64,000 bases of DNA from an uncultured Candidatus Peribacteria bacterium (GCA_964648045.1 CAZYNU010000002.1:6782-70781); one strand, 5' to 3'; shown: positions 1 through 64,000, counted from the first letter of the stretch. Numbers and translations are program-made. Notes: generated from the letters alone by a model not told the origin.

Positions 1-1
1 C

Positions 2-295
2 CGGGTTCTGGAACGGAATGTTCGCGTTGACCGCGACGAAATCGACCTCCTCGCCTATGACCCAACCGACCGTGTTTTGGCCTTTATTGAGGTGAAGGCC
101 CGCCGACGCGGCGGCTACGACCCGGCAATCAACGTGACGCCCCGCAAGCGCGCGGCCATGAGTCGGGCGGCGCGCACCTGGATGGAGCGAGAGCGCTTGG
201 GTGAGATTGGCTACCGGCTTGATCTTCTCTGTGTAGAAGCAGGCCGCGTGACGCAGCACCTCAAGGATTTGGCGTGGTCGGAACCACACTCCTAA
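2..295 (+). CDS. yraN: YraN/UPF0102-family endonuclease-like protein, N-terminus cut by the window edge
   Basis: The frame is open from base 2. Translation RVLERNVRVDRDEIDLLAYDPTDRVLAFIEVKARRRGG...YRLDLLCVE fits the YraN pattern (EIDL[IL]... F[VI]EVKxR ... RxD[LV]). Track ORF 77..295 is only the part after an internal Met. Confidence 0.6.
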   Translation, partial: RVLERNVRVDRDEIDLLAYDPTDRVLAFIEVKARRRGGYDPAINVTPRKRAAMSRAARTWMERERLGEIGYRLDLLCVEAGRVTQHLKDLAWSEPHS

Positions 296-991
296 TCACC
301 ACTGCGCAACCACGCGCGCCTTGCGTCCGGCCAGCACGGCCTTGAACGGCCAGCGCTCTTGCCCCTCGGCAGAGGCAAGCATCGCTTCCCAGGCGGCTTT
401 TTTCTTCACGCCAGACAGCAGAAGTAGTGGCGAGCGGGCGGAAGCGAGCACCGGCAGCGTCAGACTGATGCGGTCACGGACGGGGAACGTCTCTTGCTCG
501 GCATGAAAAGCCGTGAGGGCGCTCTGAGCCAGCTCATTGAGCGGCGGGAAGAGTGAGGCAATGTGGCCGTCGTCGCCCATGCCCAGCACGCAGCAATCGA
601 GCGGTTCAACATCGAGGACATCCTCCACTTGCAGGGCATAGTCCTCGGCGCAGGGCTCGGGGTCGAGACGCGTATCGGGCACCACGAACCTTAGCGGCCG
701 CACAGGCAGCCGCTTGAGTAGGGTTTCAATGATCATGCCCTGCGTACTCTCGGCGCTGGTCATGGGCACACATCGTTCATCGGCCAGCAGGATGACCACC
801 TTTGACCAGTCGATCCCAGGCAAGCCAGGGAGTCGCGTATAGACGGGACCAGGCGTAGAGCCACCGGACAAGGCAATAAAACACTGCCCGCGCTCGTCGA
901 TGGCCCCGCGAATGGCGGCGGCAATTAAGGCGGCGGCATCTTCGACGAAGCGCTCGTGGTCTGGGGCGATGATCAGCGGAGAGATAGTCAT
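296..991 (-). CDS. pgl: 6-phosphogluconolactonase
   Basis: 231 aa with motifs LSGGSTP, LADERCVP and GMGDDGHIASLFP. It starts 2 nt after the zwf stop, so it forms a zwf-pgl operon. Confidence 0.85.
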   Translation of the reverse strand: MTISPLIIAPDHERFVEDAAALIAAAIRGAIDERGQCFIALSGGSTPGPVYTRLPGLPGIDWSKVVILLADERCVPMTSAESTQGMIIETLLKRLPVRPLRFVVPDTRLDPEPCAEDYALQVEDVLDVEPLDCCVLGMGDDGHIASLFPPLNELAQSALTAFHAEQETFPVRDRISLTLPVLASARSPLLLLSGVKKKAAWEAMLASAEGQERWPFKAVLAGRKARVVAQW

Positions 992-993
992 AG

Positions 994-2397
994 TCAGCAG
1001 GAGAGCCAGCGGCTGCCCTGATCGGCGATCCAGGCATCGGCCTCGGCAGGGCAGCGGGTACCGGGGGCGTACTTCGACAGCGGCGAATCGGGGCGATCCA
1101 GATAAGCCTGCAGCGGATCAACTAACGCCCAGGAGGCCTCCACCTCTTCGAAGGTGAGGAACCAGCGACGTACACCGTTGATCGCCTCCAATAGGAGTAG
1201 GCCATGCTCCGGAAGGCAATCTCCCACGCAGACGAGTGGATCACTCAAAACGAGCGGGCGGAAGGCAGGCTCGCTACCACCAAGCTTGGTTTGTAACTGC
1301 AGCCGAAGTCCGGCCTCGCCCTGCAGAATGACGTCGAGCTGATTCGGCGTGTTATGCACCAGGCCGTTTTTCGCCGGCTTGAACTGCACCGAGATGCGCG
1401 TCTCTTTCCGATCGAGCTTCTTGCCCGTCTTGATAATGAAGGGGATGCCTTGGTAGCGATCGCAGCGGCTCTGTAGGCGCAGGGCCACGAAGGTATTGGT
1501 TCGCGAACCCGGAGCAATGTCTTTCTCTTGGTCGTAGCCTTCGTACTGGGCCTGCATGATCACCTCGGAAAGATCGCCTTGGGGAATGGACCACTCCTTC
1601 AGTGCGGCGTAGCGACCGGCTTGAATGGCATCCTCGTCACCCAGACGCATGGTGAGCAATGATAAGACCATGAGCAGGTGACTCTGGACCATGTCGCGCA
1701 GCGTGCCGGAGTTGTCGAAGTAGCCGGCGCGGTTGCCGATTCCGGCGGATTCCACCGCCGCCACCTCCACGTGGTGCATCAGCTCGTGGTCGAAGACGCG
1801 TTCGAAGATGGGGTTGCCGCTGCGCAGGTAATAGAGATTGCGCACGGCCTCTTTACCCAGGTAGTGGTCGAGCAGGTAGATCTCGGACTCTTTGAAAGAA
1901 TCCATGAGCTGCTTCTTCAGCACCCTGAAGCTCTGCGTGTCGTAGCCCACGGGCTTCTCCAAAATGCAGCGGAAATCGGCATTACGCACGCCGCTGGCCG
2001 AGAGATTCTCGAGTACCGAGCCGAAAATATCGGGCGGGATGGAGAGGTAGGTCAGGCGAACGGCGGCCTTATTGCCTTCGAGATCGGCAAGCTGGGCAGC
2101 CAGCGCTTGGAAGTCGTCGGCGCTGTCGTACTGGCCCGTACGGTAGTGGACATGACTCAGGAACTCTTCGAGCAGCGTGGCATTCACCTCTTCCAAATCA
2201 GCCTTCACCGCATCGCCCACAAGCGTACGGAAAGCGCCTTGGTCCATGGCCGTGCGGGCGTAGCCCACGATGTTAAACGCGGCGGGCAGGCGCTTCTTAA
2301 GGAAGAGGACGTAGAGCGCCGGATAGATCTTGATCTTCGCCAGGTGCCCGGAGGCACCGAAGATGACGAGGGAGAAGGGGCGGGTGGCGGTGAGCAT
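994..2397 (-). CDS. zwf: glucose-6-phosphate 1-dehydrogenase
   Basis: Motifs FGASGHLAKIKIYPALY, EKPVGYD and DHYLGKE. I chose the start at the internal ATG (MLTATRPFSLVIFGASG, cat at 2395-2397) rather than track start 2628. A TATACT hexamer (2405-2410, minus strand) lies 7 nt upstream of it. Confidence 0.9.
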   Translation of the reverse strand: MLTATRPFSLVIFGASGHLAKIKIYPALYVLFLKKRLPAAFNIVGYARTAMDQGAFRTLVGDAVKADLEEVNATLLEEFLSHVHYRTGQYDSADDFQALAAQLADLEGNKAAVRLTYLSIPPDIFGSVLENLSASGVRNADFRCILEKPVGYDTQSFRVLKKQLMDSFKESEIYLLDHYLGKEAVRNLYYLRSGNPIFERVFDHELMHHVEVAAVESAGIGNRAGYFDNSGTLRDMVQSHLLMVLSLLTMRLGDEDAIQAGRYAALKEWSIPQGDLSEVIMQAQYEGYDQEKDIAPGSRTNTFVALRLQSRCDRYQGIPFIIKTGKKLDRKETRISVQFKPAKNGLVHNTPNQLDVILQGEAGLRLQLQTKLGGSEPAFRPLVLSDPLVCVGDCLPEHGLLLLEAINGVRRWFLTFEEVEASWALVDPLQAYLDRPDSPLSKYAPGTRCPAEADAWIADQGSRWLSC

Positions 2398-2431
2398 TGG
2401 GGAAAGTATAGTCCTTACTTGATCTTGGGTT

Positions 2432-2460
2432 TCCACTTTCTTTGACGCAAAGAAAGTGGA
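2432..2460. promoter_or_regulatory. perfect palindrome (13-bp arms, 3-nt centre) in the zwf / 2693 divergent intergenic region
   Basis: TCCACTTTCTTTG-ACG-CAAAGAAAGTGGA. The arms are exact reverse complements. It lies about 25-55 nt upstream of the zwf -10 hexamer. Confidence 0.6.
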
Positions 2461-2470
2461 GAAAGAAACA

Positions 2471-2626
2471 GCCGCTGGCGTGGCGTTGCCTACGCGGAAT
2501 GGCTCGCAAAGCGGGCGGCGCGAGCTCGGCCCGAGCCCTTCCTTCAGAAGCGCGGGCCTCAAACAGGCGCGCCGCCATGATTCGCTTTGCTTCACCAACC
2601 GCGTGACGGCACCGCCACGAGGCGGC
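2471..2626. ncRNA. candidate structured RNA or palindromic element: ~155-nt rod-like imperfect hairpin (6S-like or MITE-like); strand unresolved
   Basis: Nested Watson-Crick helices traced by hand: 2471-2475/2622-2626, 2479-2485/2613-2619, 2488-2490/2608-2610, 2492-2497/2599-2604, 2500-2502/2595-2597, 2506-2513/2583-2590 and 2514-2522/2568-2576. That is about 41 bp in total. It sits in an unusually long (295 nt) intergenic gap. Confidence 0.4.
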
Positions 2627-2692
2627 AACCCTGCGTAGGATTGAGCCGACCGTGCGCCGGGGTCGAGTATTCAGAACATGCTAGGATAGGCC

Positions 2693-2977
2693 ATGCGCCT
2701 CCTCTCGCTTCTCACTGTTCTCGTTATCCTCAGCCCGTCGACCGCGCTCGCAGCCAAGAGCAGCTCGTCCGCCAAGTCGTCGTCCTCCAGTAGCAAGAGC
2801 TGCCTGATCAAGGGCAACATCTCCACCGACAAGAAGAAAGAGAAGATCTACCACGTCGAAGGCTGCGCGTCATACAAGGCCACGATCATCGATGCGGCCA
2901 AGGGCGAGCGCTGGTTCTGCACTGAGAAGGAGGCGAAGGACGCGGGCTGGCGCAAGGCGCTGAACTGCCCGAAGTGA
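2693..2977 (+). CDS. small secreted protein with a Ser-rich linker and a C-terminal sunset-like domain (C-x-IKGNIS...KIYH...WFC..EA..AGWR)
   Basis: Signal peptide MRLLSLLTVLVILSPSTALA, then a poly-Ser tract, then CLIKGNISTDKKKEKIYHVEGCASYKATIIDAAKGERWFCTEKEAKDAGWRKA. Codons end mostly in G/C. Confidence 0.6.
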   Translation: MRLLSLLTVLVILSPSTALAAKSSSSAKSSSSSSKSCLIKGNISTDKKKEKIYHVEGCASYKATIIDAAKGERWFCTEKEAKDAGWRKALNCPK

Positions 2978-5533
2978 TCACTTCGCAACGCTGATCAATG
3001 TTCCCGGGTAGTAGTAGCCCAGGATCTGCTCGGCGGTCTTGCCCTCGTTGGCCTGGCCCTCGGCGCCGCAGCCGCTCATGCCCACGCCGTGGCCGCGGAG
3101 CGTCATACCGGCGCACCAGGGATCGTCTTTGGACGAGAACACTTCGGCGTGCGGAAAATTTGACCAACCAACCTCAGCGGGAGCGCGCGTGCGACCGTCG
3201 TTACTGGAGAAGTACGGCGCCTTAATGATGGACCCGTCGACCGTGAGTACTTCGTTCGCCGTGGAATTCACGGCTTTGACCCAGCGCGGGTGGTTTTCCT
3301 CGAATGTGACGCCAGCATAGGCCTGGAATTCGGCCGGGCTGTCGCTGCCGTCGTAGGGCATGCCGGGGAACTTCCGATTGTCGGGACTGAGGTAGAAAGC
3401 GGCGTAGGTGCGGGCGGCAATGGCAAAGGCACGCTGTTTCTCATACGGCTCAGTATCGGGCTGTTCGCTGACGCCGCGCATATAGTCTTCAAACGGCAAC
3501 TCATTGATGACGACCAACGTATTATCGACGACACGGCATTCGATCACGCCGCGGTACTTGCGGTTGCCAATATCGGTTGTCTTCCCCGTGCCTGGCGCCA
3601 AACGCACCACAGCCGCCGACGCGACCGTCTGCTGCCCCTGCATGACGGTGCAGGCGCCGTTATCGCGCGCGAGCAGCAGCGAGGCCGTGGACGATACCGA
3701 GGACGAGCCGACTGTCGTGCCCGAGGGCACGGTAACGGCCGCAGTATCGCCACCACTCACGCCCGTCAGTCGAACGCGAATGGACGCGCTCGGCAGCGTG
3801 ACGTTCGATGATGTTGCAGAAGACGAAGCACGCGATGACGCACTGCGCGAAGAGGAGGAACGTGATGAACTGACGCTGGATGACGAGCGCGGGCGAGACG
3901 AAGAAGAGGACGTTCGAATAGACGAGGATGATGAACGGCTGCGAACAGACGATGATGATGCCGGCACGCGGCCGGGTGGCAGCGGCATGCGGCGACCTTC
4001 AGTGAGAAGCGTGAGCGTGAGGTCGCCGATCGTCAGTCGCGTCGTACCGGTTTCGGCCGGGAACTGAATCTCGAATGTGACGGGAATACTCTGGCCCGCC
4101 AAGACGCGCTCGGGCAGAAGGGCTTTGCGGCTTAGTCGCTGGCGGTCGTCGCCCTTGGCCAACCATAAGCCAATGCCGTTGTCGGTACGCGACACATCAC
4201 CGACCGAAGTGCCGGCCTGGAGCGTTTTTTCGGCGCCATAGGTGAGCGTCACGAGCGCGCGCATACCCGGGCGACCCGTCAGCGTCGTAGACGCATACGT
4301 GTAAAATCCAGTCTTGGCACGACTGGCAGACGACGCCGAAGCAGAGGACGTCTCAGCCGGCAGGCCTCGATTGCGCAGACGCTCCTGACGGCGCTGTTCC
4401 GCCTGGTCGACATGCGGCTTGTTCGACACATCCGGCCAAGCCGGGAACGTGACAGCCTTGTCGGTCTGCCCACTCTTCACATTCGCGCGCACTTGATCGA
4501 GCACGCCGTACATGGAGAAGCCAGGGCAATCCGTCGCGAGCAAATCACGATGGCCAACCACCGTCGGCATGCTCTCGCCGTGGTACGTCACCGATTCGGA
4601 CAGATCGACGTCGTAGGTATCGGCCAGTAAGACCAACAGCTTTTGCAATGCCTTCACCTGGGCCTGCGTGGGACGCTCCTCATCGAAGTTTCCCATGAGC
4701 GAAATGCCGACAGTGCCCACGTTGTGGCAATAGACGTGGCCGCCCACCACCAATTTGCCTCCAGCCCTCCCCTCGTACACCTGGCCCGTCTCGTCGACGA
4801 TGTAGTGGTAGCCAACGTCGCCCCAGCCTCGATTGACGGCGTGGAACTGATACAAGGCGCGCATGCGTTCGATACCGGTGCGACCGTCGCCGCTTACGAG
4901 ACCGGCTGTGTGATGCACCACGAAGAGTTTGACCTTCGGCGAATACTGCCACGGCCAACGCAGCGTGTCGCCATCGGCATTCGTACGGGTAGTGGAGGAG
5001 ATCTTAAACTCGTTAGGGTAATTGGTCTGGTCGGCCAAACAATCTTTCTCACGCTGCGAGCCGCCGCCGTTATCGCCCACGTCCGACACGGAATCGGCGG
5101 CGGGAGCCGTGCTTGGACGAGCCGCGGTGGTAGCCAGCGATTCGTCTGCCGCCCATTGGGCACGGGTCAGGATGAACGGTGACGAGACGTTATTGAGGGC
5201 AGCCAATCGAATGGTCGGCGGCGCGGAGGAGAGAACGATGGGATGCACGACCGGCGCCGCTCCCGCAATACGCCACTCCACGCGCGTCACTCCGCGTGGG
5301 AACATGACCAAATTACTCTCCACCAGAGTTGGATCTTGCTCGTTCTCGATCGCCAAGTCGCTCCAGATACCCCGAGAGCCATCGGGCAGCACAGGACGAA
5401 CGGCAACGGCGCGAGTATCCGGTTGAAAAGCGACGGACACAGCGTCGATACCGGCCGGGAAATCTTGGACGGTTTGATGGGGGATGGCGGCGGAGAGAAG
5501 CGCGACCGCGGCGCAGGTGAGGCACGTCAGCAT
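2978..5533 (-). CDS. secreted peptidoglycan hydrolase fusion: N-acetylmuramoyl-L-alanine amidase (Amidase_2/PGRP-like) + poly-Ser linker + SpoIID/LytB domain
   Basis: Signal peptide MLTCLTCAAVALLSAAIP. Amidase motifs VVHHTAG and GWGDVGYHYIVDETGQVYEGRAGG. SpoIID-like region YRGVIECR...LVVINELPFEDYMRGVSE...AIAARTYA...APYFSSNDGRT. The start is the ATG at 5533; a TTG at 5539 is an alternative. Confidence 0.8.
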   Translation of the reverse strand: MLTCLTCAAVALLSAAIPHQTVQDFPAGIDAVSVAFQPDTRAVAVRPVLPDGSRGIWSDLAIENEQDPTLVESNLVMFPRGVTRVEWRIAGAAPVVHPIVLSSAPPTIRLAALNNVSSPFILTRAQWAADESLATTAARPSTAPAADSVSDVGDNGGGSQREKDCLADQTNYPNEFKISSTTRTNADGDTLRWPWQYSPKVKLFVVHHTAGLVSGDGRTGIERMRALYQFHAVNRGWGDVGYHYIVDETGQVYEGRAGGKLVVGGHVYCHNVGTVGISLMGNFDEERPTQAQVKALQKLLVLLADTYDVDLSESVTYHGESMPTVVGHRDLLATDCPGFSMYGVLDQVRANVKSGQTDKAVTFPAWPDVSNKPHVDQAEQRRQERLRNRGLPAETSSASASSASRAKTGFYTYASTTLTGRPGMRALVTLTYGAEKTLQAGTSVGDVSRTDNGIGLWLAKGDDRQRLSRKALLPERVLAGQSIPVTFEIQFPAETGTTRLTIGDLTLTLLTEGRRMPLPPGRVPASSSSVRSRSSSSSIRTSSSSSRPRSSSSVSSSRSSSSRSASSRASSSATSSNVTLPSASIRVRLTGVSGGDTAAVTVPSGTTVGSSSVSSTASLLLARDNGACTVMQGQQTVASAAVVRLAPGTGKTTDIGNRKYRGVIECRVVDNTLVVINELPFEDYMRGVSEQPDTEPYEKQRAFAIAARTYAAFYLSPDNRKFPGMPYDGSDSPAEFQAYAGVTFEENHPRWVKAVNSTANEVLTVDGSIIKAPYFSSNDGRTRAPAEVGWSNFPHAEVFSSKDDPWCAGMTLRGHGVGMSGCGAEGQANEGKTAEQILGYYYPGTLISVAK
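3805..3965 (-). repeat. coding low-complexity tract (Ser/Arg-rich linker) inside the amidase-SpoIID gene; approximate bounds
   Basis: Translates as SSSSVRSRSSSSSIRTSSSSSRPRSSSSVSSSRSSSSRSASSRASSSATSS. On the plus strand it appears as GA[TCG]-rich triplets. Confidence 0.7.
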
Positions 5534-5670
5534 GGGCAAGGTCGGAGTCTAGCAGCCGAAACCCCGAACCAAGAGAAAAAAACCCGGATCGTCGTATGGA
5601 CCAGAACGCGGGTACCAAGCGCGTCAACAGGCTACGATCCGGGCTTCGGTGATAATGTAATGCAAAATAC

Positions 5671-5698
5671 TTGCAATTACAAAGTATTTTCATACTAT
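5671..5698 (+). promoter_or_regulatory. sigma70-like promoter TTGCAA-16-TACTAT in an AT-rich island; the -10 is 8 nt before ATG 5707
   Basis: TTGCAA 5671-5676 and TACTAT 5693-5698. The surrounding sequence is locally AT-rich in a GC-rich genome. Confidence 0.6.
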
Positions 5699-5706
5699 AC
5701 GCGTCC

Positions 5707-6657
5707 ATGGTCATCGGATTCCTCGGCAAAGGCGGCAGCGGCAAGAGCACCCTCGCGGCGCTCTGCGCGCTGCTATGGGCCGAAACCAATCGGCCAGCGC
5801 TGGTGATCGATGCCGACCTCAACCAGACCTTGGGCGATCTGCTGGCCCTGCCCAATACAGCGCCGACGCTCCATGAGCGGCTGCCGACGTTGAAGCAGCG
5901 CGTCCGGGGCACGAACGCCCGACTGGGAGGCGATACGCCCATCATCAAAACCACGCCGCCCGGATGCGGCTCCGGGTTGGTCGTCGGATTGGATGATCCG
6001 CTCTTCGCCGAAGCCGACCGACGGGAATCGCTCCGCCTGCTGCGAGCGGGTGCGGTGGACGAGGATGACGTGGGCGTGCGCTGCTACCACGGCAAGACCG
6101 GTTCGGTGGAACTCCTGCTCAATCACCTAGTGTTGCGTGGTGACGAGCGAGCGTTCGTCGATATGACCGCCGGCGCCGACATGTTGGCCTCGGGACTCTT
6201 CACGCGCTTCGACCTGACGGTGTTCGCTGTGGAGCCGACGCGCCAATCGTTGGCTGTCTGGCGGCAATATCGCGAACACGCCGACGCCTTCGGTCTGCCG
6301 CGCGTGGTCGTGGGCAACAAAGTGGAGACCGACGCCGACGCCGCCTTTTTGCGCCGCGAACTCGGCGAGCCGTTCATCGCTTTTCCCCATGTGCCGGCCC
6401 TGAAGGACAGCGAACGCGACGGCGGCCTGAATGTGGCCGTGCTGCCCAGCGAAGCGCGCGGCGCAGTGGAGGCCATTCTGCGCCGGACGGTGCGTCGTGA
6501 CGGTGCACGCTTCACGCGGCTGGCACACGAGTTCCACCGCCGAAACGCCCTCTCGTGGGCGAACGCCGCCCACGGGCATGACTTAGCGAATCAGATTGAC
6601 CCCTCGTTCGACTGGGACGAGGCCGTTCTCAGCCTTGAGGAGACGACCGTCTCCTGA
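5707..6657 (+). CDS. MinD/ParA/CooC-family P-loop ATPase (CooC-like) with a C-terminal extension
   Basis: Deviant Walker A MVIGFLGKGGSGKSTLAAL, then VIDADLNQTLGDLL, VDMTAGADMLASG and VVVGNKV. The start is the ATG at 5707 rather than the track TTG at 5671. Confidence 0.7.
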   Translation: MVIGFLGKGGSGKSTLAALCALLWAETNRPALVIDADLNQTLGDLLALPNTAPTLHERLPTLKQRVRGTNARLGGDTPIIKTTPPGCGSGLVVGLDDPLFAEADRRESLRLLRAGAVDEDDVGVRCYHGKTGSVELLLNHLVLRGDERAFVDMTAGADMLASGLFTRFDLTVFAVEPTRQSLAVWRQYREHADAFGLPRVVVGNKVETDADAAFLRRELGEPFIAFPHVPALKDSERDGGLNVAVLPSEARGAVEAILRRTVRRDGARFTRLAHEFHRRNALSWANAAHGHDLANQIDPSFDWDEAVLSLEETTVS

Positions 6658-6720
6658 CGGCTGCGCATGGTGCGTGGCAATTGTCCGATGTTTCTCATCA
6701 CCGACCGAAGGAGTTTTCCA

Positions 6721-7359
6721 ATGTCGATCCCGACCGTGGCGCAACGCGCCGTCGCCGTCTACCCCGACCTCGCGTCCGCAAACAACGACCAACTGCTGCC
6801 GTTCTTCGACCGTCAGGGCCCGCTCACGACCGATCTGCCGCTGGCAATCCAGTTCCTCGACCAGCTCGCCGCGGAGGCCGAGCGCTCGCCGTTCCAACTG
6901 AAGAAGTGCCTCCACGCCAAGCCCGAGGCGCTCGGGCAGGTCAGCCGCATCTTCACCGACGCCCTCTGGCTGGCCGTCGCCCCGCAGTACCCGACCGTGG
7001 AGATGGCGTTCCTGCACTGCGAGCACATCATCGCCGTGGCCCGTACGAGCGGCCCGCTGGTCATCCCCGCCGTCACGCTGGAGCAACTCGAGGCCGACCT
7101 GCCGCTCGGCATGGCCGCCCTCAAGCGCCAGCTCGAGCAGCAGCTGCCGGAACTGACTCTCCCGCCCCACAGCCCCGAAGGGAAGGAGTTCCGGCGCCTG
7201 TTCACCGCCGACGCCCGTCCCGTTCTGGAGGCGCACTTCGGCGCCGCCCTCACGTTCTACAACTGCTGCAAGGGGCAGGCCGACACCGGCACGCCGCCGA
7301 TCAAGCGCGCGATCTCGCTGGCAGAGCAACTGCTGAGCCAGATCACGCCCGACTGCTGA
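6721..7359 (+). CDS. hypothetical protein (212 aa), probably co-transcribed with the CooC-like ATPase
   Basis: GAAGGAG Shine-Dalgarno 7 nt upstream of the ATG at 6721. Third codon positions are strongly G/C in this frame. Two overlapping ORFs in other frames were judged spurious. Confidence 0.6.
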   Translation: MSIPTVAQRAVAVYPDLASANNDQLLPFFDRQGPLTTDLPLAIQFLDQLAAEAERSPFQLKKCLHAKPEALGQVSRIFTDALWLAVAPQYPTVEMAFLHCEHIIAVARTSGPLVIPAVTLEQLEADLPLGMAALKRQLEQQLPELTLPPHSPEGKEFRRLFTADARPVLEAHFGAALTFYNCCKGQADTGTPPIKRAISLAEQLLSQITPDC

Positions 7360-7390
7360 TCAACTTCTTCGCTCGCTGAAACATCTCTCC

Positions 7391-7422
7391 GACCCGTCAC
7401 CATGTGTGGCGGGTCATTTTTT
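7391..7422 (+). terminator. intrinsic terminator after the 6721-7359 gene
   Basis: GACCCG..CCA / TGG..CGGGTC interrupted stem followed by ATTTTTTG. It overlaps the 3' end of the convergent GT4 gene. Confidence 0.5.
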
Positions 7423-8520
7423 GTGCGTGAGCAGCCGTTCGTAGGCCTCGACCATCGGTTGGAGTCCGAAGCGCGCCAGGGCTGTCTGACGGGCATTATC
7501 ACAGAGGCGCAGGCGCAACTCTTCGTCATCGCGCAGGCGGACGAGCGCGGCACGCAGGGCGGCCGCATTACCAGCCGGAACAATGAGCGCATCGAGACCG
7601 TCGCGCAGCTCGCCGGCGATGCCGCAGGCGTCGGTCACGATCACCGCGCGACCGGCGGCCATCGCTTCGGCGGCCACCAAACCAAACGGATCGTGGTCGC
7701 GCGAGGGGAGCACGAGTACGTCGCGCTCGCGCAGGAACTCGGCCGTGTCGAGCGGCGGCGTCAGTAGCGCCACGTCGGTGCCGCGAGCGCGGGCGGCAGC
7801 CATAACGGCACGCACCTCCGCCTCATCGCGACCCGTACCGACAATCGTCAGGAACATCTCCGTGAGACCGGCAACCGCTTCTACCAAGAGGTCCACACCC
7901 TTGTCGCGCGTCAGACGGGCAATGCAACCAACCTGCAGTGGACCCGTGCGGGCGGGGGGCAGCGGAATCACGGCGAAACGATCGATATCGATGCCATTGC
8001 CGATGGAGACGGTGTGGTCGGCGGGCCAGCCCATCTGCACGTACAGGCGACGACTCAGCTCGGAGACGGCGACGGTCGTGGCCAGCGGCGCCAGGCGACG
8101 CAAGCGCGGACGCCAAGGATTCATCTTCAGCCAGCGCCCCAGGCGGTCGTGCTCGATCCACAACACACGGACGCCGCGGGCAGCGAGAGGTTTTGTGAGT
8201 AGTAACTTCTCACTCAGACTGAGCATGCAGACGACATCGGGTTGAGGCAGATCGGCCAAAGCCTGTTCGAGCGCGGCCTGCATGCGTCGCTGCCGCCAAC
8301 CGAAACTGGCGGCCAAGGTGGCGCTCACGGGCGGCGCACCGATAGTCAGTTCCAGCGCGGCAAAACCAGCCTCACGAACCAGATTGAGTAAAACCGGACA
8401 GCTGCCCAAGAAAAAAACGTCGTGACCGCGGGCACGGAGGCCTTCCATGAGCGCAAGCGTCTGGATCTCGGCGCCGCCGAGCGCGCTCTCGAGTGGGAAG
8501 CGGGTGAAGAGAATCCTCAT
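7414..8520 (-). CDS. glycosyltransferase family 4 (GT-B, GT1-like C-terminal domain)
   Basis: MRILFTRFPLESALGGAEIQTLAL..., then ...LLTPPLD...VLVLPSRDHDPFGLVAAEAMAAGRAVIVTD (E-x7-E-like region). The start is the ATG at 8520. Confidence 0.75.
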   Translation of the reverse strand: MRILFTRFPLESALGGAEIQTLALMEGLRARGHDVFFLGSCPVLLNLVREAGFAALELTIGAPPVSATLAASFGWRQRRMQAALEQALADLPQPDVVCMLSLSEKLLLTKPLAARGVRVLWIEHDRLGRWLKMNPWRPRLRRLAPLATTVAVSELSRRLYVQMGWPADHTVSIGNGIDIDRFAVIPLPPARTGPLQVGCIARLTRDKGVDLLVEAVAGLTEMFLTIVGTGRDEAEVRAVMAAARARGTDVALLTPPLDTAEFLRERDVLVLPSRDHDPFGLVAAEAMAAGRAVIVTDACGIAGELRDGLDALIVPAGNAAALRAALVRLRDDEELRLRLCDNARQTALARFGLQPMVEAYERLLTHKK

Positions 8521-8539
8521 CGAGGTTGAGCGTAGCACG

Positions 8540-8917
8540 TCAGGCACGCTCCGCCTGCCACTCTGTGAGTAGATCGGCCAAACGGGTCTCGGCGCCGGGC
8601 AGGCTGCTACACACTACCGCGTCGGCACCGGCAGACCGGGCTTCGTTGGCATTGGCGTGATTATCCGCTGAACTCACGAGCGCGATCTTCGCGTGTGGAA
8701 ACGCGGTGCGCACCGCCCGAATCACAACGGGGCCGTTGAGCGCCGGAATGTAGTAGTCGACAAAAGCGGCGGCGAGGTCGGGCAGTTTAGGCAGTAATGC
8801 TATCGCCTCAGCAGTGGTCACCGCCTCGTGCACCTCGCCCCTCCAAGATTCTGTCGCCACAGCACGAAGCATGGCGCGCTTCTCCGACGAGTCATCGACA
8901 ATCAGAAGTGCCGGCAC
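8540..8917 (-). CDS. stand-alone CheY-like receiver (REC) domain protein
   Basis: VPALLIVDDSSEKRAML...AAFVDYYIPALNGPVVIRAVR...KIALVSS. The GTG start at 8917 is supported by TACGAT (8924-8929, minus strand) 6 nt upstream. The longer track ORF to 9124 would overlap the divergent gene. Confidence 0.5.
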   Translation of the reverse strand: MPALLIVDDSSEKRAMLRAVATESWRGEVHEAVTTAEAIALLPKLPDLAAAFVDYYIPALNGPVVIRAVRTAFPHAKIALVSSADNHANANEARSAGADAVVCSSLPGAETRLADLLTEWQAERA

Positions 8918-8994
8918 GCGCCGATCGTACCAGAACAGAGAATGGCAGCGCGCGCGATTCCGACCAGCGACCAACCTGCTTACACTCAAACGGC

Positions 8995-10308
8995 GTGCCC
9001 TCCCTCGCACCCGCCCAAGACCGCGATTCTGCCGCTGATCCACGCTGGTGGTCGGCGCGTTGGTTGATGGTCGCCGCAGTGATCGTGGGCGTACTTCTTC
9101 GCTTGGCCTACGTAGCGACGACACCGTTCAACTTGCGCAATTACGACGTGGGCGGACACCTGCAGTATTTGAGCTACATGAGTACGGAGTGGCGTGTGCC
9201 CGAGGCGACGCTGGGCTGGGAAATGCACCAACCTCCGCTCTATTACGCCGCCGCTGCAGTTTGGACAATGCTGCAACCAGGCTCTGATTGGATGCGCGAA
9301 TTGCAAGGATTGGCATTCATTTGCTCGTTGGCCACCTTGCTCATCGGCGCTTGGATTGGCACGGAGCTCTTTCCGCGTCGGCACCAGGCCTGGCTGACCG
9401 GACTCTTCACGCTCGGTCTCGCCGTATTCCCCGGGCTTATCCTGCTGTCGTCGCGCGTGAATAACGACGTGCTCTACGCCCCACTGTGTTTCGCGGCCTT
9501 CGGCCTGTTGCTTTGGTGGTGGCGGGCGCCCAAGCGCCGCCGCTGGGTGGCCCTCTGCCTCGTTCTCACCGCCGCGCTGCTCACCAAATCGAACGGACTC
9601 CTACTCATTGGTGCGACTGCCCTCTGCCTGGTGGCGAATCGACGAGTGACGCTGCAGGAATGCCTGAAGCAACTGTTCGTAGGCATGGCCATCATCGGCA
9701 TTGGCGCCGGCTGGTACCACGCACTGCGGCATGAGCAGCGCTTTGGCGTACAGTTCTTTGTCGAGTCCAGTGCCAACACGTCTCCCCTCAGTCGCGGCCT
9801 GTTCGTGGGTAATCAACTGAGTGACTACGTCACCCTGCCTCTCGTTCAAACCATCGAACAGCCGTACGTCAGTCCATGGAAAGACACCACTTTCCGGCGA
9901 AACTTTTGGTCGTACGCCTATCGCTCGGCCTACTTGGGCGAGTTTCACTTTGGCGATACGTTGCGAGGCCTCTCGCGGGGCATTCTTCTTTCTGGCTATG
10001 GAGTGATGGTGCTCTCGACGGTGGGCCTGGCGTTCTTATTGCACAAGCGGGAGAGCGCGCTCTTTCCTTTGGCAGCCGTGCTGTGTCTGCAGTTTGCCGG
10101 TTTGATGGGCTATCGCCTGCTGAATCCCTTCGCTTGTAACCAGGATTTCCGCTTTATCGTGGTGGCAACTGCCCCGCTGCTCGGGCTGGCCATCGTTGGC
10201 CTGGAGCAGTTGCCGAGCACGGCCCGCAAACCAGCGTTGGCCGTCTACTTGCTGCATGCGACCCTCTGCGCGGCACTCATTGCTGGCATCGTGGCGCTCG
10301 GCATCTAA
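8995..10308 (+). CDS. GT-C fold glycosyltransferase, family 39 / PMT_2 (ArnT-like) polytopic membrane protein
   Basis: YDVGGHLQYLSYM and WEMHQPPLYY motifs near the N-terminus, with more than 10 hydrophobic segments. The start is uncertain. GTG 8995 has TACACT (8981-8986) 8 nt upstream; ATG 9067 is the alternative. Confidence 0.65.
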   Translation: MPSLAPAQDRDSAADPRWWSARWLMVAAVIVGVLLRLAYVATTPFNLRNYDVGGHLQYLSYMSTEWRVPEATLGWEMHQPPLYYAAAAVWTMLQPGSDWMRELQGLAFICSLATLLIGAWIGTELFPRRHQAWLTGLFTLGLAVFPGLILLSSRVNNDVLYAPLCFAAFGLLLWWWRAPKRRRWVALCLVLTAALLTKSNGLLLIGATALCLVANRRVTLQECLKQLFVGMAIIGIGAGWYHALRHEQRFGVQFFVESSANTSPLSRGLFVGNQLSDYVTLPLVQTIEQPYVSPWKDTTFRRNFWSYAYRSAYLGEFHFGDTLRGLSRGILLSGYGVMVLSTVGLAFLLHKRESALFPLAAVLCLQFAGLMGYRLLNPFACNQDFRFIVVATAPLLGLAIVGLEQLPSTARKPALAVYLLHATLCAALIAGIVALGI

Positions 10309-10336
10309 ACGCAACGGTGTGCTACCATGCCGCTCG

Positions 10337-11518
10337 ATGTTCCGTCGGATGGACCTACTCTTGCTCGGCGTGGCAGTGGGACTGACACTCTTCGGATTGG
10401 CGATGATCGCGAGCGTGTCCGTCTTTAAAAGTTATCAGTTGACGATCGACGCCGTGGGCGGCCCCACCAACGCCTTCTATTTGTGGCGCAGCTCGTTCCA
10501 CGTACTTATTAGCACCAGCGTGATGTTGGGTGTGTCGCTCATTCCGTATCGCACCTGGGAACGGTACGCCCTGCCGCTCTTCGGCCTGACAGTTCTTTTG
10601 CTGCTCACGGTGCTGGGAATCTCGAGCCTCAGCAACGATTACGGCACAGCCCGAAGCTGGCTCGTCGTTGCCGGCTTTTCCGTGCAACCATCGGAAATTC
10701 TCAAACTGACCCTCGTCTTCTACCTGGCCGTCTGGCTGCAAAAGCGCGAACAGCAGGTCGCCACATTTAAAGAAGGCTTCCTCCCCTTCGTCACGCTGCT
10801 CGTGCTCTCCACGTTCCTCGTTGCCATCCAGCCCGACCTTGGCTCGTTCCTCGTACTTTCCAGCATCGCAGTGACGATGTTCTTCATTGCCGGCGGCAGC
10901 CTCTTTCACTTGCTCTCGGGCGGTGTGATCGCGGCGTTGGTGGGACTGCCGATGATTTTACAAGAGGACTACGTCCGCAATCGTTTTAAGGCCTTCCTGG
11001 CTTTCAACGACCCCACGTTTAGCGAGACCATCGGCTTTCAAATCAAGCAGGCGCTGATCGCGGTTGGCAGTGGCGGTATGTTCGGCGTGGGTTATGGCAA
11101 GTCGGTGCAGAAGTTTGGCTACTTACCCGAAGTGCAGGGCGACATGATCTTCTCGGCCATGGGTGAAGAGCTAGGATTCCTCCGACTCTTGATCGTCCTG
11201 GGTCTCTACGGCGTGTTCGTGGTACGTGGCTACAAAATCGCACGCGAGGCCCCCGACCGCTTCGGCTTCCTGGTGGCGACGGGCATTACCACCTGGGTGG
11301 CATTCCAGACGCTCTTGAACATCTCCGTAAACCTGTCGCTCTTCCCGCTCACCGGTCTGACTCTGCCGTTCATTAGCTACGGCGGCTCATCGTTGCTCAC
11401 CCTCATGATTGGCGTGGGCATTTTGCTGAACATTTCCGCGCACTCCACGGAGCAATCGCTGGCCGTGCGTCGGCCGAAGCGGGTCGAGAAGCGGCCGTCG
11501 TTCTTCCCCAGGGCATGA
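10337..11518 (+). CDS. ftsW: FtsW/RodA/SpoVE-family peptidoglycan polymerase (SEDS)
   Basis: Polytopic membrane protein with SEILKLTLVFYLA and LTLPFISYGGSSLL. Its stop overlaps the murG start (ATGA). TACCAT (10323-10328) lies 8 nt before the ATG at 10337. Confidence 0.85.
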   Translation: MFRRMDLLLLGVAVGLTLFGLAMIASVSVFKSYQLTIDAVGGPTNAFYLWRSSFHVLISTSVMLGVSLIPYRTWERYALPLFGLTVLLLLTVLGISSLSNDYGTARSWLVVAGFSVQPSEILKLTLVFYLAVWLQKREQQVATFKEGFLPFVTLLVLSTFLVAIQPDLGSFLVLSSIAVTMFFIAGGSLFHLLSGGVIAALVGLPMILQEDYVRNRFKAFLAFNDPTFSETIGFQIKQALIAVGSGGMFGVGYGKSVQKFGYLPEVQGDMIFSAMGEELGFLRLLIVLGLYGVFVVRGYKIAREAPDRFGFLVATGITTWVAFQTLLNISVNLSLFPLTGLTLPFISYGGSSLLTLMIGVGILLNISAHSTEQSLAVRRPKRVEKRPSFFPRA

Positions 11519-12561
11519 CCGCCGTTCGCGTACTCCTCGTCGGCGGCGGCTCAACTGGGCACTTGGCGCCGCTGGTGGCCGTCTGGCGCGAGATTGAACG
11601 GGCCGAACCGCAGGCCAAAGTGTACGCCTTGGCCACCGACCGCGGCATCGACTCGGCCTTCCTGCAGCGTGAGCACATCTCACATGCGCTTGCGCCGTAC
11701 CCCTGGCGAACACTCTGGCTGCCCTGGAGTCTGGCGCGGGGACTATGGCGCGCTGCAGGCGTACTGCAAGCTTTTCGACCAACGGTCATCGTGAGTAAGG
11801 GCGGCCTCGTGAGTCTGCCAGTGTGCTTGCTGGCGGTTCTGCGGCGCGTGCCGATCGTGGTGCACGAATCCGACGCGGTGATGGGCGGAGGCACGTCGCT
11901 CGTACGACGACTGGCAACCACGATCTGCCTGGGCATCGATACCGGCATGCGTGCGCCGAACATTGTCGTGACGGGCAACCCGGTACGACCGGAAATTACA
12001 GCCGGATCACGCGAGCGGGCCTTGGAGATGACGGGCTTAAGCGGGAAAAAACCGATCTTGCTCGTTACGGGCGGCAGCCAGGGTGCTGAAGCCTTGAATC
12101 AAGCGGTCATCGCGGCGCTACCACAGCTACTGCCGGTCATGGACATCATTCACCTGACTGGCGCAGGCAAGAGCGCCGGCGCCTCGCAACCCGGCTATTT
12201 CTCGGCCCCCGAATCGAACGGAGCAATGGGCGACTTCTACGCGGCCGCCACCCTGTCGCTCATGCGCGGTGGAGCCGGCAGCATCAGCGAGTGCGCGGCC
12301 ACGGGCACGCCGGCGGTCATTGTGCCGCTGGAGGGCCTGGCTCATGACCACCAATTGCGCAACGCCGAACGAACGACAACCAGCGGGGGGTGCGTGCTGC
12401 TGCGCCAACGCGATCTGGAACGTTTGCCGGAGGTACTTCTTTCCATCATCACCAATGAGGACCGGCTGCGCATCATGCGTACGGCCATCCGCGGGTTACA
12501 ATCTCCCGATGCCGCCCGCCTCATCGCGAACCTGGTGCTGAAGGCGAGCATGGCTGCTTGA
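11515..12561 (+). CDS. murG: UDP-GlcNAc:undecaprenyl-PP-MurNAc-pentapeptide GlcNAc transferase
   Basis: VLLVGGGSTGHLAPLVAV, LLVTGGSQGAEALN and RGGAGSISECAATGTPAVIVP. Confidence 0.9.
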   Translation: MTAVRVLLVGGGSTGHLAPLVAVWREIERAEPQAKVYALATDRGIDSAFLQREHISHALAPYPWRTLWLPWSLARGLWRAAGVLQAFRPTVIVSKGGLVSLPVCLLAVLRRVPIVVHESDAVMGGGTSLVRRLATTICLGIDTGMRAPNIVVTGNPVRPEITAGSRERALEMTGLSGKKPILLVTGGSQGAEALNQAVIAALPQLLPVMDIIHLTGAGKSAGASQPGYFSAPESNGAMGDFYAAATLSLMRGGAGSISECAATGTPAVIVPLEGLAHDHQLRNAERTTTSGGCVLLRQRDLERLPEVLLSIITNEDRLRIMRTAIRGLQSPDAARLIANLVLKASMAA

Positions 12562-12624
12562 AGAGGAAAAATTGTATTCAAGACCCTTGCAAAACCCAGG
12601 GGTGAGTCCGTAGCGTGAAGCCCT

Positions 12625-13269
12625 ATGGTCAAACTTCTTCTGCCACTCTTCGCCCTCGCGCTCTTGCTCATGGGCTGCACGCCAAAAACACCCACCACCA
12701 ACCAGCCCTACGGCACCGGTGCCGTCGTCAGTTCCGTCTCCGTCTCTTCTTCCTCCTCCGCCCCCGCCATGGCCCTCAAGACTTTCTCCGGCATCACGCT
12801 CCTGACGGGTAAGCACGTCGTGACGCTCAAGACCTCGAAGGGTTCCATCACCCTCGAACTAGATGCCGACCGCGCCCCAATGGCCGTTACGAACTTCGTG
12901 ACGCACACCAAAGACGGCTACTATGACGACCTCACCTTCCATCGCGTGATCAGCGGCTTTATGATTCAAGGCGGCGATCCCGACGGCACCGGCCGCGGCG
13001 GCGAGAGCATCTTCGGCGAAACTTTCCCCGACGAGATTGTGGCCCCCATGGTGTACGCACGCGGCACGATTGCCATGGCCAACCGCGGACCCGACACGAA
13101 CGGCAGCCAGTTCTTCATCATGCATAAGGACTACCCACTGCCGCCGAACTACACGATCTTCGGCAAGGTGACGGCCGGCCTCGACGTGGTGGATGCCATC
13201 GCCTTGGTGAAAACCGGCTCGCAGGACCGTCCGTTGGAGCCTGTCACCTTCTCGGCTACGGCGAAGTAA
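12625..13269 (+). CDS. cyclophilin-type peptidyl-prolyl cis-trans isomerase, lipoprotein
   Basis: Lipobox LLLMGCTP, a Ser-rich linker, then FHRVISGFMIQGGDP and MANRGPDTNGSQFFI. Confidence 0.9.
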   Translation: MVKLLLPLFALALLLMGCTPKTPTTNQPYGTGAVVSSVSVSSSSSAPAMALKTFSGITLLTGKHVVTLKTSKGSITLELDADRAPMAVTNFVTHTKDGYYDDLTFHRVISGFMIQGGDPDGTGRGGESIFGETFPDEIVAPMVYARGTIAMANRGPDTNGSQFFIMHKDYPLPPNYTIFGKVTAGLDVVDAIALVKTGSQDRPLEPVTFSATAK

Positions 13270-13290
13270 TCTTTTTTGCACCAAAGAGAG

Positions 13291-13316
13291 ACGCCGTCCC
13301 TCGGGGCGGCGTTTTT
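13291..13316 (+). terminator. intrinsic terminator after the PPIase gene (possibly bidirectional)
   Basis: ACGCCG(T)CCC-TCG-GGGCGGCGT followed by TTTTGTGTT. Confidence 0.7.
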
Positions 13317-13331
13317 GTGTTGGACTAGTGA

Positions 13332-13793
13332 TCACTTGAGGAAGTTCGCCACCTTCTCCATGGCCTCGGTCACTTGCTCAGCCGAGCTTCTACCTTGAAC
13401 CTTCATGCCTAACCAGCCAATAAGGGAGACCGCAGCGATGCTACCCGCGACGATGCCGAACTCGCGCACGCCCAGCGGCACGCGAAGCAGCACCAGGCCC
13501 AGGCCGACCACGCAGGTAGCGAAGATGCCGATCACCACGCCCGTCGCGAGCGTGACGATCACCAGCTTCTGGCGGTTCTCGGCGTTGTCCTGGGGCGTGG
13601 CGGCAATGGCCGTGAGCAGCTCGCTCGGTAGGATGACGGCCTCCTTTCCCCACTGTTTGAACAGGCTCTGCACCTTGCGCTGCAGCACCAGGCCCACGAG
13701 CGACTGAAACGAGACGGCCGTCTTGCCCTCGACGATGGCGCGGACGGGATCGCTCTTGAGGGGCACTTCGAGATCGCTCTGGGAGGGGTCCAT
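13332..13793 (-). CDS. hypothetical membrane protein (153 aa, 2-3 TM segments)
   Basis: The start is the ATG at 13793 (MDPSQSDLEV...), with TACACT (13800-13805, minus strand) 6 nt upstream. The longer track ORF would read through the upstream terminator. Confidence 0.55.
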   Translation of the reverse strand: MDPSQSDLEVPLKSDPVRAIVEGKTAVSFQSLVGLVLQRKVQSLFKQWGKEAVILPSELLTAIAATPQDNAENRQKLVIVTLATGVVIGIFATCVVGLGLVLLRVPLGVREFGIVAGSIAAVSLIGWLGMKVQGRSSAEQVTEAMEKVANFLK

Positions 13794-13813
13794 GGCCGAA
13801 GTGTAGCAGATCG

Positions 13814-13842
13814 AAAAAACCGCCACGGCTGTGCCGTGGCGG
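13814..13842 (-). terminator. intrinsic terminator after the 13868-14143 gene
   Basis: Minus strand reads CCGCCACGG-CACAG-CCGTGGCGG followed by TTTTTT. Confidence 0.8.
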
Positions 13843-13867
13843 AAGGGTTGGCTGAGGGCGCTGGCGG

Positions 13868-14143
13868 TCAACGTTTCTCAGGGATAGCGGTCGAACCCGT
13901 GCCTTCCTGGGCGTCGTAGAACCACTGCTCGGTTTGCTGGGTGTCACGGTCAAAGACGGTGATGATGTACTGATGGGCCGAATCGACACCGGGGTCGAAC
14001 ACGGCGACGGCGTCGATACGCCGAGCCACACGACCCGTCAATTCCAGCTGAAAAAGCTGGAAGGTGCGGTTCTGCAGCGCCATGATCAGGTTGTAGCGCT
14101 TGGGTCCGTCACAGATTTTTTTAACGGTGATGGGAACGGTCAT
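13868..14143 (-). CDS. hypothetical small protein (91 aa)
   Basis: AGAGGA Shine-Dalgarno upstream of the ATG at 14143. It is flanked by terminators on both sides. I recognised no motif. Confidence 0.5.
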   Translation of the reverse strand: MTVPITVKKICDGPKRYNLIMALQNRTFQLFQLELTGRVARRIDAVAVFDPGVDSAHQYIITVFDRDTQQTEQWFYDAQEGTGSTAIPEKR

Positions 14144-14250
14144 GATGCTGGTCCTCTGGTGGATCTTGTTCTCTTTGCCGCTTGATGGCGGTCCGTGATC
14201 GCACGGCTGCGCATACCGTACACCAAAATTTCTACTTGCATATACCGGTC

Positions 14251-14288
14251 AGATAAAAGAAACCCGCTTCCCCCTCGTGGGAAGCGGG
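14251..14288 (-). terminator. intrinsic terminator after the 14296-14643 gene
   Basis: Minus strand reads CCCGCTTCCC-ACGAGG-GGGAAGCGGG followed by TTTCTTTTAT. Confidence 0.85.
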
Positions 14289-14295
14289 CGGATCA

Positions 14296-14643
14296 CTAGT
14301 CTGACAGTTCGCGCCCCTTACGGAGCGAACAGTTGTAGTACCAGTGGATGGGCATGTTGCCCTTACCCCGGTATCCACGGATGAACCAATTCAACTTGCT
14401 GCCATCCTCGGCGAGCAAGCCATTGACGCGGACGACCACGGCCTCGCCGTGGAACACGAACGTGACGGCGTCCCTCCCGGCGAGAGCCGCCAGGAGCAGG
14501 TGTACCGACGGGCCGTCGGTAATGTCGTAGAGGGCCGGGGTCTGCTGCTCGGAAGTGGCCATGGCGACCATCTCTCCTGCTTCTGAATGAACAGTGATCC
14601 GCCGCGACATTGGTTGTGCCACGACATCCGTACTCACGGACAT
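14296..14643 (-). CDS. hypothetical small protein (115 aa)
   Basis: The ORF lies between a TTGACA promoter island and a strong terminator. I recognised no motif. The start could instead be the internal Met (MSRRITV...). Confidence 0.5.
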   Translation of the reverse strand: MSVSTDVVAQPMSRRITVHSEAGEMVAMATSEQQTPALYDITDGPSVHLLLAALAGRDAVTFVFHGEAVVVRVNGLLAEDGSKLNWFIRGYRGKGNMPIHWYYNCSLRKGRELSD

Positions 14644-14675
14644 CAGTAAATTACACTATTTTTAGTATTTGTCAA
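14644..14675 (-). promoter_or_regulatory. AT-rich promoter island with TTGACA (14670-14675, minus strand) immediately upstream of ATG 14643
   Basis: Minus strand reads TTGACAaatactaaaaatagTGTAATttactgATG. The -10 is TGTAAT or TAATTT, and the spacing is ambiguous. Confidence 0.5.
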
Positions 14676-14680
14676 ATATC

Positions 14681-16141
14681 TCACTGAGCCTTCCGCAGGC
14701 GGTCCAACGTCTCCTTTTGACCAAGAATTCCGGCCATCTCGGTGGCACCGGGGCTGAACGGCTGGCCGGTGAGGGCGGCGCGCAGCGGCCAGAGCGTCTG
14801 GCCGAGCTTCCAGCCCTTCTCCTCGCCCTTGGCGCGAAGCAGTGCGAGCAGCGCCTGGTCATTCCAGTCGGCGGCGGGCACGGCCTCGAGCGTGGCGATG
14901 AGCGTGGCCAGGATTTCGGGCAGCAGCTCGGGCGTCACCTTCTGCTTGGGATTGGCGAGCAGCTCGACCGTCACATTCTCAGGTGCGCGATAGAACGGGC
15001 GCAGCATGGCCGCGGCCTCCGAGAAGAACGTCACGCGCTCGCGGATGAGCGCGATCTTCGATGCAAAATTCTGGTCACCCTCAATCTCCGGCAGCTCGCT
15101 CTTGGCCGCCTCGCGGCAACGGCGCTCGAACTCCTCTACCGGCAATTTTCGCATCCACTGGCCCTGTAGCCAGTCGAGCTTCTGCAAGTCGAAGACGGCA
15201 CCTGCCTTCTGTACGCGCTCCAAACTGAACTGATCGATCAACTCCTGCTTCGTGAACACTTCCTGTTCGGTGCCGGGGTTCCAGCCGAGCAACGCCAAAA
15301 AATTGATCATCGCCTCGGGCAGGTAGCCCTTCTGAATGTACTCGCGCACCGAGACCGAGCCCTGGCGCTTGCTGAGCTTCGACTTGTCGGCGTTGAGCAG
15401 TAGCGGCAGATGGCCGAAGCGTGGTGGAGTCCAGCCGAAAGCCTGATAGAGCAAGATGTGCTTGGGCGTGGAGCTGAGCCACTCCTCGCCGCGCAGCACC
15501 AGGTCGATCGCCATCAGGTGATCATCGACGACGTTGGCGAGGTGATACGTGGGGAAGCCGTCGCTCTTCATGAGCACTTGGTCGTCGACGGTATGCCCCT
15601 TGAACGAAACTTTCCCACGAATGGCATCGTCGAATTCCACCGTGCGTTCGTGTGGCACTTTCAGGCGCACGACATGCGGCTCGCCCGCGGCCAACTTGGC
15701 GGCAATCTCGTCGGTGGAGAGCTTGGCGCATTGGCGGTCATACATTGGTGCTTGCTTGCGCTCCTCCTGCTTTTTGCGCATCTCCTCAAGGCGCTCCTTT
15801 GTGCAGAAGCAGCGATACGCCTGACCGCCCGCGATGAGTCGATCGCAATGCTCGCGGTAGAGATGGGTACGCTTCGACTGCGTGTACGGACCGCGCTCGC
15901 CGCGCTCGGCCGGGTGGCCACCTTGCAAGATCACGCCTTCGTCGGGCAGTACGTTGGCCCAGGCGAAGCAATCGAGAAAATCTTCCACTGCACCCGCCAC
16001 TTCACGCTCTTGGTCGGTATCTTCCACGCGCAGTAAGAATTGACCGCCTTCTTTGCGAACAATCAATTCGTTATAGAGCGCCGTGCGCAAACCGCCCACA
16101 TGCAGGAGACCGGTGGGGGAGGGGGCATAACGGGTGCGCAT
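14681..16141 (-). CDS. gltX: glutamate--tRNA ligase
   Basis: MRTRYAPSPTGLLHVGGLRTALYN (HIGH-type motif) and KLSKRQG (KMSKS-type motif). Confidence 0.9.
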   Translation of the reverse strand: MRTRYAPSPTGLLHVGGLRTALYNELIVRKEGGQFLLRVEDTDQEREVAGAVEDFLDCFAWANVLPDEGVILQGGHPAERGERGPYTQSKRTHLYREHCDRLIAGGQAYRCFCTKERLEEMRKKQEERKQAPMYDRQCAKLSTDEIAAKLAAGEPHVVRLKVPHERTVEFDDAIRGKVSFKGHTVDDQVLMKSDGFPTYHLANVVDDHLMAIDLVLRGEEWLSSTPKHILLYQAFGWTPPRFGHLPLLLNADKSKLSKRQGSVSVREYIQKGYLPEAMINFLALLGWNPGTEQEVFTKQELIDQFSLERVQKAGAVFDLQKLDWLQGQWMRKLPVEEFERRCREAAKSELPEIEGDQNFASKIALIRERVTFFSEAAAMLRPFYRAPENVTVELLANPKQKVTPELLPEILATLIATLEAVPAADWNDQALLALLRAKGEEKGWKLGQTLWPLRAALTGQPFSPGATEMAGILGQKETLDRLRKAQ

Positions 16142-16149
16142 TGGCCAGG

Positions 16150-16185
16150 ACTATACAGGATCCCGGCGGCAGCGGGTGGTATACT
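16150..16185. promoter_or_regulatory. back-to-back -10 elements for divergent gltX and murB, each positioned for a leaderless transcript
   Basis: TATAGT (16150-16155, minus strand) lies 8 nt before the gltX ATG. TGgTATACT (16177-16185, plus strand, extended -10) lies 7 nt before the murB ATG. Confidence 0.55.
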
Positions 16186-16192
16186 TCGGATC

Positions 16193-17068
16193 ATGGAGAT
16201 CCAATCGCTCGTCCCCGTCGGTTCCAAGACCACGATGCGCATCGGCGGGCAGGCCCGCGCCTACGCCGAAATCACCACCAAGGAAGATGCAGAACAGGCC
16301 GTGGCCTATGCCAAAGAGCACGGGCTTCCGCTCATTATGTTGGGCGGCGGTTCCAATACCGTCTTCGCGGACGGTGTGGTGGAAGCACTCGTCTGTCGCA
16401 TCAAGAACACCGACACGAACATCGAGGGCAACCACGTCACGGCGAACGCGGGCGTCACGCTCGGCTCGCTCATTCACGAGCTGGCCGACCATGATCTGGA
16501 TCTTTCCGCTCTCACCGGCATTCCCGGCACTCTTGGCGGCGCCATTATCGGCAATGCCGGCCAGGGCTTTGGAGGCACGTGGATCGACACCTACGTGCGC
16601 AGCGTCACCGTCCTGATGGGAGGGCACTGGCAGACGCTCTCGCCCGTGGCCTGCCGCTTCCGCTACCGCGAGAGTGGTTTTAAGGAGATCGACGGTCCGG
16701 TGGTGGTATGGGAAGCGACGCTGGAAGTGCCTTCGCGCCCCGGTGCGGAAGTGAAGGCGGAGGTGGAGCGACTTTTGCAGAAGCGCATCGAGACGCAGCC
16801 GCACCTCAAGACGGCCGGCTCGGCCTTCAAGTCACTGCCAGACGGCACCCCGGCCTGGAAACTCATTGACGAGGCAGGCCTGCGCGGCACGAAGATCGGC
16901 GATTTGGAAATCAGCACCAAGCACTGCAACTTCTTCACGAATGCAGGCAAGGCCACATTCCAGAACGTGCTCGACATGACCGCGCTGATCCGCCAGAAAG
17001 TGCCGCGGATCGAAGGCATCGAGATGCGCCTCTACGGCAACGATGGAAAGATCGTGAAGCAGCACTGA
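16193..17068 (+). CDS. murB: UDP-N-acetylenolpyruvoylglucosamine reductase
   Basis: TTMRIGGQARAYAEI, LIMLGGGSNTVF, GSAFKSLP and HCNFFTN. The start is the ATG at 16193. Confidence 0.85.
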   Translation: MEIQSLVPVGSKTTMRIGGQARAYAEITTKEDAEQAVAYAKEHGLPLIMLGGGSNTVFADGVVEALVCRIKNTDTNIEGNHVTANAGVTLGSLIHELADHDLDLSALTGIPGTLGGAIIGNAGQGFGGTWIDTYVRSVTVLMGGHWQTLSPVACRFRYRESGFKEIDGPVVVWEATLEVPSRPGAEVKAEVERLLQKRIETQPHLKTAGSAFKSLPDGTPAWKLIDEAGLRGTKIGDLEISTKHCNFFTNAGKATFQNVLDMTALIRQKVPRIEGIEMRLYGNDGKIVKQH

Positions 17069-17149
17069 AGGGGTTGCCAAATAAACGGTTTGATTCAAGA
17101 TAGTTCGGCGTTGCCTCTATCTTGACCCTTCACCCGTCGGAGAAAACCC

Positions 17150-17743
17150 GTGCCTATTCAGAAAACTGGAACTCTCAAAGAAGAGGTCCGTCGCCTGCTG
17201 CCCAACCCCGCCAGCCTGAAGCCGGAACGCCTACGTGCCATCGTGCGGACCTACGGCCTGTTCGCTGACAAATTCGTGCCCTGGCTCACCATCGTTCACG
17301 ATGCGCAGCCGCCGGGCGCGGGCCGCGACGTCTGCCGCGACAACCTGATCTGTGAGATCGAAGAAGATCACCCCCGATTACTGCGGCAGTTCCTGGCCCA
17401 GATCGAAGCCGGTGAACGCAACGGTACCCGCCTTGGGTCAAACATCGATTGCTGCCAGCCCTGGATCATGGCGATCGACGCGCACTGCCGGCAGCCGATT
17501 CCTGGCTTGGCCGTGATCGCCGGACTGGAACATGCCTCACTCGCGTTCATCCCCTGGCTTAAAGAAGTCGCTCGGATGCTGAAACTCGGCGAGATCCGTT
17601 ATCTGGAGATTCACGGCGAGGCGGACATCGCCCACGCCCGCGAGCTGGAGGAAGCGCTCACAAGGTCTGGCGGCGGAGACGAGGTATTTCTGGCTTTCAG
17701 CCTGGTCCATGCCCTGCTCCGCGACATTTTCACCGGCGTGTGA
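17150..17743 (+). CDS. small heme-oxygenase-like fold protein (iron-containing redox enzyme / PqqC-TenA-like family)
   Basis: NLICEIEEDHPRLLRQFL, GLEHASLAFIPW and EIHGEADIAHARELE resemble the helix-borne E/D/H ligand motifs of this family. GTG start with GGAGA 8 nt upstream. Confidence 0.45.
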   Translation: MPIQKTGTLKEEVRRLLPNPASLKPERLRAIVRTYGLFADKFVPWLTIVHDAQPPGAGRDVCRDNLICEIEEDHPRLLRQFLAQIEAGERNGTRLGSNIDCCQPWIMAIDAHCRQPIPGLAVIAGLEHASLAFIPWLKEVARMLKLGEIRYLEIHGEADIAHARELEEALTRSGGGDEVFLAFSLVHALLRDIFTGV

Positions 17744-17758
17744 TGCACGCGCCTCCAC

Positions 17759-17789
17759 CCCCGGTCGGCCTACCGACCGGGGATTTTTT
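17759..17789 (+). terminator. intrinsic terminator after the 17150-17743 gene
   Basis: CCCCGGTCGG-CCTA-CCGACCGGGG followed by ATTTTTTA. Confidence 0.85.
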
Positions 17790-17794
17790 ACGCA

Positions 17795-17818
17795 AGAAAA
17801 AAGCCCGGTCGCCCGGGC
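17795..17818 (-). terminator. intrinsic terminator after ssb
   Basis: Minus strand reads GCCCGG-GCGA-CCGGGC followed by TTTTTTCTT. Confidence 0.75.
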
Positions 17819-17835
17819 CTTCTGGGATCGCGGGG

Positions 17836-18720
17836 TCAGAAGGGGAGATCCTCCACCTTCACTTCGCTCTTGTTGTAATCGATGTCGGGAATGCCGGCAG
17901 CGCCGATGCCCACGGCTGCCGTAGCCTCGGGGGCAGAGCGACGGCCTGGAGCCTCCTCGCCGAAGGGACTGCCACCAGAGGCGACGTCGGCACGCACGGC
18001 GTCGAGAGCGGTTTGGTTTTTGATGCCCAACAGCGAGACTGTGTCGGCTACGATTTCGGTGGCGTAGCGCTTCTGACCGGCCTGTGTCTCGAAGCTGCGG
18101 GTCTGCACACGGCCGGACACAAAGACCTTACTGCCCTTCTTCAAGGTGCGCTGGCACTCGTCGGCCAGGTCGCCCCACACCACGACGTTATGAAACTCAG
18201 AACGTTCCTGAGCCACGCCGGCCTTGTCCTTCCAGCGATCGTTGGTGGCCAGACCGAGCGACAGCACCTTTTGGCCGCTGGTGGTAGTGCGAAGCTCCGG
18301 ATCACGCGTCACGTTGCCGAGAAGATCGGCACGATTGAGGCAGCTGGTGAGCTGACGGGCGTTCTCGGGCGACGGCATGGCACCGTCTTTGGGATCAAGC
18401 AAGATGAGATCGAGAGCGACCATTTTCGTTTTACTGCGCTTCTCCTTGGTTTTTTCGTCTTCCCAGCTATCAGTCTGCAAGCGACCAGAAATGAAGAGCT
18501 GCGAGCCAGCCTTCACGAACTGGCCGGCGACATTGGCCATAGGGCCCCACACCGTGACGGTATGGAAACTCTTACCTTCCATCATCTGTCCGGACTCGGA
18601 TTTGAAGGAATACGGCACGACCAGATTTAGGTCTGTGACCGTGGTGCCGCCCGGCGTCGTACGGACGTCGACAGGCTGCGTCTGGTAACCGATAATGTTT
18701 ACGCGATTAAGGGAAAACAT
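17836..18720 (-). CDS. ssb: single-stranded DNA-binding protein with two tandem OB folds and an acidic C-terminal tip
   Basis: First OB: MFSLNRVNIIGYQTQPVDVRTTPGG...HTVTVWGPMANVAGQFVKAGSQLFISGRLQTDSWED. Second OB: NRADLLGNVTRDPELRTTTSGQKV...HNVVVWGDLADECQRTLKKGSKVFVSGRVQTRSFE. The tail ends ...EVKVEDLPF. The start is the ATG at 18720. Confidence 0.85.
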   Translation of the reverse strand: MFSLNRVNIIGYQTQPVDVRTTPGGTTVTDLNLVVPYSFKSESGQMMEGKSFHTVTVWGPMANVAGQFVKAGSQLFISGRLQTDSWEDEKTKEKRSKTKMVALDLILLDPKDGAMPSPENARQLTSCLNRADLLGNVTRDPELRTTTSGQKVLSLGLATNDRWKDKAGVAQERSEFHNVVVWGDLADECQRTLKKGSKVFVSGRVQTRSFETQAGQKRYATEIVADTVSLLGIKNQTALDAVRADVASGGSPFGEEAPGRRSAPEATAAVGIGAAGIPDIDYNKSEVKVEDLPF

Positions 18721-18945
18721 GCCACGAAGGGGGAAGAAATAGAGGATGCCACGGCAGCGACCGGTGGTGTTGTCCATGGTGTACGCCCGGACACCGTCAG
18801 TCGCAACTCTCTCCCATTGCACTTCTTCAAAAATAGTTCCTACATGTACTGACAGGAACGGAGCGCGAATTCTGTCAACGACAAGGCCGGAAACCGCTTT
18901 GGGCTGCGGCGGAAGGCGCGGCACAATGGAGAGCCAAGAGAAGAG

Positions 18946-21900
18946 ATGCGTTCCCTCCCCGCCCCCTCCCGGCCGCTCGTGCCAGTCCTGGCCACAGGCT
19001 TGGCCTTGGCGCTGGCTTCGGCGACGGCCTTGGCCAGCGAACCCTTGCTGCTCGATACAGCCGAACCGACGAACCTCGAGGAATTGCGAAGTCGAACCGA
19101 CGAGGTCCTAGGCGCCTCCGCGGCCGGCCAGTGCGGTGGCATCGTGGGTGATAGCGTGGGGTTCAATGTAGGCGAGGGTATTGCGATGGTCCTCGGCTTT
19201 CCTGGTCGCGCGGGGGAGCCGCTGGCAGCACCGCGCAGCGGCTTGGCGCTTAAAAACAGCATCGGCGGGCAGCTGGACGACGGCTTTGAATTTCCCGAAG
19301 GGGCCGTGGGTCTGTCGACACGCTGCGAGCCGGACAAGGATTCGCTGCTCAAAATCGTCACATCGCCCTACGAATTGACGCGCGGCATTTTGGAAATTGT
19401 CTCGGCGCCAAGCTTTGGCGATCCGCCCTGCCTGACCACCACCGGCGACTGCAACAACTTCTGTGATGCCCTCAACGGCTTCTCGTATCCCGACTGCGCG
19501 GTGATGAACGGCGACTTCAAGCGCGGTATCGGCTGTGCGGTCTGGTGCATGAAGCAAACGTGCACCGACGGGTGGACCGGCCAGTGCAACACGTCGCTGA
19601 GCGCGCTGACCGGCGGCGCCCTGCCGGACTCACCGCAGCCGGCCATGCTCTCGCTGTACAAGGGTGGCCTCGTGTTTGAGAAAGACGGACAGTTCGTCTG
19701 GTACGACTCGCTTGAGCCGGTCTTCAACGATGACGGCCAACCGCTTACGTTCGGCGAGACACAGGAATACATCGAACCGATCGACACCACGCTGCCTGCG
19801 CCGGACTTCCCAAACTGCGTTCCCTGCGCGGGAGAGGAATGTCGCTGCGGCCTGCAACCAGTACCCGAGGAATCGAAAGATCCGGTGTGCCTCCTGCAAG
19901 TGCCCGACGTGGACGTGGGCAAACCCAATCTCTCCAACTTGCCGCCTGACGACGCGGCGCTCTGGCAGGGCTGCCGCACAGCGTCACTCCGTCGGCTGAA
20001 GGAGCAAGGTGACACAATCGACCTCAACCAACTGGTGGGCATGGGTGAATGCATGGCGTCGATTGGCGCACCTGAAGCGAATCCGGTAGGCGGGGTCTAC
20101 GCCTCGTTCGCGCGGCAATACCAGGCCTTGGCCGAACGCTTCGCCTACACCGACGTGGCACCGCTCGACCGCAATTCCGCCGAGCCGATGGCCGTGTGCT
20201 ACGGCTTCTACAACGAATTCGACCCGCTTGAGCGACAGACGAAGATGGTCCCGCTCGAGTCTCCCGAAGACGCCCGCGACGCCCGCTGCGTGATCGGACT
20301 CGATTCCGATGAGTTTCCCCAAACGCAACTTGGGATGGGCTCGCTGCCAGAGGCCGACCCTGAAGACTTCTTCACCACCTTCGCGCGAGACGCGGGCCTC
20401 TCGCCCTGGTTCCAGGGATTGGCGGGCGCCTTCTCGCTGCTGCACTTGCCCGGACAAGACGGCCGCGACGCCCTGCCGCAAGCTGTGCTCGAACTGCCGG
20501 AAACCGACCGCGCGGGCTTACGCTCATTGCCCACACTACACCGCGCAACCATGGTCGATTTCGACGAAAGCGGCGACCGCCGCATCGTGACGACATGGTG
20601 GGCCAGCCTGGCCCAGGTGATGGCCGAAGCGTTGAGCGAACCGCGCATCACGATCCTCCTGCCAAAAATCCCCGATCTGGCACCTGCCAACGACGACCCA
20701 CTGTTCGATGAGGGCATTCCCGCCCACGAGCCAGCCACCGATCCGACCGCGCCCTTCGAAGTACAACTCGGCGTGGGCGAAGATCTGGTGGGACGAGTGG
20801 CCGAGTTCCTACAGCGCGATGCCGTGCTGCGCGTGGAGCAAGAGGCCGTACCCACGCTCATACCCGAAGGCGAACCCGAAGATTGGCGCGCGCTGGCCCA
20901 AGGATGGTGCACGTATCTAACACGGCAGGAGATTGGCGCCCAAGGCTGCGACCTGCCGACACTGCAAGGCAGCTTCCCGGAGGCGGCCGTGTTCTTTGAA
21001 CGATTGGAGGAATACGCCTCGCGCATCGAGGAAGCAGCCAGCTTGCGGGCCGAATTGACCAAGACCCTGACGGCATTACTGGAAGCCCGCAGCGCCAGCC
21101 TGGAGGCGATCGAACGCTGGAAAGAAGACGCAATCACATTGCTCGCTGCGCCCGAAGATCAAAAGGAACGACTGGAAGCGCTGCGCGAACGCTGGAACGA
21201 GGTGAGCCGTCTCTATGCCAACGTGGGCGCCGTGACGAACATGCCCTGGTGCATGAACCAGCGCTTCACGCTGCCCATCACCTCTCTGCTCGATCCTTGG
21301 CTTCCGAGTCGCGAAGGCAGTGGCGGACTCATTTCCGGAGCCGGTCTGCCCCTGCCATTCTTCCAAACGCGTGCCCCGGACCTGGAGTTGGATCTGTCGC
21401 TACTGCACCTGCAAGAAGGCAGCGTCTCAGTGCCGGTGCTCAAGCCGCTGCAAGTCCGCTTCGACTTGGTTCGCCTGGCCCCACCGGGCAGCGCCGACGA
21501 ACAGACGACCGAACCGCCGATTCTCCCGGCCTTTCCCGACTTAGCGCCCATCAAAGACGCACTCGCCACCGCCCGCCAAGCATTGGCCGATGTGCAGGTG
21601 CTCAGCGAGCCGCCACTGCCAGAAGTGCCGGAAGAATTTCTGCCAGTGGAGCGCGAGGCCGAGCTGGCGGCCGCCCTCGACGAGGCCGAGCAGATCGTGC
21701 AAGGGATGGACGAGGCTTACCGCCGCTTCTGGGCGCCCTTCCTGCCCGAGAACCGTGAGGCTCGCTTGAACCTGGAGTGCGAAGGTTGGGGATTGGGCGC
21801 CTGCCGACACACCGAAATGGAATTGATCGAACAACTCACCCGCGCCATGTCGCGGCCGGGCGTCTTCCAACCGGAGGATCTAGCCCCCATGACGCCCCTG

Positions 21901-22197
21901 GGTCGGACAGTCTCGCCCGTCTGTACATTGAGCGACGGCTCATGTCTGCCGCTTCCACCCACCGTGCGTCCGCCGGCTGCCGGGTGGCAGATTGCCGCCC
22001 CGTCGGATGACGACGCCGATCTGGATCAAGTGCGACGCGACGTGCGCAAGACGCTTCTGCCCACCAGGATTGATCCGCCCGAAGCGCGCACCCTACAGTC
22101 GATTCCGTGGAGCGCGAACGGACCAGACTTATTGCCTGGCCTGGCCGTGCCGACCTCGATTCCACTCACACCGCCCGCTCCCGACACCGACCTGTGA
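18946..22197 (+). CDS. secreted Cys-rich acidic protein A (1083 aa), no recognised domain
   Basis: Signal peptide ...LALALASATALA|SEP with no later TM segment. About 26 Cys by manual count, in clusters such as CAVWCMKQTCTDGWTGQC and CVPCAGEECRC. It contains a coiled-coil-like stretch. Codons end mostly in G/C. Confidence 0.75.
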   Translation: MRSLPAPSRPLVPVLATGLALALASATALASEPLLLDTAEPTNLEELRSRTDEVLGASAAGQCGGIVGDSVGFNVGEGIAMVLGFPGRAGEPLAAPRSGLALKNSIGGQLDDGFEFPEGAVGLSTRCEPDKDSLLKIVTSPYELTRGILEIVSAPSFGDPPCLTTTGDCNNFCDALNGFSYPDCAVMNGDFKRGIGCAVWCMKQTCTDGWTGQCNTSLSALTGGALPDSPQPAMLSLYKGGLVFEKDGQFVWYDSLEPVFNDDGQPLTFGETQEYIEPIDTTLPAPDFPNCVPCAGEECRCGLQPVPEESKDPVCLLQVPDVDVGKPNLSNLPPDDAALWQGCRTASLRRLKEQGDTIDLNQLVGMGECMASIGAPEANPVGGVYASFARQYQALAERFAYTDVAPLDRNSAEPMAVCYGFYNEFDPLERQTKMVPLESPEDARDARCVIGLDSDEFPQTQLGMGSLPEADPEDFFTTFARDAGLSPWFQGLAGAFSLLHLPGQDGRDALPQAVLELPETDRAGLRSLPTLHRATMVDFDESGDRRIVTTWWASLAQVMAEALSEPRITILLPKIPDLAPANDDPLFDEGIPAHEPATDPTAPFEVQLGVGEDLVGRVAEFLQRDAVLRVEQEAVPTLIPEGEPEDWRALAQGWCTYLTRQEIGAQGCDLPTLQGSFPEAAVFFERLEEYASRIEEAASLRAELTKTLTALLEARSASLEAIERWKEDAITLLAAPEDQKERLEALRERWNEVSRLYANVGAVTNMPWCMNQRFTLPITSLLDPWLPSREGSGGLISGAGLPLPFFQTRAPDLELDLSLLHLQEGSVSVPVLKPLQVRFDLVRLAPPGSADEQTTEPPILPAFPDLAPIKDALATARQALADVQVLSEPPLPEVPEEFLPVEREAELAAALDEAEQIVQGMDEAYRRFWAPFLPENREARLNLECEGWGLGACRHTEMELIEQLTRAMSRPGVFQPEDLAPMTPLGRTVSPVCTLSDGSCLPLPPTVRPPAAGWQIAAPSDDDADLDQVRRDVRKTLLPTRIDPPEARTLQSIPWSANGPDLLPGLAVPTSIPLTPPAPDTDL

Positions 22198-23033
22198 CGA
22201 CCACCCTCCGCCTCCATCGGCTCCTGGCCACGCTCGTCATCAGCCTAACGCTGCAACCAGCGTTGGCGGCGGCTCAAGGCACCACATCGCCGCCGGACGA
22301 ACTACGCAGCTGCGTGCAATTGTCATTCAAACAACTCGCCCGCCAACAGCGTCTCTACCGAACGGTTATCTTGGGACGGGGTCCAGCGGCAGCAGCTCCT
22401 CAGGGGGCAGTGTGGTATGACAACGACACGGGCGATGCCTGGTTGAAGGAAAATGAGAACGAGTGGCGATCCATTCCGTCGGCGACCGCGCGAAGCGACG
22501 GTCAAATGGAAGCGAACGCCGAGGCCGACCCAGTCTGGGATTCCATCTTCCGCCGAGGCATCGTCGAAACACGCACCACCCTTACCTCATCGCTCATCCC
22601 CTCGCTCACGCAGGCGTTTCGCGCCCTGCAATGCCGCCTGGAAACCGTCTGCGGCCTGGCGACGAACCAGCTCGTGGGAGACGGCGAAGGCGGCGAAGAA
22701 TTGAGCGTCGATGGCTGCCTGCCTCCGTCGGAATTGGGGCTCACTGCCATGCCGGCCTGCCGATTCACGGAGGTATCCGCGGGACGCGATGCTTTGGAGG
22801 CCCTAACCACCTGCCGCGATTCGGCGGCAGCGATCGTGACACACGAAGCCGAAGCCCTGCGCCTGCTGGTGGCCTACGACGCGGCAGCACGAACATCGTT
22901 GCAGTACTCCGGCGTGCTCGACCGGTTGGTCCGCGATATCCGCCAGCCGCTCATCTGGCCGCTCATCGAACTTTCCGATCTGGCGCGCGAACTTGCGCGG
23001 ATCCCTTGCTTCCTCGGTATTTGTGCGCCCTGA
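22194..23033 (+). CDS. secreted Cys-containing protein B (279 aa), no recognised domain
   Basis: GTG start overlapping the upstream stop (GTGA at 22194-22197). Signal peptide TTTLRLHRLLATLVISLTLQPALAAAQG. About 8 Cys. Confidence 0.6.
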   Translation: MTTTLRLHRLLATLVISLTLQPALAAAQGTTSPPDELRSCVQLSFKQLARQQRLYRTVILGRGPAAAAPQGAVWYDNDTGDAWLKENENEWRSIPSATARSDGQMEANAEADPVWDSIFRRGIVETRTTLTSSLIPSLTQAFRALQCRLETVCGLATNQLVGDGEGGEELSVDGCLPPSELGLTAMPACRFTEVSAGRDALEALTTCRDSAAAIVTHEAEALRLLVAYDAAARTSLQYSGVLDRLVRDIRQPLIWPLIELSDLARELARIPCFLGICAP

Positions 23034-23058
23034 ACGAACGTCGCCGCCGGCCGTGACG

Positions 23059-23823
23059 ATGACGCTCTGCCTCTTGGCAGCGGCCAGCCTGGCAGGCTGC
23101 TCGCTGCGCAGCGACACCATCGATTCCAGCGTGGTCCGCGGGCAACAACTGTCACCCTGCACCGCCGAAGGCACAACTTTCGCGGATCTAGCGTTGAAAG
23201 ACTGGGCTCCCACCTATCATCGCCGCGTCGCCGAAGTGGTGGACGAATTCTTCACGCAAGAAAGTGACGACATGGCAATCGACTGCACCACGCTGGACGA
23301 GGGCGACGGCAGTCCGCCCGCACCCGCCGGATCGGCACTATTGGCACTGGCGCTCGACCTGCCGCCTTGGGCCGACGGCAAGCGGCCGGTGACGCGCTTG
23401 GCCACTGGTGACGTGCTACGTACCTACTTAGATACGTACCTCTGCAGCCTGACTGAGGCTCGCCTCACCATCGTCCTGACGGCCACTGGCGAGAGTGGAT
23501 CGGGGTCTGGCGTCGCCTCGGAGCCACGCATTGGCGAAGGGGTGGAAGTGGACCGCGGCAACCTCTCGGAATGGATCGAAACAGATAGCGCGATGATCGA
23601 TCGGGAACTGGCCACTGCCGAACCCACGCTGGAACGCGTGCTCACGTTGATGTCGGCCGATCATCGCACTGCCGGATTGAAAACCGAACTCCAGTGTCTC
23701 CTTCGCGCCTCGACCGATCTTCGCAACGCGTTGGCTCTGTTCTCGGAAGCAGCAGCCTGCGTTGGCAGGCTTTGGGACGCTCAGGGCATCGTTCGAGATT
23801 TCCCCGCTTTCGGCGGCCAATGA
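23059..23823 (+). CDS. lipoprotein C (254 aa), no recognised domain
   Basis: MTLCLLAAASLAGCS lipobox. The in-frame GTG at 23053 is an alternative start. Confidence 0.65.
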   Translation: MTLCLLAAASLAGCSLRSDTIDSSVVRGQQLSPCTAEGTTFADLALKDWAPTYHRRVAEVVDEFFTQESDDMAIDCTTLDEGDGSPPAPAGSALLALALDLPPWADGKRPVTRLATGDVLRTYLDTYLCSLTEARLTIVLTATGESGSGSGVASEPRIGEGVEVDRGNLSEWIETDSAMIDRELATAEPTLERVLTLMSADHRTAGLKTELQCLLRASTDLRNALALFSEAAACVGRLWDAQGIVRDFPAFGGQ

Positions 23824-26285
23824 CCACCTTTCCGCTCGCCACCGGCATCGTTCTCTCCACGCTATTGGCAGCCGTTCCGGCGGCGGCGCAAGTTTCCGTG
23901 TATGAAAGCGCGCGCGCCGACGTGTTGCAAGAATCGGCGTACTTCGAAGTGGGACCAGAAGTGGCAACCTTCGCGCGGGCGGTACTGGCCGCCAAGGGGA
24001 AGACGCTCTCGGCCGCACAAGTGGAGCGCTCACTCAGGCTGCCGCCGAGCGCCGTGTGCAACAACAGACCATTAGCGACCGACGACGAGAGCGAGGCGGA
24101 CAGTGCCAATGACGACGAAGACCGATCGGAATGCCTGGAGACGATCGAGCGCTTGCAACACATTCTGCGGCGGGAGTCGGCGGTGCAAGCCTTGGGCCGC
24201 GACCTACAGGCCATCGCGGCGAGCGCCGAATTGGCCACCGACTCATACCCGGGCATGGGCAGCGAGACGCTGCTCGTCACCGAAGCCATCCGCACTATTT
24301 GGGGTCATCCCACCAGCGGCAGCCGCGCCACGCTCTCGGTTCGAGCCTGGCCCGAGGACGTGGACTTCTCGGCCATCAACGGCGCACTCGGCGCGCTTAA
24401 CCGTGAAGAGCGCACGGGCGCGGTGTGGCGCGCACTCTACGGAACCCGCTTTGCACGGGGAGAGCGTGGACGCCTGAACGACGCCGATACACCGGACAAT
24501 CCGCAGAACGGTCCGGGGACCGAACGGCAGTATCTCTTCAAAGAGCAGCCGGCTCTCGACGAAGCATTGTTGGGGCTGCGGTCGACACTATTGGGCGACG
24601 ATCTAGACGACGCAGCAGAGCAAGAAAACCAACCCGGACGGATCATTGCACTCTATCCGCCGAAGAGCCTGGGTAATAACGTCGTGGTCTGGGTCTCCAG
24701 CGACGATGTAGGTTTGCGTCAACAAACCCCGATCCAGCCCGTCTTACCCTCACTCGGCACAGACGGATCGGCCATTGCTGGCGGCACCTGGCCGCCTGCG
24801 CCGCCAGGCCCGTCGCGGCCGCCCGTCTCGCCTTCGCCGACGGATGATAGCGCCGGACTCTGCCTGGACCCGGTCGCCGCGGACGGATTCCTCTGCCGCG
24901 CGCTCGCGGACGATCTCTCACCCTGCCAAGAAGACGCGCCGAACGTGGCCGAGAGCATCGCCCTGGCAGCGTGCACGGACATCGACCAAGAAACGAAGGC
25001 GACCGTCGCCGGTCCACAGCTCTGTTCGGAGTTCGACTGGCAGGCCGATGGCTTTAATCCCGACGAGCAATGCACGCCGCAGCTGGAGTGCGCCGACACC
25101 TGCACAGACGAGAGTGGCGAGTTCAACGACGAGACGCAGTTTCACGTCTATATGAAAGAAGATAAAGACGGGCTGCCAGCCGTGGCACGGGCGTGCGTGA
25201 AAGAAGGCGGAGATCTCCTGCCGGCCTATCGCCTGTTGCAGGCGGCCAGCGGCATTCGCCTAACCTGCGAACAAGAGAATGGCGTCGATGTGGGCACCAA
25301 CCTGCCACCCGAAGAACTGGGCTTCGCCTGCTGCTCGCAATTGGAGCAACAAGCGACGGTGATGTGTCGCGCCATGGAAGAGGATGGCGTCTTTGCGGAG
25401 GACGATGGCTCGCGCGCCATCTCGACGGGCGGCGAAGCCTTTGGCGTCGGCAGTTGCGCACTGGCGTTCGCCGTGGAGTACTGCGGACCGCAGTGCGGCG
25501 GACCGCAGCCGGAAGGATTCTTGGAAGAACTCATCGACCGAGCCAACACGAACCCGGCAGGCTTGCCCGAACGCTGCGAGGATGCCCGCGATGAAGCGCG
25601 TGTGCAGGCCCTCATCGCCGAAGCCGAAGTCATTGACGAAGCCTGCTCTCCCGAGCGCGAGACCAGCATGCCCAACACCATTCTGGCCAATGCCTGCTAC
25701 GCCGGCAGCTGCCTGGAACGATCACTCAAACTGCACAATCTGGTACCCGGCTTTGGCGCTCTGACGGCCATGGACCAGACCATGCCCCAAACCCCAGAAA
25801 TGGCGGAGCGCGATGGACAGAGAAATGTGGACGTGTCGCCACTGCGCACGCCGAGGCTGCCCACCTACGAACCGGCGCGCGTGATGGGCGACTTCGACGC
25901 CGCCTTCTGCCAACTCAACGGCCTACCGCCGCAGACGCCGCCCACCGTCTGCGCGGTCGACCCCCTCCGACGCGTCTCCCTGCCGTTAGCCGAAGGTTTC
26001 AACCAGCAGGCGAACCTGGACCAACAGCGCGCCGAGCTGACGGCCGCTCAGCAGGCGTTCATACGCACCGGCCTCCCGACCGGTACGCGCCTTGGTGACC
26101 GCATCTTTTTAGAAGCCCTGCAAGCCCCAGTGGAGGGATTAGCCGAATCGGTCGAGACGAGCATCGTCCTCTTACAAGATTTGGCGGCCGTCGACTTCAC
26201 GCCGGAACTGTGCCCGCTCTCCCCAAGCCAACCGCTCGTCGGCTCCGGCCGAACAGAGACCAGCTCTCGCTCAACGCCACTGTGA
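23820..26285 (+). CDS. secreted Cys-rich acidic protein D (821 aa), no recognised domain
   Basis: ATGA start/stop overlap at 23820-23823. Signal peptide MTTFPLATGIVLSTLLAAVPAAAQ. About 25 Cys, e.g. CTPQLECADTC and EYCGPQCGG. Confidence 0.7.
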   Translation: MTTFPLATGIVLSTLLAAVPAAAQVSVYESARADVLQESAYFEVGPEVATFARAVLAAKGKTLSAAQVERSLRLPPSAVCNNRPLATDDESEADSANDDEDRSECLETIERLQHILRRESAVQALGRDLQAIAASAELATDSYPGMGSETLLVTEAIRTIWGHPTSGSRATLSVRAWPEDVDFSAINGALGALNREERTGAVWRALYGTRFARGERGRLNDADTPDNPQNGPGTERQYLFKEQPALDEALLGLRSTLLGDDLDDAAEQENQPGRIIALYPPKSLGNNVVVWVSSDDVGLRQQTPIQPVLPSLGTDGSAIAGGTWPPAPPGPSRPPVSPSPTDDSAGLCLDPVAADGFLCRALADDLSPCQEDAPNVAESIALAACTDIDQETKATVAGPQLCSEFDWQADGFNPDEQCTPQLECADTCTDESGEFNDETQFHVYMKEDKDGLPAVARACVKEGGDLLPAYRLLQAASGIRLTCEQENGVDVGTNLPPEELGFACCSQLEQQATVMCRAMEEDGVFAEDDGSRAISTGGEAFGVGSCALAFAVEYCGPQCGGPQPEGFLEELIDRANTNPAGLPERCEDARDEARVQALIAEAEVIDEACSPERETSMPNTILANACYAGSCLERSLKLHNLVPGFGALTAMDQTMPQTPEMAERDGQRNVDVSPLRTPRLPTYEPARVMGDFDAAFCQLNGLPPQTPPTVCAVDPLRRVSLPLAEGFNQQANLDQQRAELTAAQQAFIRTGLPTGTRLGDRIFLEALQAPVEGLAESVETSIVLLQDLAAVDFTPELCPLSPSQPLVGSGRTETSSRSTPL

Positions 26286-27943
26286 TGCCTCGCCGCTTCG
26301 TCCTCATCGGCCCCGCTCTACTGGCACTGCTCCTAGCCACGTCGGCACATGCCCAGCAATCGCCCCTGTGCGACCAACTGCAAGACGCCCCCGCCCTGTC
26401 GCCCTACGTGCAGCAAGTCTTAGAACGCGCCGACCGCGGGCTAAATTACATCGCCGAGAGCGGAGCCGGCACGGGCGATCCGTCCCTCTATTGGCGGGTA
26501 CTTGTGGAAAACGCTGGCGCGGCTGTGATCTCGGGCATGGATACATCGCGGCGTATCACAGTCGCCATGCAAGACCTCACCAGTCGTTCGGCCTGCCTGC
26601 GCTACGACGCCATCTTACTCTCGTGCAAGATCGAGCAAGTACGGACACGACTCAACGAGCAGCTCAGCCTGGCCGTCTCGCCCTCGCCTAACACGGCCAC
26701 CGTCTTCCAACTGCAAGAACTACTGATCTTTCTCTTCGACCGCGATCGACACCTGGCGGCGGGTGCCACCGACCCCTGGTATGCCGACCCCGACTGGGGA
26801 CGCGTCTTTGCCTTCGACCCACCTGCACCCGGCTTTTGCTGCCGCACGGGTGATGACGGTCTGTCGTGTGAATCCCTCGACGAAGCCGAGTGTAACCCGG
26901 GCACCTTCTGGAGCACCGAAGCCGATTGCGAGCAGGCCTGCGGCGTCACGTCGTTCCCCGGCGAAGATCCCCGCGTCTGCCCGTACCATTCCGATTACGG
27001 CTACCCGACAGAAGGCGGTTACGGCTGCGACGAAACCATCATGCCCGACGCGGCGATCGTGGCCGACGAAAAAACAGCACTCACGGAGTTGCGTGCAGCC
27101 GTGGAGCGCCTGCGCCAAGAAGCCGGTGCCGACCCCGCGCCCGATCGCGCGCCCGCACTGATTGGCTGTGCGTCGGAATTCGGCCATTGCAACGATAATG
27201 GGGCGCAGACCTGCCGTACCGACAGCGACTGCGACGACGTCGCCTGCGTGTATCAGCGCGGCACCTGCCTGAACGACCCATCCGTCTCGTGCACACTCGA
27301 CGCCGACTGCACTGTGGACGACGGCGAATTGGCGGCGGTCTGCCTGCTTCCGCCCGTGTCGCCACCGGCCGCCGTCATCCGGCGCGGTCCGTTCAATCTG
27401 CAACCCGACGACCTGCGTCTCACTCGTGCCTTCATGAATTGGAGCATTCGGGTGGGTGCCAGTCGCCCGTTCGGCTCGGCGGGAGCAGAGCCCCGCGATC
27501 AAGCTGGCGGCGACCAGGTCTACGTGGACCCCATCGATTTCATCTTGAATCAGAACAATCGCTCCTACTTCCGCCAGGCAGCGGCCAATTTTGCGACCGG
27601 TCAGGCGCGTTTTGCCCCACTCACCGAAACGTCGAACGCTCTGCAACGCATGCTCATGCCGCTGCGTGAAGCGGTAGCGGAATTGAGCACCTTAGCCTCG
27701 GCCAAGGAGGGCATACGTCGGTTCGTGCGTCGATTCGCGGACCTCCTCCACCACAGCTGCGCCACCGACCCCTGCCAGACCGATCTGGAACGCATCTGGA
27801 GCATGGCCAATACCGACGAGTGCTTTGCCTACGCCGACGGCACCTACTTGGAGGACGATTGCGCCAACGGCGAGTCGCGGGCGCAAAAGTGTGCCGATGC
27901 GGCGGGCGTGGCCATCAACGTGCCGGCCTGCGAGACGCCGTAA
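26285..27943 (+). CDS. secreted Cys-rich protein E (552 aa), no recognised domain
   Basis: The start overlaps the upstream stop (TGATG at 26283-26287). Signal peptide MPRRFVLIGPALLALLLATSAHA. About 26 Cys, e.g. CRTDSDCDDVACVYQRGTCLNDPSVSCTLDADC. Confidence 0.7.
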   Translation: MPRRFVLIGPALLALLLATSAHAQQSPLCDQLQDAPALSPYVQQVLERADRGLNYIAESGAGTGDPSLYWRVLVENAGAAVISGMDTSRRITVAMQDLTSRSACLRYDAILLSCKIEQVRTRLNEQLSLAVSPSPNTATVFQLQELLIFLFDRDRHLAAGATDPWYADPDWGRVFAFDPPAPGFCCRTGDDGLSCESLDEAECNPGTFWSTEADCEQACGVTSFPGEDPRVCPYHSDYGYPTEGGYGCDETIMPDAAIVADEKTALTELRAAVERLRQEAGADPAPDRAPALIGCASEFGHCNDNGAQTCRTDSDCDDVACVYQRGTCLNDPSVSCTLDADCTVDDGELAAVCLLPPVSPPAAVIRRGPFNLQPDDLRLTRAFMNWSIRVGASRPFGSAGAEPRDQAGGDQVYVDPIDFILNQNNRSYFRQAAANFATGQARFAPLTETSNALQRMLMPLREAVAELSTLASAKEGIRRFVRRFADLLHHSCATDPCQTDLERIWSMANTDECFAYADGTYLEDDCANGESRAQKCADAAGVAINVPACETP

Positions 27944-28036
27944 GAGGCCGATCTTCTCGCCCAAAAACGCGGCAACCAGTATGATGCATGCATCCGGCTC
28001 CGTCCCGCTTCGAGGACGGGCTACGCCAGGACCCCC

Positions 28037-31000
28037 ATGAAGCCAGAGGACTTCGTCCACCTGCACTGCCACACGACCTACTCGCTGCTCGAGGCCCTGC
28101 CCGCGCCCGAAGAGGTAGTTGCCCGCGCCAAGGCGCTAGGACAGACGGCGGTGGGCATCGCCGACAAGGGCTACACCTACGGCCTGGTGGAGTTTTACCA
28201 AGATGCCAAGAAGGCCGGACTCAAGCCCATCTTAGGCGTGGAGGTATTCCAGGCGGCGCGCACGCGCTTCGACAAAGAGAGTGGCACCGATACGCGCAGC
28301 GCCCCGCTCGTGCTATTAGCTGAAACGCAGGAGGGCTACCAGAACCTGCTCGAACTCTGCACGTTGGCCGCGGTGGAGGGCATGTACTACAAGCCGCGTG
28401 TCGACGCCGAGCTGCTGAAGAAGTACGGCAAGGGACTTATCTGCCTGACCGGCCAGCTCTCGGGACTTATTCCGCAGGCGGCGCTGCTCGAAGACGGCGA
28501 GCGCGTGAAGCAGCTGACGGAAGAGCTTTGGAACTACTTCGGCCACGGCAACGTCTACTACGAACTCCAAGATTTGCCCGGTCTCAACGGCCAAGCCGAG
28601 GCCAATCAGCAGCTCATTCGCTTCGGCAAGGAGTTCGGCGTGCCACTCGTGGCCACCTGCGGCAGCTACTACTGCGAAACGACCGACGCCGAGGCGCACG
28701 ACGTGCTGCTGTGCATCCAGAAGAGTGCGCTGGTGGAAGACCCCGGTCGTTTCTCCATGCGCGACAGCGACTACTCGATGCGCCCGTTCGAGGAGATGGA
28801 GAAGGCCTTCGCGCATGTGCCCGAGGCGCTCGAGAACACACGCGTCATCGCCGACCGCTGCACCGTCGACTTCGAGTTCGGCAAGAACCAGATTCCGCAC
28901 GGCCCGGTGGAGGGCGACCGCACCGAGGACGAGGAGATGGAGCGCCTGGCCCGAGAAGGCTTCAAGCGTCGCTACCCCGTTAGCACACCCGAATTAGAGC
29001 AGCGCCTGGACTACGAGCTATCGGTGATCCGCCAGGTGAAGTTCGCCGGCTACTTCCTCATTGTCGCCGACTTCGTGAACGAAGCCCGTCGCCGCGGCAT
29101 CATGGTGGGCCCGGGGCGCGGCTCGGCCGCCGGCTCGATGGTGAGTTACTGCCTCGGCATTACCAACTTCGACCCCATGCCGCAGGGATTGCTCTTCGAG
29201 CGATTCCTCAACCCGGAGCGCATCTCCATGCCCGATATCGACATGGACTTTGCCGACGACCGCCGCGACGAGGTGCTGGAGTACGTGCGCGAGAAGTACG
29301 GCCGCGACCGCGTGGTGCAGATCTGCACCTTCGGAACGCTCGCCGCCCGCGCCGCCGTGAAGGATGTGGGTCGCGCCTTCGGCATCTCATTCTTGGAGAT
29401 GAACGCGCTGGCCAAGATGGTGCCGGAGAAGCCGGGCACCACGCTTGACCAAGCGCTTGCCACATCGGAGCTGAAGGCTGCATACGAGAGCAACGACGCC
29501 TATAAGAAGATCATCGACATCGCGCTGAAGCTGGAGGGTAAGGCCCGCCACATCTCGGTGCACGCCTGCGGCGTCATCATCACGCCCAAGCCGGCTATCG
29601 AATACACCGCCGTTCAGAAGGCGCCCAAGGACGACAACACCATCATCACACAGTACTCGGCTAAGCCGCTGGAATCACTTGGCCTGCTGAAGATGGACTT
29701 CCTCGGCTTGATGAACCTCACGGTCATCCAGACGGCGCTCAAGATTATCGAGCGCACGCGCGGTGAGACGGTGAACATCGAGACGATCCCCACCGACGAC
29801 AAGGCGGCGTTCAATCTACTCAAATCGGGCAACACCACCGGCGTATTCCAGTTGGAATCCGCGGGCATGCGCCGCTACTTAAAACAGCTCAAGCCGACGC
29901 GTTTCGAGGACATCATGGCCATGTGCGCCCTGTACCGACCGGGTCCAATGGACTCGATCCCGACGTACATTAAGGGCAAGAACGATCCCAAGTCGGTGAC
30001 GTACGAAGTGCCAGAGCTAGAGCCGTTCTTAAAGGAAACGTACGGCATCATGGTGTACCAGGAGCAGGTGCAGCGCGTGGCTCAGGAGTTCGCCGGGTTC
30101 TCGCTTGGCGCCGGTTACCTGCTCATCAAGGCCGTGGCCAAGAAGATTCCCAAGCTGCTCGCAGAGCAAAAGGAAAAGTTCGTAAACGGCGCCGTGGAGA
30201 CCGGCCGCAAGAAGGAGGTGGCCGAGAAGATCTTCGCTCTCATCGAGCCGTTCGCCGGCTACGGCTTCAACAAATCGCACGCCGCCTGCTACGCACGTAT
30301 CGCGTACGAGACCGCCTATCTAAAGGCCAACTACACCGCCGAATTCATGGCGGCCCTGCTCAGCAGCGACAGCCAAGACACCGACCGCGTGATGATTGAG
30401 ATTGAGGAGTGTCGCTCGATGGGCATCGACGTGCTGCCGCCGGACATCAACGAATCACGCAAGCAGTTCACGGTCATCCTCCCCGCCGACCGCGAAGGCA
30501 GCGAGGGACGTTATGGCATCCGCTTCGGATTAAGTGCCGTGAAGGGCATCGGCGAAAGCTCTGTAGATCTCATTATCGCCGAGCGCGACCAAAACGGCCC
30601 CTATACCAGCCTGGAGAACCTGGCCCGCCGCGTGCCGGCCAAGGTATTCAATAAGAAGCTGCTCGAAGCCCTGGCCAAGAGCGGAGCCATCGACCGCTTT
30701 GCCGAGCGTGCCGCTGTGATCACGCACTACGACAAGATCACTAGCTACGCCAAGGACGCTGGCGCCAGCGGCGGCCAGGCCGATTTGTTTGGTGCCGCAG
30801 GCCTGGTGGAGGAAGCAACCATCGACCTGCCGTTCACGCCGCCAGCCTCGCCGCAGCAGAAGCTGATCTGGGAAAAGGAGACGCTCGGGCTCTACGTCTC
30901 GAGCCATCCACTGGCCGGCATGAAGAAATACATCGCCAAGAAGGCGCGCCTCATCGGCTCACTGGAATCGAAGGACATTGGCAAGAAGGTGACGGTCGCC

Positions 31001-31735
31001 GGCATTGAGGAAGGCTTCAAACCGATCCGCACCAAAAAGGGCGATACTATGGGCATCCTCACGCTCGAGGATCCCACCGGTAAGATTGAGGTAACACTCT
31101 TCCCCAAGGCCTACGGCGAGCTGCAAGACCAACTCGGCAAGCCCGACACCGTACTGGTAGTGGGCGGCACGCTCGAGGCCCGCGCCGGCCAGTACCAGGT
31201 AATCGTCGATGCCATCAAGCGCGCGTCGCTCACCACCATGATCGAACGCGCCAAGGCCGACGGTTTCTGGGACGAGGAGGAGGCGAAGCGCGGCGTGCAG
31301 CCCGTGCGCGCGGCCGTGGTGGATGACGAGGAAGATACCGAGGTGATGGATGACGACGGCAACGTGGTGGCAGGCGAGACGGCAGCGATGCCTGAAGCCG
31401 GCCCCTCGTCCGATCTGTCCGGCCCGCTGGCGGTGTGGATCGCCAAGGGCATGCCCACCGACGAGCCGCTGCGCGCGCTGGGCATGGCGATGGCCGCTCC
31501 CGCTGCGGACCCCGCACCGAGCGTGAGCATCAACACCGTGGCGCTGCCTGCCCGCGCTCCGAAGCAATTGCTGCTGGATTTAAAGAAACTCTTCGAGACC
31601 TTCCCGGGCCCCGAGCGTGTGCGCCTCAAGATCGGCGAGCAGCTCATCGACGTGCCGCTGACCGTGACGATGTCGCCTATTTTGGAGGCCAAGATTGACG
31701 ACCTACTTAGACAACACGCCGAGCCGACCGCTTAA
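28037..31735 (+). CDS. dnaE: DNA polymerase III alpha subunit
   Basis: PHP domain start FVHLHCHTTYSLLEA, GRGSAAGSMVSYCLGIT, PDIDMDF and HACGVIIT; length 1232 aa. Confidence 0.95.
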   Translation: MKPEDFVHLHCHTTYSLLEALPAPEEVVARAKALGQTAVGIADKGYTYGLVEFYQDAKKAGLKPILGVEVFQAARTRFDKESGTDTRSAPLVLLAETQEGYQNLLELCTLAAVEGMYYKPRVDAELLKKYGKGLICLTGQLSGLIPQAALLEDGERVKQLTEELWNYFGHGNVYYELQDLPGLNGQAEANQQLIRFGKEFGVPLVATCGSYYCETTDAEAHDVLLCIQKSALVEDPGRFSMRDSDYSMRPFEEMEKAFAHVPEALENTRVIADRCTVDFEFGKNQIPHGPVEGDRTEDEEMERLAREGFKRRYPVSTPELEQRLDYELSVIRQVKFAGYFLIVADFVNEARRRGIMVGPGRGSAAGSMVSYCLGITNFDPMPQGLLFERFLNPERISMPDIDMDFADDRRDEVLEYVREKYGRDRVVQICTFGTLAARAAVKDVGRAFGISFLEMNALAKMVPEKPGTTLDQALATSELKAAYESNDAYKKIIDIALKLEGKARHISVHACGVIITPKPAIEYTAVQKAPKDDNTIITQYSAKPLESLGLLKMDFLGLMNLTVIQTALKIIERTRGETVNIETIPTDDKAAFNLLKSGNTTGVFQLESAGMRRYLKQLKPTRFEDIMAMCALYRPGPMDSIPTYIKGKNDPKSVTYEVPELEPFLKETYGIMVYQEQVQRVAQEFAGFSLGAGYLLIKAVAKKIPKLLAEQKEKFVNGAVETGRKKEVAEKIFALIEPFAGYGFNKSHAACYARIAYETAYLKANYTAEFMAALLSSDSQDTDRVMIEIEECRSMGIDVLPPDINESRKQFTVILPADREGSEGRYGIRFGLSAVKGIGESSVDLIIAERDQNGPYTSLENLARRVPAKVFNKKLLEALAKSGAIDRFAERAAVITHYDKITSYAKDAGASGGQADLFGAAGLVEEATIDLPFTPPASPQQKLIWEKETLGLYVSSHPLAGMKKYIAKKARLIGSLESKDIGKKVTVAGIEEGFKPIRTKKGDTMGILTLEDPTGKIEVTLFPKAYGELQDQLGKPDTVLVVGGTLEARAGQYQVIVDAIKRASLTTMIERAKADGFWDEEEAKRGVQPVRAAVVDDEEDTEVMDDDGNVVAGETAAMPEAGPSSDLSGPLAVWIAKGMPTDEPLRALGMAMAAPAADPAPSVSINTVALPARAPKQLLLDLKKLFETFPGPERVRLKIGEQLIDVPLTVTMSPILEAKIDDLLRQHAEPTA

Positions 31736-31760
31736 TGGAGAGAGAAGATGGAAATGATAT

Positions 31761-31788
31761 TTGACAAAAAATTTTTATAGTATATTTT
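31761..31788 (+). promoter_or_regulatory. AT-rich promoter island, TTGACA-16-TATTTT
   Basis: TTGACA 31761-31766 and TATTTT 31783-31788. It lies directly after the dnaE stop and about 120 nt upstream of the small zinc-ribbon ORF. Confidence 0.5.
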
Positions 31789-31907
31789 GTTTATTGGCCG
31801 AGGAAGACACTCCGCCATCGCCCTCTGACAACGTCGTCAGGAAAACCGTGTCCGGCTCGACCGGACGTCCAGATCGATTTGGTTCGACGAAGAGGAATTG
31901 GTGAAAC

Positions 31908-32114
31908 GTGTCCCAGACCCAGTTCAGCTGCCCCCGCTGCGGCACCTCGCTCAAGACCTGCACCCACTGCGTGGGCTACCGCGCCCATGAAGTGGCCCGT
32001 CTCCTGCGCGAGCAGGCGAACCCCGTCTACGTCGCCCCGCCGAAACCGAAGCGCTCGTGCCCCTACTGCGGCGGCGAGACCGGCTGCTACCACTGCGGCG
32101 TCCGCAGCAACTGA
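31908..32114 (+). CDS. small (68 aa) protein with four CxxC pairs (DnaJ-CR-like CxxCxG knuckles)
   Basis: CPRCG, CTHCVG, CPYCGG and CYHCG. GTG start with GAGGA about 12 nt upstream. It has its own promoter and terminator. Confidence 0.6.
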   Translation: MSQTQFSCPRCGTSLKTCTHCVGYRAHEVARLLREQANPVYVAPPKPKRSCPYCGGETGCYHCGVRSN

Positions 32115-32159
32115 ACCATTTGTCACTGCCCAGTGACACCTGACGACCCACAGACTCCG

Positions 32160-32190
32160 CCCGCTGCATCCGTGCAGTGGGCCTTTTTTT
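32160..32190 (+). terminator. intrinsic terminator after the zinc-ribbon ORF
   Basis: CCCGCTGCA-TCCG-TGCAGTGGG (one G-U pair) followed by CCTTTTTTT. Confidence 0.8.
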
Positions 32191-32218
32191 GCGTGCTGCC
32201 CGGGCCTATCCTCCGGTT

Positions 32219-32818
32219 GTGCGCATCCTCTCCCAGTCCGATCCTGCCGCCGTCCTCACCGCCGTCACGTTCCTGAAGGCGGGCGGCGTCATCGCCCATC
32301 CCACCGAGACGTGTTACGGGCTCTGCGCCGACCTGACGAACGCTACCGCCGTGGAGCGACTGTTTGTACTCAAGGAGCGCCCGCGCGGCCAGCCGGTGAG
32401 CGGGCTCTTCGCCACGGCCGAAGCGGCCAAGGCCTGGGTGACCTGGACCGACGAGGCCGAGCGCCTGGCGGCCGCGCACTTGCCCGGCCCGCTCACGCTC
32501 ATCCTGCCGCTCCGCGCCGACGCGCCCGCGCGCCTGCTGCCGTCGCCCGAGGGCGGCACCACGCTCGGCGTGCGCGTAAGCAGTCATCCGTTCGCCCTAG
32601 CCTTGGCCGCCGCCTACGGCACGCCCATCAGCACCACCTCGGCCAACCGCCACGGCGAACCAAACCCCTACTCAGTCGCAGACCTGCAGCGCACCTGGCC
32701 GAAAGACGGACCCGACCTGGTCATCGACGGCGGGACGCTCCCGCCCGTGCCACCCTCGACGGTGATGGACCTGACGAAGGGCGGGGAAGTGCGGCGGCAG
32801 GGGGCGATCAGTGGGTGA
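32219..32818 (+). CDS. tsaC: L-threonylcarbamoyladenylate synthase (TsaC/YrdC/Sua5 family)
   Basis: IAHPTETCYGLCAD, LKERPRGQPV, HLPGPLTLIL and STSANRHGEP. I chose the GTG start at 32219 because track start 32177 lies inside the terminator. TATCCT (32207-32212) lies 6 nt upstream. Confidence 0.8.
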   Translation: MRILSQSDPAAVLTAVTFLKAGGVIAHPTETCYGLCADLTNATAVERLFVLKERPRGQPVSGLFATAEAAKAWVTWTDEAERLAAAHLPGPLTLILPLRADAPARLLPSPEGGTTLGVRVSSHPFALALAAAYGTPISTTSANRHGEPNPYSVADLQRTWPKDGPDLVIDGGTLPPVPPSTVMDLTKGGEVRRQGAISG

Positions 32819-32873
32819 GGCATCATAAAAACAGGCCGACTCTCGTCGGCCTGTAGGTGGCACGTCTGACCGG

Positions 32874-33248
32874 TCAGGGTGTATCAACTGTAATGACCGG
32901 CCCCAGGGCCTGTTTGACGACCCAGTCCATCTCTACGAGGGTGAGACCCTCGTGATTACCGTTCTCCTTAAGACACCAAATGCAGGCGTAACCGATGGCG
33001 ACCAGGAGGAGGCAGCGGGTCTGCAACCGCGCGATGATGTCGATCGTGGTGGGGATCGTGCCCGACTCCATATCAGCCGTGATTGACTTCATGGCCGCGA
33101 ACTCTTGTTGAGCTCGCTCGATCAGTTGCAGCCGGGGCAACTCGCTTTTGAGCAGGTGTAGGAACTCAGGCATGTTCACCTCGTTGCCCTCCGGCTTGCG
33201 AGCCGTGGCACGCAGGCGGTCCAGAACAAAGGCACGGTTCATGAGCAT
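32874..33248 (-). CDS. hypothetical protein (124 aa)
   Basis: GGAG lies 4 nt upstream of the ATG at 33248 (MLMNRAF...). The longer track ORF starts 3 nt after a TTGACT box and is unlikely to be real. Confidence 0.45.
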   Translation of the reverse strand: MLMNRAFVLDRLRATARKPEGNEVNMPEFLHLLKSELPRLQLIERAQQEFAAMKSITADMESGTIPTTIDIIARLQTRCLLLVAIGYACIWCLKENGNHEGLTLVEMDWVVKQALGPVITVDTP

Positions 33249-33370
33249 CACTCCACTGCTTGAGGCAGAAACGTTGTTTTGAAGACACCGCGCAGAGCCT
33301 AGCAGTGTATTTGACATAAGTCAATAATATTTCTTATGAATCAAATTAGCGCCTGCTACACTCAGCGCCG

Positions 33371-33823
33371 ATGAAGTGTCCCCAGTGTGGCAACGAAGAT
33401 ACCGGTGTGGTCGACTCTCGCCTCACCGAGGAAGGGAAGGCCGTGCGCCGCCGCCGCGAGTGCACAAAGTGCGAACATCGCTTCACCACCTTCGAGCGCC
33501 AGGAGGCTGCCTCCATTATCGTCGTAAAGCGCGACGGCACGCGCGAACCGTTCTCACGCGAGAAACTCCAGCGCGGCATTTGGCTGGCCTGCACGAAGCG
33601 ACCCATCAGCCAAGAACAAGTCGATCGGGTGGTGAGTAAGCTGGAGGAAAAGTGGCGCGGCGAGGGCGGCGAGGTGGAGAGCCCCACCATCGGCAACGAC
33701 GTCATGAAGGAGCTCAAGAAGCTCGACCAGGTCGCCTACATCCGCTTCGCCTCGGTGCACCGCGAGTTCAAGGACGTGGAGGAGTTTAAGGAGGAATTGG
33801 GCAAATTGTTCGGGAAGAAGTGA
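33371..33823 (+). CDS. nrdR: transcriptional repressor NrdR
   Basis: MKCPQCGNEDTGVVDSR...RRRRECTKCEHRFTTFE zinc ribbon plus an ATP-cone. TACACT (33357-33362) lies 8 nt before the ATG. Confidence 0.95.
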   Translation: MKCPQCGNEDTGVVDSRLTEEGKAVRRRRECTKCEHRFTTFERQEAASIIVVKRDGTREPFSREKLQRGIWLACTKRPISQEQVDRVVSKLEEKWRGEGGEVESPTIGNDVMKELKKLDQVAYIRFASVHREFKDVEEFKEELGKLFGKK

Positions 33824-33836
33824 GAGGAACCGTTTA

Positions 33837-33865
33837 TTGACAATATATAATTAGTATTTCATAGT
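33837..33865 (+). promoter_or_regulatory. promoter TTGACA-17-CATAGT in an AT-rich island
   Basis: TTGACA 33837-33842 and CATAGT 33860-33865. Confidence 0.55.
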
Positions 33866-34061
33866 TTGCATAGGACGGACACGTCCTGATTCTTTCGAAC
33901 CATCGCAGTGGTTGTAAGACGGTATCGCACGGTGCGCATGCGTGCGTGCGCAGTGCGCGATACCGCCGCCGGCAACAGCCGGATCTCGCCGCCCACACGG
34001 GGCGGCCAGATGTCTCGCCGGGGAATTTCCCCGGAGGACCGCATCCCCAAGGAGGTTTCGC
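33866..34061 (+). promoter_or_regulatory. long (~190 nt) GC-rich structured 5' leader of the 34062 gene (candidate cis-regulatory RNA)
   Basis: Hairpins at 33873-33886, 33921-33964 (8+2 bp outer stem with an inner TGCGCA/TGCGCA stem), 33988-34006 (7 bp) and 34018-34034 (6 bp). AAGGAGG Shine-Dalgarno at 34049-34055. Confidence 0.45.
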
Positions 34062-34613
34062 ATGCTCCGTTCCATCCTGCTCCTCGCGGCCCTGATCGTG
34101 GCCGCCCCCAGCACCCAGGCCGTCCAGCCCGCCGTCCAGACCAGCCCCGCCGTCCTCAAGATCGTCTGGGTGTCCGACGTCGGCGGCAACCGCATCCTGG
34201 ACGTCACCTGGGACGCCGAACCCGCCATCGCCGACATCGCCAAGATCACCAAGCACCTGGAGACGCTCTCCACCGCCGAGGGCTACACCCTCACCGGCAA
34301 GAGCGACGTCGCGAAGAGCGAGACCAAGACCGAGAAGCGGATCACCCTCGGGTACAGCAAGACCCCGACCACCGGCGTCCTCAACAAGCTCAGCTTCTCC
34401 ACCCAGGTCGGCGGCACGGTCATCTACGCCGCCGAATCGGCCGGCAAGCACGACGAGAAGAGCTTGGCCGCGTTCGTGGAGGGTATCGCCCGCGACGGCG
34501 CGAAGCTCCCCATCACCGACAAGGTGACCGTGAAAACGGACGTGAAGACCGAAGAGAAGAAGAGCACCGTCACGGTGATGTTCAAGGGAGGTGCCTTCGA
34601 CCTCCTGAAGTGA
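34062..34613 (+). CDS. secreted hypothetical protein (183 aa)
   Basis: AAGGAGG Shine-Dalgarno and signal peptide MLRSILLLAALIVAAPSTQA. I recognised no motif. Confidence 0.65.
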   Translation: MLRSILLLAALIVAAPSTQAVQPAVQTSPAVLKIVWVSDVGGNRILDVTWDAEPAIADIAKITKHLETLSTAEGYTLTGKSDVAKSETKTEKRITLGYSKTPTTGVLNKLSFSTQVGGTVIYAAESAGKHDEKSLAAFVEGIARDGAKLPITDKVTVKTDVKTEEKKSTVTVMFKGGAFDLLK

Positions 34614-34739
34614 TTTCCATGAAGTAACCACTGCGACACCCGCCCCGCCTCCGAGATTCGGAGAGCGGGGCTTTTGTACGCACTAAAAAAGAGCGGGAGG
34701 CGCATGGCCTCCCGCGGTGTGGTTTCGGGCTCGGCTGGA

Positions 34740-35318
34740 TCAGCCGGCCATCTCATCGGTTCCGGCCACGATCAGCACCGGACGCTCGAGCTTGAGAATG
34801 TCCGTCGGCGGGAGCAGCTCCTGCTTGCGCTTGCCGCGCTTGAGCTTGAACGGATCGTGGCCGCCCCAGTCCTCCAGCAGGAAGCGGAGGTGGCGGCCGT
34901 TTCCGGCGTGTTTCTGGGGAAAGCGGATGCGGATGCGCAGGGACAAGGTCTCGGCCTTACGGACGCCTCGGATGACCAGGTGCGAAAGGCGATCGCCTTC
35001 GCCCATCCGGATCGCGACCTCGCCCAAGATGCGTCCGCCGCCGAGCGGGAGATCGCCGAAGTGGGTCGTGACGCTGATGGCAGCGCAGGCGTCGGCGCCG
35101 TGGCAGCCGAGCCACTCATGCAGGCGGTCGCTGTCCGCGCCGGTGAGGCGGCGCTCGCTCGCGGTGACCAGGAACACGTACGCGAACTCGCTCAGTCCGC
35201 GCTCTTCGCTCGGCAAGTAATCGGCCTCGTAGGCCTTCAAGATAGCGGCCAGGACGACCTCGAGGTCACTTTCGACGCGCAGTGCGAACGACTGCAGGGT
35301 GGGGACGATGCCCGCCAT
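34740..35318 (-). CDS. hypothetical protein (192 aa)
   Basis: AAGGAGAAGGGT precedes the ATG at 35318, and the gene has its own upstream promoter. The overlapping plus-strand 305-aa ORF is judged spurious. Confidence 0.6.
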   Translation of the reverse strand: MAGIVPTLQSFALRVESDLEVVLAAILKAYEADYLPSEERGLSEFAYVFLVTASERRLTGADSDRLHEWLGCHGADACAAISVTTHFGDLPLGGGRILGEVAIRMGEGDRLSHLVIRGVRKAETLSLRIRIRFPQKHAGNGRHLRFLLEDWGGHDPFKLKRGKRKQELLPPTDILKLERPVLIVAGTDEMAG

Positions 35319-35368
35319 ACCCTTCTCCTTACTGCCAGATCCTCAGTGATGGAACGAACCAAATGCTA

Positions 35369-35396
35369 TTTATATTCAAGTTTTACATATTGTCAA
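35369..35396 (-). promoter_or_regulatory. promoter TTGACA-16-TATAAA (minus strand) for the 34740-35318 gene
   Basis: Reverse complement of 35391-35396 is TTGACA; reverse complement of 35369-35374 is TATAAA. It lies in an AT-rich island. Confidence 0.6.
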
Positions 35397-35443
35397 ATAC
35401 TCACGAGACTGACTCTGCCCCGGGAAACCCCTATACTCCCCCC

Positions 35444-37210
35444 ATGTTACGCACCCACACCTGCGGAGAACTCCGCCCCGAGCATGTTTCCCAGACCGTC
35501 ACGCTGTGCGGGTGGGTCAATCGCCGCCGCGACCATGGCGGACTCATCTTCCTGGATGTGCGTGACCACTACGGCATCACCCAGATCGTGATCAATCCTG
35601 AAGATCAGGACATGTTCGCCGCGGCCGAGAAGGTACGCAGCGAGTGGGTGCTCAAGATCGACGGCGAGGTGGTGAAGCGCGCCGACAGCGCCGTGCGCGC
35701 CGAGCAGCCGACGGGAGCCATTGAGGTGAAGGCGAAGAAGATCGAGGTGCTGAGCGAGGCCCAGACGCCCCCCTTCGAGATCGACCAGGAGAAGGAGGTA
35801 AACGAGGAGGTGCGCTTGAAGTACCGCTACCTCGACCTGCGCCGCCCGCGCATGCAGGAGATTATGGTCAACCGCGACCGCCTGATCACGCACATCCGCG
35901 AGTACATGCACCGCCTCAAGTTTACCGAGGTGACCACGCCGATCCTGGCCAACAGTAGCCCCGAAGGCGCGCGCGACTACCTGGTTCCCAGCCGCATTCA
36001 CCCGGGCCAGTTCTACGCCCTGCCGCAGGCCCCGCAGCAGTTCAAACAGCTGCTCATGGTCGCCGGCCTCGACCGCTACTTCCAGATCGCCCCGTGCTTC
36101 CGCGACGAGGACCCGCGCGCCGACCGCCATCCCGGCGAGTTCTACCAGCTCGACCTGGAGATGAGTTTCGTCACACAGGAGGATGTGTGGAACACCGTCG
36201 AGCCTTTATTCGTCGAACTAACGGATAAGTTCTCCGATAAGAAGCTGATCAACCCAGGCCAACCCTTCCCGCGCATCCCTTGGAAGGAGGCCATGAACCG
36301 CTTCGGCGTCGACAAGCCCGACCTGCGCTACAGCCTGGAGATCCAGCCCGTGACGGAGCTGGTGAAAGACTGTGGTTTCTCGGTGTTCGCCCAGGCCGTG
36401 GAGGCCAAGGGCGTGGTGCACGCGCTCAAGGTGGAAGGGGCCGCCGACTTCACGCGCGGCCAGATCGACGAGTTGACGCAGGTGGCCAAAGACGCCGGTG
36501 CTAAGGGCTTGGCGTACATCCTGGTGAAGGACGAAATCTCTTCCCCGATCGTGAAGTTCCTGGGCGACGACCTGACGAAGAAGCTCCTCGAGCACGTCGG
36601 CGCCAAGAAAGGTGATGCCGTCTTCTTCGCCGCCGACTCGTGGAAGGGCGCCTGCAAGGCGCTCGGCCAGGTGCGCATCGCCTGCGCCAAGATCCTCGGC
36701 CTGCAGGATCCCCAGAAGGCCGCCTGGGTCTGGATCACCGACTTCCCGATGTACGAGCATAACGACGAGGGCAAGGTCGACTTCTCGCACAACCCGTTCT
36801 CCATGCCTCAAGGCGGCATGGAGGCGCTGCTCACCAAAGATCCGCTTGAGATCCTCGCCTACCAGTACGACATCGTCTGCAACGGCTTCGAGCTCACCTC
36901 GGGCGCCATCCGCAATCACCGCCCCGACATCATGTATAAGGCCTTCGAAATCGCTGGCTACACCAAAGAGGACGTCGACCAAAAATTCGGCGGCATGATC
37001 TCTGCCTTTAAGTTCGGCGCACCCCCGCACGGCGGCTGCGCTCCCGGCATAGACCGCCTAATGATGGTGCTTTGGGAATGCCCAAGTATCCGCGACATCT
37101 ATGCCTTCCCCAAAAACGGCCGCGCTCAGGACGTGATGATGAATGCGCCGTCGTTCGTGCAACAGAAGCAGCTCGACGAGCTCAGCATTAAGGTCATAGA
37201 GAGAAAATGA
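35444..37210 (+). CDS. aspS: aspartate--tRNA ligase
   Basis: MLRTHTCGELRPEHVSQTVTLCGWVNRRRDHGGLIFLDVRDHYG, FYALPQAPQQFKQLLM, FRDEDPRADR and GGCAPGIDRL. TATACT (35432-35437) lies 6 nt before the ATG at 35444, and there is no Shine-Dalgarno. Confidence 0.95.
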   Translation: MLRTHTCGELRPEHVSQTVTLCGWVNRRRDHGGLIFLDVRDHYGITQIVINPEDQDMFAAAEKVRSEWVLKIDGEVVKRADSAVRAEQPTGAIEVKAKKIEVLSEAQTPPFEIDQEKEVNEEVRLKYRYLDLRRPRMQEIMVNRDRLITHIREYMHRLKFTEVTTPILANSSPEGARDYLVPSRIHPGQFYALPQAPQQFKQLLMVAGLDRYFQIAPCFRDEDPRADRHPGEFYQLDLEMSFVTQEDVWNTVEPLFVELTDKFSDKKLINPGQPFPRIPWKEAMNRFGVDKPDLRYSLEIQPVTELVKDCGFSVFAQAVEAKGVVHALKVEGAADFTRGQIDELTQVAKDAGAKGLAYILVKDEISSPIVKFLGDDLTKKLLEHVGAKKGDAVFFAADSWKGACKALGQVRIACAKILGLQDPQKAAWVWITDFPMYEHNDEGKVDFSHNPFSMPQGGMEALLTKDPLEILAYQYDIVCNGFELTSGAIRNHRPDIMYKAFEIAGYTKEDVDQKFGGMISAFKFGAPPHGGCAPGIDRLMMVLWECPSIRDIYAFPKNGRAQDVMMNAPSFVQQKQLDELSIKVIERK

Positions 37211-37253
37211 TGTTTTGAGCCAATCCGTCAGAAGTGCTAAAAAGTCTCTTTTA

Positions 37254-37262
37254 TGGTATAAT
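37254..37262 (+). promoter_or_regulatory. extended -10 element TGgTATAAT
   Basis: It lies 11 nt upstream of the ATG at 37274. Confidence 0.55.
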
Positions 37263-37273
37263 AATCTAAAGAG

Positions 37274-38257
37274 ATGCCCACGCACAACGACCCCCAGGCC
37301 GAGAAGGAGCAGCGCATGGCCGACGTGGCCGCGTTAGTGGAGCGCCGCCAAGAGGACGTGCGTGCCGAGGAGCAGCGCCAGGCTGCCCGTGCGGAGACGT
37401 TGGAGGCGGTGGTAAAACAAGAGGAAGCCCAACTGCAACAAGAACTGCAATTGATTGAGCGCAAACGGGAGGCTGCGGCGGCCTGGCGGGCCGAGCAGAA
37501 GGAACAGAAGCGCGCGCTGGCGGCGGAGCGATTACGCAAGCAACAGGCCCTGGAGCACGAGCTGCAACTCAAAGCTCAGGCTCAAGCCGAACGTGAGAAG
37601 CGCCAGGCCTACATGGACGCAGTCCACCGGATCGCCGCGCAAAAACGCCTCAAGGCTGCGCGCCTGGCGGCGGAGCGTGAGGAGGAACTAACCAACAAAG
37701 ACGCAGAGCATCGCGAACATGCGGCCAACGTCAGTAGCACCATTCAGCACGAGAGCGCCCTGCGTGAGATCGAACGTCGCGGTGAGAGTCGCCGCAAGGA
37801 ATTGCAGGCCCAGTTCCGCAAGCGCCGTCTTGAACTCGACCAATGGGCACAGCGGCAAGTGTCACAGATCACCGGCGTACAAGGCCCACTTTCCACGCGC
37901 GACCGCCTCACGCCCGACCAACGTCGGCGGGTGCAAATGGTGGAGCAGGAGCGGGAACGCAACCTGGAGACGATGGCCATTGAAGAGAAGCAACAGAACC
38001 AAGCCTTGGAAGCCGGCCTGGTTCGTGAGCGGGCCGCCGCCGATCAACTCTATAAGAACCGCACCGACGTTACCGCTCGTGCCAAGCGCCAAAGTGACGA
38101 CGCAGCCGCGGCCCACCGTGAAGACACGATGAACCGCGCCGCGACGCGCGCCAACAGCTTCTCGGTGACTGGCCATGCCCAAACGACGACCGAAAAGGAC
38201 ACGTTGGCCAAAGACAAGGCTGCTGTGGCCCGGCGGCAGCCTCGCACCCTATACTGA
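37274..38257 (+). CDS. highly charged E/R/Q/A-rich coiled-coil protein (327 aa)
   Basis: Long heptad-like stretches such as EEAQLQQELQLIERKREAAAAWRAEQKEQKRALAAERLRKQQALEHELQLKAQAQAEREKR. No enzymatic motif. Confidence 0.6.
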   Translation: MPTHNDPQAEKEQRMADVAALVERRQEDVRAEEQRQAARAETLEAVVKQEEAQLQQELQLIERKREAAAAWRAEQKEQKRALAAERLRKQQALEHELQLKAQAQAEREKRQAYMDAVHRIAAQKRLKAARLAAEREEELTNKDAEHREHAANVSSTIQHESALREIERRGESRRKELQAQFRKRRLELDQWAQRQVSQITGVQGPLSTRDRLTPDQRRRVQMVEQERERNLETMAIEEKQQNQALEAGLVRERAAADQLYKNRTDVTARAKRQSDDAAAAHREDTMNRAATRANSFSVTGHAQTTTEKDTLAKDKAAVARRQPRTLY

Positions 38258-38264
38258 CCATGTG

Positions 38265-38350
38265 CCGGGGTGGCGGAATGGCAGACGCGCCAGCCTTAGG
38301 AGCTGGTGGGATTTATCCCTTGGAGGTTCGACCCCTCTCCCCGGCACCAG
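38265..38350 (+). tRNA. tRNA-Leu (anticodon UAG), class II long variable arm, CCA encoded
   Basis: Acceptor GCCGGGG/CCCCGGC. Anticodon stem-loop CCAGC-CTTAGGA-GCTGG. T arm GGAGG-TTCGACC-CCTCT. Length 86 nt. Confidence 0.9.
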
Positions 38351-38393
38351 CAAAACCTGCGCCTCATTTGGCATGGATGAGGCCTTGTGCCCC

Positions 38394-38639
38394 TTACGTC
38401 CGACGTACCAGGCGGACAAGTCCCACGAACAGAACAGCGCCGACGACGGCCATCACGATGGTGCCGAGCGTGCCGTAGGCCGTGATGCCGAGCAGGTCGA
38501 AGACCCAGCCGCCGACCACGGCGCCAATGATCCCTAGGACAATGTCTCCAAGAAGGCCATATCCTTCGCCTTTTACGAGTAAGCCTGTCAGCCAGCCAGC
38601 AACCAGGCCGATGAGGATGTACCAGAGCAGGTGTTCCAT
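38394..38639 (-). CDS. GlsB/YeaQ/YmgE-family small membrane protein (transglycosylase-associated)
   Basis: MEHLLWYILIGLVAGWLTGLLVKGEGYGLLGDIVLGIIGAVVGGWVF. The start is the ATG at 38639. Confidence 0.75.
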   Translation of the reverse strand: MEHLLWYILIGLVAGWLTGLLVKGEGYGLLGDIVLGIIGAVVGGWVFDLLGITAYGTLGTIVMAVVGAVLFVGLVRLVRRT

Positions 38640-38650
38640 GGGGGCGATGA

Positions 38651-38701
38651 GAGGAAAAAGATGGGGGCAGGCGTCGCAGAACCAATCTCGCGCCTGCCCC
38701 C
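38651..38701 (-). promoter_or_regulatory. 11-bp GC hairpin plus T-rich tract immediately upstream of the glsB-like start (terminator or attenuator-like)
   Basis: Minus strand reads GGGGGCAGGCG-(17 nt)-CGCCTGCCCCC then ATCTTTTTCC. It ends about 11 nt before the ATG. Confidence 0.45.
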
Positions 38702-38764
38702 GCACCACCGAAGACGCCAGAGTTGGGCAGTTCTTACCGGTTGATAGACAGCGTGCATGCGTCT

Positions 38765-38796
38765 AGAAAAACCACCCCTTCAGTGAGAAGGGGTGG
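38765..38796 (-). terminator. intrinsic terminator after the desaturase gene
   Basis: Minus strand reads CCACCCCTTC-TCACT-GAAGGGGTGG followed by TTTTTCT. Confidence 0.85.
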
Positions 38797-38825
38797 CGAA
38801 TGGTTGCTGTTGGTGAACAGGCTGC

Positions 38826-39638
38826 CTACAAGGGTGTCGGCTCCTTTTTCCGAGGCTCACGAATGTCCCAGACAATGCCCAGAGCGGCCAAGAGGAGGAG
38901 GATGTAGTAGGTGAAGTCCACCTGCCACCAGAGCCGTCCCTGGCGGGTGCACGACGGCTCGTAATGGTGGTTGTTATGCCATCCCTCACCCATCGTCAGG
39001 ATGGCCATCAGCCAGTTATTCCGACTGTGGTCCTTGGTTTGGAAGGGGCGAGAGCCCCAGAGGTGACAGACTGAATTCACCGTGAAGGTCGCGTGGTAGA
39101 GCACCACGGTGGAAACGACGAAGCCCCACGCCAGTCCCGGCAAGCCCCAGAACCACCAACAGAAGAAGCCGAGCAAAATGCCGGGCGCGGCGTGGAACCG
39201 ATCGAGTAGCCGCAGTTCCCAGAATTTCTCCAAGTCTTTGGGCGGCTCACTCATTTCCTTCGTATCGCCGGCCGAGATCCAGCCGATGTGGGCGTAGAAC
39301 CAACTGTGGGTGATGGGGGAGTGTGGATCTTGCTCGGTGTCACTGTGGATGTGGTGCAGGCGGTGAGTCCTGGCCCACCAGAGCGGCCCCTTCTGCACCG
39401 CCATGCAACCGACGAACGACAGGATGAACTGAAAGAGGCGCGAGGTACGGAAGCTGCGGTGGGCGAGATACCGGTGGTACCCCGCCGTGATCGCGAACAT
39501 CCGAACAAGGTACAAGATGCCCCCAACGACGATGACCTCCAGCGTGGGAACGATGAGGAACAGCGTGAGCACCGCCGCCACATGCAATGCGTAAAAGAAC
39601 ATGTTCGTCAGCAAGTGACGAGGAAACGACGCCGTCAT
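38826..39638 (-). CDS. membrane acyl-CoA/acyl-lipid delta-9-type fatty acid desaturase
   Basis: Three His boxes: GYHRYLAHRSF, HRLHHIHSDTEQDPHSP and GEGWHNNHHYEPS. GGAGG Shine-Dalgarno. Confidence 0.85.
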   Translation of the reverse strand: MTASFPRHLLTNMFFYALHVAAVLTLFLIVPTLEVIVVGGILYLVRMFAITAGYHRYLAHRSFRTSRLFQFILSFVGCMAVQKGPLWWARTHRLHHIHSDTEQDPHSPITHSWFYAHIGWISAGDTKEMSEPPKDLEKFWELRLLDRFHAAPGILLGFFCWWFWGLPGLAWGFVVSTVVLYHATFTVNSVCHLWGSRPFQTKDHSRNNWLMAILTMGEGWHNNHHYEPSCTRQGRLWWQVDFTYYILLLLAALGIVWDIREPRKKEPTPL

Positions 39639-39726
39639 GACAGACCTCCAGGTTTGTAGAAAGCCGTGTTGCCAACGAACGCCTCAGGCGCCCGTTGTTT
39701 GACAACATGGCGATTGAGATGGCGTT

Positions 39727-39754
39727 ATTCTACTGGTAAGCCTCACGACTCCAA
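39727..39754 (-). promoter_or_regulatory. promoter TTGGAG-16-TAGAAT (minus strand) for the desaturase gene
   Basis: Reverse complement of 39749-39754 is TTGGAG; reverse complement of 39727-39732 is TAGAAT. It predicts a leader of about 80 nt. Confidence 0.5.
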
Positions 39755-39771
39755 GTGGGAATCGTACTGAT

Positions 39772-40200
39772 TTAGGCCGCCAAATAGCGAGGTCGGCGCC
39801 ATTCGGCATCCCGAGCCGAGGCTCGCTTCGAGAGTTGGACGGCATACTCGCGCAGGGCGTTCACTTCGTGAATATCGGCGTCGTGCGGGGCCGAGACCAC
39901 GGCCTCAAGGCGGGCGCTGATCGCTTCGATCTCGGCAGCTAGTTGATCGGTGGTCTGCACACGCTCACGACGATCGGGCATGACGGCATCAAGACTCTCC
40001 CAAAGGAGCACGGTGGAGAGCACGTCGTTCAATTCACGGCGCAGGCGCTTGGCGAGCGCGGAGACTTTCGCGAAGGTCTCCTGACGCTTAAGGCGGAGGT
40101 TATCCAGCTCGATGGCGGCATTGATCGCTTCCCATGGCAAACGCGCGTCGTCGGGCAAAAGATCGGCAGCGGGATCGTCGTCGCGTTCGGGTGGAGCCAT
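39772..40200 (-). CDS. hypothetical protein (142 aa), helical and charged
   Basis: TACCAT (40207-40212, minus strand) lies 6 nt before the ATG at 40200. I recognised no motif. Confidence 0.5.
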   Translation of the reverse strand: MAPPERDDDPAADLLPDDARLPWEAINAAIELDNLRLKRQETFAKVSALAKRLRRELNDVLSTVLLWESLDAVMPDRRERVQTTDQLAAEIEAISARLEAVVSAPHDADIHEVNALREYAVQLSKRASARDAEWRRPRYLAA

Positions 40201-40216
40201 ACGCCAATGGTAGCGC

Positions 40217-43411
<3,195 letters not shown>

Positions 43412-43470
43412 TCGCCGAACACGGGATTTCGCCCTCCCCGATCACGGGGAAGGTACAACTGTAGTATCGT

Positions 43471-44598
43471 TCATTTCTCGGGTAAACGCAACGGCATGAT
43501 CAGGTGCAAAAAGCGCGGCACACCGCTGATAGCAAAGACCGCGGGGTGCATCCCGTCGCTCACTTTCATCTCCACCGTGTCGCCGCCAACGTGCGAGAGG
43601 AAGTCGAGCAGATAGGCGGAAGAGAGAGCGATGCGCGTGTCGGTGCCCGACACCTGGGCGTTTACCTCCGCCTCGTCGCGGCCGAAAGCGGTCTGCGGCG
43701 TGGTTACCGAAACCTTGCCACCCTGCGAGCGGATCGTCAGGTTGTTATTTGCCTCCTTGGCGAAGTAGTGCAAACGGCGCGCGGCCGTCATCAGTTCGCC
43801 GGTTGGAAACTGCATGAGCGCCGGCGTCTCCTTGGGGATAATTTGCTTGTAGTCGGGGAACTTCCCCTCGATGAGACGAGAGAGAAGACGCGTGGATCCC
43901 ACGTTGAATTCCACCTGCTGTGAACTAAGTACAATCTCGACGGTCGGCGACGATTCACCCTTACCCGCCTTTTTGCCTGCGAGCACCGAGCGGAGTTCGT
44001 CGAGCACTTTCACCGGAATAATGCAGGCAATCGACGCCGCGTCGCCCGGAAGCGGCAGGCGAATTTCCGAGAGGCGATAACTATCGGTGGCCGCCAGAAT
44101 CAGTTCACCACTCTCACAGCGAACAGACACGCCCGACAAGACCGGACGAAGTGCCGTGCGAGCGCAAGAAAACGTCACCAAATGCAGTGCGTCGAGCAGC
44201 AAAGCGCTATCCACCACTAAGGCACTCTGTCGTTCGATAGTGGGAATGGCGGGATAGTCGGCAGCCGCCTCACCAGCCAAATTGGCCTTGGCCTTGGCCG
44301 ACGAACACTTCAACTGCGTACCGTCCTTCGTTTCAAATAACACTTCTGCGTCATTGTTGTACTGAACAAAGTTTAACAGCGCTTTCGCAGGCACTGTCAG
44401 TGACCCCTCCGCTTCAACCTGCGCATCGATGGAACTCACAATCGACAACTCAAGATCGGTGGCGCTCAATGTGCACCGGCCTCCTTCCACTTTTAAAAGA
44501 ACGTTCCCAAGAATAGGGAGCGCCTGTTGGGCACCGATCGCCCGCGTGACGACCTGGAGTGCCTGGAGTATTGCCGGAGTTTGGCACAGGAACTTCAT
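43471..44598 (-). CDS. dnaN: DNA polymerase III beta subunit (sliding clamp)
   Basis: MKFLCQTPAILQALQVVTRAIGAQQALPILGNVLL..., ...LSRLIEGKFPDYKQIIP and ...LIMPLRL. I chose the start at the ATG at 44598. The 17-codon upstream extension is AT-rich and atypical for coding sequence here. Confidence 0.9.
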   Translation of the reverse strand: MKFLCQTPAILQALQVVTRAIGAQQALPILGNVLLKVEGGRCTLSATDLELSIVSSIDAQVEAEGSLTVPAKALLNFVQYNNDAEVLFETKDGTQLKCSSAKAKANLAGEAAADYPAIPTIERQSALVVDSALLLDALHLVTFSCARTALRPVLSGVSVRCESGELILAATDSYRLSEIRLPLPGDAASIACIIPVKVLDELRSVLAGKKAGKGESSPTVEIVLSSQQVEFNVGSTRLLSRLIEGKFPDYKQIIPKETPALMQFPTGELMTAARRLHYFAKEANNNLTIRSQGGKVSVTTPQTAFGRDEAEVNAQVSGTDTRIALSSAYLLDFLSHVGGDTVEMKVSDGMHPAVFAISGVPRFLHLIMPLRLPEK

Positions 44599-44942
44599 GT
44601 GTATAAGAAAGGAAGTAATAATAGCATATATTGAATTAGTCATCTTCATACACCCTTCCGTCGGGCACCGAAACGACGATCAATCTGTGGAGAAGTGTGA
44701 CAGGACGGTTGTACAAAGGGTGTTTTCTCGCCAGAATTCTGATTGATCATTCTGGCAGACGGTTGATCAGGTGGGGTGGCGATGTGGAAAACTTGTGGAG
44801 CAGACGTTGCCGATGGCCAAGAGAAGCCAACTTCTTGAATATGGCTTATGTAAGCCAATTATGAAGAACCATGTGGGTAACTTGGCAGAGAGTGCGGGGA
44901 ACGTCTCGAGGCGCTTTCCACACCTCTCCACCCGATGTGCGA
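44599..44942. other. long non-coding spacer upstream of dnaN with DnaA-box-like 9-mers and an AT-rich end (candidate oriC)
   Basis: TGTGGAGAA 44686-44694, TGTGGAAAA 44783-44791, TGTGGAGCA 44794-44802 and TGTGGGTAA 44872-44880, compared with consensus TGTGGATAA. There is also a reverse CTTTCCACA at 44914-44922. An AT-rich tract lies at 44599-44650. Hairpin at 44730-44756 and palindrome at 44842-44857. Confidence 0.4.
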
Positions 44943-46256
44943 TTATTTTGTGAACTCCTCTTTCCATTTCTGGCGCGCGCTGTCGGCCGGATGCGGCGCT
45001 GTCGTGCGGTTCTCGCGCAGCTCCAAGGTGCCATTTTGGACATGGGCGAAGGTGCGGTCCGGAACGTCTTTGGTGAGGAGTGTGTGGCTGCCCACGAAAG
45101 AGTCGCGTCCAACCTTCACTCCTGGCGACGTGCCCACGCCAAAGCCCAGTCGGCAACCTTCACCGATGGCGGCACCAAACTTGCGCAGCCCCGTTGGTAA
45201 TTTATTTCCACGCACTGTCGACAGTACCTCAGCTTCGTCGAGGCGGAGATTGCCCAAGTTGCAGCCGTTGCCGAGTGAGACGTTCTCGGCCAGCACGCTG
45301 TCACCCACGTACGAGCCGTGCGTCCAGACGTGCGGCGCTAAGACGGAGCCTTTCACTTCGCTGCCCGAGCCGATGACGCAGTCGCGGCCCAGGCTGCCGC
45401 CGCGGATGATGGCGCCGTAACCGATGGTCGTGCGGGCGCCGACGTAGGCCGGTCCGGAGATGATCGCGCCGGCCATCACCGTCACGCCCTCCTCGATGAG
45501 CACCGGGCCCTCGATGACGGCGGTTGGGTGGATCTTGGCGGAGGGGTGGATTGTCTGCTCGCCGATAACGCGCAGGAAGAGCGGCAGGGCCTTGATGGGA
45601 TCCCAAGCGTACTTGAAGGCGTACCACTCACCCTCATAAGGGGCCATCACGTAGTGCCCCTCCGCCATCAGCCGCTTCTCCACTTCGGAATAGCCGTCGC
45701 CGGCCGAGTCGGGCACGGCTTGCAGAGCCTTCAGCAGGGCCTCGCGCTTGTGGGCATGGATGACGATGTTCACCAGGTCGCTGGGCTCCTCTCCTGGTTT
45801 GGGTTTCTCCACAATGCCGACGATGCGCTCGCCATCGACGGTTAGGTACCCGCCAGGGAAGTACGTCGACATGCGCTTGGCCAAAAAGACGCCGTCGGTA
45901 CCGGGCTTGGCCGCGGCCTCGAGCACGGCAGCGTAGGCGCCGGCGTCCACCAGGTCGGTGCCGGCCACGACGAGTACCCAGTCGTCTGTTACTTGGGGCA
46001 GGGCCGCGAGCAAGGCCCCACGCGTGCCGAGCCGGCCGTCGTCGGCCTGTACCACCACCGGACGATCCGGGAGTAGCCGGCGGACATCGGCCTCGTTGGC
46101 GGCACTAGCCACCACCGTCACGTCTTTCAGGCCGGCGCGCTTGAGCACGGCGAGTTGGTGCTCCATTGGCGTGGTGCCACAAATGGAGACGAGCGCTTTA
46201 TCTCTAAGCGGCCAGAACCGCTCCGATTTGCCGGCGACCGTCAGGATGACGTGCAT
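44943..46256 (-). CDS. sugar-phosphate nucleotidyltransferase with a C-terminal left-handed beta-helix (GlmU-like architecture)
   Basis: N-terminus MHVILTVAGKSERFWPL... is NTP-transferase-like. The C-terminal half has hexapeptide-like repeats (IHPSAKIHPTAVIEGPVLIEEGVTVMAGAIISGPAYVGARTTIGYGAIIRGGSLG...). TACACT lies 8 nt before the ATG at 46256. Confidence 0.7.
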   Translation of the reverse strand: MHVILTVAGKSERFWPLRDKALVSICGTTPMEHQLAVLKRAGLKDVTVVASAANEADVRRLLPDRPVVVQADDGRLGTRGALLAALPQVTDDWVLVVAGTDLVDAGAYAAVLEAAAKPGTDGVFLAKRMSTYFPGGYLTVDGERIVGIVEKPKPGEEPSDLVNIVIHAHKREALLKALQAVPDSAGDGYSEVEKRLMAEGHYVMAPYEGEWYAFKYAWDPIKALPLFLRVIGEQTIHPSAKIHPTAVIEGPVLIEEGVTVMAGAIISGPAYVGARTTIGYGAIIRGGSLGRDCVIGSGSEVKGSVLAPHVWTHGSYVGDSVLAENVSLGNGCNLGNLRLDEAEVLSTVRGNKLPTGLRKFGAAIGEGCRLGFGVGTSPGVKVGRDSFVGSHTLLTKDVPDRTFAHVQNGTLELRENRTTAPHPADSARQKWKEEFTK

Positions 46257-46276
46257 GGCGACCGAGTGTAGCGGAG

Positions 46277-47143
46277 CTATGGTACCGTTTCCCATCGAAA
46301 CGACAGAGTCCCCTCCTGGTCGGTCCGACGGACGGCGATTGCCGCGGTTTCCAGCCGAGCCAGCATTTCGGGGCTGGGGTGGCCGTAGCTATTGCCGACG
46401 CCAGCCGAAACGGCCGCTAGGCGCGGACGCACTGCCAACAGCCAATCCACTGTGGTTGATGTCTTACTGCCGTGATGGCCAATCTTCAGCAGGTCGCAGC
46501 GAATGTTGGCACCACTGCGGAGAATGGCAGCCTCGCCCACGGCTTCCAGATCGCCGGTGAGTAGCGCCAAACAGCGGCCATGCCACCGTAGTGCGAGCGT
46601 GACCGAGGCATCATTCACGTCGCCTTTCCAGGGCTGTCCATAACTTTCGGACGGTGGCCAGAGCACGTCGAGGGCCAGGTTATTTCCCAGGTCGATGGTT
46701 GTGGCTGGGTCGGCGGCCAGAATGGTTGTGCCCGCGGCCGCGATGGCTTCGAGAAACGCGGTATATTCGGGTGTGTCGGATGGCGTGCCGCCCAGGAGTG
46801 CCCAGCGAACACCCCCGCGACGCACGATGGCTGGCAGGGCCACAAGGTGGTCGCGGTGAGGATGGGTGAGGACAATCATGTCGACGCGCTGGTCTGTGGT
46901 GGGCAACCGCGCTCCCAGTGATCGCAGCGCGCGGCCGTCCATGCCGCCGTCGATCACGATGCGCAGGCCCATTGGCGTCGTGAGCAGCAGGCTGTCACCT
47001 TGGCCAACATCGAGCACATCAAGACGCACGCTGCCGTCGGCGAGTCGTGAGGTATCCCAATACAAGCAAGCCGCAGTCACGGCAGAAAAGGCGGTGATGG
47101 TCGCAAGGAGGCGCTGCAACTGTCGGCGATCGGTCATGTTCAT
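46277..47143 (-). CDS. ComEC/Rec2-related metallo-beta-lactamase-fold protein (MBL domain only, one N-terminal TM segment)
   Basis: LDVLDVGQGDSLLL, VLTHPHRDHL and KIGHHGSKTS. The start is uncertain (ATG 47143, 47137 or 47185). Confidence 0.7.
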   Translation of the reverse strand: MNMTDRRQLQRLLATITAFSAVTAACLYWDTSRLADGSVRLDVLDVGQGDSLLLTTPMGLRIVIDGGMDGRALRSLGARLPTTDQRVDMIVLTHPHRDHLVALPAIVRRGGVRWALLGGTPSDTPEYTAFLEAIAAAGTTILAADPATTIDLGNNLALDVLWPPSESYGQPWKGDVNDASVTLALRWHGRCLALLTGDLEAVGEAAILRSGANIRCDLLKIGHHGSKTSTTVDWLLAVRPRLAAVSAGVGNSYGHPSPEMLARLETAAIAVRRTDQEGTLSFRWETVP

Positions 47144-47225
47144 ACGCTGCCTTTCGCACGGAAAATTGCCGGTACTTTTTTTCATGAAGATCTGTCTGTT
47201 GGCGTCCTCCTGCCGAATGGTTGGT

Positions 47226-48536
47226 TCAGCGCGCGGCTGGAACCCGGCGAAGTCGCGCGGCACCGGCCAGGCCGCCCGCCACCAGTGCGATCACGAAGGC
47301 AATCGAGGCTGGGCCCGAGGATGCGAGTGGCGTGTTGCCGTTCGTGGTCGAGGCGACGGGCGGCCGCATGCCGCCCGAGACAACGCGGCCAGAAAGGGTG
47401 ATCGTCTGCAGGGCGGGTTCATACGTGGAGCCATCCGGCGCAAACGCGGCCAAGAGCACGGCGAACGTGCCGGCGGGGATGCGGTTGACACGTACCAAGC
47501 CAAGGCCCGGCGGTACGGGTTGCCATGCGCCAAAGGTGCGGCCGCCATCAACAGACTGGGCAAGTGACAATTCCGATACTTCGGCGCCGGGGGTGATCGT
47601 CCAGCCAATCTCGATGTCGTGGAAGCCGTCGGTGCGCGGCAGATCTTTCAGCGTGACTGTCACCGCCGGCCCAACCGACGATGCACTTGCTGCCGCGCTG
47701 CTGGAAGAGCGCGTGGGGGCCAAGATGGGCGGCGCGCTTGAGTCGCTCTCTGCCGAGGATGTTGTGGCGGTGGATATGGTCGAGGAAGCGGCGGTCGTTA
47801 GGGACGACCGAGTTGAAGATCGTGTTGCCATCGAAGACGACGACGTGGGTGCCGACACCGCCAGGCTGGTGAAGGGATGGACGGAGTCTTGTGTGAATAC
47901 GGCCAGCGGGCCGCCTTCGTCACTCGGCAGGCCGAGGAACGCCTCTTGGGCCAGAGTGACGCGATACTTTCCGGCGCGTTGTTCGGCTGTGGTGAGTAGA
48001 ATTGTGTCTTCATCGAGTGAGAGTGAAACAACGGCCACGGATGTACCGTTGGCGTCTTCGACGCGAACAGCCTGGCGAATGTCTGCCAACGCCAGGACGA
48101 CCGCGTGGTCAAACGTCAGGCGGATCTGATTAGCCCCCGCTGCGACCACGCGGGTCACTTGTAGCACTGGACGATTATCGGCCGTTGTCGCCTCGGCTTC
48201 TTCTACGAACGCCGCACTTTCTTCGCCGTTGCTATCTACCGCGATGACCGCCACGAAGACCGGGCCGTCCGCCATCTTCTTGAGTGTCAGGGTGGTCACG
48301 GGACCGTCTGTCTGCTCGCTGTCGTCGTAGTCGCCATCATTGTCCAAAATGGATTGTCGGCTCCAATACACCCGGTAGGACGCGACGTCCGAGCTAGTGG
48401 CGTCCCACGAGACTACCACCTCGGCACCGCGGCGCTCGGCGTGAACGCCCGTGACAGGCGCCGGCGCGGCACTGGCCAGAAGAGGAACGGCGAGGGCGAG
48501 TAGAGCGCCTACGAGGCAATGCTTGGTGGCAGTCAT
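47226..48536 (-). CDS. cell-surface protein: signal peptide, FN3/Ig-like domains, Ser-rich linker, C-terminal TM anchor with a basic tail
   Basis: Signal peptide LALAVPLLASAAPAP. FN3-like ...VVVSWDATSSDVASYRVYWS.... Ser/Thr-rich tract. C-terminus GPASIAFVIALVAGGLAGAARLRRVPAAR. Confidence 0.7.
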   Translation of the reverse strand: MTATKHCLVGALLALAVPLLASAAPAPVTGVHAERRGAEVVVSWDATSSDVASYRVYWSRQSILDNDGDYDDSEQTDGPVTTLTLKKMADGPVFVAVIAVDSNGEESAAFVEEAEATTADNRPVLQVTRVVAAGANQIRLTFDHAVVLALADIRQAVRVEDANGTSVAVVSLSLDEDTILLTTAEQRAGKYRVTLAQEAFLGLPSDEGGPLAVFTQDSVHPFTSLAVSAPTSSSSMATRSSTRSSLTTAASSTISTATTSSAESDSSAPPILAPTRSSSSAAASASSVGPAVTVTLKDLPRTDGFHDIEIGWTITPGAEVSELSLAQSVDGGRTFGAWQPVPPGLGLVRVNRIPAGTFAVLLAAFAPDGSTYEPALQTITLSGRVVSGGMRPPVASTTNGNTPLASSGPASIAFVIALVAGGLAGAARLRRVPAAR

Positions 48537-48626
48537 GAATTTGGTGTTGGTTTCTCTCTAGTGTATCAGAAAAACACGATTCCGACCCTTGCGCTTGCAG
48601 TACTTCTGTTGGCTGAGGGGTTTTTC

Positions 48627-49226
48627 TCAGTCTAGTATCCGGCGTCCGTTGAGGGCTTCGCGCAGTGTTCCTTGATCGACAAATTCGATATCCGCGCCCA
48701 TCGGCAGGCCATGCGCCAAGCGCGTGATTTTTGGTCCTTTCTCCGTTAAACGCTCGCGCAAGTAACTGGCGGTCGCTTCACCCTCAATATCGGGGTCGGT
48801 GGCAATGATGACTTCTTTCAAGCCACCCGCCGCTACGCGGTCGATCAATTCGCGGATGCGCAGCTGTTCCGGTCCCATGCCGTCGATGGGCGACAAGACC
48901 CCGTGGAGCACGTGGTACCGGCCCTGGTATCCCGACCGTTCGAAGGCCACCACTTCCAGCGGCTCTTCTACCACCAACACTGTCGTCGGGTCGCGGGTGG
49001 CGTCTTGGCAAATGGGACAGAGACGTTCGACGGCGACCATTTGGCATTCGGCGCAGTAGGCGAGCGAGCGCTTGAGTTCGAGTAAGGCTTGGCCCAGCGC
49101 CTCGGGCGAGGCTCGTGAGCTGCGCAGCAGGAAGAAGGTGAGGCGTTCGGCCGACTTGGGGCCGATGCCCGGCAGTTTCTGGAGCTCCTCGATGGTCCGG
49201 CGAATTTGTGGTGGCAGCAGCGACAC
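48627..49226 (-). CDS. recR: recombination protein RecR
   Basis: LQKLPGIGPKSAERLTFFLL, the C4 zinc finger CAECQMV...CPICQD, and a Toprim region VLVVEEPLEVVAFE...IIATDPDIEGE. I chose the GTG start at 49226, which gives 199 aa. TATCCT (49234-49239, minus strand) lies 7 nt upstream. ATG 49271 is the alternative. Confidence 0.85.
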   Translation of the reverse strand: MSLLPPQIRRTIEELQKLPGIGPKSAERLTFFLLRSSRASPEALGQALLELKRSLAYCAECQMVAVERLCPICQDATRDPTTVLVVEEPLEVVAFERSGYQGRYHVLHGVLSPIDGMGPEQLRIRELIDRVAAGGLKEVIIATDPDIEGEATASYLRERLTEKGPKITRLAHGLPMGADIEFVDQGTLREALNGRRILD

Positions 49227-49297
49227 GGCCGAGAGGATAGCAGGTCGGCGGCGGGTGGCATTGCTGGGCATCGGGCTTTTCCCTAGAGTCGTCGGCC

Positions 49298-50722
49298 ATG
49301 TCGCTCTCCATCCCTCAATCCTTGGCATCGCTCGACCACAGTGCCTTTGATGCGCAATTGGTCAGTACGTGGCAGCCGTCGTATCCCTGGACCACATCCA
49401 AGTTGCCGGAGGATCCCAAGATCACAACGGGAGACTACGTTGCCTGGACGAAGTACCAACTGGCCGAGGCGCTCAAGGGTGACCCGCGCCTAAAAAATTA
49501 CCGTTTCGATGATGCCGAACGCCAGGTTCTTAGCTATGTCGCCTTTGAATTGGCGCGTTGGTCGTTGCATACCGTGCACCTGCGTCAGATGGGCATCCGT
49601 CAAATGGCCGCACAATTGCGTCGGGATTTTGCGCGTTGCTTGAATGACGGTGAATTGCTCACGATCGACGTGCGCAGTCCTCTCTACGGCCAAGGGCAAA
49701 TGCGTCACCTGGCCGCGGATCAAACCGGCTTTGCACTCCCGCTATACAGCCGATTCGATCGCAATCTGCTCCAAGTTCTCGCCGGTGGCACGCCGCATGA
49801 CTTAGCCGCGTCGGCGCTGCCTCGCGTCGAAGAATGGTTGCAGAAAGATCCGCTCTCGTTTTTGGCGCATCTCGATCGAGGCGCGATCCACGTTTCTCAA
49901 GAAAAGTGGCGACAGAACATGTGGACGTATCTCGATCAGGCGCACGGGTTGGCGCTCGATAGCGAGGCGACTCTCACGCCGAGACTGCGGGAGTCTATTC
50001 TTGAGGAATCGATCGATGCCATGGCCGATGTTATGCCGACTCCGATTGTGAGTGACACGCTGGAGGCGGCAATTGCTGAAGAGGTGTTTCGACGCCAGCA
50101 GGCAGCGCAGTATTCGGCCCTGGATCATGGTCAATTGAAGGGGCTCTACGGCAGGCGCACCCACATGCGACTCATGCATGAGTTGTCGAAAGATGTCCTC
50201 GTGAAGCGACTCGTGGACTGGGATGTGCGCGCAGGCGATCTGCCCAAGGTGGCCATCCTCGATCAATCGCCGCAAGATGACCGCGGCATCGACGCCTTCA
50301 CCACTGCGTCGCTCGCCGATTGCCTTGTGCCCCTCTTGGTCCAGCCGGCCAGCGCCGAGCGCGATGCAAAAATTCTTCAACGGCTTGTGATTCCCGAGTA
50401 TCACATCCTCGTGTGTGCCCAAAAGATGTTGAGCTTCCTGTTGGAGGAAGAGGGTAAGCGTCCGATGGAACCGGAAGCTTTGAAGGCTGACCATCTGTCA
50501 CGTTTGTCGATCCTTCCCCTCGAGGAAGACATTCCGACCGAGCAGGCCGACGAGATGGAGCAAACGTCCCGTGCCTTAAAAGAAGCACACGACGTGCTTA
50601 TGCGCGCGTATAAGGCCGTTGGCGTGAATCATGCTTATCGCCCCATCGCCGTGATCCTCGATTTCATCATTAGTGCCACCAGCGGACGCGTCGATATCCG
50701 GCGGCATCGATCGATGATCTAA
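49298..50722 (+). CDS. hypothetical protein (474 aa), no recognised domain
   Basis: TAGAGT (49284-49289) lies 8 nt before the ATG. It has visibly more A/T-ending codons than neighbouring genes. Confidence 0.6.
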   Translation: MSLSIPQSLASLDHSAFDAQLVSTWQPSYPWTTSKLPEDPKITTGDYVAWTKYQLAEALKGDPRLKNYRFDDAERQVLSYVAFELARWSLHTVHLRQMGIRQMAAQLRRDFARCLNDGELLTIDVRSPLYGQGQMRHLAADQTGFALPLYSRFDRNLLQVLAGGTPHDLAASALPRVEEWLQKDPLSFLAHLDRGAIHVSQEKWRQNMWTYLDQAHGLALDSEATLTPRLRESILEESIDAMADVMPTPIVSDTLEAAIAEEVFRRQQAAQYSALDHGQLKGLYGRRTHMRLMHELSKDVLVKRLVDWDVRAGDLPKVAILDQSPQDDRGIDAFTTASLADCLVPLLVQPASAERDAKILQRLVIPEYHILVCAQKMLSFLLEEEGKRPMEPEALKADHLSRLSILPLEEDIPTEQADEMEQTSRALKEAHDVLMRAYKAVGVNHAYRPIAVILDFIISATSGRVDIRRHRSMI

Positions 50723-51157
50723 TTATTCCATCCGTCCGCTGCGCAGCGCCCGGTCCTGGTCGCGCTTCTTGATCACCTCGCGGCGGTCGGCCTTCTTGCG
50801 GCCGCGTCCCACGCCGAGCACGAGCTTGATGTACTTCCCGGCGCGCAGCTCGATAGGGACGATCGTCACGCCTTTTTCGGAGGCAAGTGACTGTAAACGT
50901 TCGGACTCTTGCTTATGGAGGAGAAGGAGACGTTGGCGCTTGGGCTCGTAGTCGTCGTTCTTGGCAAATTGGTAAGGGCCTATCATCAAGTGCGCGATGG
51001 ACGCCTCGCCGCGTGTAAAGGTGACGTAGGCGCCGGCAAATTGCACCTGGCCGAGTCGACACGATTTCACTTCTGGACCCGTCAGGCGCAGACCGGCCTC
51101 CACCGTCTCGGTGATCTCGTAGTCGAAGCGGGCCCGACGATTGCCGAAAACCTTCAT
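50723..51157 (-). CDS. smpB: SsrA-binding protein
   Basis: GNRRARFDYEI, GPEVKSCR and LLLHKQE. TAGAAT (51165-51170, minus strand) lies 7 nt before the ATG. Confidence 0.9.
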   Translation of the reverse strand: MKVFGNRRARFDYEITETVEAGLRLTGPEVKSCRLGQVQFAGAYVTFTRGEASIAHLMIGPYQFAKNDDYEPKRQRLLLLHKQESERLQSLASEKGVTIVPIELRAGKYIKLVLGVGRGRKKADRREVIKKRDQDRALRSGRME

Positions 51158-51197
51158 TTGGCTGATTCTAGACCAATTCCAGCTATTCCCCTAGAAG

Positions 51198-51225
51198 TTG
51201 ACAAATTTAAAATACATAGTATTAT
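51198..51225 (+). promoter_or_regulatory. near-consensus promoter TTGACA-16-TATTAT with no protein gene downstream on this strand
   Basis: TTGACA 51198-51203 and TATTAT 51220-51225, in an AT-rich island. Confidence 0.65.
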
Positions 51226-51230
51226 TCAGG

Positions 51231-51385
51231 CGTTGGTTCATTCCGTCGACTCTTCTCCGCTCATTCCTGGGTTTCTCGGAGCCTAGAAATGAGCGGAGGG
51301 GCGCCAGCCTCTGCTGAGTGACAAGAAGTCACCTTATCGAACCAACGAAGAAATCACCCCGTTTCAAAAGAACGGGGTTTCTTTT
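51231..51385 (+). ncRNA. candidate small RNA (~115-nt closed multi-helix core plus intrinsic terminator), family unknown
   Basis: P1 51231-51239/51339-51347 (9 bp). P2 51255-51265/51288-51298 (11 bp, extendable). Hairpins at 51305-51316 and 51318-51332. The terminator is ACCCCGTT-(7 nt)-AACGGGGT plus TTCTTTT at 51356-51385. Confidence 0.55.
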
Positions 51386-51391
51386 GCGTGT

Positions 51392-51862
51392 TTACCAACC
51401 GCGTATCGCGAGCCAGGCCGCAACCGTCGTCCAACTCGCCAGGCTGACCACTGTTCCGGCAGTGAGAAATGGGGCGAAGGGCAGGTGATCGCCGCGTTGC
51501 AATCGTCCTGTAGCCAGGCCGGTCATGGCGATCAGCGCACCGAGGGTGAACGCACAAGCCGCCGCGAACACCGTTGCCGCCGTTGTGCCGCAGAGCAGGC
51601 CGACGGCACTGCCAAGGCCGATGTCGCCCGCGCCCAACCATCGTCCGCGGCCAAGCAGCCAGAGCGTGCCGAAGATGATGCCTCCCGCGATGGCGCCGCT
51701 TAGTGTCATCGATGCATCATGCACGCGAAACGTCGTTGCCGTGAGGGCAAGGGCCACCACTGCGCCGTCGTGAATGCGCCCATGACGCATATCGAACCAG
51801 GCGATGCCAAAGAGCAGTGCCAGTGCGGCAGCGAGCAGCAATGGTGCGACAACAAGGCTCAC
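51392..51862 (-). CDS. A24-family prepilin (type IV leader) peptidase, short form
   Basis: Polytopic membrane protein with WFDMRHGRIHD, LGAGDIGLG and LPFAPFLT. Confidence 0.6.
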   Translation of the reverse strand: MSLVVAPLLLAAALALLFGIAWFDMRHGRIHDGAVVALALTATTFRVHDASMTLSGAIAGGIIFGTLWLLGRGRWLGAGDIGLGSAVGLLCGTTAATVFAAACAFTLGALIAMTGLATGRLQRGDHLPFAPFLTAGTVVSLASWTTVAAWLAIRGW

Positions 51863-51866
51863 GCGT

Positions 51867-52421
51867 TCACTGTAGCGCCGACCGTACGCGCGTCGCCAAT
51901 GCCGTTAATCGCTGGCGATGCCAGCCAGCGGCGGCCCCGGCGGATACCAGGAGTACCAGCCAATCGGCGGCACCGGAGTTGGGCAGGGCGGCGGCTTTGG
52001 TCATGGCGGCCAGCGGCTCTTGAGGGGCGGCCGGTCGGATAATTGCAGCGGGAGGGGTTCGATCGGCGTCTTCGACGGCGATGGGTGGAGTGTGTACGGC
52101 CGATTCCGTCGGGGTGGGTTCGGCGTCGATGATCGTTTCTGGCGTTAGTCGTTCGGGTTGAGGGGGCGGAGGCGTGGGCATGGCTCGTTCGCGCAATGGT
52201 ACACCCAGTTCGGGCAGGGGAGCGGGTTCAGAGGCCGACTCAACGACGCGCGCTACCTCGCGCCCTGTTTCTTGTCCGCCCAGCAGCGCGGCTGTGGCCA
52301 TGTGAGCCAAATCGCCGCCGACGGCGTGTGATGCACTGGTATAACCCAGGTAGAGCACGGCGGCGATGGCCGAACCGGCGCAGGCCCCGAGAATCTGGCG
52401 AACGAGAGGGTGTTGGAACAT
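51867..52421 (-). CDS. Pro-rich envelope protein with an N-terminal TM/signal anchor and a C-terminal LPXTG-like sorting signal
   Basis: C-terminus ...AAALPNSGAADWLVLLVSAGAAAGWHRQRL.... This is LPNSG followed by a hydrophobic stretch and basic residues. The middle of the protein is Pro-rich. Confidence 0.5.
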   Translation of the reverse strand: MFQHPLVRQILGACAGSAIAAVLYLGYTSASHAVGGDLAHMATAALLGGQETGREVARVVESASEPAPLPELGVPLRERAMPTPPPPQPERLTPETIIDAEPTPTESAVHTPPIAVEDADRTPPAAIIRPAAPQEPLAAMTKAAALPNSGAADWLVLLVSAGAAAGWHRQRLTALATRVRSALQ

Positions 52422-52543
52422 GGGTGTGGGTTTCCCGTTACTCTACCATAAATCGGTCCATCAGGCGATGCTCCTGATTTGCCTAGATCGTCAGGAAATG
52501 TTAAAGATATACGTCTTTTTTCTCCAACTTCTCCTCCTTACCC

Positions 52544-53650
52544 ATGAAGCGCGTCCTCCTAACCGGCATCGACGGATTCATCGGCCATCATGTGGCCGAG
52601 GGCATCTTGAAGAAGACCGACTGGAAGATTGTGGGCCTGAGCAAGATCGACAGTGCCTCCACTCTCCATCGTTTGAGCGACATTGAGGGTTGGTCCGAGA
52701 AGTACGCCCACCGCGTCGAGTTCGTCCACCACGATCTGCGCGCCCCCGTGAATCCCTACGTGGCCAATCGCATCGGTCCGGTGAATTACATTCTGCATCT
52801 CGCCGCCAGCACGCACGTCGACCGTTCCATTGAAGCGCCAATGGAGTTCGTTCTCGATAACGTGGTTGCCACCTGCAACATTCTCGATTACGCCCGCACG
52901 CTCAAGGACTTCAACATGTTCCTCTACTTTTCCACCGACGAGGTCTTCGGCCCGGCCCCCGAGGGCGTGGCGTACAAAGAGTGGGATCGTTACTGCTCCA
53001 GCAATCCCTACGCGGCTACCAAGGCCGGTGGTGAGGAGTTGGCGTACTCATACCACAACACCTACGGACTGCCGGTGGTGATCACGCACACCATGAACGT
53101 GTTCGGTGAGCGCCAGCACCCGGAGAAGTTTATCCCCAAGGTTATCAACGCGGCTCTTCGCGGCGAGCGCCTGTTCATTCACGCTGACCCGTCCAAGACC
53201 AAGGCTGGCACGCGCTTCTACATCCATGCCCGCAACGTGGCCGCCGCCATGCTCTTCCTCATCGAGCAGTTTGACGCCGGTAAGATCGCCTCGGGCGACA
53301 AGTTCAACATCGTCGGTGAGTGCGAAGTCGACAACCTCACCTTGGCCCAGATGATCGCCAAGGTGGTCGGTAAGGACTTGAACTATGAGATGATCGACTT
53401 CCACGGCAGCCGCCCCGGTCACGACCTGCGCTATGCGCTCGACGGCACCAAGCTGGCCCAGATGGGCTTCTCGTATCCGATGCATTTCGAGGAGAGCCTG
53501 GAGAAGACGGTACGTTGGTATTTGTCACGTCCCGAATGGCTCTTGGATGGTTTCTCCCGTGCTCAGTTCGCCAAGGAGCAGGCTGTGCACGAACTCATCA
53601 GCCGCTCTAACCGCCCCGAGCACGTGGTGCCGCCCGTCAACGCGGCTTAA
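52544..53650 (+). CDS. rfbB: NAD-dependent sugar dehydratase, dTDP-glucose 4,6-dehydratase-like (extended SDR)
   Basis: VLLTGIDGFIGHHV, FSTDEVFG, PYAATKAGGEEL and THTMNVFGERQHPEKFIPK. Confidence 0.65.
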   Translation: MKRVLLTGIDGFIGHHVAEGILKKTDWKIVGLSKIDSASTLHRLSDIEGWSEKYAHRVEFVHHDLRAPVNPYVANRIGPVNYILHLAASTHVDRSIEAPMEFVLDNVVATCNILDYARTLKDFNMFLYFSTDEVFGPAPEGVAYKEWDRYCSSNPYAATKAGGEELAYSYHNTYGLPVVITHTMNVFGERQHPEKFIPKVINAALRGERLFIHADPSKTKAGTRFYIHARNVAAAMLFLIEQFDAGKIASGDKFNIVGECEVDNLTLAQMIAKVVGKDLNYEMIDFHGSRPGHDLRYALDGTKLAQMGFSYPMHFEESLEKTVRWYLSRPEWLLDGFSRAQFAKEQAVHELISRSNRPEHVVPPVNAA

Positions 53651-54032
53651 GCCGGAGCAGGCTCGACTTCCATTTGTCTGGCTCAAAAGCCGGCAACCGC
53701 TCGACCTGGCACGGAAAATCAGTCTCCGTCACGCCGGGCGGCAGGCCTTGATCGTATCCCAGCACAATCAGATCGGGTTGCACGTCGCGCACGGGTGCTA
53801 GGAAATCGCCGTCACCGGAACCTAGGCGAACCTGTGCCTCTGGAAAAGCGGCTTTAATCATGGCCGCTCGCTCCGCCTCGGAGTGATGTGGGGTCAAATT
53901 TTTCATGCGAGCTACCGTGGCGTCGCGCGCCACGACCACGTGCAGATCACCTCGCTTCTGTGCTTCAGTCAGCACAAAACGGTGCCCTGGGTGGAGCAGG
54001 TCGAAGGTGCCGAATACGAGGACGCGGGGCAT
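53637..54032 (-). CDS. cytidylyltransferase-like (HxGH) nucleotidyltransferase, ~130 aa
   Basis: VLVFGTFDLLHPGHRFVL. TATGAT (54041-54046, minus strand) lies 8 nt before the ATG. The 3' end overlaps rfbB by 14 nt in a convergent arrangement. Confidence 0.6.
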   Translation of the reverse strand: MPRVLVFGTFDLLHPGHRFVLTEAQKRGDLHVVVARDATVARMKNLTPHHSEAERAAMIKAAFPEAQVRLGSGDGDFLAPVRDVQPDLIVLGYDQGLPPGVTETDFPCQVERLPAFEPDKWKSSLLRLKPR

Positions 54033-54058
54033 GGAAGCGCATCATACGCCTGTTGGGC

Positions 54059-56002
54059 TCAGCGCGCCGTCAGGTCGATGATGTAGATTCGCTGGTCGTC
54101 CATCACGTAGAGGTGGCTGTCTTCTGGGTCCACGTACAGATCCTTCAGCGTGCCGACCTGCTCGCCTTCTAGCACATACTGCTTCACGTAGAGCGATTCG
54201 CCGTTGGCGCCGCCATCGGTGGTGACCAGGACTCGCTTGCCGACGGGGTCGAGGAAGTAGAAGTTGCCCTGCTTCACCACCTTCGTCACGTCGAGCATAG
54301 AGTCTTTCGGCAGTCGCAAAATCTTGAAGGGCTGCACCTCACCGCGGTAGTACTTGAGCACCGTGCCGCCGCGCTTGAGTACGTAGATATTGCCGTCGAT
54401 CGTCATGTCGATGGCGTCGGTTAGGTCACCGTTCACGTTGTACTGCACGGGGGCGGCGTAGCGGTTCGTCAAACGCTCATACTTCTCGATCTTCCGATTG
54501 GTGGAAGAGAGAATGTACAGGTTGCGCTGGTAGCTCTTGATGTCCTCGCCGCTCACCCAGCCATTGGGATCTTCGGTCTTCATGGTGGTGGCCTCGCCGG
54601 CGACCAATTCGACCACGGAGTTGTCCGTCGTTAGGAAGGCGACGGCGTCGTAGCGCGGGAAGGCGACGGCGTCGACGATGCTGCCACCCGTGCCGAGCGG
54701 TGACGGATTATCGACGGAATTAAGCAAAATGCGGTACACATCCCGACTGTCATACGCGAAGAACTCACCGTCATCCACACCCACCAAGCCATTGAGTGAA
54801 ACCGAACCGTTTTTGGCGGCGACGTTGGCGGCCACCCGCGGCGAGGGGATGCGAATGATGTTATTCAGTTCTTCGCGCTTGCTTTGGATGGTTTGCAACA
54901 GGTTTAGGGCCTCAGCGCGGTAGAGCCCGCTCTTGTTCACGATGATTTGATTGGCGCGCTCTTCGGCCTGCCGAAGGATGTCGTTGGCGTCATCGACCTT
55001 GCCGATAAGGCGGCGGTTCTCTGCCGTCTTGATGCTCTCATTAATCTGCGTGACGAGTTGTTGCAGGTCGCCTTCTGTCTTGCTGAGGGCGCTGAGTGTA
55101 AAGAGGTGAACCACCGCCCAAATGGCGACAAGGGCGGCCAACGCGCCGGCGAGCAACAGCAAGTGAGCGCGCTTCTTGCGCGTGGGGTGCGAGAGATCGG
55201 CCAGGAGTTGGTCGAACATGCCGCGCAAACGGCGCACGCGCACGGAAACGTCGATCTGAGGCAGCGACAGGCCAGCCGTCGTCTCTTTGAGCCAGGCCGC
55301 TGCCGCACCTGCCACCTCTGCCCCGCGACCGGCAGCAGCCTTGCCCCGGCGAACCGGGCGGACAGCGGGCAGATCGTCGTCTCCACCGCGGGTGTCGATC
55401 TCGATGAGTGCCAGGGCGGCACCTTCACCTTCGCCTTCCAGCGTGCCCGTTAGGGCCGTGAGTGCCGTCTGGCCGCCGCGAGCGGCAACTTTGCCAAGCT
55501 GCGCGGGCGTGAGCGTGCGCAGCAGGCGCTGTGTCGACAGAATGACGACGTCCTTAGGCTCCAGGTTGCCACTGGCGATATGAACGAAGGCAGGCGTGGG
55601 CTTGCCGCCCGTGTATTCGGTGACTTGGCTGGCCGAACCCTTGCGAACGAGGTAGCCCTCGCTGCGGCCGGCATGCGAGACGTGCAGGGTGCCGTCCTCC
55701 TCGCAAATGGCGAGCAGCAAGTGCACGTCGTGCAAGCGCGCGCCGACGAGCAATCCTTTCAGTAAGCCGTTGAGTTCCTTTAGGGCGCCGTCGAGACGCG
55801 TGGCGGCATCGCCTTCGGTTGCCACCAAAGCGCTGTGGATTGTCTCCAGGCAGCTGTGCTCCATCGCGCGAGCGCTCTCGGCATCGCCATGTGCTTCCAA
55901 AAGAAAAACGATGCGTTCGCCGCCGGCGCTTTCCAGCGCATGCGGGACAATCAGGCTTCCGGAGTGCGCCCGGGTCTGGCCGGTGCGTACGATCACGTCC
56001 AT
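54059..56002 (-). CDS. hypothetical single-pass membrane protein (647 aa): cytoplasmic N-domain, TM segment, beta-rich C-terminal ectodomain
   Basis: The TM segment is LLLLAGALAALVAIWAVVHLF. The C-terminal half has repeated beta-strand-like segments (propeller-like). No catalytic motif recognised. Confidence 0.55.
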   Translation of the reverse strand: MDVIVRTGQTRAHSGSLIVPHALESAGGERIVFLLEAHGDAESARAMEHSCLETIHSALVATEGDAATRLDGALKELNGLLKGLLVGARLHDVHLLLAICEEDGTLHVSHAGRSEGYLVRKGSASQVTEYTGGKPTPAFVHIASGNLEPKDVVILSTQRLLRTLTPAQLGKVAARGGQTALTALTGTLEGEGEGAALALIEIDTRGGDDDLPAVRPVRRGKAAAGRGAEVAGAAAAWLKETTAGLSLPQIDVSVRVRRLRGMFDQLLADLSHPTRKKRAHLLLLAGALAALVAIWAVVHLFTLSALSKTEGDLQQLVTQINESIKTAENRRLIGKVDDANDILRQAEERANQIIVNKSGLYRAEALNLLQTIQSKREELNNIIRIPSPRVAANVAAKNGSVSLNGLVGVDDGEFFAYDSRDVYRILLNSVDNPSPLGTGGSIVDAVAFPRYDAVAFLTTDNSVVELVAGEATTMKTEDPNGWVSGEDIKSYQRNLYILSSTNRKIEKYERLTNRYAAPVQYNVNGDLTDAIDMTIDGNIYVLKRGGTVLKYYRGEVQPFKILRLPKDSMLDVTKVVKQGNFYFLDPVGKRVLVTTDGGANGESLYVKQYVLEGEQVGTLKDLYVDPEDSHLYVMDDQRIYIIDLTAR

Positions 56003-56274
56003 ACGGTGAGTCAGGCTACTATGGAGCGCTGCACAACATCAATACGATCAGACCCCGCTCCGCGCGCTTGTCCGCAGCATCATGTCGGCATTTTTCATGA
56101 ACCTCCGAATGGTATTTTGACCTAGTATACAAAAAAACAAACGAATTTTTTGTTTAATTTAAGCCAATAAAACAATGTCACGACAAATAAACCTTCCCAA
56201 ATTTGACAGGCAGGAGTACAGTGAACCTATCACGACGTTCTTCTTACTACGTCGTATTCATCCCAAACACGTTC

Positions 56275-58251
56275 ATGAAAACGGTGAAAGAGTGGATGCA
56301 GCGCAAATTCAACGCTGCCCCCGGAGAGGAACAGCCTCTCGCAACCTTCGGCGCGCCCGACGCGCCCTTTACGCCCGAGCCCGTTGGGCCGGTGTCGCCT
56401 CCATCTCAGCCGGCCCAGCGCCCGCAGGGGCAGGGGTTTGGCGGACGTCAGCAGCAAGGTCAGGGCCGCAACGGCCAAGGTCGCAATCAACAAGGCCGCC
56501 AGTCGCACCAACAACGCGGTCGCGGTCCCGGCCAGCAGCAAGCCGTCCAGCCGGTGGTGCAGGGCGCCCCCACGCCCGATGGCCGCAAGGTGCCGCTGCG
56601 TTTCTACCCGCTTGGAGGTTTCGAGCAGGTGGGTCGCAACTGCTGCGTCATCGAGGTAGATGGCGACATCTACATCGTCGACATCGGCGTGCAGTTCCCC
56701 GATGAAGACATGCTCGGCATCGATTATCTCATTCCCGATGTCTCCTGTCTGAAGGGGCGCGAGAATCGCATTAAGGGCGTCTTCTTCACGCACGCGCACT
56801 TCGACCACGTAGGCGCCGCGCAGCACATCCTGCCGATTCTGCACTATCCGCAGTGCTACGGCACCAAGTTGACCCTGGCGATGATGAAAAAGAAGCTCGA
56901 CGAGGAGCATATGACCAGCAAGGTTCGCATGAATACCGTCAAAGACGGCGACCGCATTCGCGTCGGCAAAGTGGAAGTGGAGTTTGTGCGCGTGACGCAC
57001 TCCATTCCGGATTGCGTGGCCATCGCCTTCCACACGCCGTACGGCACCATCCTTCATACCGGCGACTTTAAGATTGATCTCCAGCCGCTCTACGAGCCGC
57101 CCATGGATTTTCAGCGCTTTGCGGCCATGGGTAAGCAGGGTGTTCTCGCCATCATTGCCGACTCCACAAACGCGCAGAAGCCCGGCTATTCGCCGAGTGA
57201 GCGCGAGATCGCGGCGTCGTTGCGCGATTCCATCGTGCAGGCCAAGGGCCGCGTGATCATCTCGACCTTCTCGTCGCTCATTACCCGCGTGCAGCAGATC
57301 ATCGATGTGGCGAAGGAGATGAATCGCAAGATTTACCTCTCTGGTCGCAGCATGGAGGAGAACATCGAGATCGCGATGAATCTTGGCTACCTCAAGGCTC
57401 CCCGCGGCATGGTCCGCAAGGCTGGTCCGGGCATGGATAAAATCCCGGCCAACGAGGTGATCATTATTACAACCGGTGCTCAAGGTCAGGAAAACGCCGG
57501 CCTTGCCCGCATGGGACTGGGCACCCATCGTCATATCGCCGTGCAGAAGGGTGATACCGTCATTCTCAGCTCGTCGACGATCGTCGGTAATGAGCGCGCG
57601 GTTGCCAAGGTGGTGAATAACCTGCACGAGAAAGGCGCGCGCGTTCTGCGCAACACCGAACTGGCGCTGCACGTGACGGGCCACGGCTACGCCGGCGACT
57701 TGATGCTCATGCACCAGCTTGTGCGTGCCAAGCACATCATCCCCGAGCACGGCGAGCCCATGATGACGTCGGCCCACGCCGACATCGCCCGCGCCATCGG
57801 CTACCAGGAGAACCAAGTCCACCTGCTCGCCAACGGCGAGATTCTGGAGTTCGACGCCGACGGCAGCGCCCGCAAGAGCAAGCAAAAGCTGGCCTTCAAA
57901 GACGTGATCGTCGACGGCAAGAGCGGCGGCGAAGGCGAGCGCACGCTTACCGACCGCAAAGTGATGAGCAACGCCGGCGCCGTGGTGCTGGTGCTCAAGG
58001 CCTACGCCGAGAGCATGCGCCTGGTGGGCGACCCCGACGTTCTCTCACGCGGCCTTCTCTACGGCAGTGAGCAGCAGGACATCACCCGCGAGATTATCCA
58101 GACGGCCAAGAAGGCCTACGAGGACGAACTGAACCGCGGCAGTAAGGACCGTAAGGAGCTGAAGCGAGCCGTTACCGGCGCCCTCTACCGTTACTTCGAC
58201 CGTAAGCTGGATCGCGAGCCGATGGTTATCCCCATCGTCGTCGAGGTCTAA
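56275..58251 (+). CDS. rnj: ribonuclease J (MBL/beta-CASP) with an N-terminal Q/G/R-rich low-complexity extension
   Basis: FYPLGGFEQVGRNCCVIEVDGDIYIVDIG and FFTHAHFDHVGA. The extension reads ...QRPQGQGFGGRQQQGQGRNGQGRNQQGRQSHQQRGRGPGQQQ.... The start is uncertain (ATG 56275 or 56296). Confidence 0.85.
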   Translation: MKTVKEWMQRKFNAAPGEEQPLATFGAPDAPFTPEPVGPVSPPSQPAQRPQGQGFGGRQQQGQGRNGQGRNQQGRQSHQQRGRGPGQQQAVQPVVQGAPTPDGRKVPLRFYPLGGFEQVGRNCCVIEVDGDIYIVDIGVQFPDEDMLGIDYLIPDVSCLKGRENRIKGVFFTHAHFDHVGAAQHILPILHYPQCYGTKLTLAMMKKKLDEEHMTSKVRMNTVKDGDRIRVGKVEVEFVRVTHSIPDCVAIAFHTPYGTILHTGDFKIDLQPLYEPPMDFQRFAAMGKQGVLAIIADSTNAQKPGYSPSEREIAASLRDSIVQAKGRVIISTFSSLITRVQQIIDVAKEMNRKIYLSGRSMEENIEIAMNLGYLKAPRGMVRKAGPGMDKIPANEVIIITTGAQGQENAGLARMGLGTHRHIAVQKGDTVILSSSTIVGNERAVAKVVNNLHEKGARVLRNTELALHVTGHGYAGDLMLMHQLVRAKHIIPEHGEPMMTSAHADIARAIGYQENQVHLLANGEILEFDADGSARKSKQKLAFKDVIVDGKSGGEGERTLTDRKVMSNAGAVVLVLKAYAESMRLVGDPDVLSRGLLYGSEQQDITREIIQTAKKAYEDELNRGSKDRKELKRAVTGALYRYFDRKLDREPMVIPIVVEV

Positions 58252-58328
58252 AGCCAGATCGAGAACACGTTACTTTTTGAGATCGAAACAACCCCTACGT
58301 TTTTCGATACCAACATCCAAGCTTTCCC

Positions 58329-59117
58329 ATGAACCCGATACTCCCCGCACACCATCGTTCGCGCCGCCACGTTTCCCCCCAAAAACTCGTCCGCACCACG
58401 TCCGTGGCCAGGGGCAATTACGCCTTCATCGACGCGCAGAACATCCACCGCGGCACCCGCGCCGCCGGCTGGCTCCTCAACTGGGCTCAGTTGCGGGAAT
58501 ACCTGCGCACCGAGCAGCGCGTCACCAAGGCCTTCCTCTTCATCGGCTTCCTTGAGGGCCAGGAGCCGCTCTACGCCTCGCTCAAGATGGCCGGCTACGA
58601 GCTGGTCTTCAAGCCCACCGTCAAGCACACCGTCGGCGGCAAGACCGTCATCAAGGGCAATGTCGACACCGACCTGGTGCTGAAGGCAATGACCGAGTGG
58701 AACCAATTCGACCAGGCCATCCTGCTCTCGGGCGACGGCGACTTCCTGTCGCTGCTCACGCACCTGTCGCAGGCCGGCAAGCTGAAGTCGGTCGTCGTCT
58801 CGGACGCGCGTTCGGCCAGCAAGCTGCTCGCGCCGTTCCGCGCTTCCACTGTCTCGCTCGACTCGCTGCGCGCCCGTCTCTCGACGATGCCCGCCGCACA
58901 GATACGTCGGCAGCAGTCTCGCGCCGCCGCCGCGGCACAGCCGACGGCCCCGGTCCGGCAGAAGCGGGCTCCCCAGAGCCGGCCTCGCCTCGCTGCCGCC
59001 CCCAAGGCCCAACCGGCCCCGCAACCCCAGGCCAAAACTCGTCGAAAGAGGCAATTTAGAGCCAAGAAAATGCCCCAACGGCACGACTGGGAATCTCGCC
59101 TGGAGTCCTTGCTTTAA
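58329..59117 (+). CDS. NYN/LabA-like (PIN-like) domain protein with a basic low-complexity tail
   Basis: NYAFIDAQNIHRG, KGNVDTDLVLKAM and AILLSGDGDFLSLL. The C-terminal ~90 aa are A/P/Q/R/K-rich. Confidence 0.7.
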   Translation: MNPILPAHHRSRRHVSPQKLVRTTSVARGNYAFIDAQNIHRGTRAAGWLLNWAQLREYLRTEQRVTKAFLFIGFLEGQEPLYASLKMAGYELVFKPTVKHTVGGKTVIKGNVDTDLVLKAMTEWNQFDQAILLSGDGDFLSLLTHLSQAGKLKSVVVSDARSASKLLAPFRASTVSLDSLRARLSTMPAAQIRRQQSRAAAAAQPTAPVRQKRAPQSRPRLAAAPKAQPAPQPQAKTRRKRQFRAKKMPQRHDWESRLESLL

Positions 59118-59193
59118 TTAATTAATTATTGTTTAATATCATAAGTGCCGCGGATCCCCCGTGGCCTGACCTTTCAACCCGCAGGAGACAGAA

Positions 59194-59898
59194 ATGATCA
59201 CCGACCCGAACTGGCGTCTCGAGGACGCCCTCTATCAGACCAACTACATGCCGATGTTCACGGCGTTCCAGATCACGCCGAGGGCCGCCGCTGTCGAGTT
59301 GCCCCGCCTGGACGCGATAGTGGACGCCATCACCAACGCCCGCGAAGGGCACTGGCAGGACGCCCTCCAGCGCGCCTTGGAGGAGCGTAACGCCTACGCC
59401 CGCTTCTCCAGGCAGCCCGAGCGCTGCGTGGAACCGAGCTGGCTGCCCCCGGCCCCTGAGACCCAGCTCTTCTCGATTGTCCGCTGCTCGGGCGAGCTGG
59501 TGCCGATGATGGTGACCCCGTCCCGTCCGCTGAAGGTCGCCGTCGCCGATGACCAGAACATCGTCCTGATCATGTTCGGGTTTATCCTGAACAAGTGGCC
59601 CGGGCTGACGGTCCAGATGATCCACCAGCAGGCCGGGGCGATGGTGCTGCTCGACCCGGATGTCGATATCGTGTTGCTCGATGAGCATATGGAGGGTCGC
59701 TCGGGGACGGCCGTCTACAACTACTACCACGACCAGAGCCACCCGGGCGTCTTCGCTTCCATCAGCACGACTGGGAATAAGCCTCGCTGGGCCGCCCGCC
59801 AGTACGCCGACAAAACGACGATTTCCGGCAACCGCGGCTCGGCGGAAGGCTTCGTCCGCTTCATGAACGACCTGATCGCGGACGCCCTGGCCCGTTGA
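59194..59898 (+). CDS. hypothetical protein with a C-terminal receiver-like (CheY-like) domain
   Basis: GGAGA Shine-Dalgarno. KVAVADDQNIVLIMFGFIL...DIVLLDEHMEGRSG resembles REC beta1 to beta3. The N-terminal ~110 aa are unassigned. Confidence 0.45.
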   Translation: MITDPNWRLEDALYQTNYMPMFTAFQITPRAAAVELPRLDAIVDAITNAREGHWQDALQRALEERNAYARFSRQPERCVEPSWLPPAPETQLFSIVRCSGELVPMMVTPSRPLKVAVADDQNIVLIMFGFILNKWPGLTVQMIHQQAGAMVLLDPDVDIVLLDEHMEGRSGTAVYNYYHDQSHPGVFASISTTGNKPRWAARQYADKTTISGNRGSAEGFVRFMNDLIADALAR

Positions 59899-59923
59899 TC
59901 CCCCTATTGTCTCCTGCCCCTCC

Positions 59924-59957
59924 GCCCTTCCCGCCTCGCCGGGAAGGGCCTTTTTTT
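59924..59957 (+). terminator. intrinsic terminator after the 59194-59898 gene
   Basis: GCCCTTCCC-(8 nt)-GGGAAGGGC followed by CTTTTTTT. Confidence 0.85.
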
Positions 59958-59972
59958 GTGTACACTGGCGCC

Positions 59973-61424
59973 GTGTCCACCAAGCAGATCGCCAGTTCCA
60001 CCCTGTGGCAGCTCGCCAGCCAGTTGGCGATGGCGGCCATCAGCGTGGTGACTGTGAAGCTGGTGGCGACGGGACTCAGCCAAAACCTGGCCGGCTTTTA
60101 TAACTCCGCCTACGGCTACCTGCAGATCTTCGGCATCATCGCCGACTTCGGGCTCTATGCTGTGGCCGTGCGCGAGGTGGCCCGGGCCGACGACAAGCGC
60201 GGAGTGGTGGGTGCGGTGATCGTGCTCCGCTGCCTGATCACGGCGGTGAGCTTTGTCCTGGCCGTGGCCATAGCCTGGGTGATCCCGGCCTGGCACGGCA
60301 CGCCGTTGCCACTGGCCGTGACGCTCTGCGCCTTTGTGCCGGTATTCACATTGTTGGCGGGGACGCTCAGGGTGATCTTCCAAGTGCACTACCGCCTGCA
60401 GTGGGTGTTCATTGCCGAGGTGACGCAGCGCATCGTGGCGGTGGCGCTTATTGGCGTAGTTGTCCTCTTAGGTGCGCGTGACAGTGACGATCCCACGACG
60501 CTCTACTGGTTTATCGCGGCCGGTGGCATTGGCGCAGCGGTGCTGCTGCTCTTCTCTGTTGTTGGCAGTCGTCGCATCCTGAAGCCCTCGCTTACGTGGG
60601 ACCCGGCGCTATTCAAGCACCTGTTCACGTTGGCGCTGCCGTTTGGCTTGGCTTTCCTCTGCACCACCGCCTACCGCCAATCGGACGTGACGCTCATTTC
60701 ACTGCTGCGGCCCGACTTTGCGCTGCAGAACGCCACCTACGGCTTTGTGCAGCGCGTAATGGATATGACCTACATCATCCCGACGTTCCTGCTCAACTCC
60801 ACGCTGCCGATCTTAAGCGACCGGGTGGACAAGGGGGCCGACACACGCGACTTCTTAGGGAAGATCCTGCTCATCGTGCTGCTGCTTTCGGCCACTGTGG
60901 CACTCACGGGTTCGCTCTGGGCACGGCCGATCATGGGCCTGCTCACGACCGAGCGCTACCTGAGCACGCCGCTTGCCCCCGGCGCCGACACGGCGTTGCA
61001 ATGGCTAGGCGTGACCATGCTCATGAACGGGCTCGTGGTTTATGCCTTCTATCTTCTATTAGCTCGTCACCGTTGGCGTGCGCTGGTGGCGATGCTCGCG
61101 GTTGCGGCAGCTGTGTCGGTGGGATTAAATCTGTGGCTGATTCCGACCCATGGATTCGTAGGGGCGGCGCAAACGTCGGCTTTGGTGCATACCCTCCTGG
61201 CGGCCGCGCTTATTGCTTATGCCACACGATTGCTGCCCGCGCGCCTGCCCCTCCACGCGGCCGTTCGTTGGTTGGCCTATGTGGCGTTCTTGGCGATTGC
61301 CTTGCTGTTCATCGCTCCTTGGCTCACCTCCGACCTGCGTACGGTTATGGCTCTTGCCTTCATTGTTGGGTGGATTGGCCTGATTGCGTGGGGGACGGGA
61401 TTAGTGCGGTTGCTTCGCGGGTGA
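59973..61424 (+). CDS. MOP-superfamily polysaccharide/oligosaccharide flippase (Wzx/MurJ-like)
   Basis: About 12-14 TM segments. N-terminus STKQIASSTLWQLASQLAMAAISVVTVKLVATGLS. The GTG start at 59973 follows the terminator, with TACACT (59961-59966) 6 nt upstream. Confidence 0.7.
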   Translation: MSTKQIASSTLWQLASQLAMAAISVVTVKLVATGLSQNLAGFYNSAYGYLQIFGIIADFGLYAVAVREVARADDKRGVVGAVIVLRCLITAVSFVLAVAIAWVIPAWHGTPLPLAVTLCAFVPVFTLLAGTLRVIFQVHYRLQWVFIAEVTQRIVAVALIGVVVLLGARDSDDPTTLYWFIAAGGIGAAVLLLFSVVGSRRILKPSLTWDPALFKHLFTLALPFGLAFLCTTAYRQSDVTLISLLRPDFALQNATYGFVQRVMDMTYIIPTFLLNSTLPILSDRVDKGADTRDFLGKILLIVLLLSATVALTGSLWARPIMGLLTTERYLSTPLAPGADTALQWLGVTMLMNGLVVYAFYLLLARHRWRALVAMLAVAAAVSVGLNLWLIPTHGFVGAAQTSALVHTLLAAALIAYATRLLPARLPLHAAVRWLAYVAFLAIALLFIAPWLTSDLRTVMALAFIVGWIGLIAWGTGLVRLLRG

Positions 61425-61493
61425 TCGGCTACAATTGTTTCGCGAACCTTCGTGCAGTGCAGAAGAGATCTTTCTGTCTTCATCAGGACACCA

Positions 61494-61568
61494 GCCGCCT
61501 TAGCTCAGTGGTAGAGCAACGCACTTGTAATGCGTGGGTCGCGAGTTCGACTCTCGCAGGCGGCTCCA
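61494..61568 (+). tRNA. tRNA-Thr (anticodon UGU), CCA encoded
   Basis: Acceptor GCCGCCT/AGGCGGC. Anticodon stem-loop ACGCA-CTTGTAA-TGCGT. T arm GCGAG-TTCGACT-CTCGC. Length 75 nt. Confidence 0.9.
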
Positions 61569-61640
61569 TACAGCCCTTAAACCGATACTCTTAAACCCCC
61601 TTGTCTCACTTCCTATGAGGCGCTTTCATGCTCGTCCCCT

Positions 61641-62207
61641 ATGCTCGAGATTGAAACGAAATTCCTGGCGGTAGATACCGAGGCCGTGTTGGCTGGGCTC
61701 GAACGTTTGCAGGCTGAGAAGCTCTACGACGGCCTAGTGCAAACGCGCTACTACGACACCCCCGAGCGGACGATCCGCTGCCAGGAGAAGTCGTTCCGCC
61801 TGCGCCTCAAGGAGGCCACGGGCGATGTGCGCCTGACCTCCAAGCGCAAGCTCAGCAGCGACGTGGTGCGCATCTGCGAAGAGCACGAGGTGGCCATCGG
61901 CAACGGCAATGGCGCCACAGGTCGGGCGCGCTTCGAGGAGATGCACATGCTGCTGGCGGCGGTGAACTTTGCGCCGTACCGCAGCTACGAAAAGCGCCGT
62001 GTCACGCATGGCATTGGTGATACGCGGTTCGAGCTCGACACCATCCTCTCGGTCGATGGTCGGCCGGTGCAGATCCCGACATTCCTAGAAGTGGAATCGT
62101 CGAGTCCTGATGCTGTTCTCCACTACGCCAGCTTGCTTGGATTTACCAAAGAGCAGGCGCAGCCGCTCTCCACACGGGCCGTCTTCAAGCGCTACAGAGC
62201 GACGTGA
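61641..62207 (+). CDS. CYTH-domain protein (triphosphate tunnel metalloenzyme / class IV adenylate cyclase-like)
   Basis: N-terminal ExExK signature MLEIETKFL, followed by RLRLKE... beta strands. Confidence 0.65.
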   Translation: MLEIETKFLAVDTEAVLAGLERLQAEKLYDGLVQTRYYDTPERTIRCQEKSFRLRLKEATGDVRLTSKRKLSSDVVRICEEHEVAIGNGNGATGRARFEEMHMLLAAVNFAPYRSYEKRRVTHGIGDTRFELDTILSVDGRPVQIPTFLEVESSSPDAVLHYASLLGFTKEQAQPLSTRAVFKRYRAT

Positions 62208-63351
62208 TGCGGGCCATGCGCTCGCGCCACGAGAGTTGCGCAACGCGTGCCCTGGCAGCGGTGGCACGGGCAGCGGAACCCGCCGGATCCGCCAAGGCGG
62301 CACTGAGGGCGCGGGCCAGATCGGCGCTGTCTCCCGGCGCGCAGAAGCGCGTGTCGTCTTCGCCGAGCAGGTCGCGCACCGGCGGCAGATCGGCGCTGAC
62401 GGTGGGCAGGCCGGCGGCCATGTATTCCAGCAATTTCAACGGCGAGGTATCGCGGTAAAAAAACGGATCCGGGCTTTTGGGTGCGGGATATACGCCCAAG
62501 TCGGCCGCGGCCATGGCGGCAGGAACGTCGGCCGAGCGAACCGGTCCTTCGAATCGGATCGTTTCGGCACCGAGGCCGTGCGACGAGGCCAGCGTCTGCA
62601 GCCGCTGCACTTCGCCTGCCGGTCCTCCGACGATCCAGAGGAAGAAGCGCTCGTTACGGCTTTTGAGTAGGGCGGCCGCTTCGATGCATTCTTCCACGCC
62701 TTTAGGCAGATCGTGGCCACTCTTAAGTGAGCCGACGTAGGCGATAATCGGGCGGTCGTTTGGCAATTGCCAGCGCGCCTTGGCAGCGTCCTTGGTGGGC
62801 AGAGTGGTAAAAGCTTGCAGATCCACGCCATCGGGCTCAACGACGATACGCTCCGCCGGTACGCCCCGAGCCACCAGGGCATCGCGCATGGGCGTGGTGA
62901 GCGCTACGACCGCGCGGCAGCGCCAGGCCACCGGCAGGAAGCCCCAACTCAGTCGACCGGGGACGGTGTGCAATTCCAGTACGGCCGGGACGCCGGCAGC
63001 CAGGGCGGGCGACAGTACGGCGGCGCTGCGGGCGTACGCCAGCTCTGGTCGATGCTGTTCAATGTGACGGCGCACGGCACGGCGGTATGAGGCCCAGGTG
63101 ACGTGCACGGCCAAGGGGCCGGGCACGAGCGGGCTCTGGAGCGCATCGAAGGCGGGGAGCTTCGTTACGCGGAAGCCGCCGGCGTTGCGATAGTGCTGCT
63201 CAACTCCTCCTGGCAAAACGCCGGACACGTCGGGGCAGACGAGCTCCACGTCGTGGCCGTTTTGGACCAGTGCGGTACAGACCTGCGCGATTTGATGGGC
63301 ATAGGCCTTTTCGCTCGGAAAGCGTGCGTGGCAGATGTAGAGAATGCGCAT
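62185..63351 (-). CDS. glycosyltransferase family 4
   Basis: MRILYICHARFPSEKAYAHQIAQV... and ...GVYPAPKSPDPFFYRDTSPLKLLEYMAAGLPTVSAD. The start is the ATG at 63351. The 3' end overlaps the CYTH gene by 23 nt. Confidence 0.75.
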   Translation of the reverse strand: MRILYICHARFPSEKAYAHQIAQVCTALVQNGHDVELVCPDVSGVLPGGVEQHYRNAGGFRVTKLPAFDALQSPLVPGPLAVHVTWASYRRAVRRHIEQHRPELAYARSAAVLSPALAAGVPAVLELHTVPGRLSWGFLPVAWRCRAVVALTTPMRDALVARGVPAERIVVEPDGVDLQAFTTLPTKDAAKARWQLPNDRPIIAYVGSLKSGHDLPKGVEECIEAAALLKSRNERFFLWIVGGPAGEVQRLQTLASSHGLGAETIRFEGPVRSADVPAAMAAADLGVYPAPKSPDPFFYRDTSPLKLLEYMAAGLPTVSADLPPVRDLLGEDDTRFCAPGDSADLARALSAALADPAGSAARATAARARVAQLSWRERMARITSLCSA

Positions 63352-63353
63352 GG

Positions 63354-64000
63354 TCAGAGGGCGGCGAAGGCACGCGCAAAGAAGCGGTCGGGGCGGAGGT
63401 AATCGGCGTAGGCCCGGCGGGCGGCCAGCTGGCGACGCTCCACTTCTGCCGGCGTGGTGCCGCGCCACCAGTCGCGTGCCACGACGCCGATCCATGGCAG
63501 TTCTGCCCGGCGTACCGTTAATAGGAACGAGTCGTAGTTGATGTCATCTTCCAGCGGCAGCGGCGTCTCGGTATCGACGAAGAGGGGGATGCGCCCCAAG
63601 CTCAGCGCCTCATAGAAACGATACGAGTAATTGCCGTCGCCCTTTACCACCAAGGCCATATCACAGTCGCGTAGGTTCTCCACGTACTCATGGCGGGCCC
63701 GTTCGGGCGGTAGGCTGATCGTTTGGGCATGGCCGGAATAGCTACGGCGAATAAGGAAATTGGTTTTGATGCCGGCTTCAGCAGCAAGGATAGACAGGGC
63801 TTGTCGGCGGAAGCTAAGCCCTTTGCGTTCACTGAGGATGCGTTCGTCACCAGCCAGCCAAGCGCGAGCGCGCACGAGCGCGTTGCCCGCCCAGGTACCG
63901 AGGGTATTTTGGAGGTTCTTGTAATCGGACCAACCGCAGAACCCGACGACCGGCCGTTCGCCCTTGGCTCGCGGCACGAAGGGCGCGTTGCCCTGCAGAT
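63354..64000 (-). CDS. exostosin-like (GT47-like) glycosyltransferase domain protein, 5' end probably beyond the window
   Basis: ...DMALVVKGDGNYSYRFYEALSLGRIPLFVDTETPLPLEDDINYDSFLL.... The frame stays open to the window edge, upstream of the track start (GTG at 63977). Confidence 0.5.
   Translation of the reverse strand, partial: LQGNAPFVPRAKGERPVVGFCGWSDYKNLQNTLGTWAGNALVRARAWLAGDERILSERKGLSFRRQALSILAAEAGIKTNFLIRRSYSGHAQTISLPPERARHEYVENLRDCDMALVVKGDGNYSYRFYEALSLGRIPLFVDTETPLPLEDDINYDSFLLTVRRAELPWIGVVARDWWRGTTPAEVERRQLAARRAYADYLRPDRFFARAFAAL

Follow-up and report, generated by a model that had tools for sequence, protein, structure and literature searches.

A conserved five-gene cassette between ssb and dnaE in Peribacteria and Peregrinibacteria encodes putative exported, cysteine-rich proteins that may form a membrane-tethered envelope complex

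When a 64,000-nt stretch of DNA from a CPR genome of the Peribacteraceae (uncultured Candidatus Peribacteria bacterium, GCA_964648045.1, CAZYNU010000002.1:6782-70781; the window) was analyzed, a block of five same-strand genes (A to E) was observed with ssb (-) on one side and dnaE on the other. The explanation that we favour, and to which we give about an even chance, is that the five products are subunits of a Sec-exported, disulfide-bonded and membrane-tethered envelope complex that is vertically inherited and has a structural or contact role. The features of the block are as follows.

18721..18945, plus strand: ssb-A intergenic region with conserved non-coding blocks; the purine-rich AAGAGAAGAG lies directly 5' of the A start codon
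18946..22197, plus strand: gene A, 1083 aa, predicted signal peptide, 26 Cys
22194..23033, plus strand: gene B, 279 aa, predicted signal peptide, 8 invariant Cys
23023..23823, plus strand: gene C, 266 aa from GTG 23023 (254 aa if ATG 23059 is used)
23820..26285, plus strand: gene D, 821 aa, predicted signal peptide, 25 Cys
26285..27943, plus strand: gene E, 552 aa, predicted signal peptide, 26 Cys (an even number)

Translation of the window recovered all five reading frames of the original prediction, and the junctions that it described were read directly in the sequence: GTGA between A and B, where the GTG start of B (22194) overlaps the TGA stop of A, ATGA between C and D (23820-23823) and TGATG between D and E (26283-26287). 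The 25-nt gap that had been placed before C did not hold. It probably arose because ATG 23059 was taken as the start; in 16 of 20 distinct loci, C has a start codon inside the 3' end of B (a GTG with an 11-nt overlap in Peribacteraceae loci and an ATG with an 8-nt overlap in most distant loci). The conserved overlap points to GTG 23023 as the most likely start of C, with 11 nt shared with B, and translation from this codon gives C a normal charged n-region (VRPERTSPPAV...) ahead of its lipobox. Gene overlaps or junctions of a few nucleotides were also seen in the loci of relatives. This preservation across the lineage is in line with the earlier idea of one tightly coupled unit, and the overlapping frames are probably translationally coupled within one operon. 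An intrinsic terminator was looked for between E and dnaE and was not found, so the transcription unit may extend further.

In the ssb-A intergenic region, alignment of the Peribacteraceae loci revealed near-invariant blocks, GGTGTAC-N4-GGACACC and TGTCAACGACAAGG...GCTTTGGGNTGCGG...CGGCACAAT, which lose conservation in distant lineages. These blocks probably represent divergent promoters or operators together with the 5' leader of the operon. RNAalifold gave weak support for RNA structure (-9 kcal/mol, 2 covarying pairs) and the region had no Rfam match; the element was kept as a promoter/leader candidate and not as an RNA element.

hmmsearch showed the order A-B-C-D-E in all loci of sufficient length, which answers the synteny check proposed beforehand, and the ssb(-)-ABCDE-dnaE context persists down to about 25 % identity. 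Each locus examined contains one copy of the cassette, always at the same core position. When the A family was collected by an exhaustive HMMER profile search (E ≤ 1e-3), at least 218 clusters at 50 % identity were obtained. A word-indexed homologue search with a 50-sequence A profile returned 9 close clusters and understates the family size; the metagenome scan used a 22-sequence subset of the 50-sequence alignment. The A-family clusters range from 43 to 64 % G+C and every labelled member belongs to Peribacteria or Peregrinibacteria. Thus, the block is lineage-specific as proposed in terms of its labelled members, but the clade is broad and old, and not narrow. In the complete genome of Ca. 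Peribacter riflensis, genes _963 to _967 between ssb and dnaE, all annotated as "hypothetical", match the cassette by gene sizes and neighbours and not by sequence comparison.

The dN/dS values against the closest relative (0.11-0.17 for all five genes) indicate that A to E are under purifying selection and, together with orthologues down to about 25 % identity, that they are real genes. Divergence of the five proteins is co-ordinated and amounts to about double that of the housekeeping proteins on either side; compared with locus L012, for example, identity is 53-64 % for the cassette proteins and 85-95 % for the neighbours. GC3 is 0.70-0.75 for A to E versus 0.72-0.83 for neighbouring genes. 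This composition, and the same ssb-ABCDE-dnaE locus in all relatives examined, agree with the earlier view of the block as native, and an origin by mobile element or recent acquisition was rejected on composition and fixed synteny. Cell-envelope genes (murA, lspA, ftsW, murG, murB and an amidase/SpoIID protein) flank the block. Low rearrangement in these small genomes may be all that lies behind the tight synteny with cell-wall and replication genes.

The five proteins match no known family and, in the case of A, no known fold either. Searches of Pfam, NCBIfam, PHROGs and PADLOC gave nothing above threshold for A to E, the best matches being far below the cut-off (e.g. EGF_LRP2, 14 bits against a cut-off of 30), and scans of distant orthologues against the family libraries gave nothing above threshold for the cassette cores. 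Profile searches of the PDB with all five families, using both shallow and diverse alignments, returned nothing significant. The best match linked the A family to 8ydl, a paramyxovirus fusion glycoprotein (E = 0.0075), and it falls in a helical or low-confidence region of A. The fold-level search covered A only, against PDB and BFVD, and no Foldseek match was found at E ≤ 0.001 (best E 2.7 in PDB and 1.5 in BFVD). The 8ydl match was rejected because Foldseek showed no fold similarity; the identity of A as a class I viral fusion glycoprotein was rejected as there was neither a fold match nor an internal hydrophobic segment. These null results agree with the original prediction, which could assign no family to the proteins. 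An insert in the distant E orthologue of locus L015 matches DUF4215 (PF13948; E = 3.6e-7), and this match was not found in the window's E or in 10 other orthologues. Homology among families A to E was not detectable by hhalign (all probabilities <3 %), and paralogy among them was rejected on this basis.

The AlphaFold model of A (pLDDT 78.7, pTM 0.68) was built from the 50-sequence alignment; a 9-sequence alignment gave a pLDDT of 40. In the model, the N-terminal half is beta-rich and Cys-knotted and the C-terminal part is helical, including an 87-residue helix (residues 678-764) about 130 Å long that coincides with the heptad-like stretch noticed earlier (residues ~679-752). In B, a C-terminal PCFLxxC motif is conserved. 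The N- and C-terminal parts of D are conserved around a variable central Cys-rich module, and E likewise has conserved ends and variable central Cys-rich inserts. Cys, Trp, Gly, Pro and Leu make up most of the conserved residues of A to E, and nothing among these looks like a catalytic motif. A structural or contact role is therefore favoured over an enzymatic one, though this composition is weak evidence against catalysis.

Hydropathy analysis (Kyte-Doolittle) showed a single peak ≥1.5 in each of A to E, at the N-terminus, and no later segment of transmembrane grade. AXA-like cleavage sites are present among the cassette proteins (ALA/SEP, AAA/QG, AAA/QV and AHA/QQ), and signal-like N-termini are kept in the orthologues despite diverged sequence there. 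By these heuristics (hydropathy, AXA-like sites and their conservation), all five proteins are predicted to be Sec-exported with cleavable signal peptides. In C, the lipobox LAGC/S is present; a canonical lipobox was found in 11 of 15 aligned orthologues, with LGFC in one more, and in loci L016, L026, L027, L029 and L030 a Cys-free hydrophobic N-terminus replaces it. C is thus the putative membrane anchor, a predicted lipoprotein in most lineages that would be held by an uncleaved hydrophobic N-terminus in the five others. The lspA gene is present in the conserved neighbourhood of relatives. All five proteins are acidic (D+E 12-15 % versus K+R 7-9 %; pI 4.3-5.0). Export signals on all five products, no later transmembrane segment, a lipobox in the third protein and D/E-richness had each been claimed beforehand, and each was recovered here. 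The C-termini (...PPAPDTDL, ...GICAP, ...PAFGGQ, ...RSTPL and ...PACETP for A to E) contain no LPXTG motif or hydrophobic tail, and the N-termini are of the standard Sec type. Sortase-anchored or pilin-type identity was rejected for A to E, which have no LPXTG and no prepilin leader.

The cysteine counts of A, B, C, D and E are 26, 8, 7, 25 and 26, respectively, where the seven of C include one signal-peptide Cys and the lipobox Cys; the Cys clusters quoted previously were confirmed. Cysteine makes up 2.4-4.7 % of the cassette proteins. Within the Peribacteraceae, nearly all of these residues are invariant, and distant lineages retain a core set of them. In A, cysteines are lost in pairs (C655/C668, phi 0.93; C945/C953, 0.92; C63/C769, 0.89) and their number is even in 112 of 117 relatives, although totals vary from 16 to 54. 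B has eight mature Cys in all but one locus, and the count of E is even in all but one locus. Such paired loss and parity back the earlier proposal of disulfide stabilisation, and the conserved, pairwise behaviour of the cysteines fits disulfide-bonded extracytoplasmic proteins.

In contrast to the mostly even counts of A, B and E, the count of C is odd in 19 of 19 loci, with five invariant Cys in the mature chain, and that of mature D is odd in 14 of 15 loci (totals 15 to 37). This pattern predicts an intermolecular disulfide between C and D, for which C798 in the ELCPL motif of D is the candidate unpaired residue. The odd/even pattern is not universal: in locus L029 it is E that has an odd count and D an even one. 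Alternatively, the odd counts could reflect a free thiol, a metal ligand or a homodimer disulfide. With respect to the oxidation itself, MdbA-like/VKOR oxidation systems are known from CPR bacteria (PMC6744442). In locus L003 a VKOR gene is located 7 kb downstream, and none was found within the window.

From these observations we propose the following scheme. The five genes would form one operon of the core genome of the Peregrinibacteria/Peribacteria CPR lineage, passed on vertically. All five products would leave the cytoplasm via Sec and would be oxidised outside it, where the CPR pair of MdbA-like oxidoreductase and VKOR is the probable catalyst, with essentially every cysteine ending in a disulfide. 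C would stay membrane-bound, in some lineages by means of an N-terminal helix that is not cleaved and otherwise as a lipoprotein. C and D would each keep one cysteine without a partner in its own chain, and a disulfide between the two would tie D covalently to the anchor, while A, B and E would join non-covalently. Together, the five subunits would make up a complex at the external face of the membrane. Indirect support for such a hetero-oligomer comes from the invariant order and overlaps, the co-ordinated rates and the complementary odd Cys counts of C and D. As for its role, envelope architecture or contact with a partner cell is favoured from the sequence features. A bolder version, in which the cassette encodes a new apparatus defining the Peregrinibacteria, with five subunits of entirely new folds, a C-D disulfide tether and a function in contact with, or uptake from, a partner cell needed by these metabolically reduced bacteria, is tentative, and we rather doubt it.

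The genes around the cassette suggest a different explanation, namely an envelope-biogenesis or cell-division machine, such as one that scaffolds or regulates the synthesis or hydrolysis of peptidoglycan, which would stand in for periplasmic components absent from these reduced genomes and would not be a surface or contact structure. It fits the purifying selection and also the single copy at a fixed core position beside murA-lspA-ftsW-murG-murB, unlike adhesins, which are variable, repetitive and accessory. Long extracytoplasmic coiled-coil regulators of cell-wall hydrolases, EnvC and PcsB, provide a precedent elsewhere in bacteria. However, the A model has no fold match to EnvC- or PcsB-type proteins, no LytM, CHAP, amidase, PASTA, SPOR or other wall-related domain was found in A to E or their distant orthologues, and the cassette has evolved at about twice the rate of the genes beside it. 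Adjacency in a small and rarely rearranged genome is, moreover, weak functional evidence, and we regard such a machine as unlikely. We judge it similarly improbable that A to E are co-expressed yet independent secreted or surface proteins (adhesins or binding proteins) without a stoichiometric complex. Many large exported Cys-rich proteins proposed in attachment are known from Peribacteria (PMC4736985), the five families have no detectable mutual homology, and the variable Cys-rich inserts of D and E resemble modular surface decoration. Independent proteins would nevertheless not be expected to keep their order and stop/start overlaps strictly over very long divergence, to diverge in a co-ordinated manner or to show complementary odd counts in C and D beside the mostly even counts of the other three. 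In addition, only C carries a predicted anchor, and the other four proteins would be lost from a single-membrane cell unless partnered.

CPR bacteria are host-dependent, and exported proteins, one of them (A) with very long helices, might also form a secreted multi-component toxin, pore-former or membrane-fusion-like device directed against a host or prey cell. The marginal 8ydl match points the same way, but its E-value is above any safe threshold and its location in A is the helical or low-confidence region described above. In PDB and BFVD, Foldseek revealed no likeness of A to fusion proteins or to ClyA-, Hbl- or YaxAB-type toxins. One subunit is predicted to be anchored in the membrane of the producer cell, and no amphipathic or hydrophobic insertion segment was detected in A to E beyond the signal peptides. 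Such a device is very improbable.

The proposed envelope complex was also compared with known systems. Large Cys-rich exported proteins have been reported as a general trait of Peribacteria and proposed for attachment (PMC4736985; Anantharaman et al. 2016, PeerJ), which makes the Cys-richness of A to E less surprising. The set described there for Ca. Peribacter riflensis resembles the cassette proteins in lineage, export, Cys-richness, a proposed attachment/envelope role and the absence of functional annotation. It comprises about 20 proteins with a mean length of 1655 aa, and a 14-gene cluster at about 7 % Cys is among them; strain-to-strain variation is seen for some, and several weakly resemble Myxococcus Cys-rich repeats or pappalysin. 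The cassette differs in its Cys content, in having no likeness to those repeats or pappalysin and in its fixed core locus, and its genes were not found in the available part of the elevated-Cys table of that paper. The pili of Actinomyces and Corynebacterium, which are MdbA/VKOR-dependent assemblies, share with the cassette the export of unfolded chains via Sec and oxidative folding outside a single membrane, and the oxidoreductase families of those monoderm assemblies are enriched in CPR (PMC6744442). Unlike these pili, the cassette has no sortase signal or pilin domain match, A has no pilin fold, and the tether would be a lipoprotein or transmembrane subunit instead of the cell wall. Proteins with DUF4215/Myxococcus Cys-rich repeats have similar short acidic Cys-rich modules (e.g. 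CxxDxDC), but the L015 match is a lineage-specific insert and the conserved cores of A to E are unrelated to the repeat. The P1/P40/P90 "Nap" adhesion complex of the wall-less Mycoplasma is a membrane-anchored hetero-complex that serves in contact with another cell and consists of several large surface proteins, which have lineage-restricted folds and whose genes lie together. It is an analogy only, with no sequence or fold relationship, and Nap proteins use their own transmembrane helices and are not disulfide-rich, unlike the cassette proteins.

Peregrinibacteria and other CPR bacteria are uncultured, and their envelope building and cell contact are little understood. Many conserved operons without known function exist in CPR genomes. 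Nevertheless, all relatives examined have the cassette at one fixed core position, and its products are all predicted to be exported and have no match in the family libraries or, for A as the largest subunit, in the structure libraries; on these grounds it is a strong candidate for lineage-defining envelope biology, and the five A to E profiles could mark the clade in genome data. A role in host contact would make the complex a new kind of episymbiosis organelle; a role as wall or division scaffold would instead illustrate how missing envelope machinery is replaced in reduced genomes.

When the window was read directly, the five ORFs, their coordinates and the GTGA (A/B), ATGA (C/D) and TGATG (D/E) junctions were found as originally predicted. 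The five consecutive genes, together called the cassette, are arranged as follows.

18946-22197, + strand: gene A, ORF of 1083 aa
22194-23033, + strand: gene B, ORF of 279 aa
23023-23823 (GTG start) or 23059-23823 (ATG start), + strand: gene C, ORF
23820-26285, + strand: gene D, ORF of 821 aa
26285-27943, + strand: gene E, ORF of 552 aa

The 25-nt gap that had been described ahead of C is probably not real. In all Peribacteraceae loci C has a GTG overlapping the end of B by 11 nt (GTG 23023 in the window), and in most of the distant lineages it has an ATG overlapping B by 8 nt; this conserved overlapping start speaks against ATG 23059. The charged n-region of C is present from GTG 23023 and absent from ATG 23059. 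With C read from GTG 23023, all four cassette junctions are overlaps. In the 93 nt that separate the E stop codon from the dnaE start (27944-28036), no intrinsic-terminator-like site was found, and dnaE may therefore be on the same transcript as the cassette.

Genes A-E are real and native to the genome. When compared with the closest relative (locus L010), dN/dS was 0.11-0.17 for each of the five genes and 0.10 for ssb. The G+C content and GC3 of the cassette agree with those of the adjacent genes, in line with the earlier view that it was not recently acquired. The flanks consist of housekeeping genes, namely an amidase/SpoIID protein, glycosyltransferases, ftsW, murG, gltX, murB and ssb on the 5' side and dnaE, tsaC, nrdR, aspS, mfd and dnaN on the 3' side. 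The following features were recorded on the 5' side.

2978-5539, - strand: amidase-SpoIID fusion, 853 aa, with N-acetylmuramoyl-L-alanine amidase and SpoIID domains
17150-17743, + strand: Haem_oxygenas_2-family protein, 197 aa, between murB and ssb
17759-17782, after the 197-aa gene: terminator-like hairpin, strong and GC-rich, plus a T-run
17836-18720, - strand: SSB, 294 aa, a single chain with two SSB/OB-fold stretches

The 853-aa fusion is a large hydrolase of the cell wall and belongs to the same envelope-gene neighbourhood as the cassette. The Haem_oxygenas_2 family comprises iron-containing redox enzymes, and no gene matching the 197-aa protein in size was found at the murB-ssb position in the related loci examined. 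Single-chain SSBs with two OB folds are known from Deinococcus-Thermus. The long SSB form adjoins the cassette in all relatives, and the gene table of Ca. P. riflensis holds two further, short ssb genes at other positions, of 124 and 133 aa.

A word-indexed homologue search returned few matches (9 clusters each for D and A), and all named homologues were labelled Candidatus Peribacteraceae, a family placed by NCBI in the phylum Peregrinibacteriota. Scanning GTDB with each species represented by a single genome turned up four Peribacteria MAGs. When the A profile was searched exhaustively with HMMER, 218 clusters at 50 % identity were obtained (E ≤ 1e-3), 147 of them at E ≤ 1e-30; most are ~1000 aa long, begin with a signal-like segment and contain 22-26 Cys, and one is labelled Candidatus Peregrinibacteria. 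The comparison set consisted of 20 distinct loci with identities from 82 % down to ~25 % and 43-64 % G+C. The order A-B-C-D-E was observed by hmmsearch in every sufficiently long locus, and the cassette lies between a divergent ssb and dnaE wherever flanks were available, so that the conserved synteny proposed as a check on the original prediction was found. Distant lineages keep the wider context murA-lspA-ftsW-murG-ppi-gltX-murB-ssb, then A to E, then dnaE-tsaC. In the complete genome of Ca. Peribacter riflensis, genes _963 to _967 between ssb and dnaE (1030, 279, 263, 821 and 521 aa, all annotated hypothetical) were matched to the cassette by their sizes and neighbours. We concluded that the cassette belongs to the core genome of Peregrinibacteria and has been passed on vertically.

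Between ssb and A (18721-18945), near-invariant non-coding blocks are shared by Peribacteraceae loci (L001, L003, L007, L008 and L010-L012). They are a stretch of ~50 nt immediately 5' of the ssb start, rich in pyrimidines on the coding strand of ssb; the imperfect palindrome GGTGTAC-N4-GGACACC; and, upstream of A, TGTCAACGACAAGG...GCTTTGGGNTGCGG...CGGCACAAT. The blocks may act as divergent promoters, or as an operator. In many bacteria ssb is SOS-regulated.

The export signals and the acidic character that had been described were both recovered. Hydropathy analysis predicts exactly one strongly hydrophobic segment per protein, N-terminal and followed by an AXA-like site, and no TM-grade segment beyond the N-terminus in any of A-E; the lipobox of C is LAGC|S. 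The proteins contain 12-15 % D+E versus 7-9 % K+R (pI 4.3-5.0), with 26 (A), 8 (B), 7 (C), 25 (D) and 26 (E) Cys in total. Residues conserved across each family are mostly Cys, Trp, Gly, Pro, Leu and Tyr. Because no invariant His or recognisable catalytic motif was found among them, we lean weakly towards a structural or binding role.

Many A, D and E orthologues (in L001, L003, L007, L008, L011, L012 and L016) end in poly-serine tails, which are absent from A, D and E of the window. A PMT_2-type gene (protein O-mannosyltransferase-like; 8797-10308) adjoins ftsW, which makes O-glycosylation of such tails conceivable. The conserved cores of the cassette proteins tolerate insertion and loss of modules; D, for example, lacks its central Cys-rich module in two lineages and has it enlarged to 37 Cys in a third (L015, L016 and L020 orthologues).

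No recognisable family could be assigned, as had been reported from the first reading. No profile of Pfam, NCBIfam, PHROGs or PADLOC came near threshold with A-E of the window. Pfam searches of distant orthologues and unusually long family members were likewise empty apart from two cases: one E orthologue (L015, 18271-19926) carries a lineage-specific insert with the DUF4215 Cys repeat, and one A orthologue (P0096) has a collagen-like stretch that scored below threshold. Profile searches of PDB sequences with all five families yielded no significant match, and no homology among the families was detectable. When A was modelled with AlphaFold using a 50-sequence alignment, pLDDT was 78.7 and pTM 0.68, with 807 of 1083 residues at ≥ 70; confidence depended on the alignment (pLDDT 40 with 9 sequences). 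The model predicts a very confident beta-rich, Cys-rich part (~60-300), a central region of mixed character containing disordered loops, and a helical C-terminal part with helices of 87 (678-764) and 32 residues (901-932). Foldseek gave no hit at E ≤ 0.001 (best 2.7 in PDB and 1.5 in BFVD). Thus, as modelled, A, the one protein for which a structure was predicted, is without a known fold within these two libraries.

Disulfide stabilisation, a further part of the original prediction, is supported by the cysteine patterns. Nearly every Cys is invariant among Peribacteraceae sequences, and distant lineages retain a core set. Among 135 A-family members, variable Cys are gained and lost pairwise: C655 and C668 occur together in 69, are missing together in 50 and disagree in 4 (phi, the presence/absence correlation of two positions, 0.93), followed by C945/C953 (0.92) and the long-range pair C63/C769 (0.89). 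Counted from the first conserved Cys, A has an even number in 112 of 117 full-length relatives (totals 16-54). In all loci but one, B has 8 mature Cys; E likewise has an even count (10-26) in all but one. Mature C is odd in 19/19 loci (five invariant Cys, with 7 and 11 in two lineages) and D in 14/15 (totals 15-37). In these patterns the cassette cysteines act like partners in disulfide bonds.

Read most simply, A, B and E would be fully oxidised internally, and C and D would each keep one Cys for a bond between chains, most economically with each other. Within D, C402 probably pairs with C626, since the two are lost together in one lineage; with sequence-adjacent pairing of its other Cys, C798 in the conserved ELCPL would be left over as the candidate free Cys. 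On the C side the candidates for a bond to C798 are C141, or one of C46, C88, C225 and C246. The sole lineage breaking parity is L029 (14735-18217), with 14 Cys in D, 13 in E and 11 in C. One extra D Cys and an odd E leave its five-protein total even, and the extra Cys aligns with a position that in L016 and L030 co-occurs with a C-terminal partner Cys. This exception could be a rewired D-E inter-subunit disulfide or a sequence error. A VKOR gene was found 7 kb downstream of the cassette in one relative (L003) and none in the 64-kb window; MdbA-like oxidoreductases and VKOR are carried by CPR bacteria (PMC6744442).

We give an even chance to a reading in which the five proteins would be Sec-exported, disulfide-bonded subunits of one complex on the external face of the membrane, anchored by C and with a probable C-D cross-link. 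Its role, a separate matter, would be structural or in cell contact. That they are independent co-expressed exoproteins or adhesins is unlikely. A complex is favoured on indirect evidence: gene order and stop/start overlaps are kept over very long divergence; A-E diverge at matching rates, about twice as far as the flanking cytoplasmic proteins (53-64 % identity versus 85-95 % for neighbours in one comparison, 25-32 % versus 48-63 % in another); C alone carries a membrane anchor; and the odd Cys counts of C and D complement each other.

A wall or division scaffold, which we regard as improbable, is suggested by the constant location of the cassette among cell-wall genes and by its distribution as a core rather than accessory element. 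A secreted toxin, pore-former or fusogen is very improbable; it would draw on the long helices and one marginal match only, and the fold search result is against it. That match, the best PDB profile match, was to paramyxovirus F protein (E = 0.0075).

The genes were already public as 'hypothetical', and CPR genomes hold many conserved unknown operons. Peribacteria are described as unusually Cys-rich, with many large exported Cys-rich proteins, in the paper on the Ca. P. riflensis genome (PMC4736985), and the five genes were not found in the searched text of its elevated-Cys table; a literature search found no other paper mentioning the cassette. Four points appear to be new: the cassette taken as one unit, its universal presence at a fixed locus, the absence of any family relative or (for A alone) fold relative, and the Cys-parity pattern predicting a C-D disulfide. 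Through this C-D bond, if true, D would be covalently linked to the membrane anchor.
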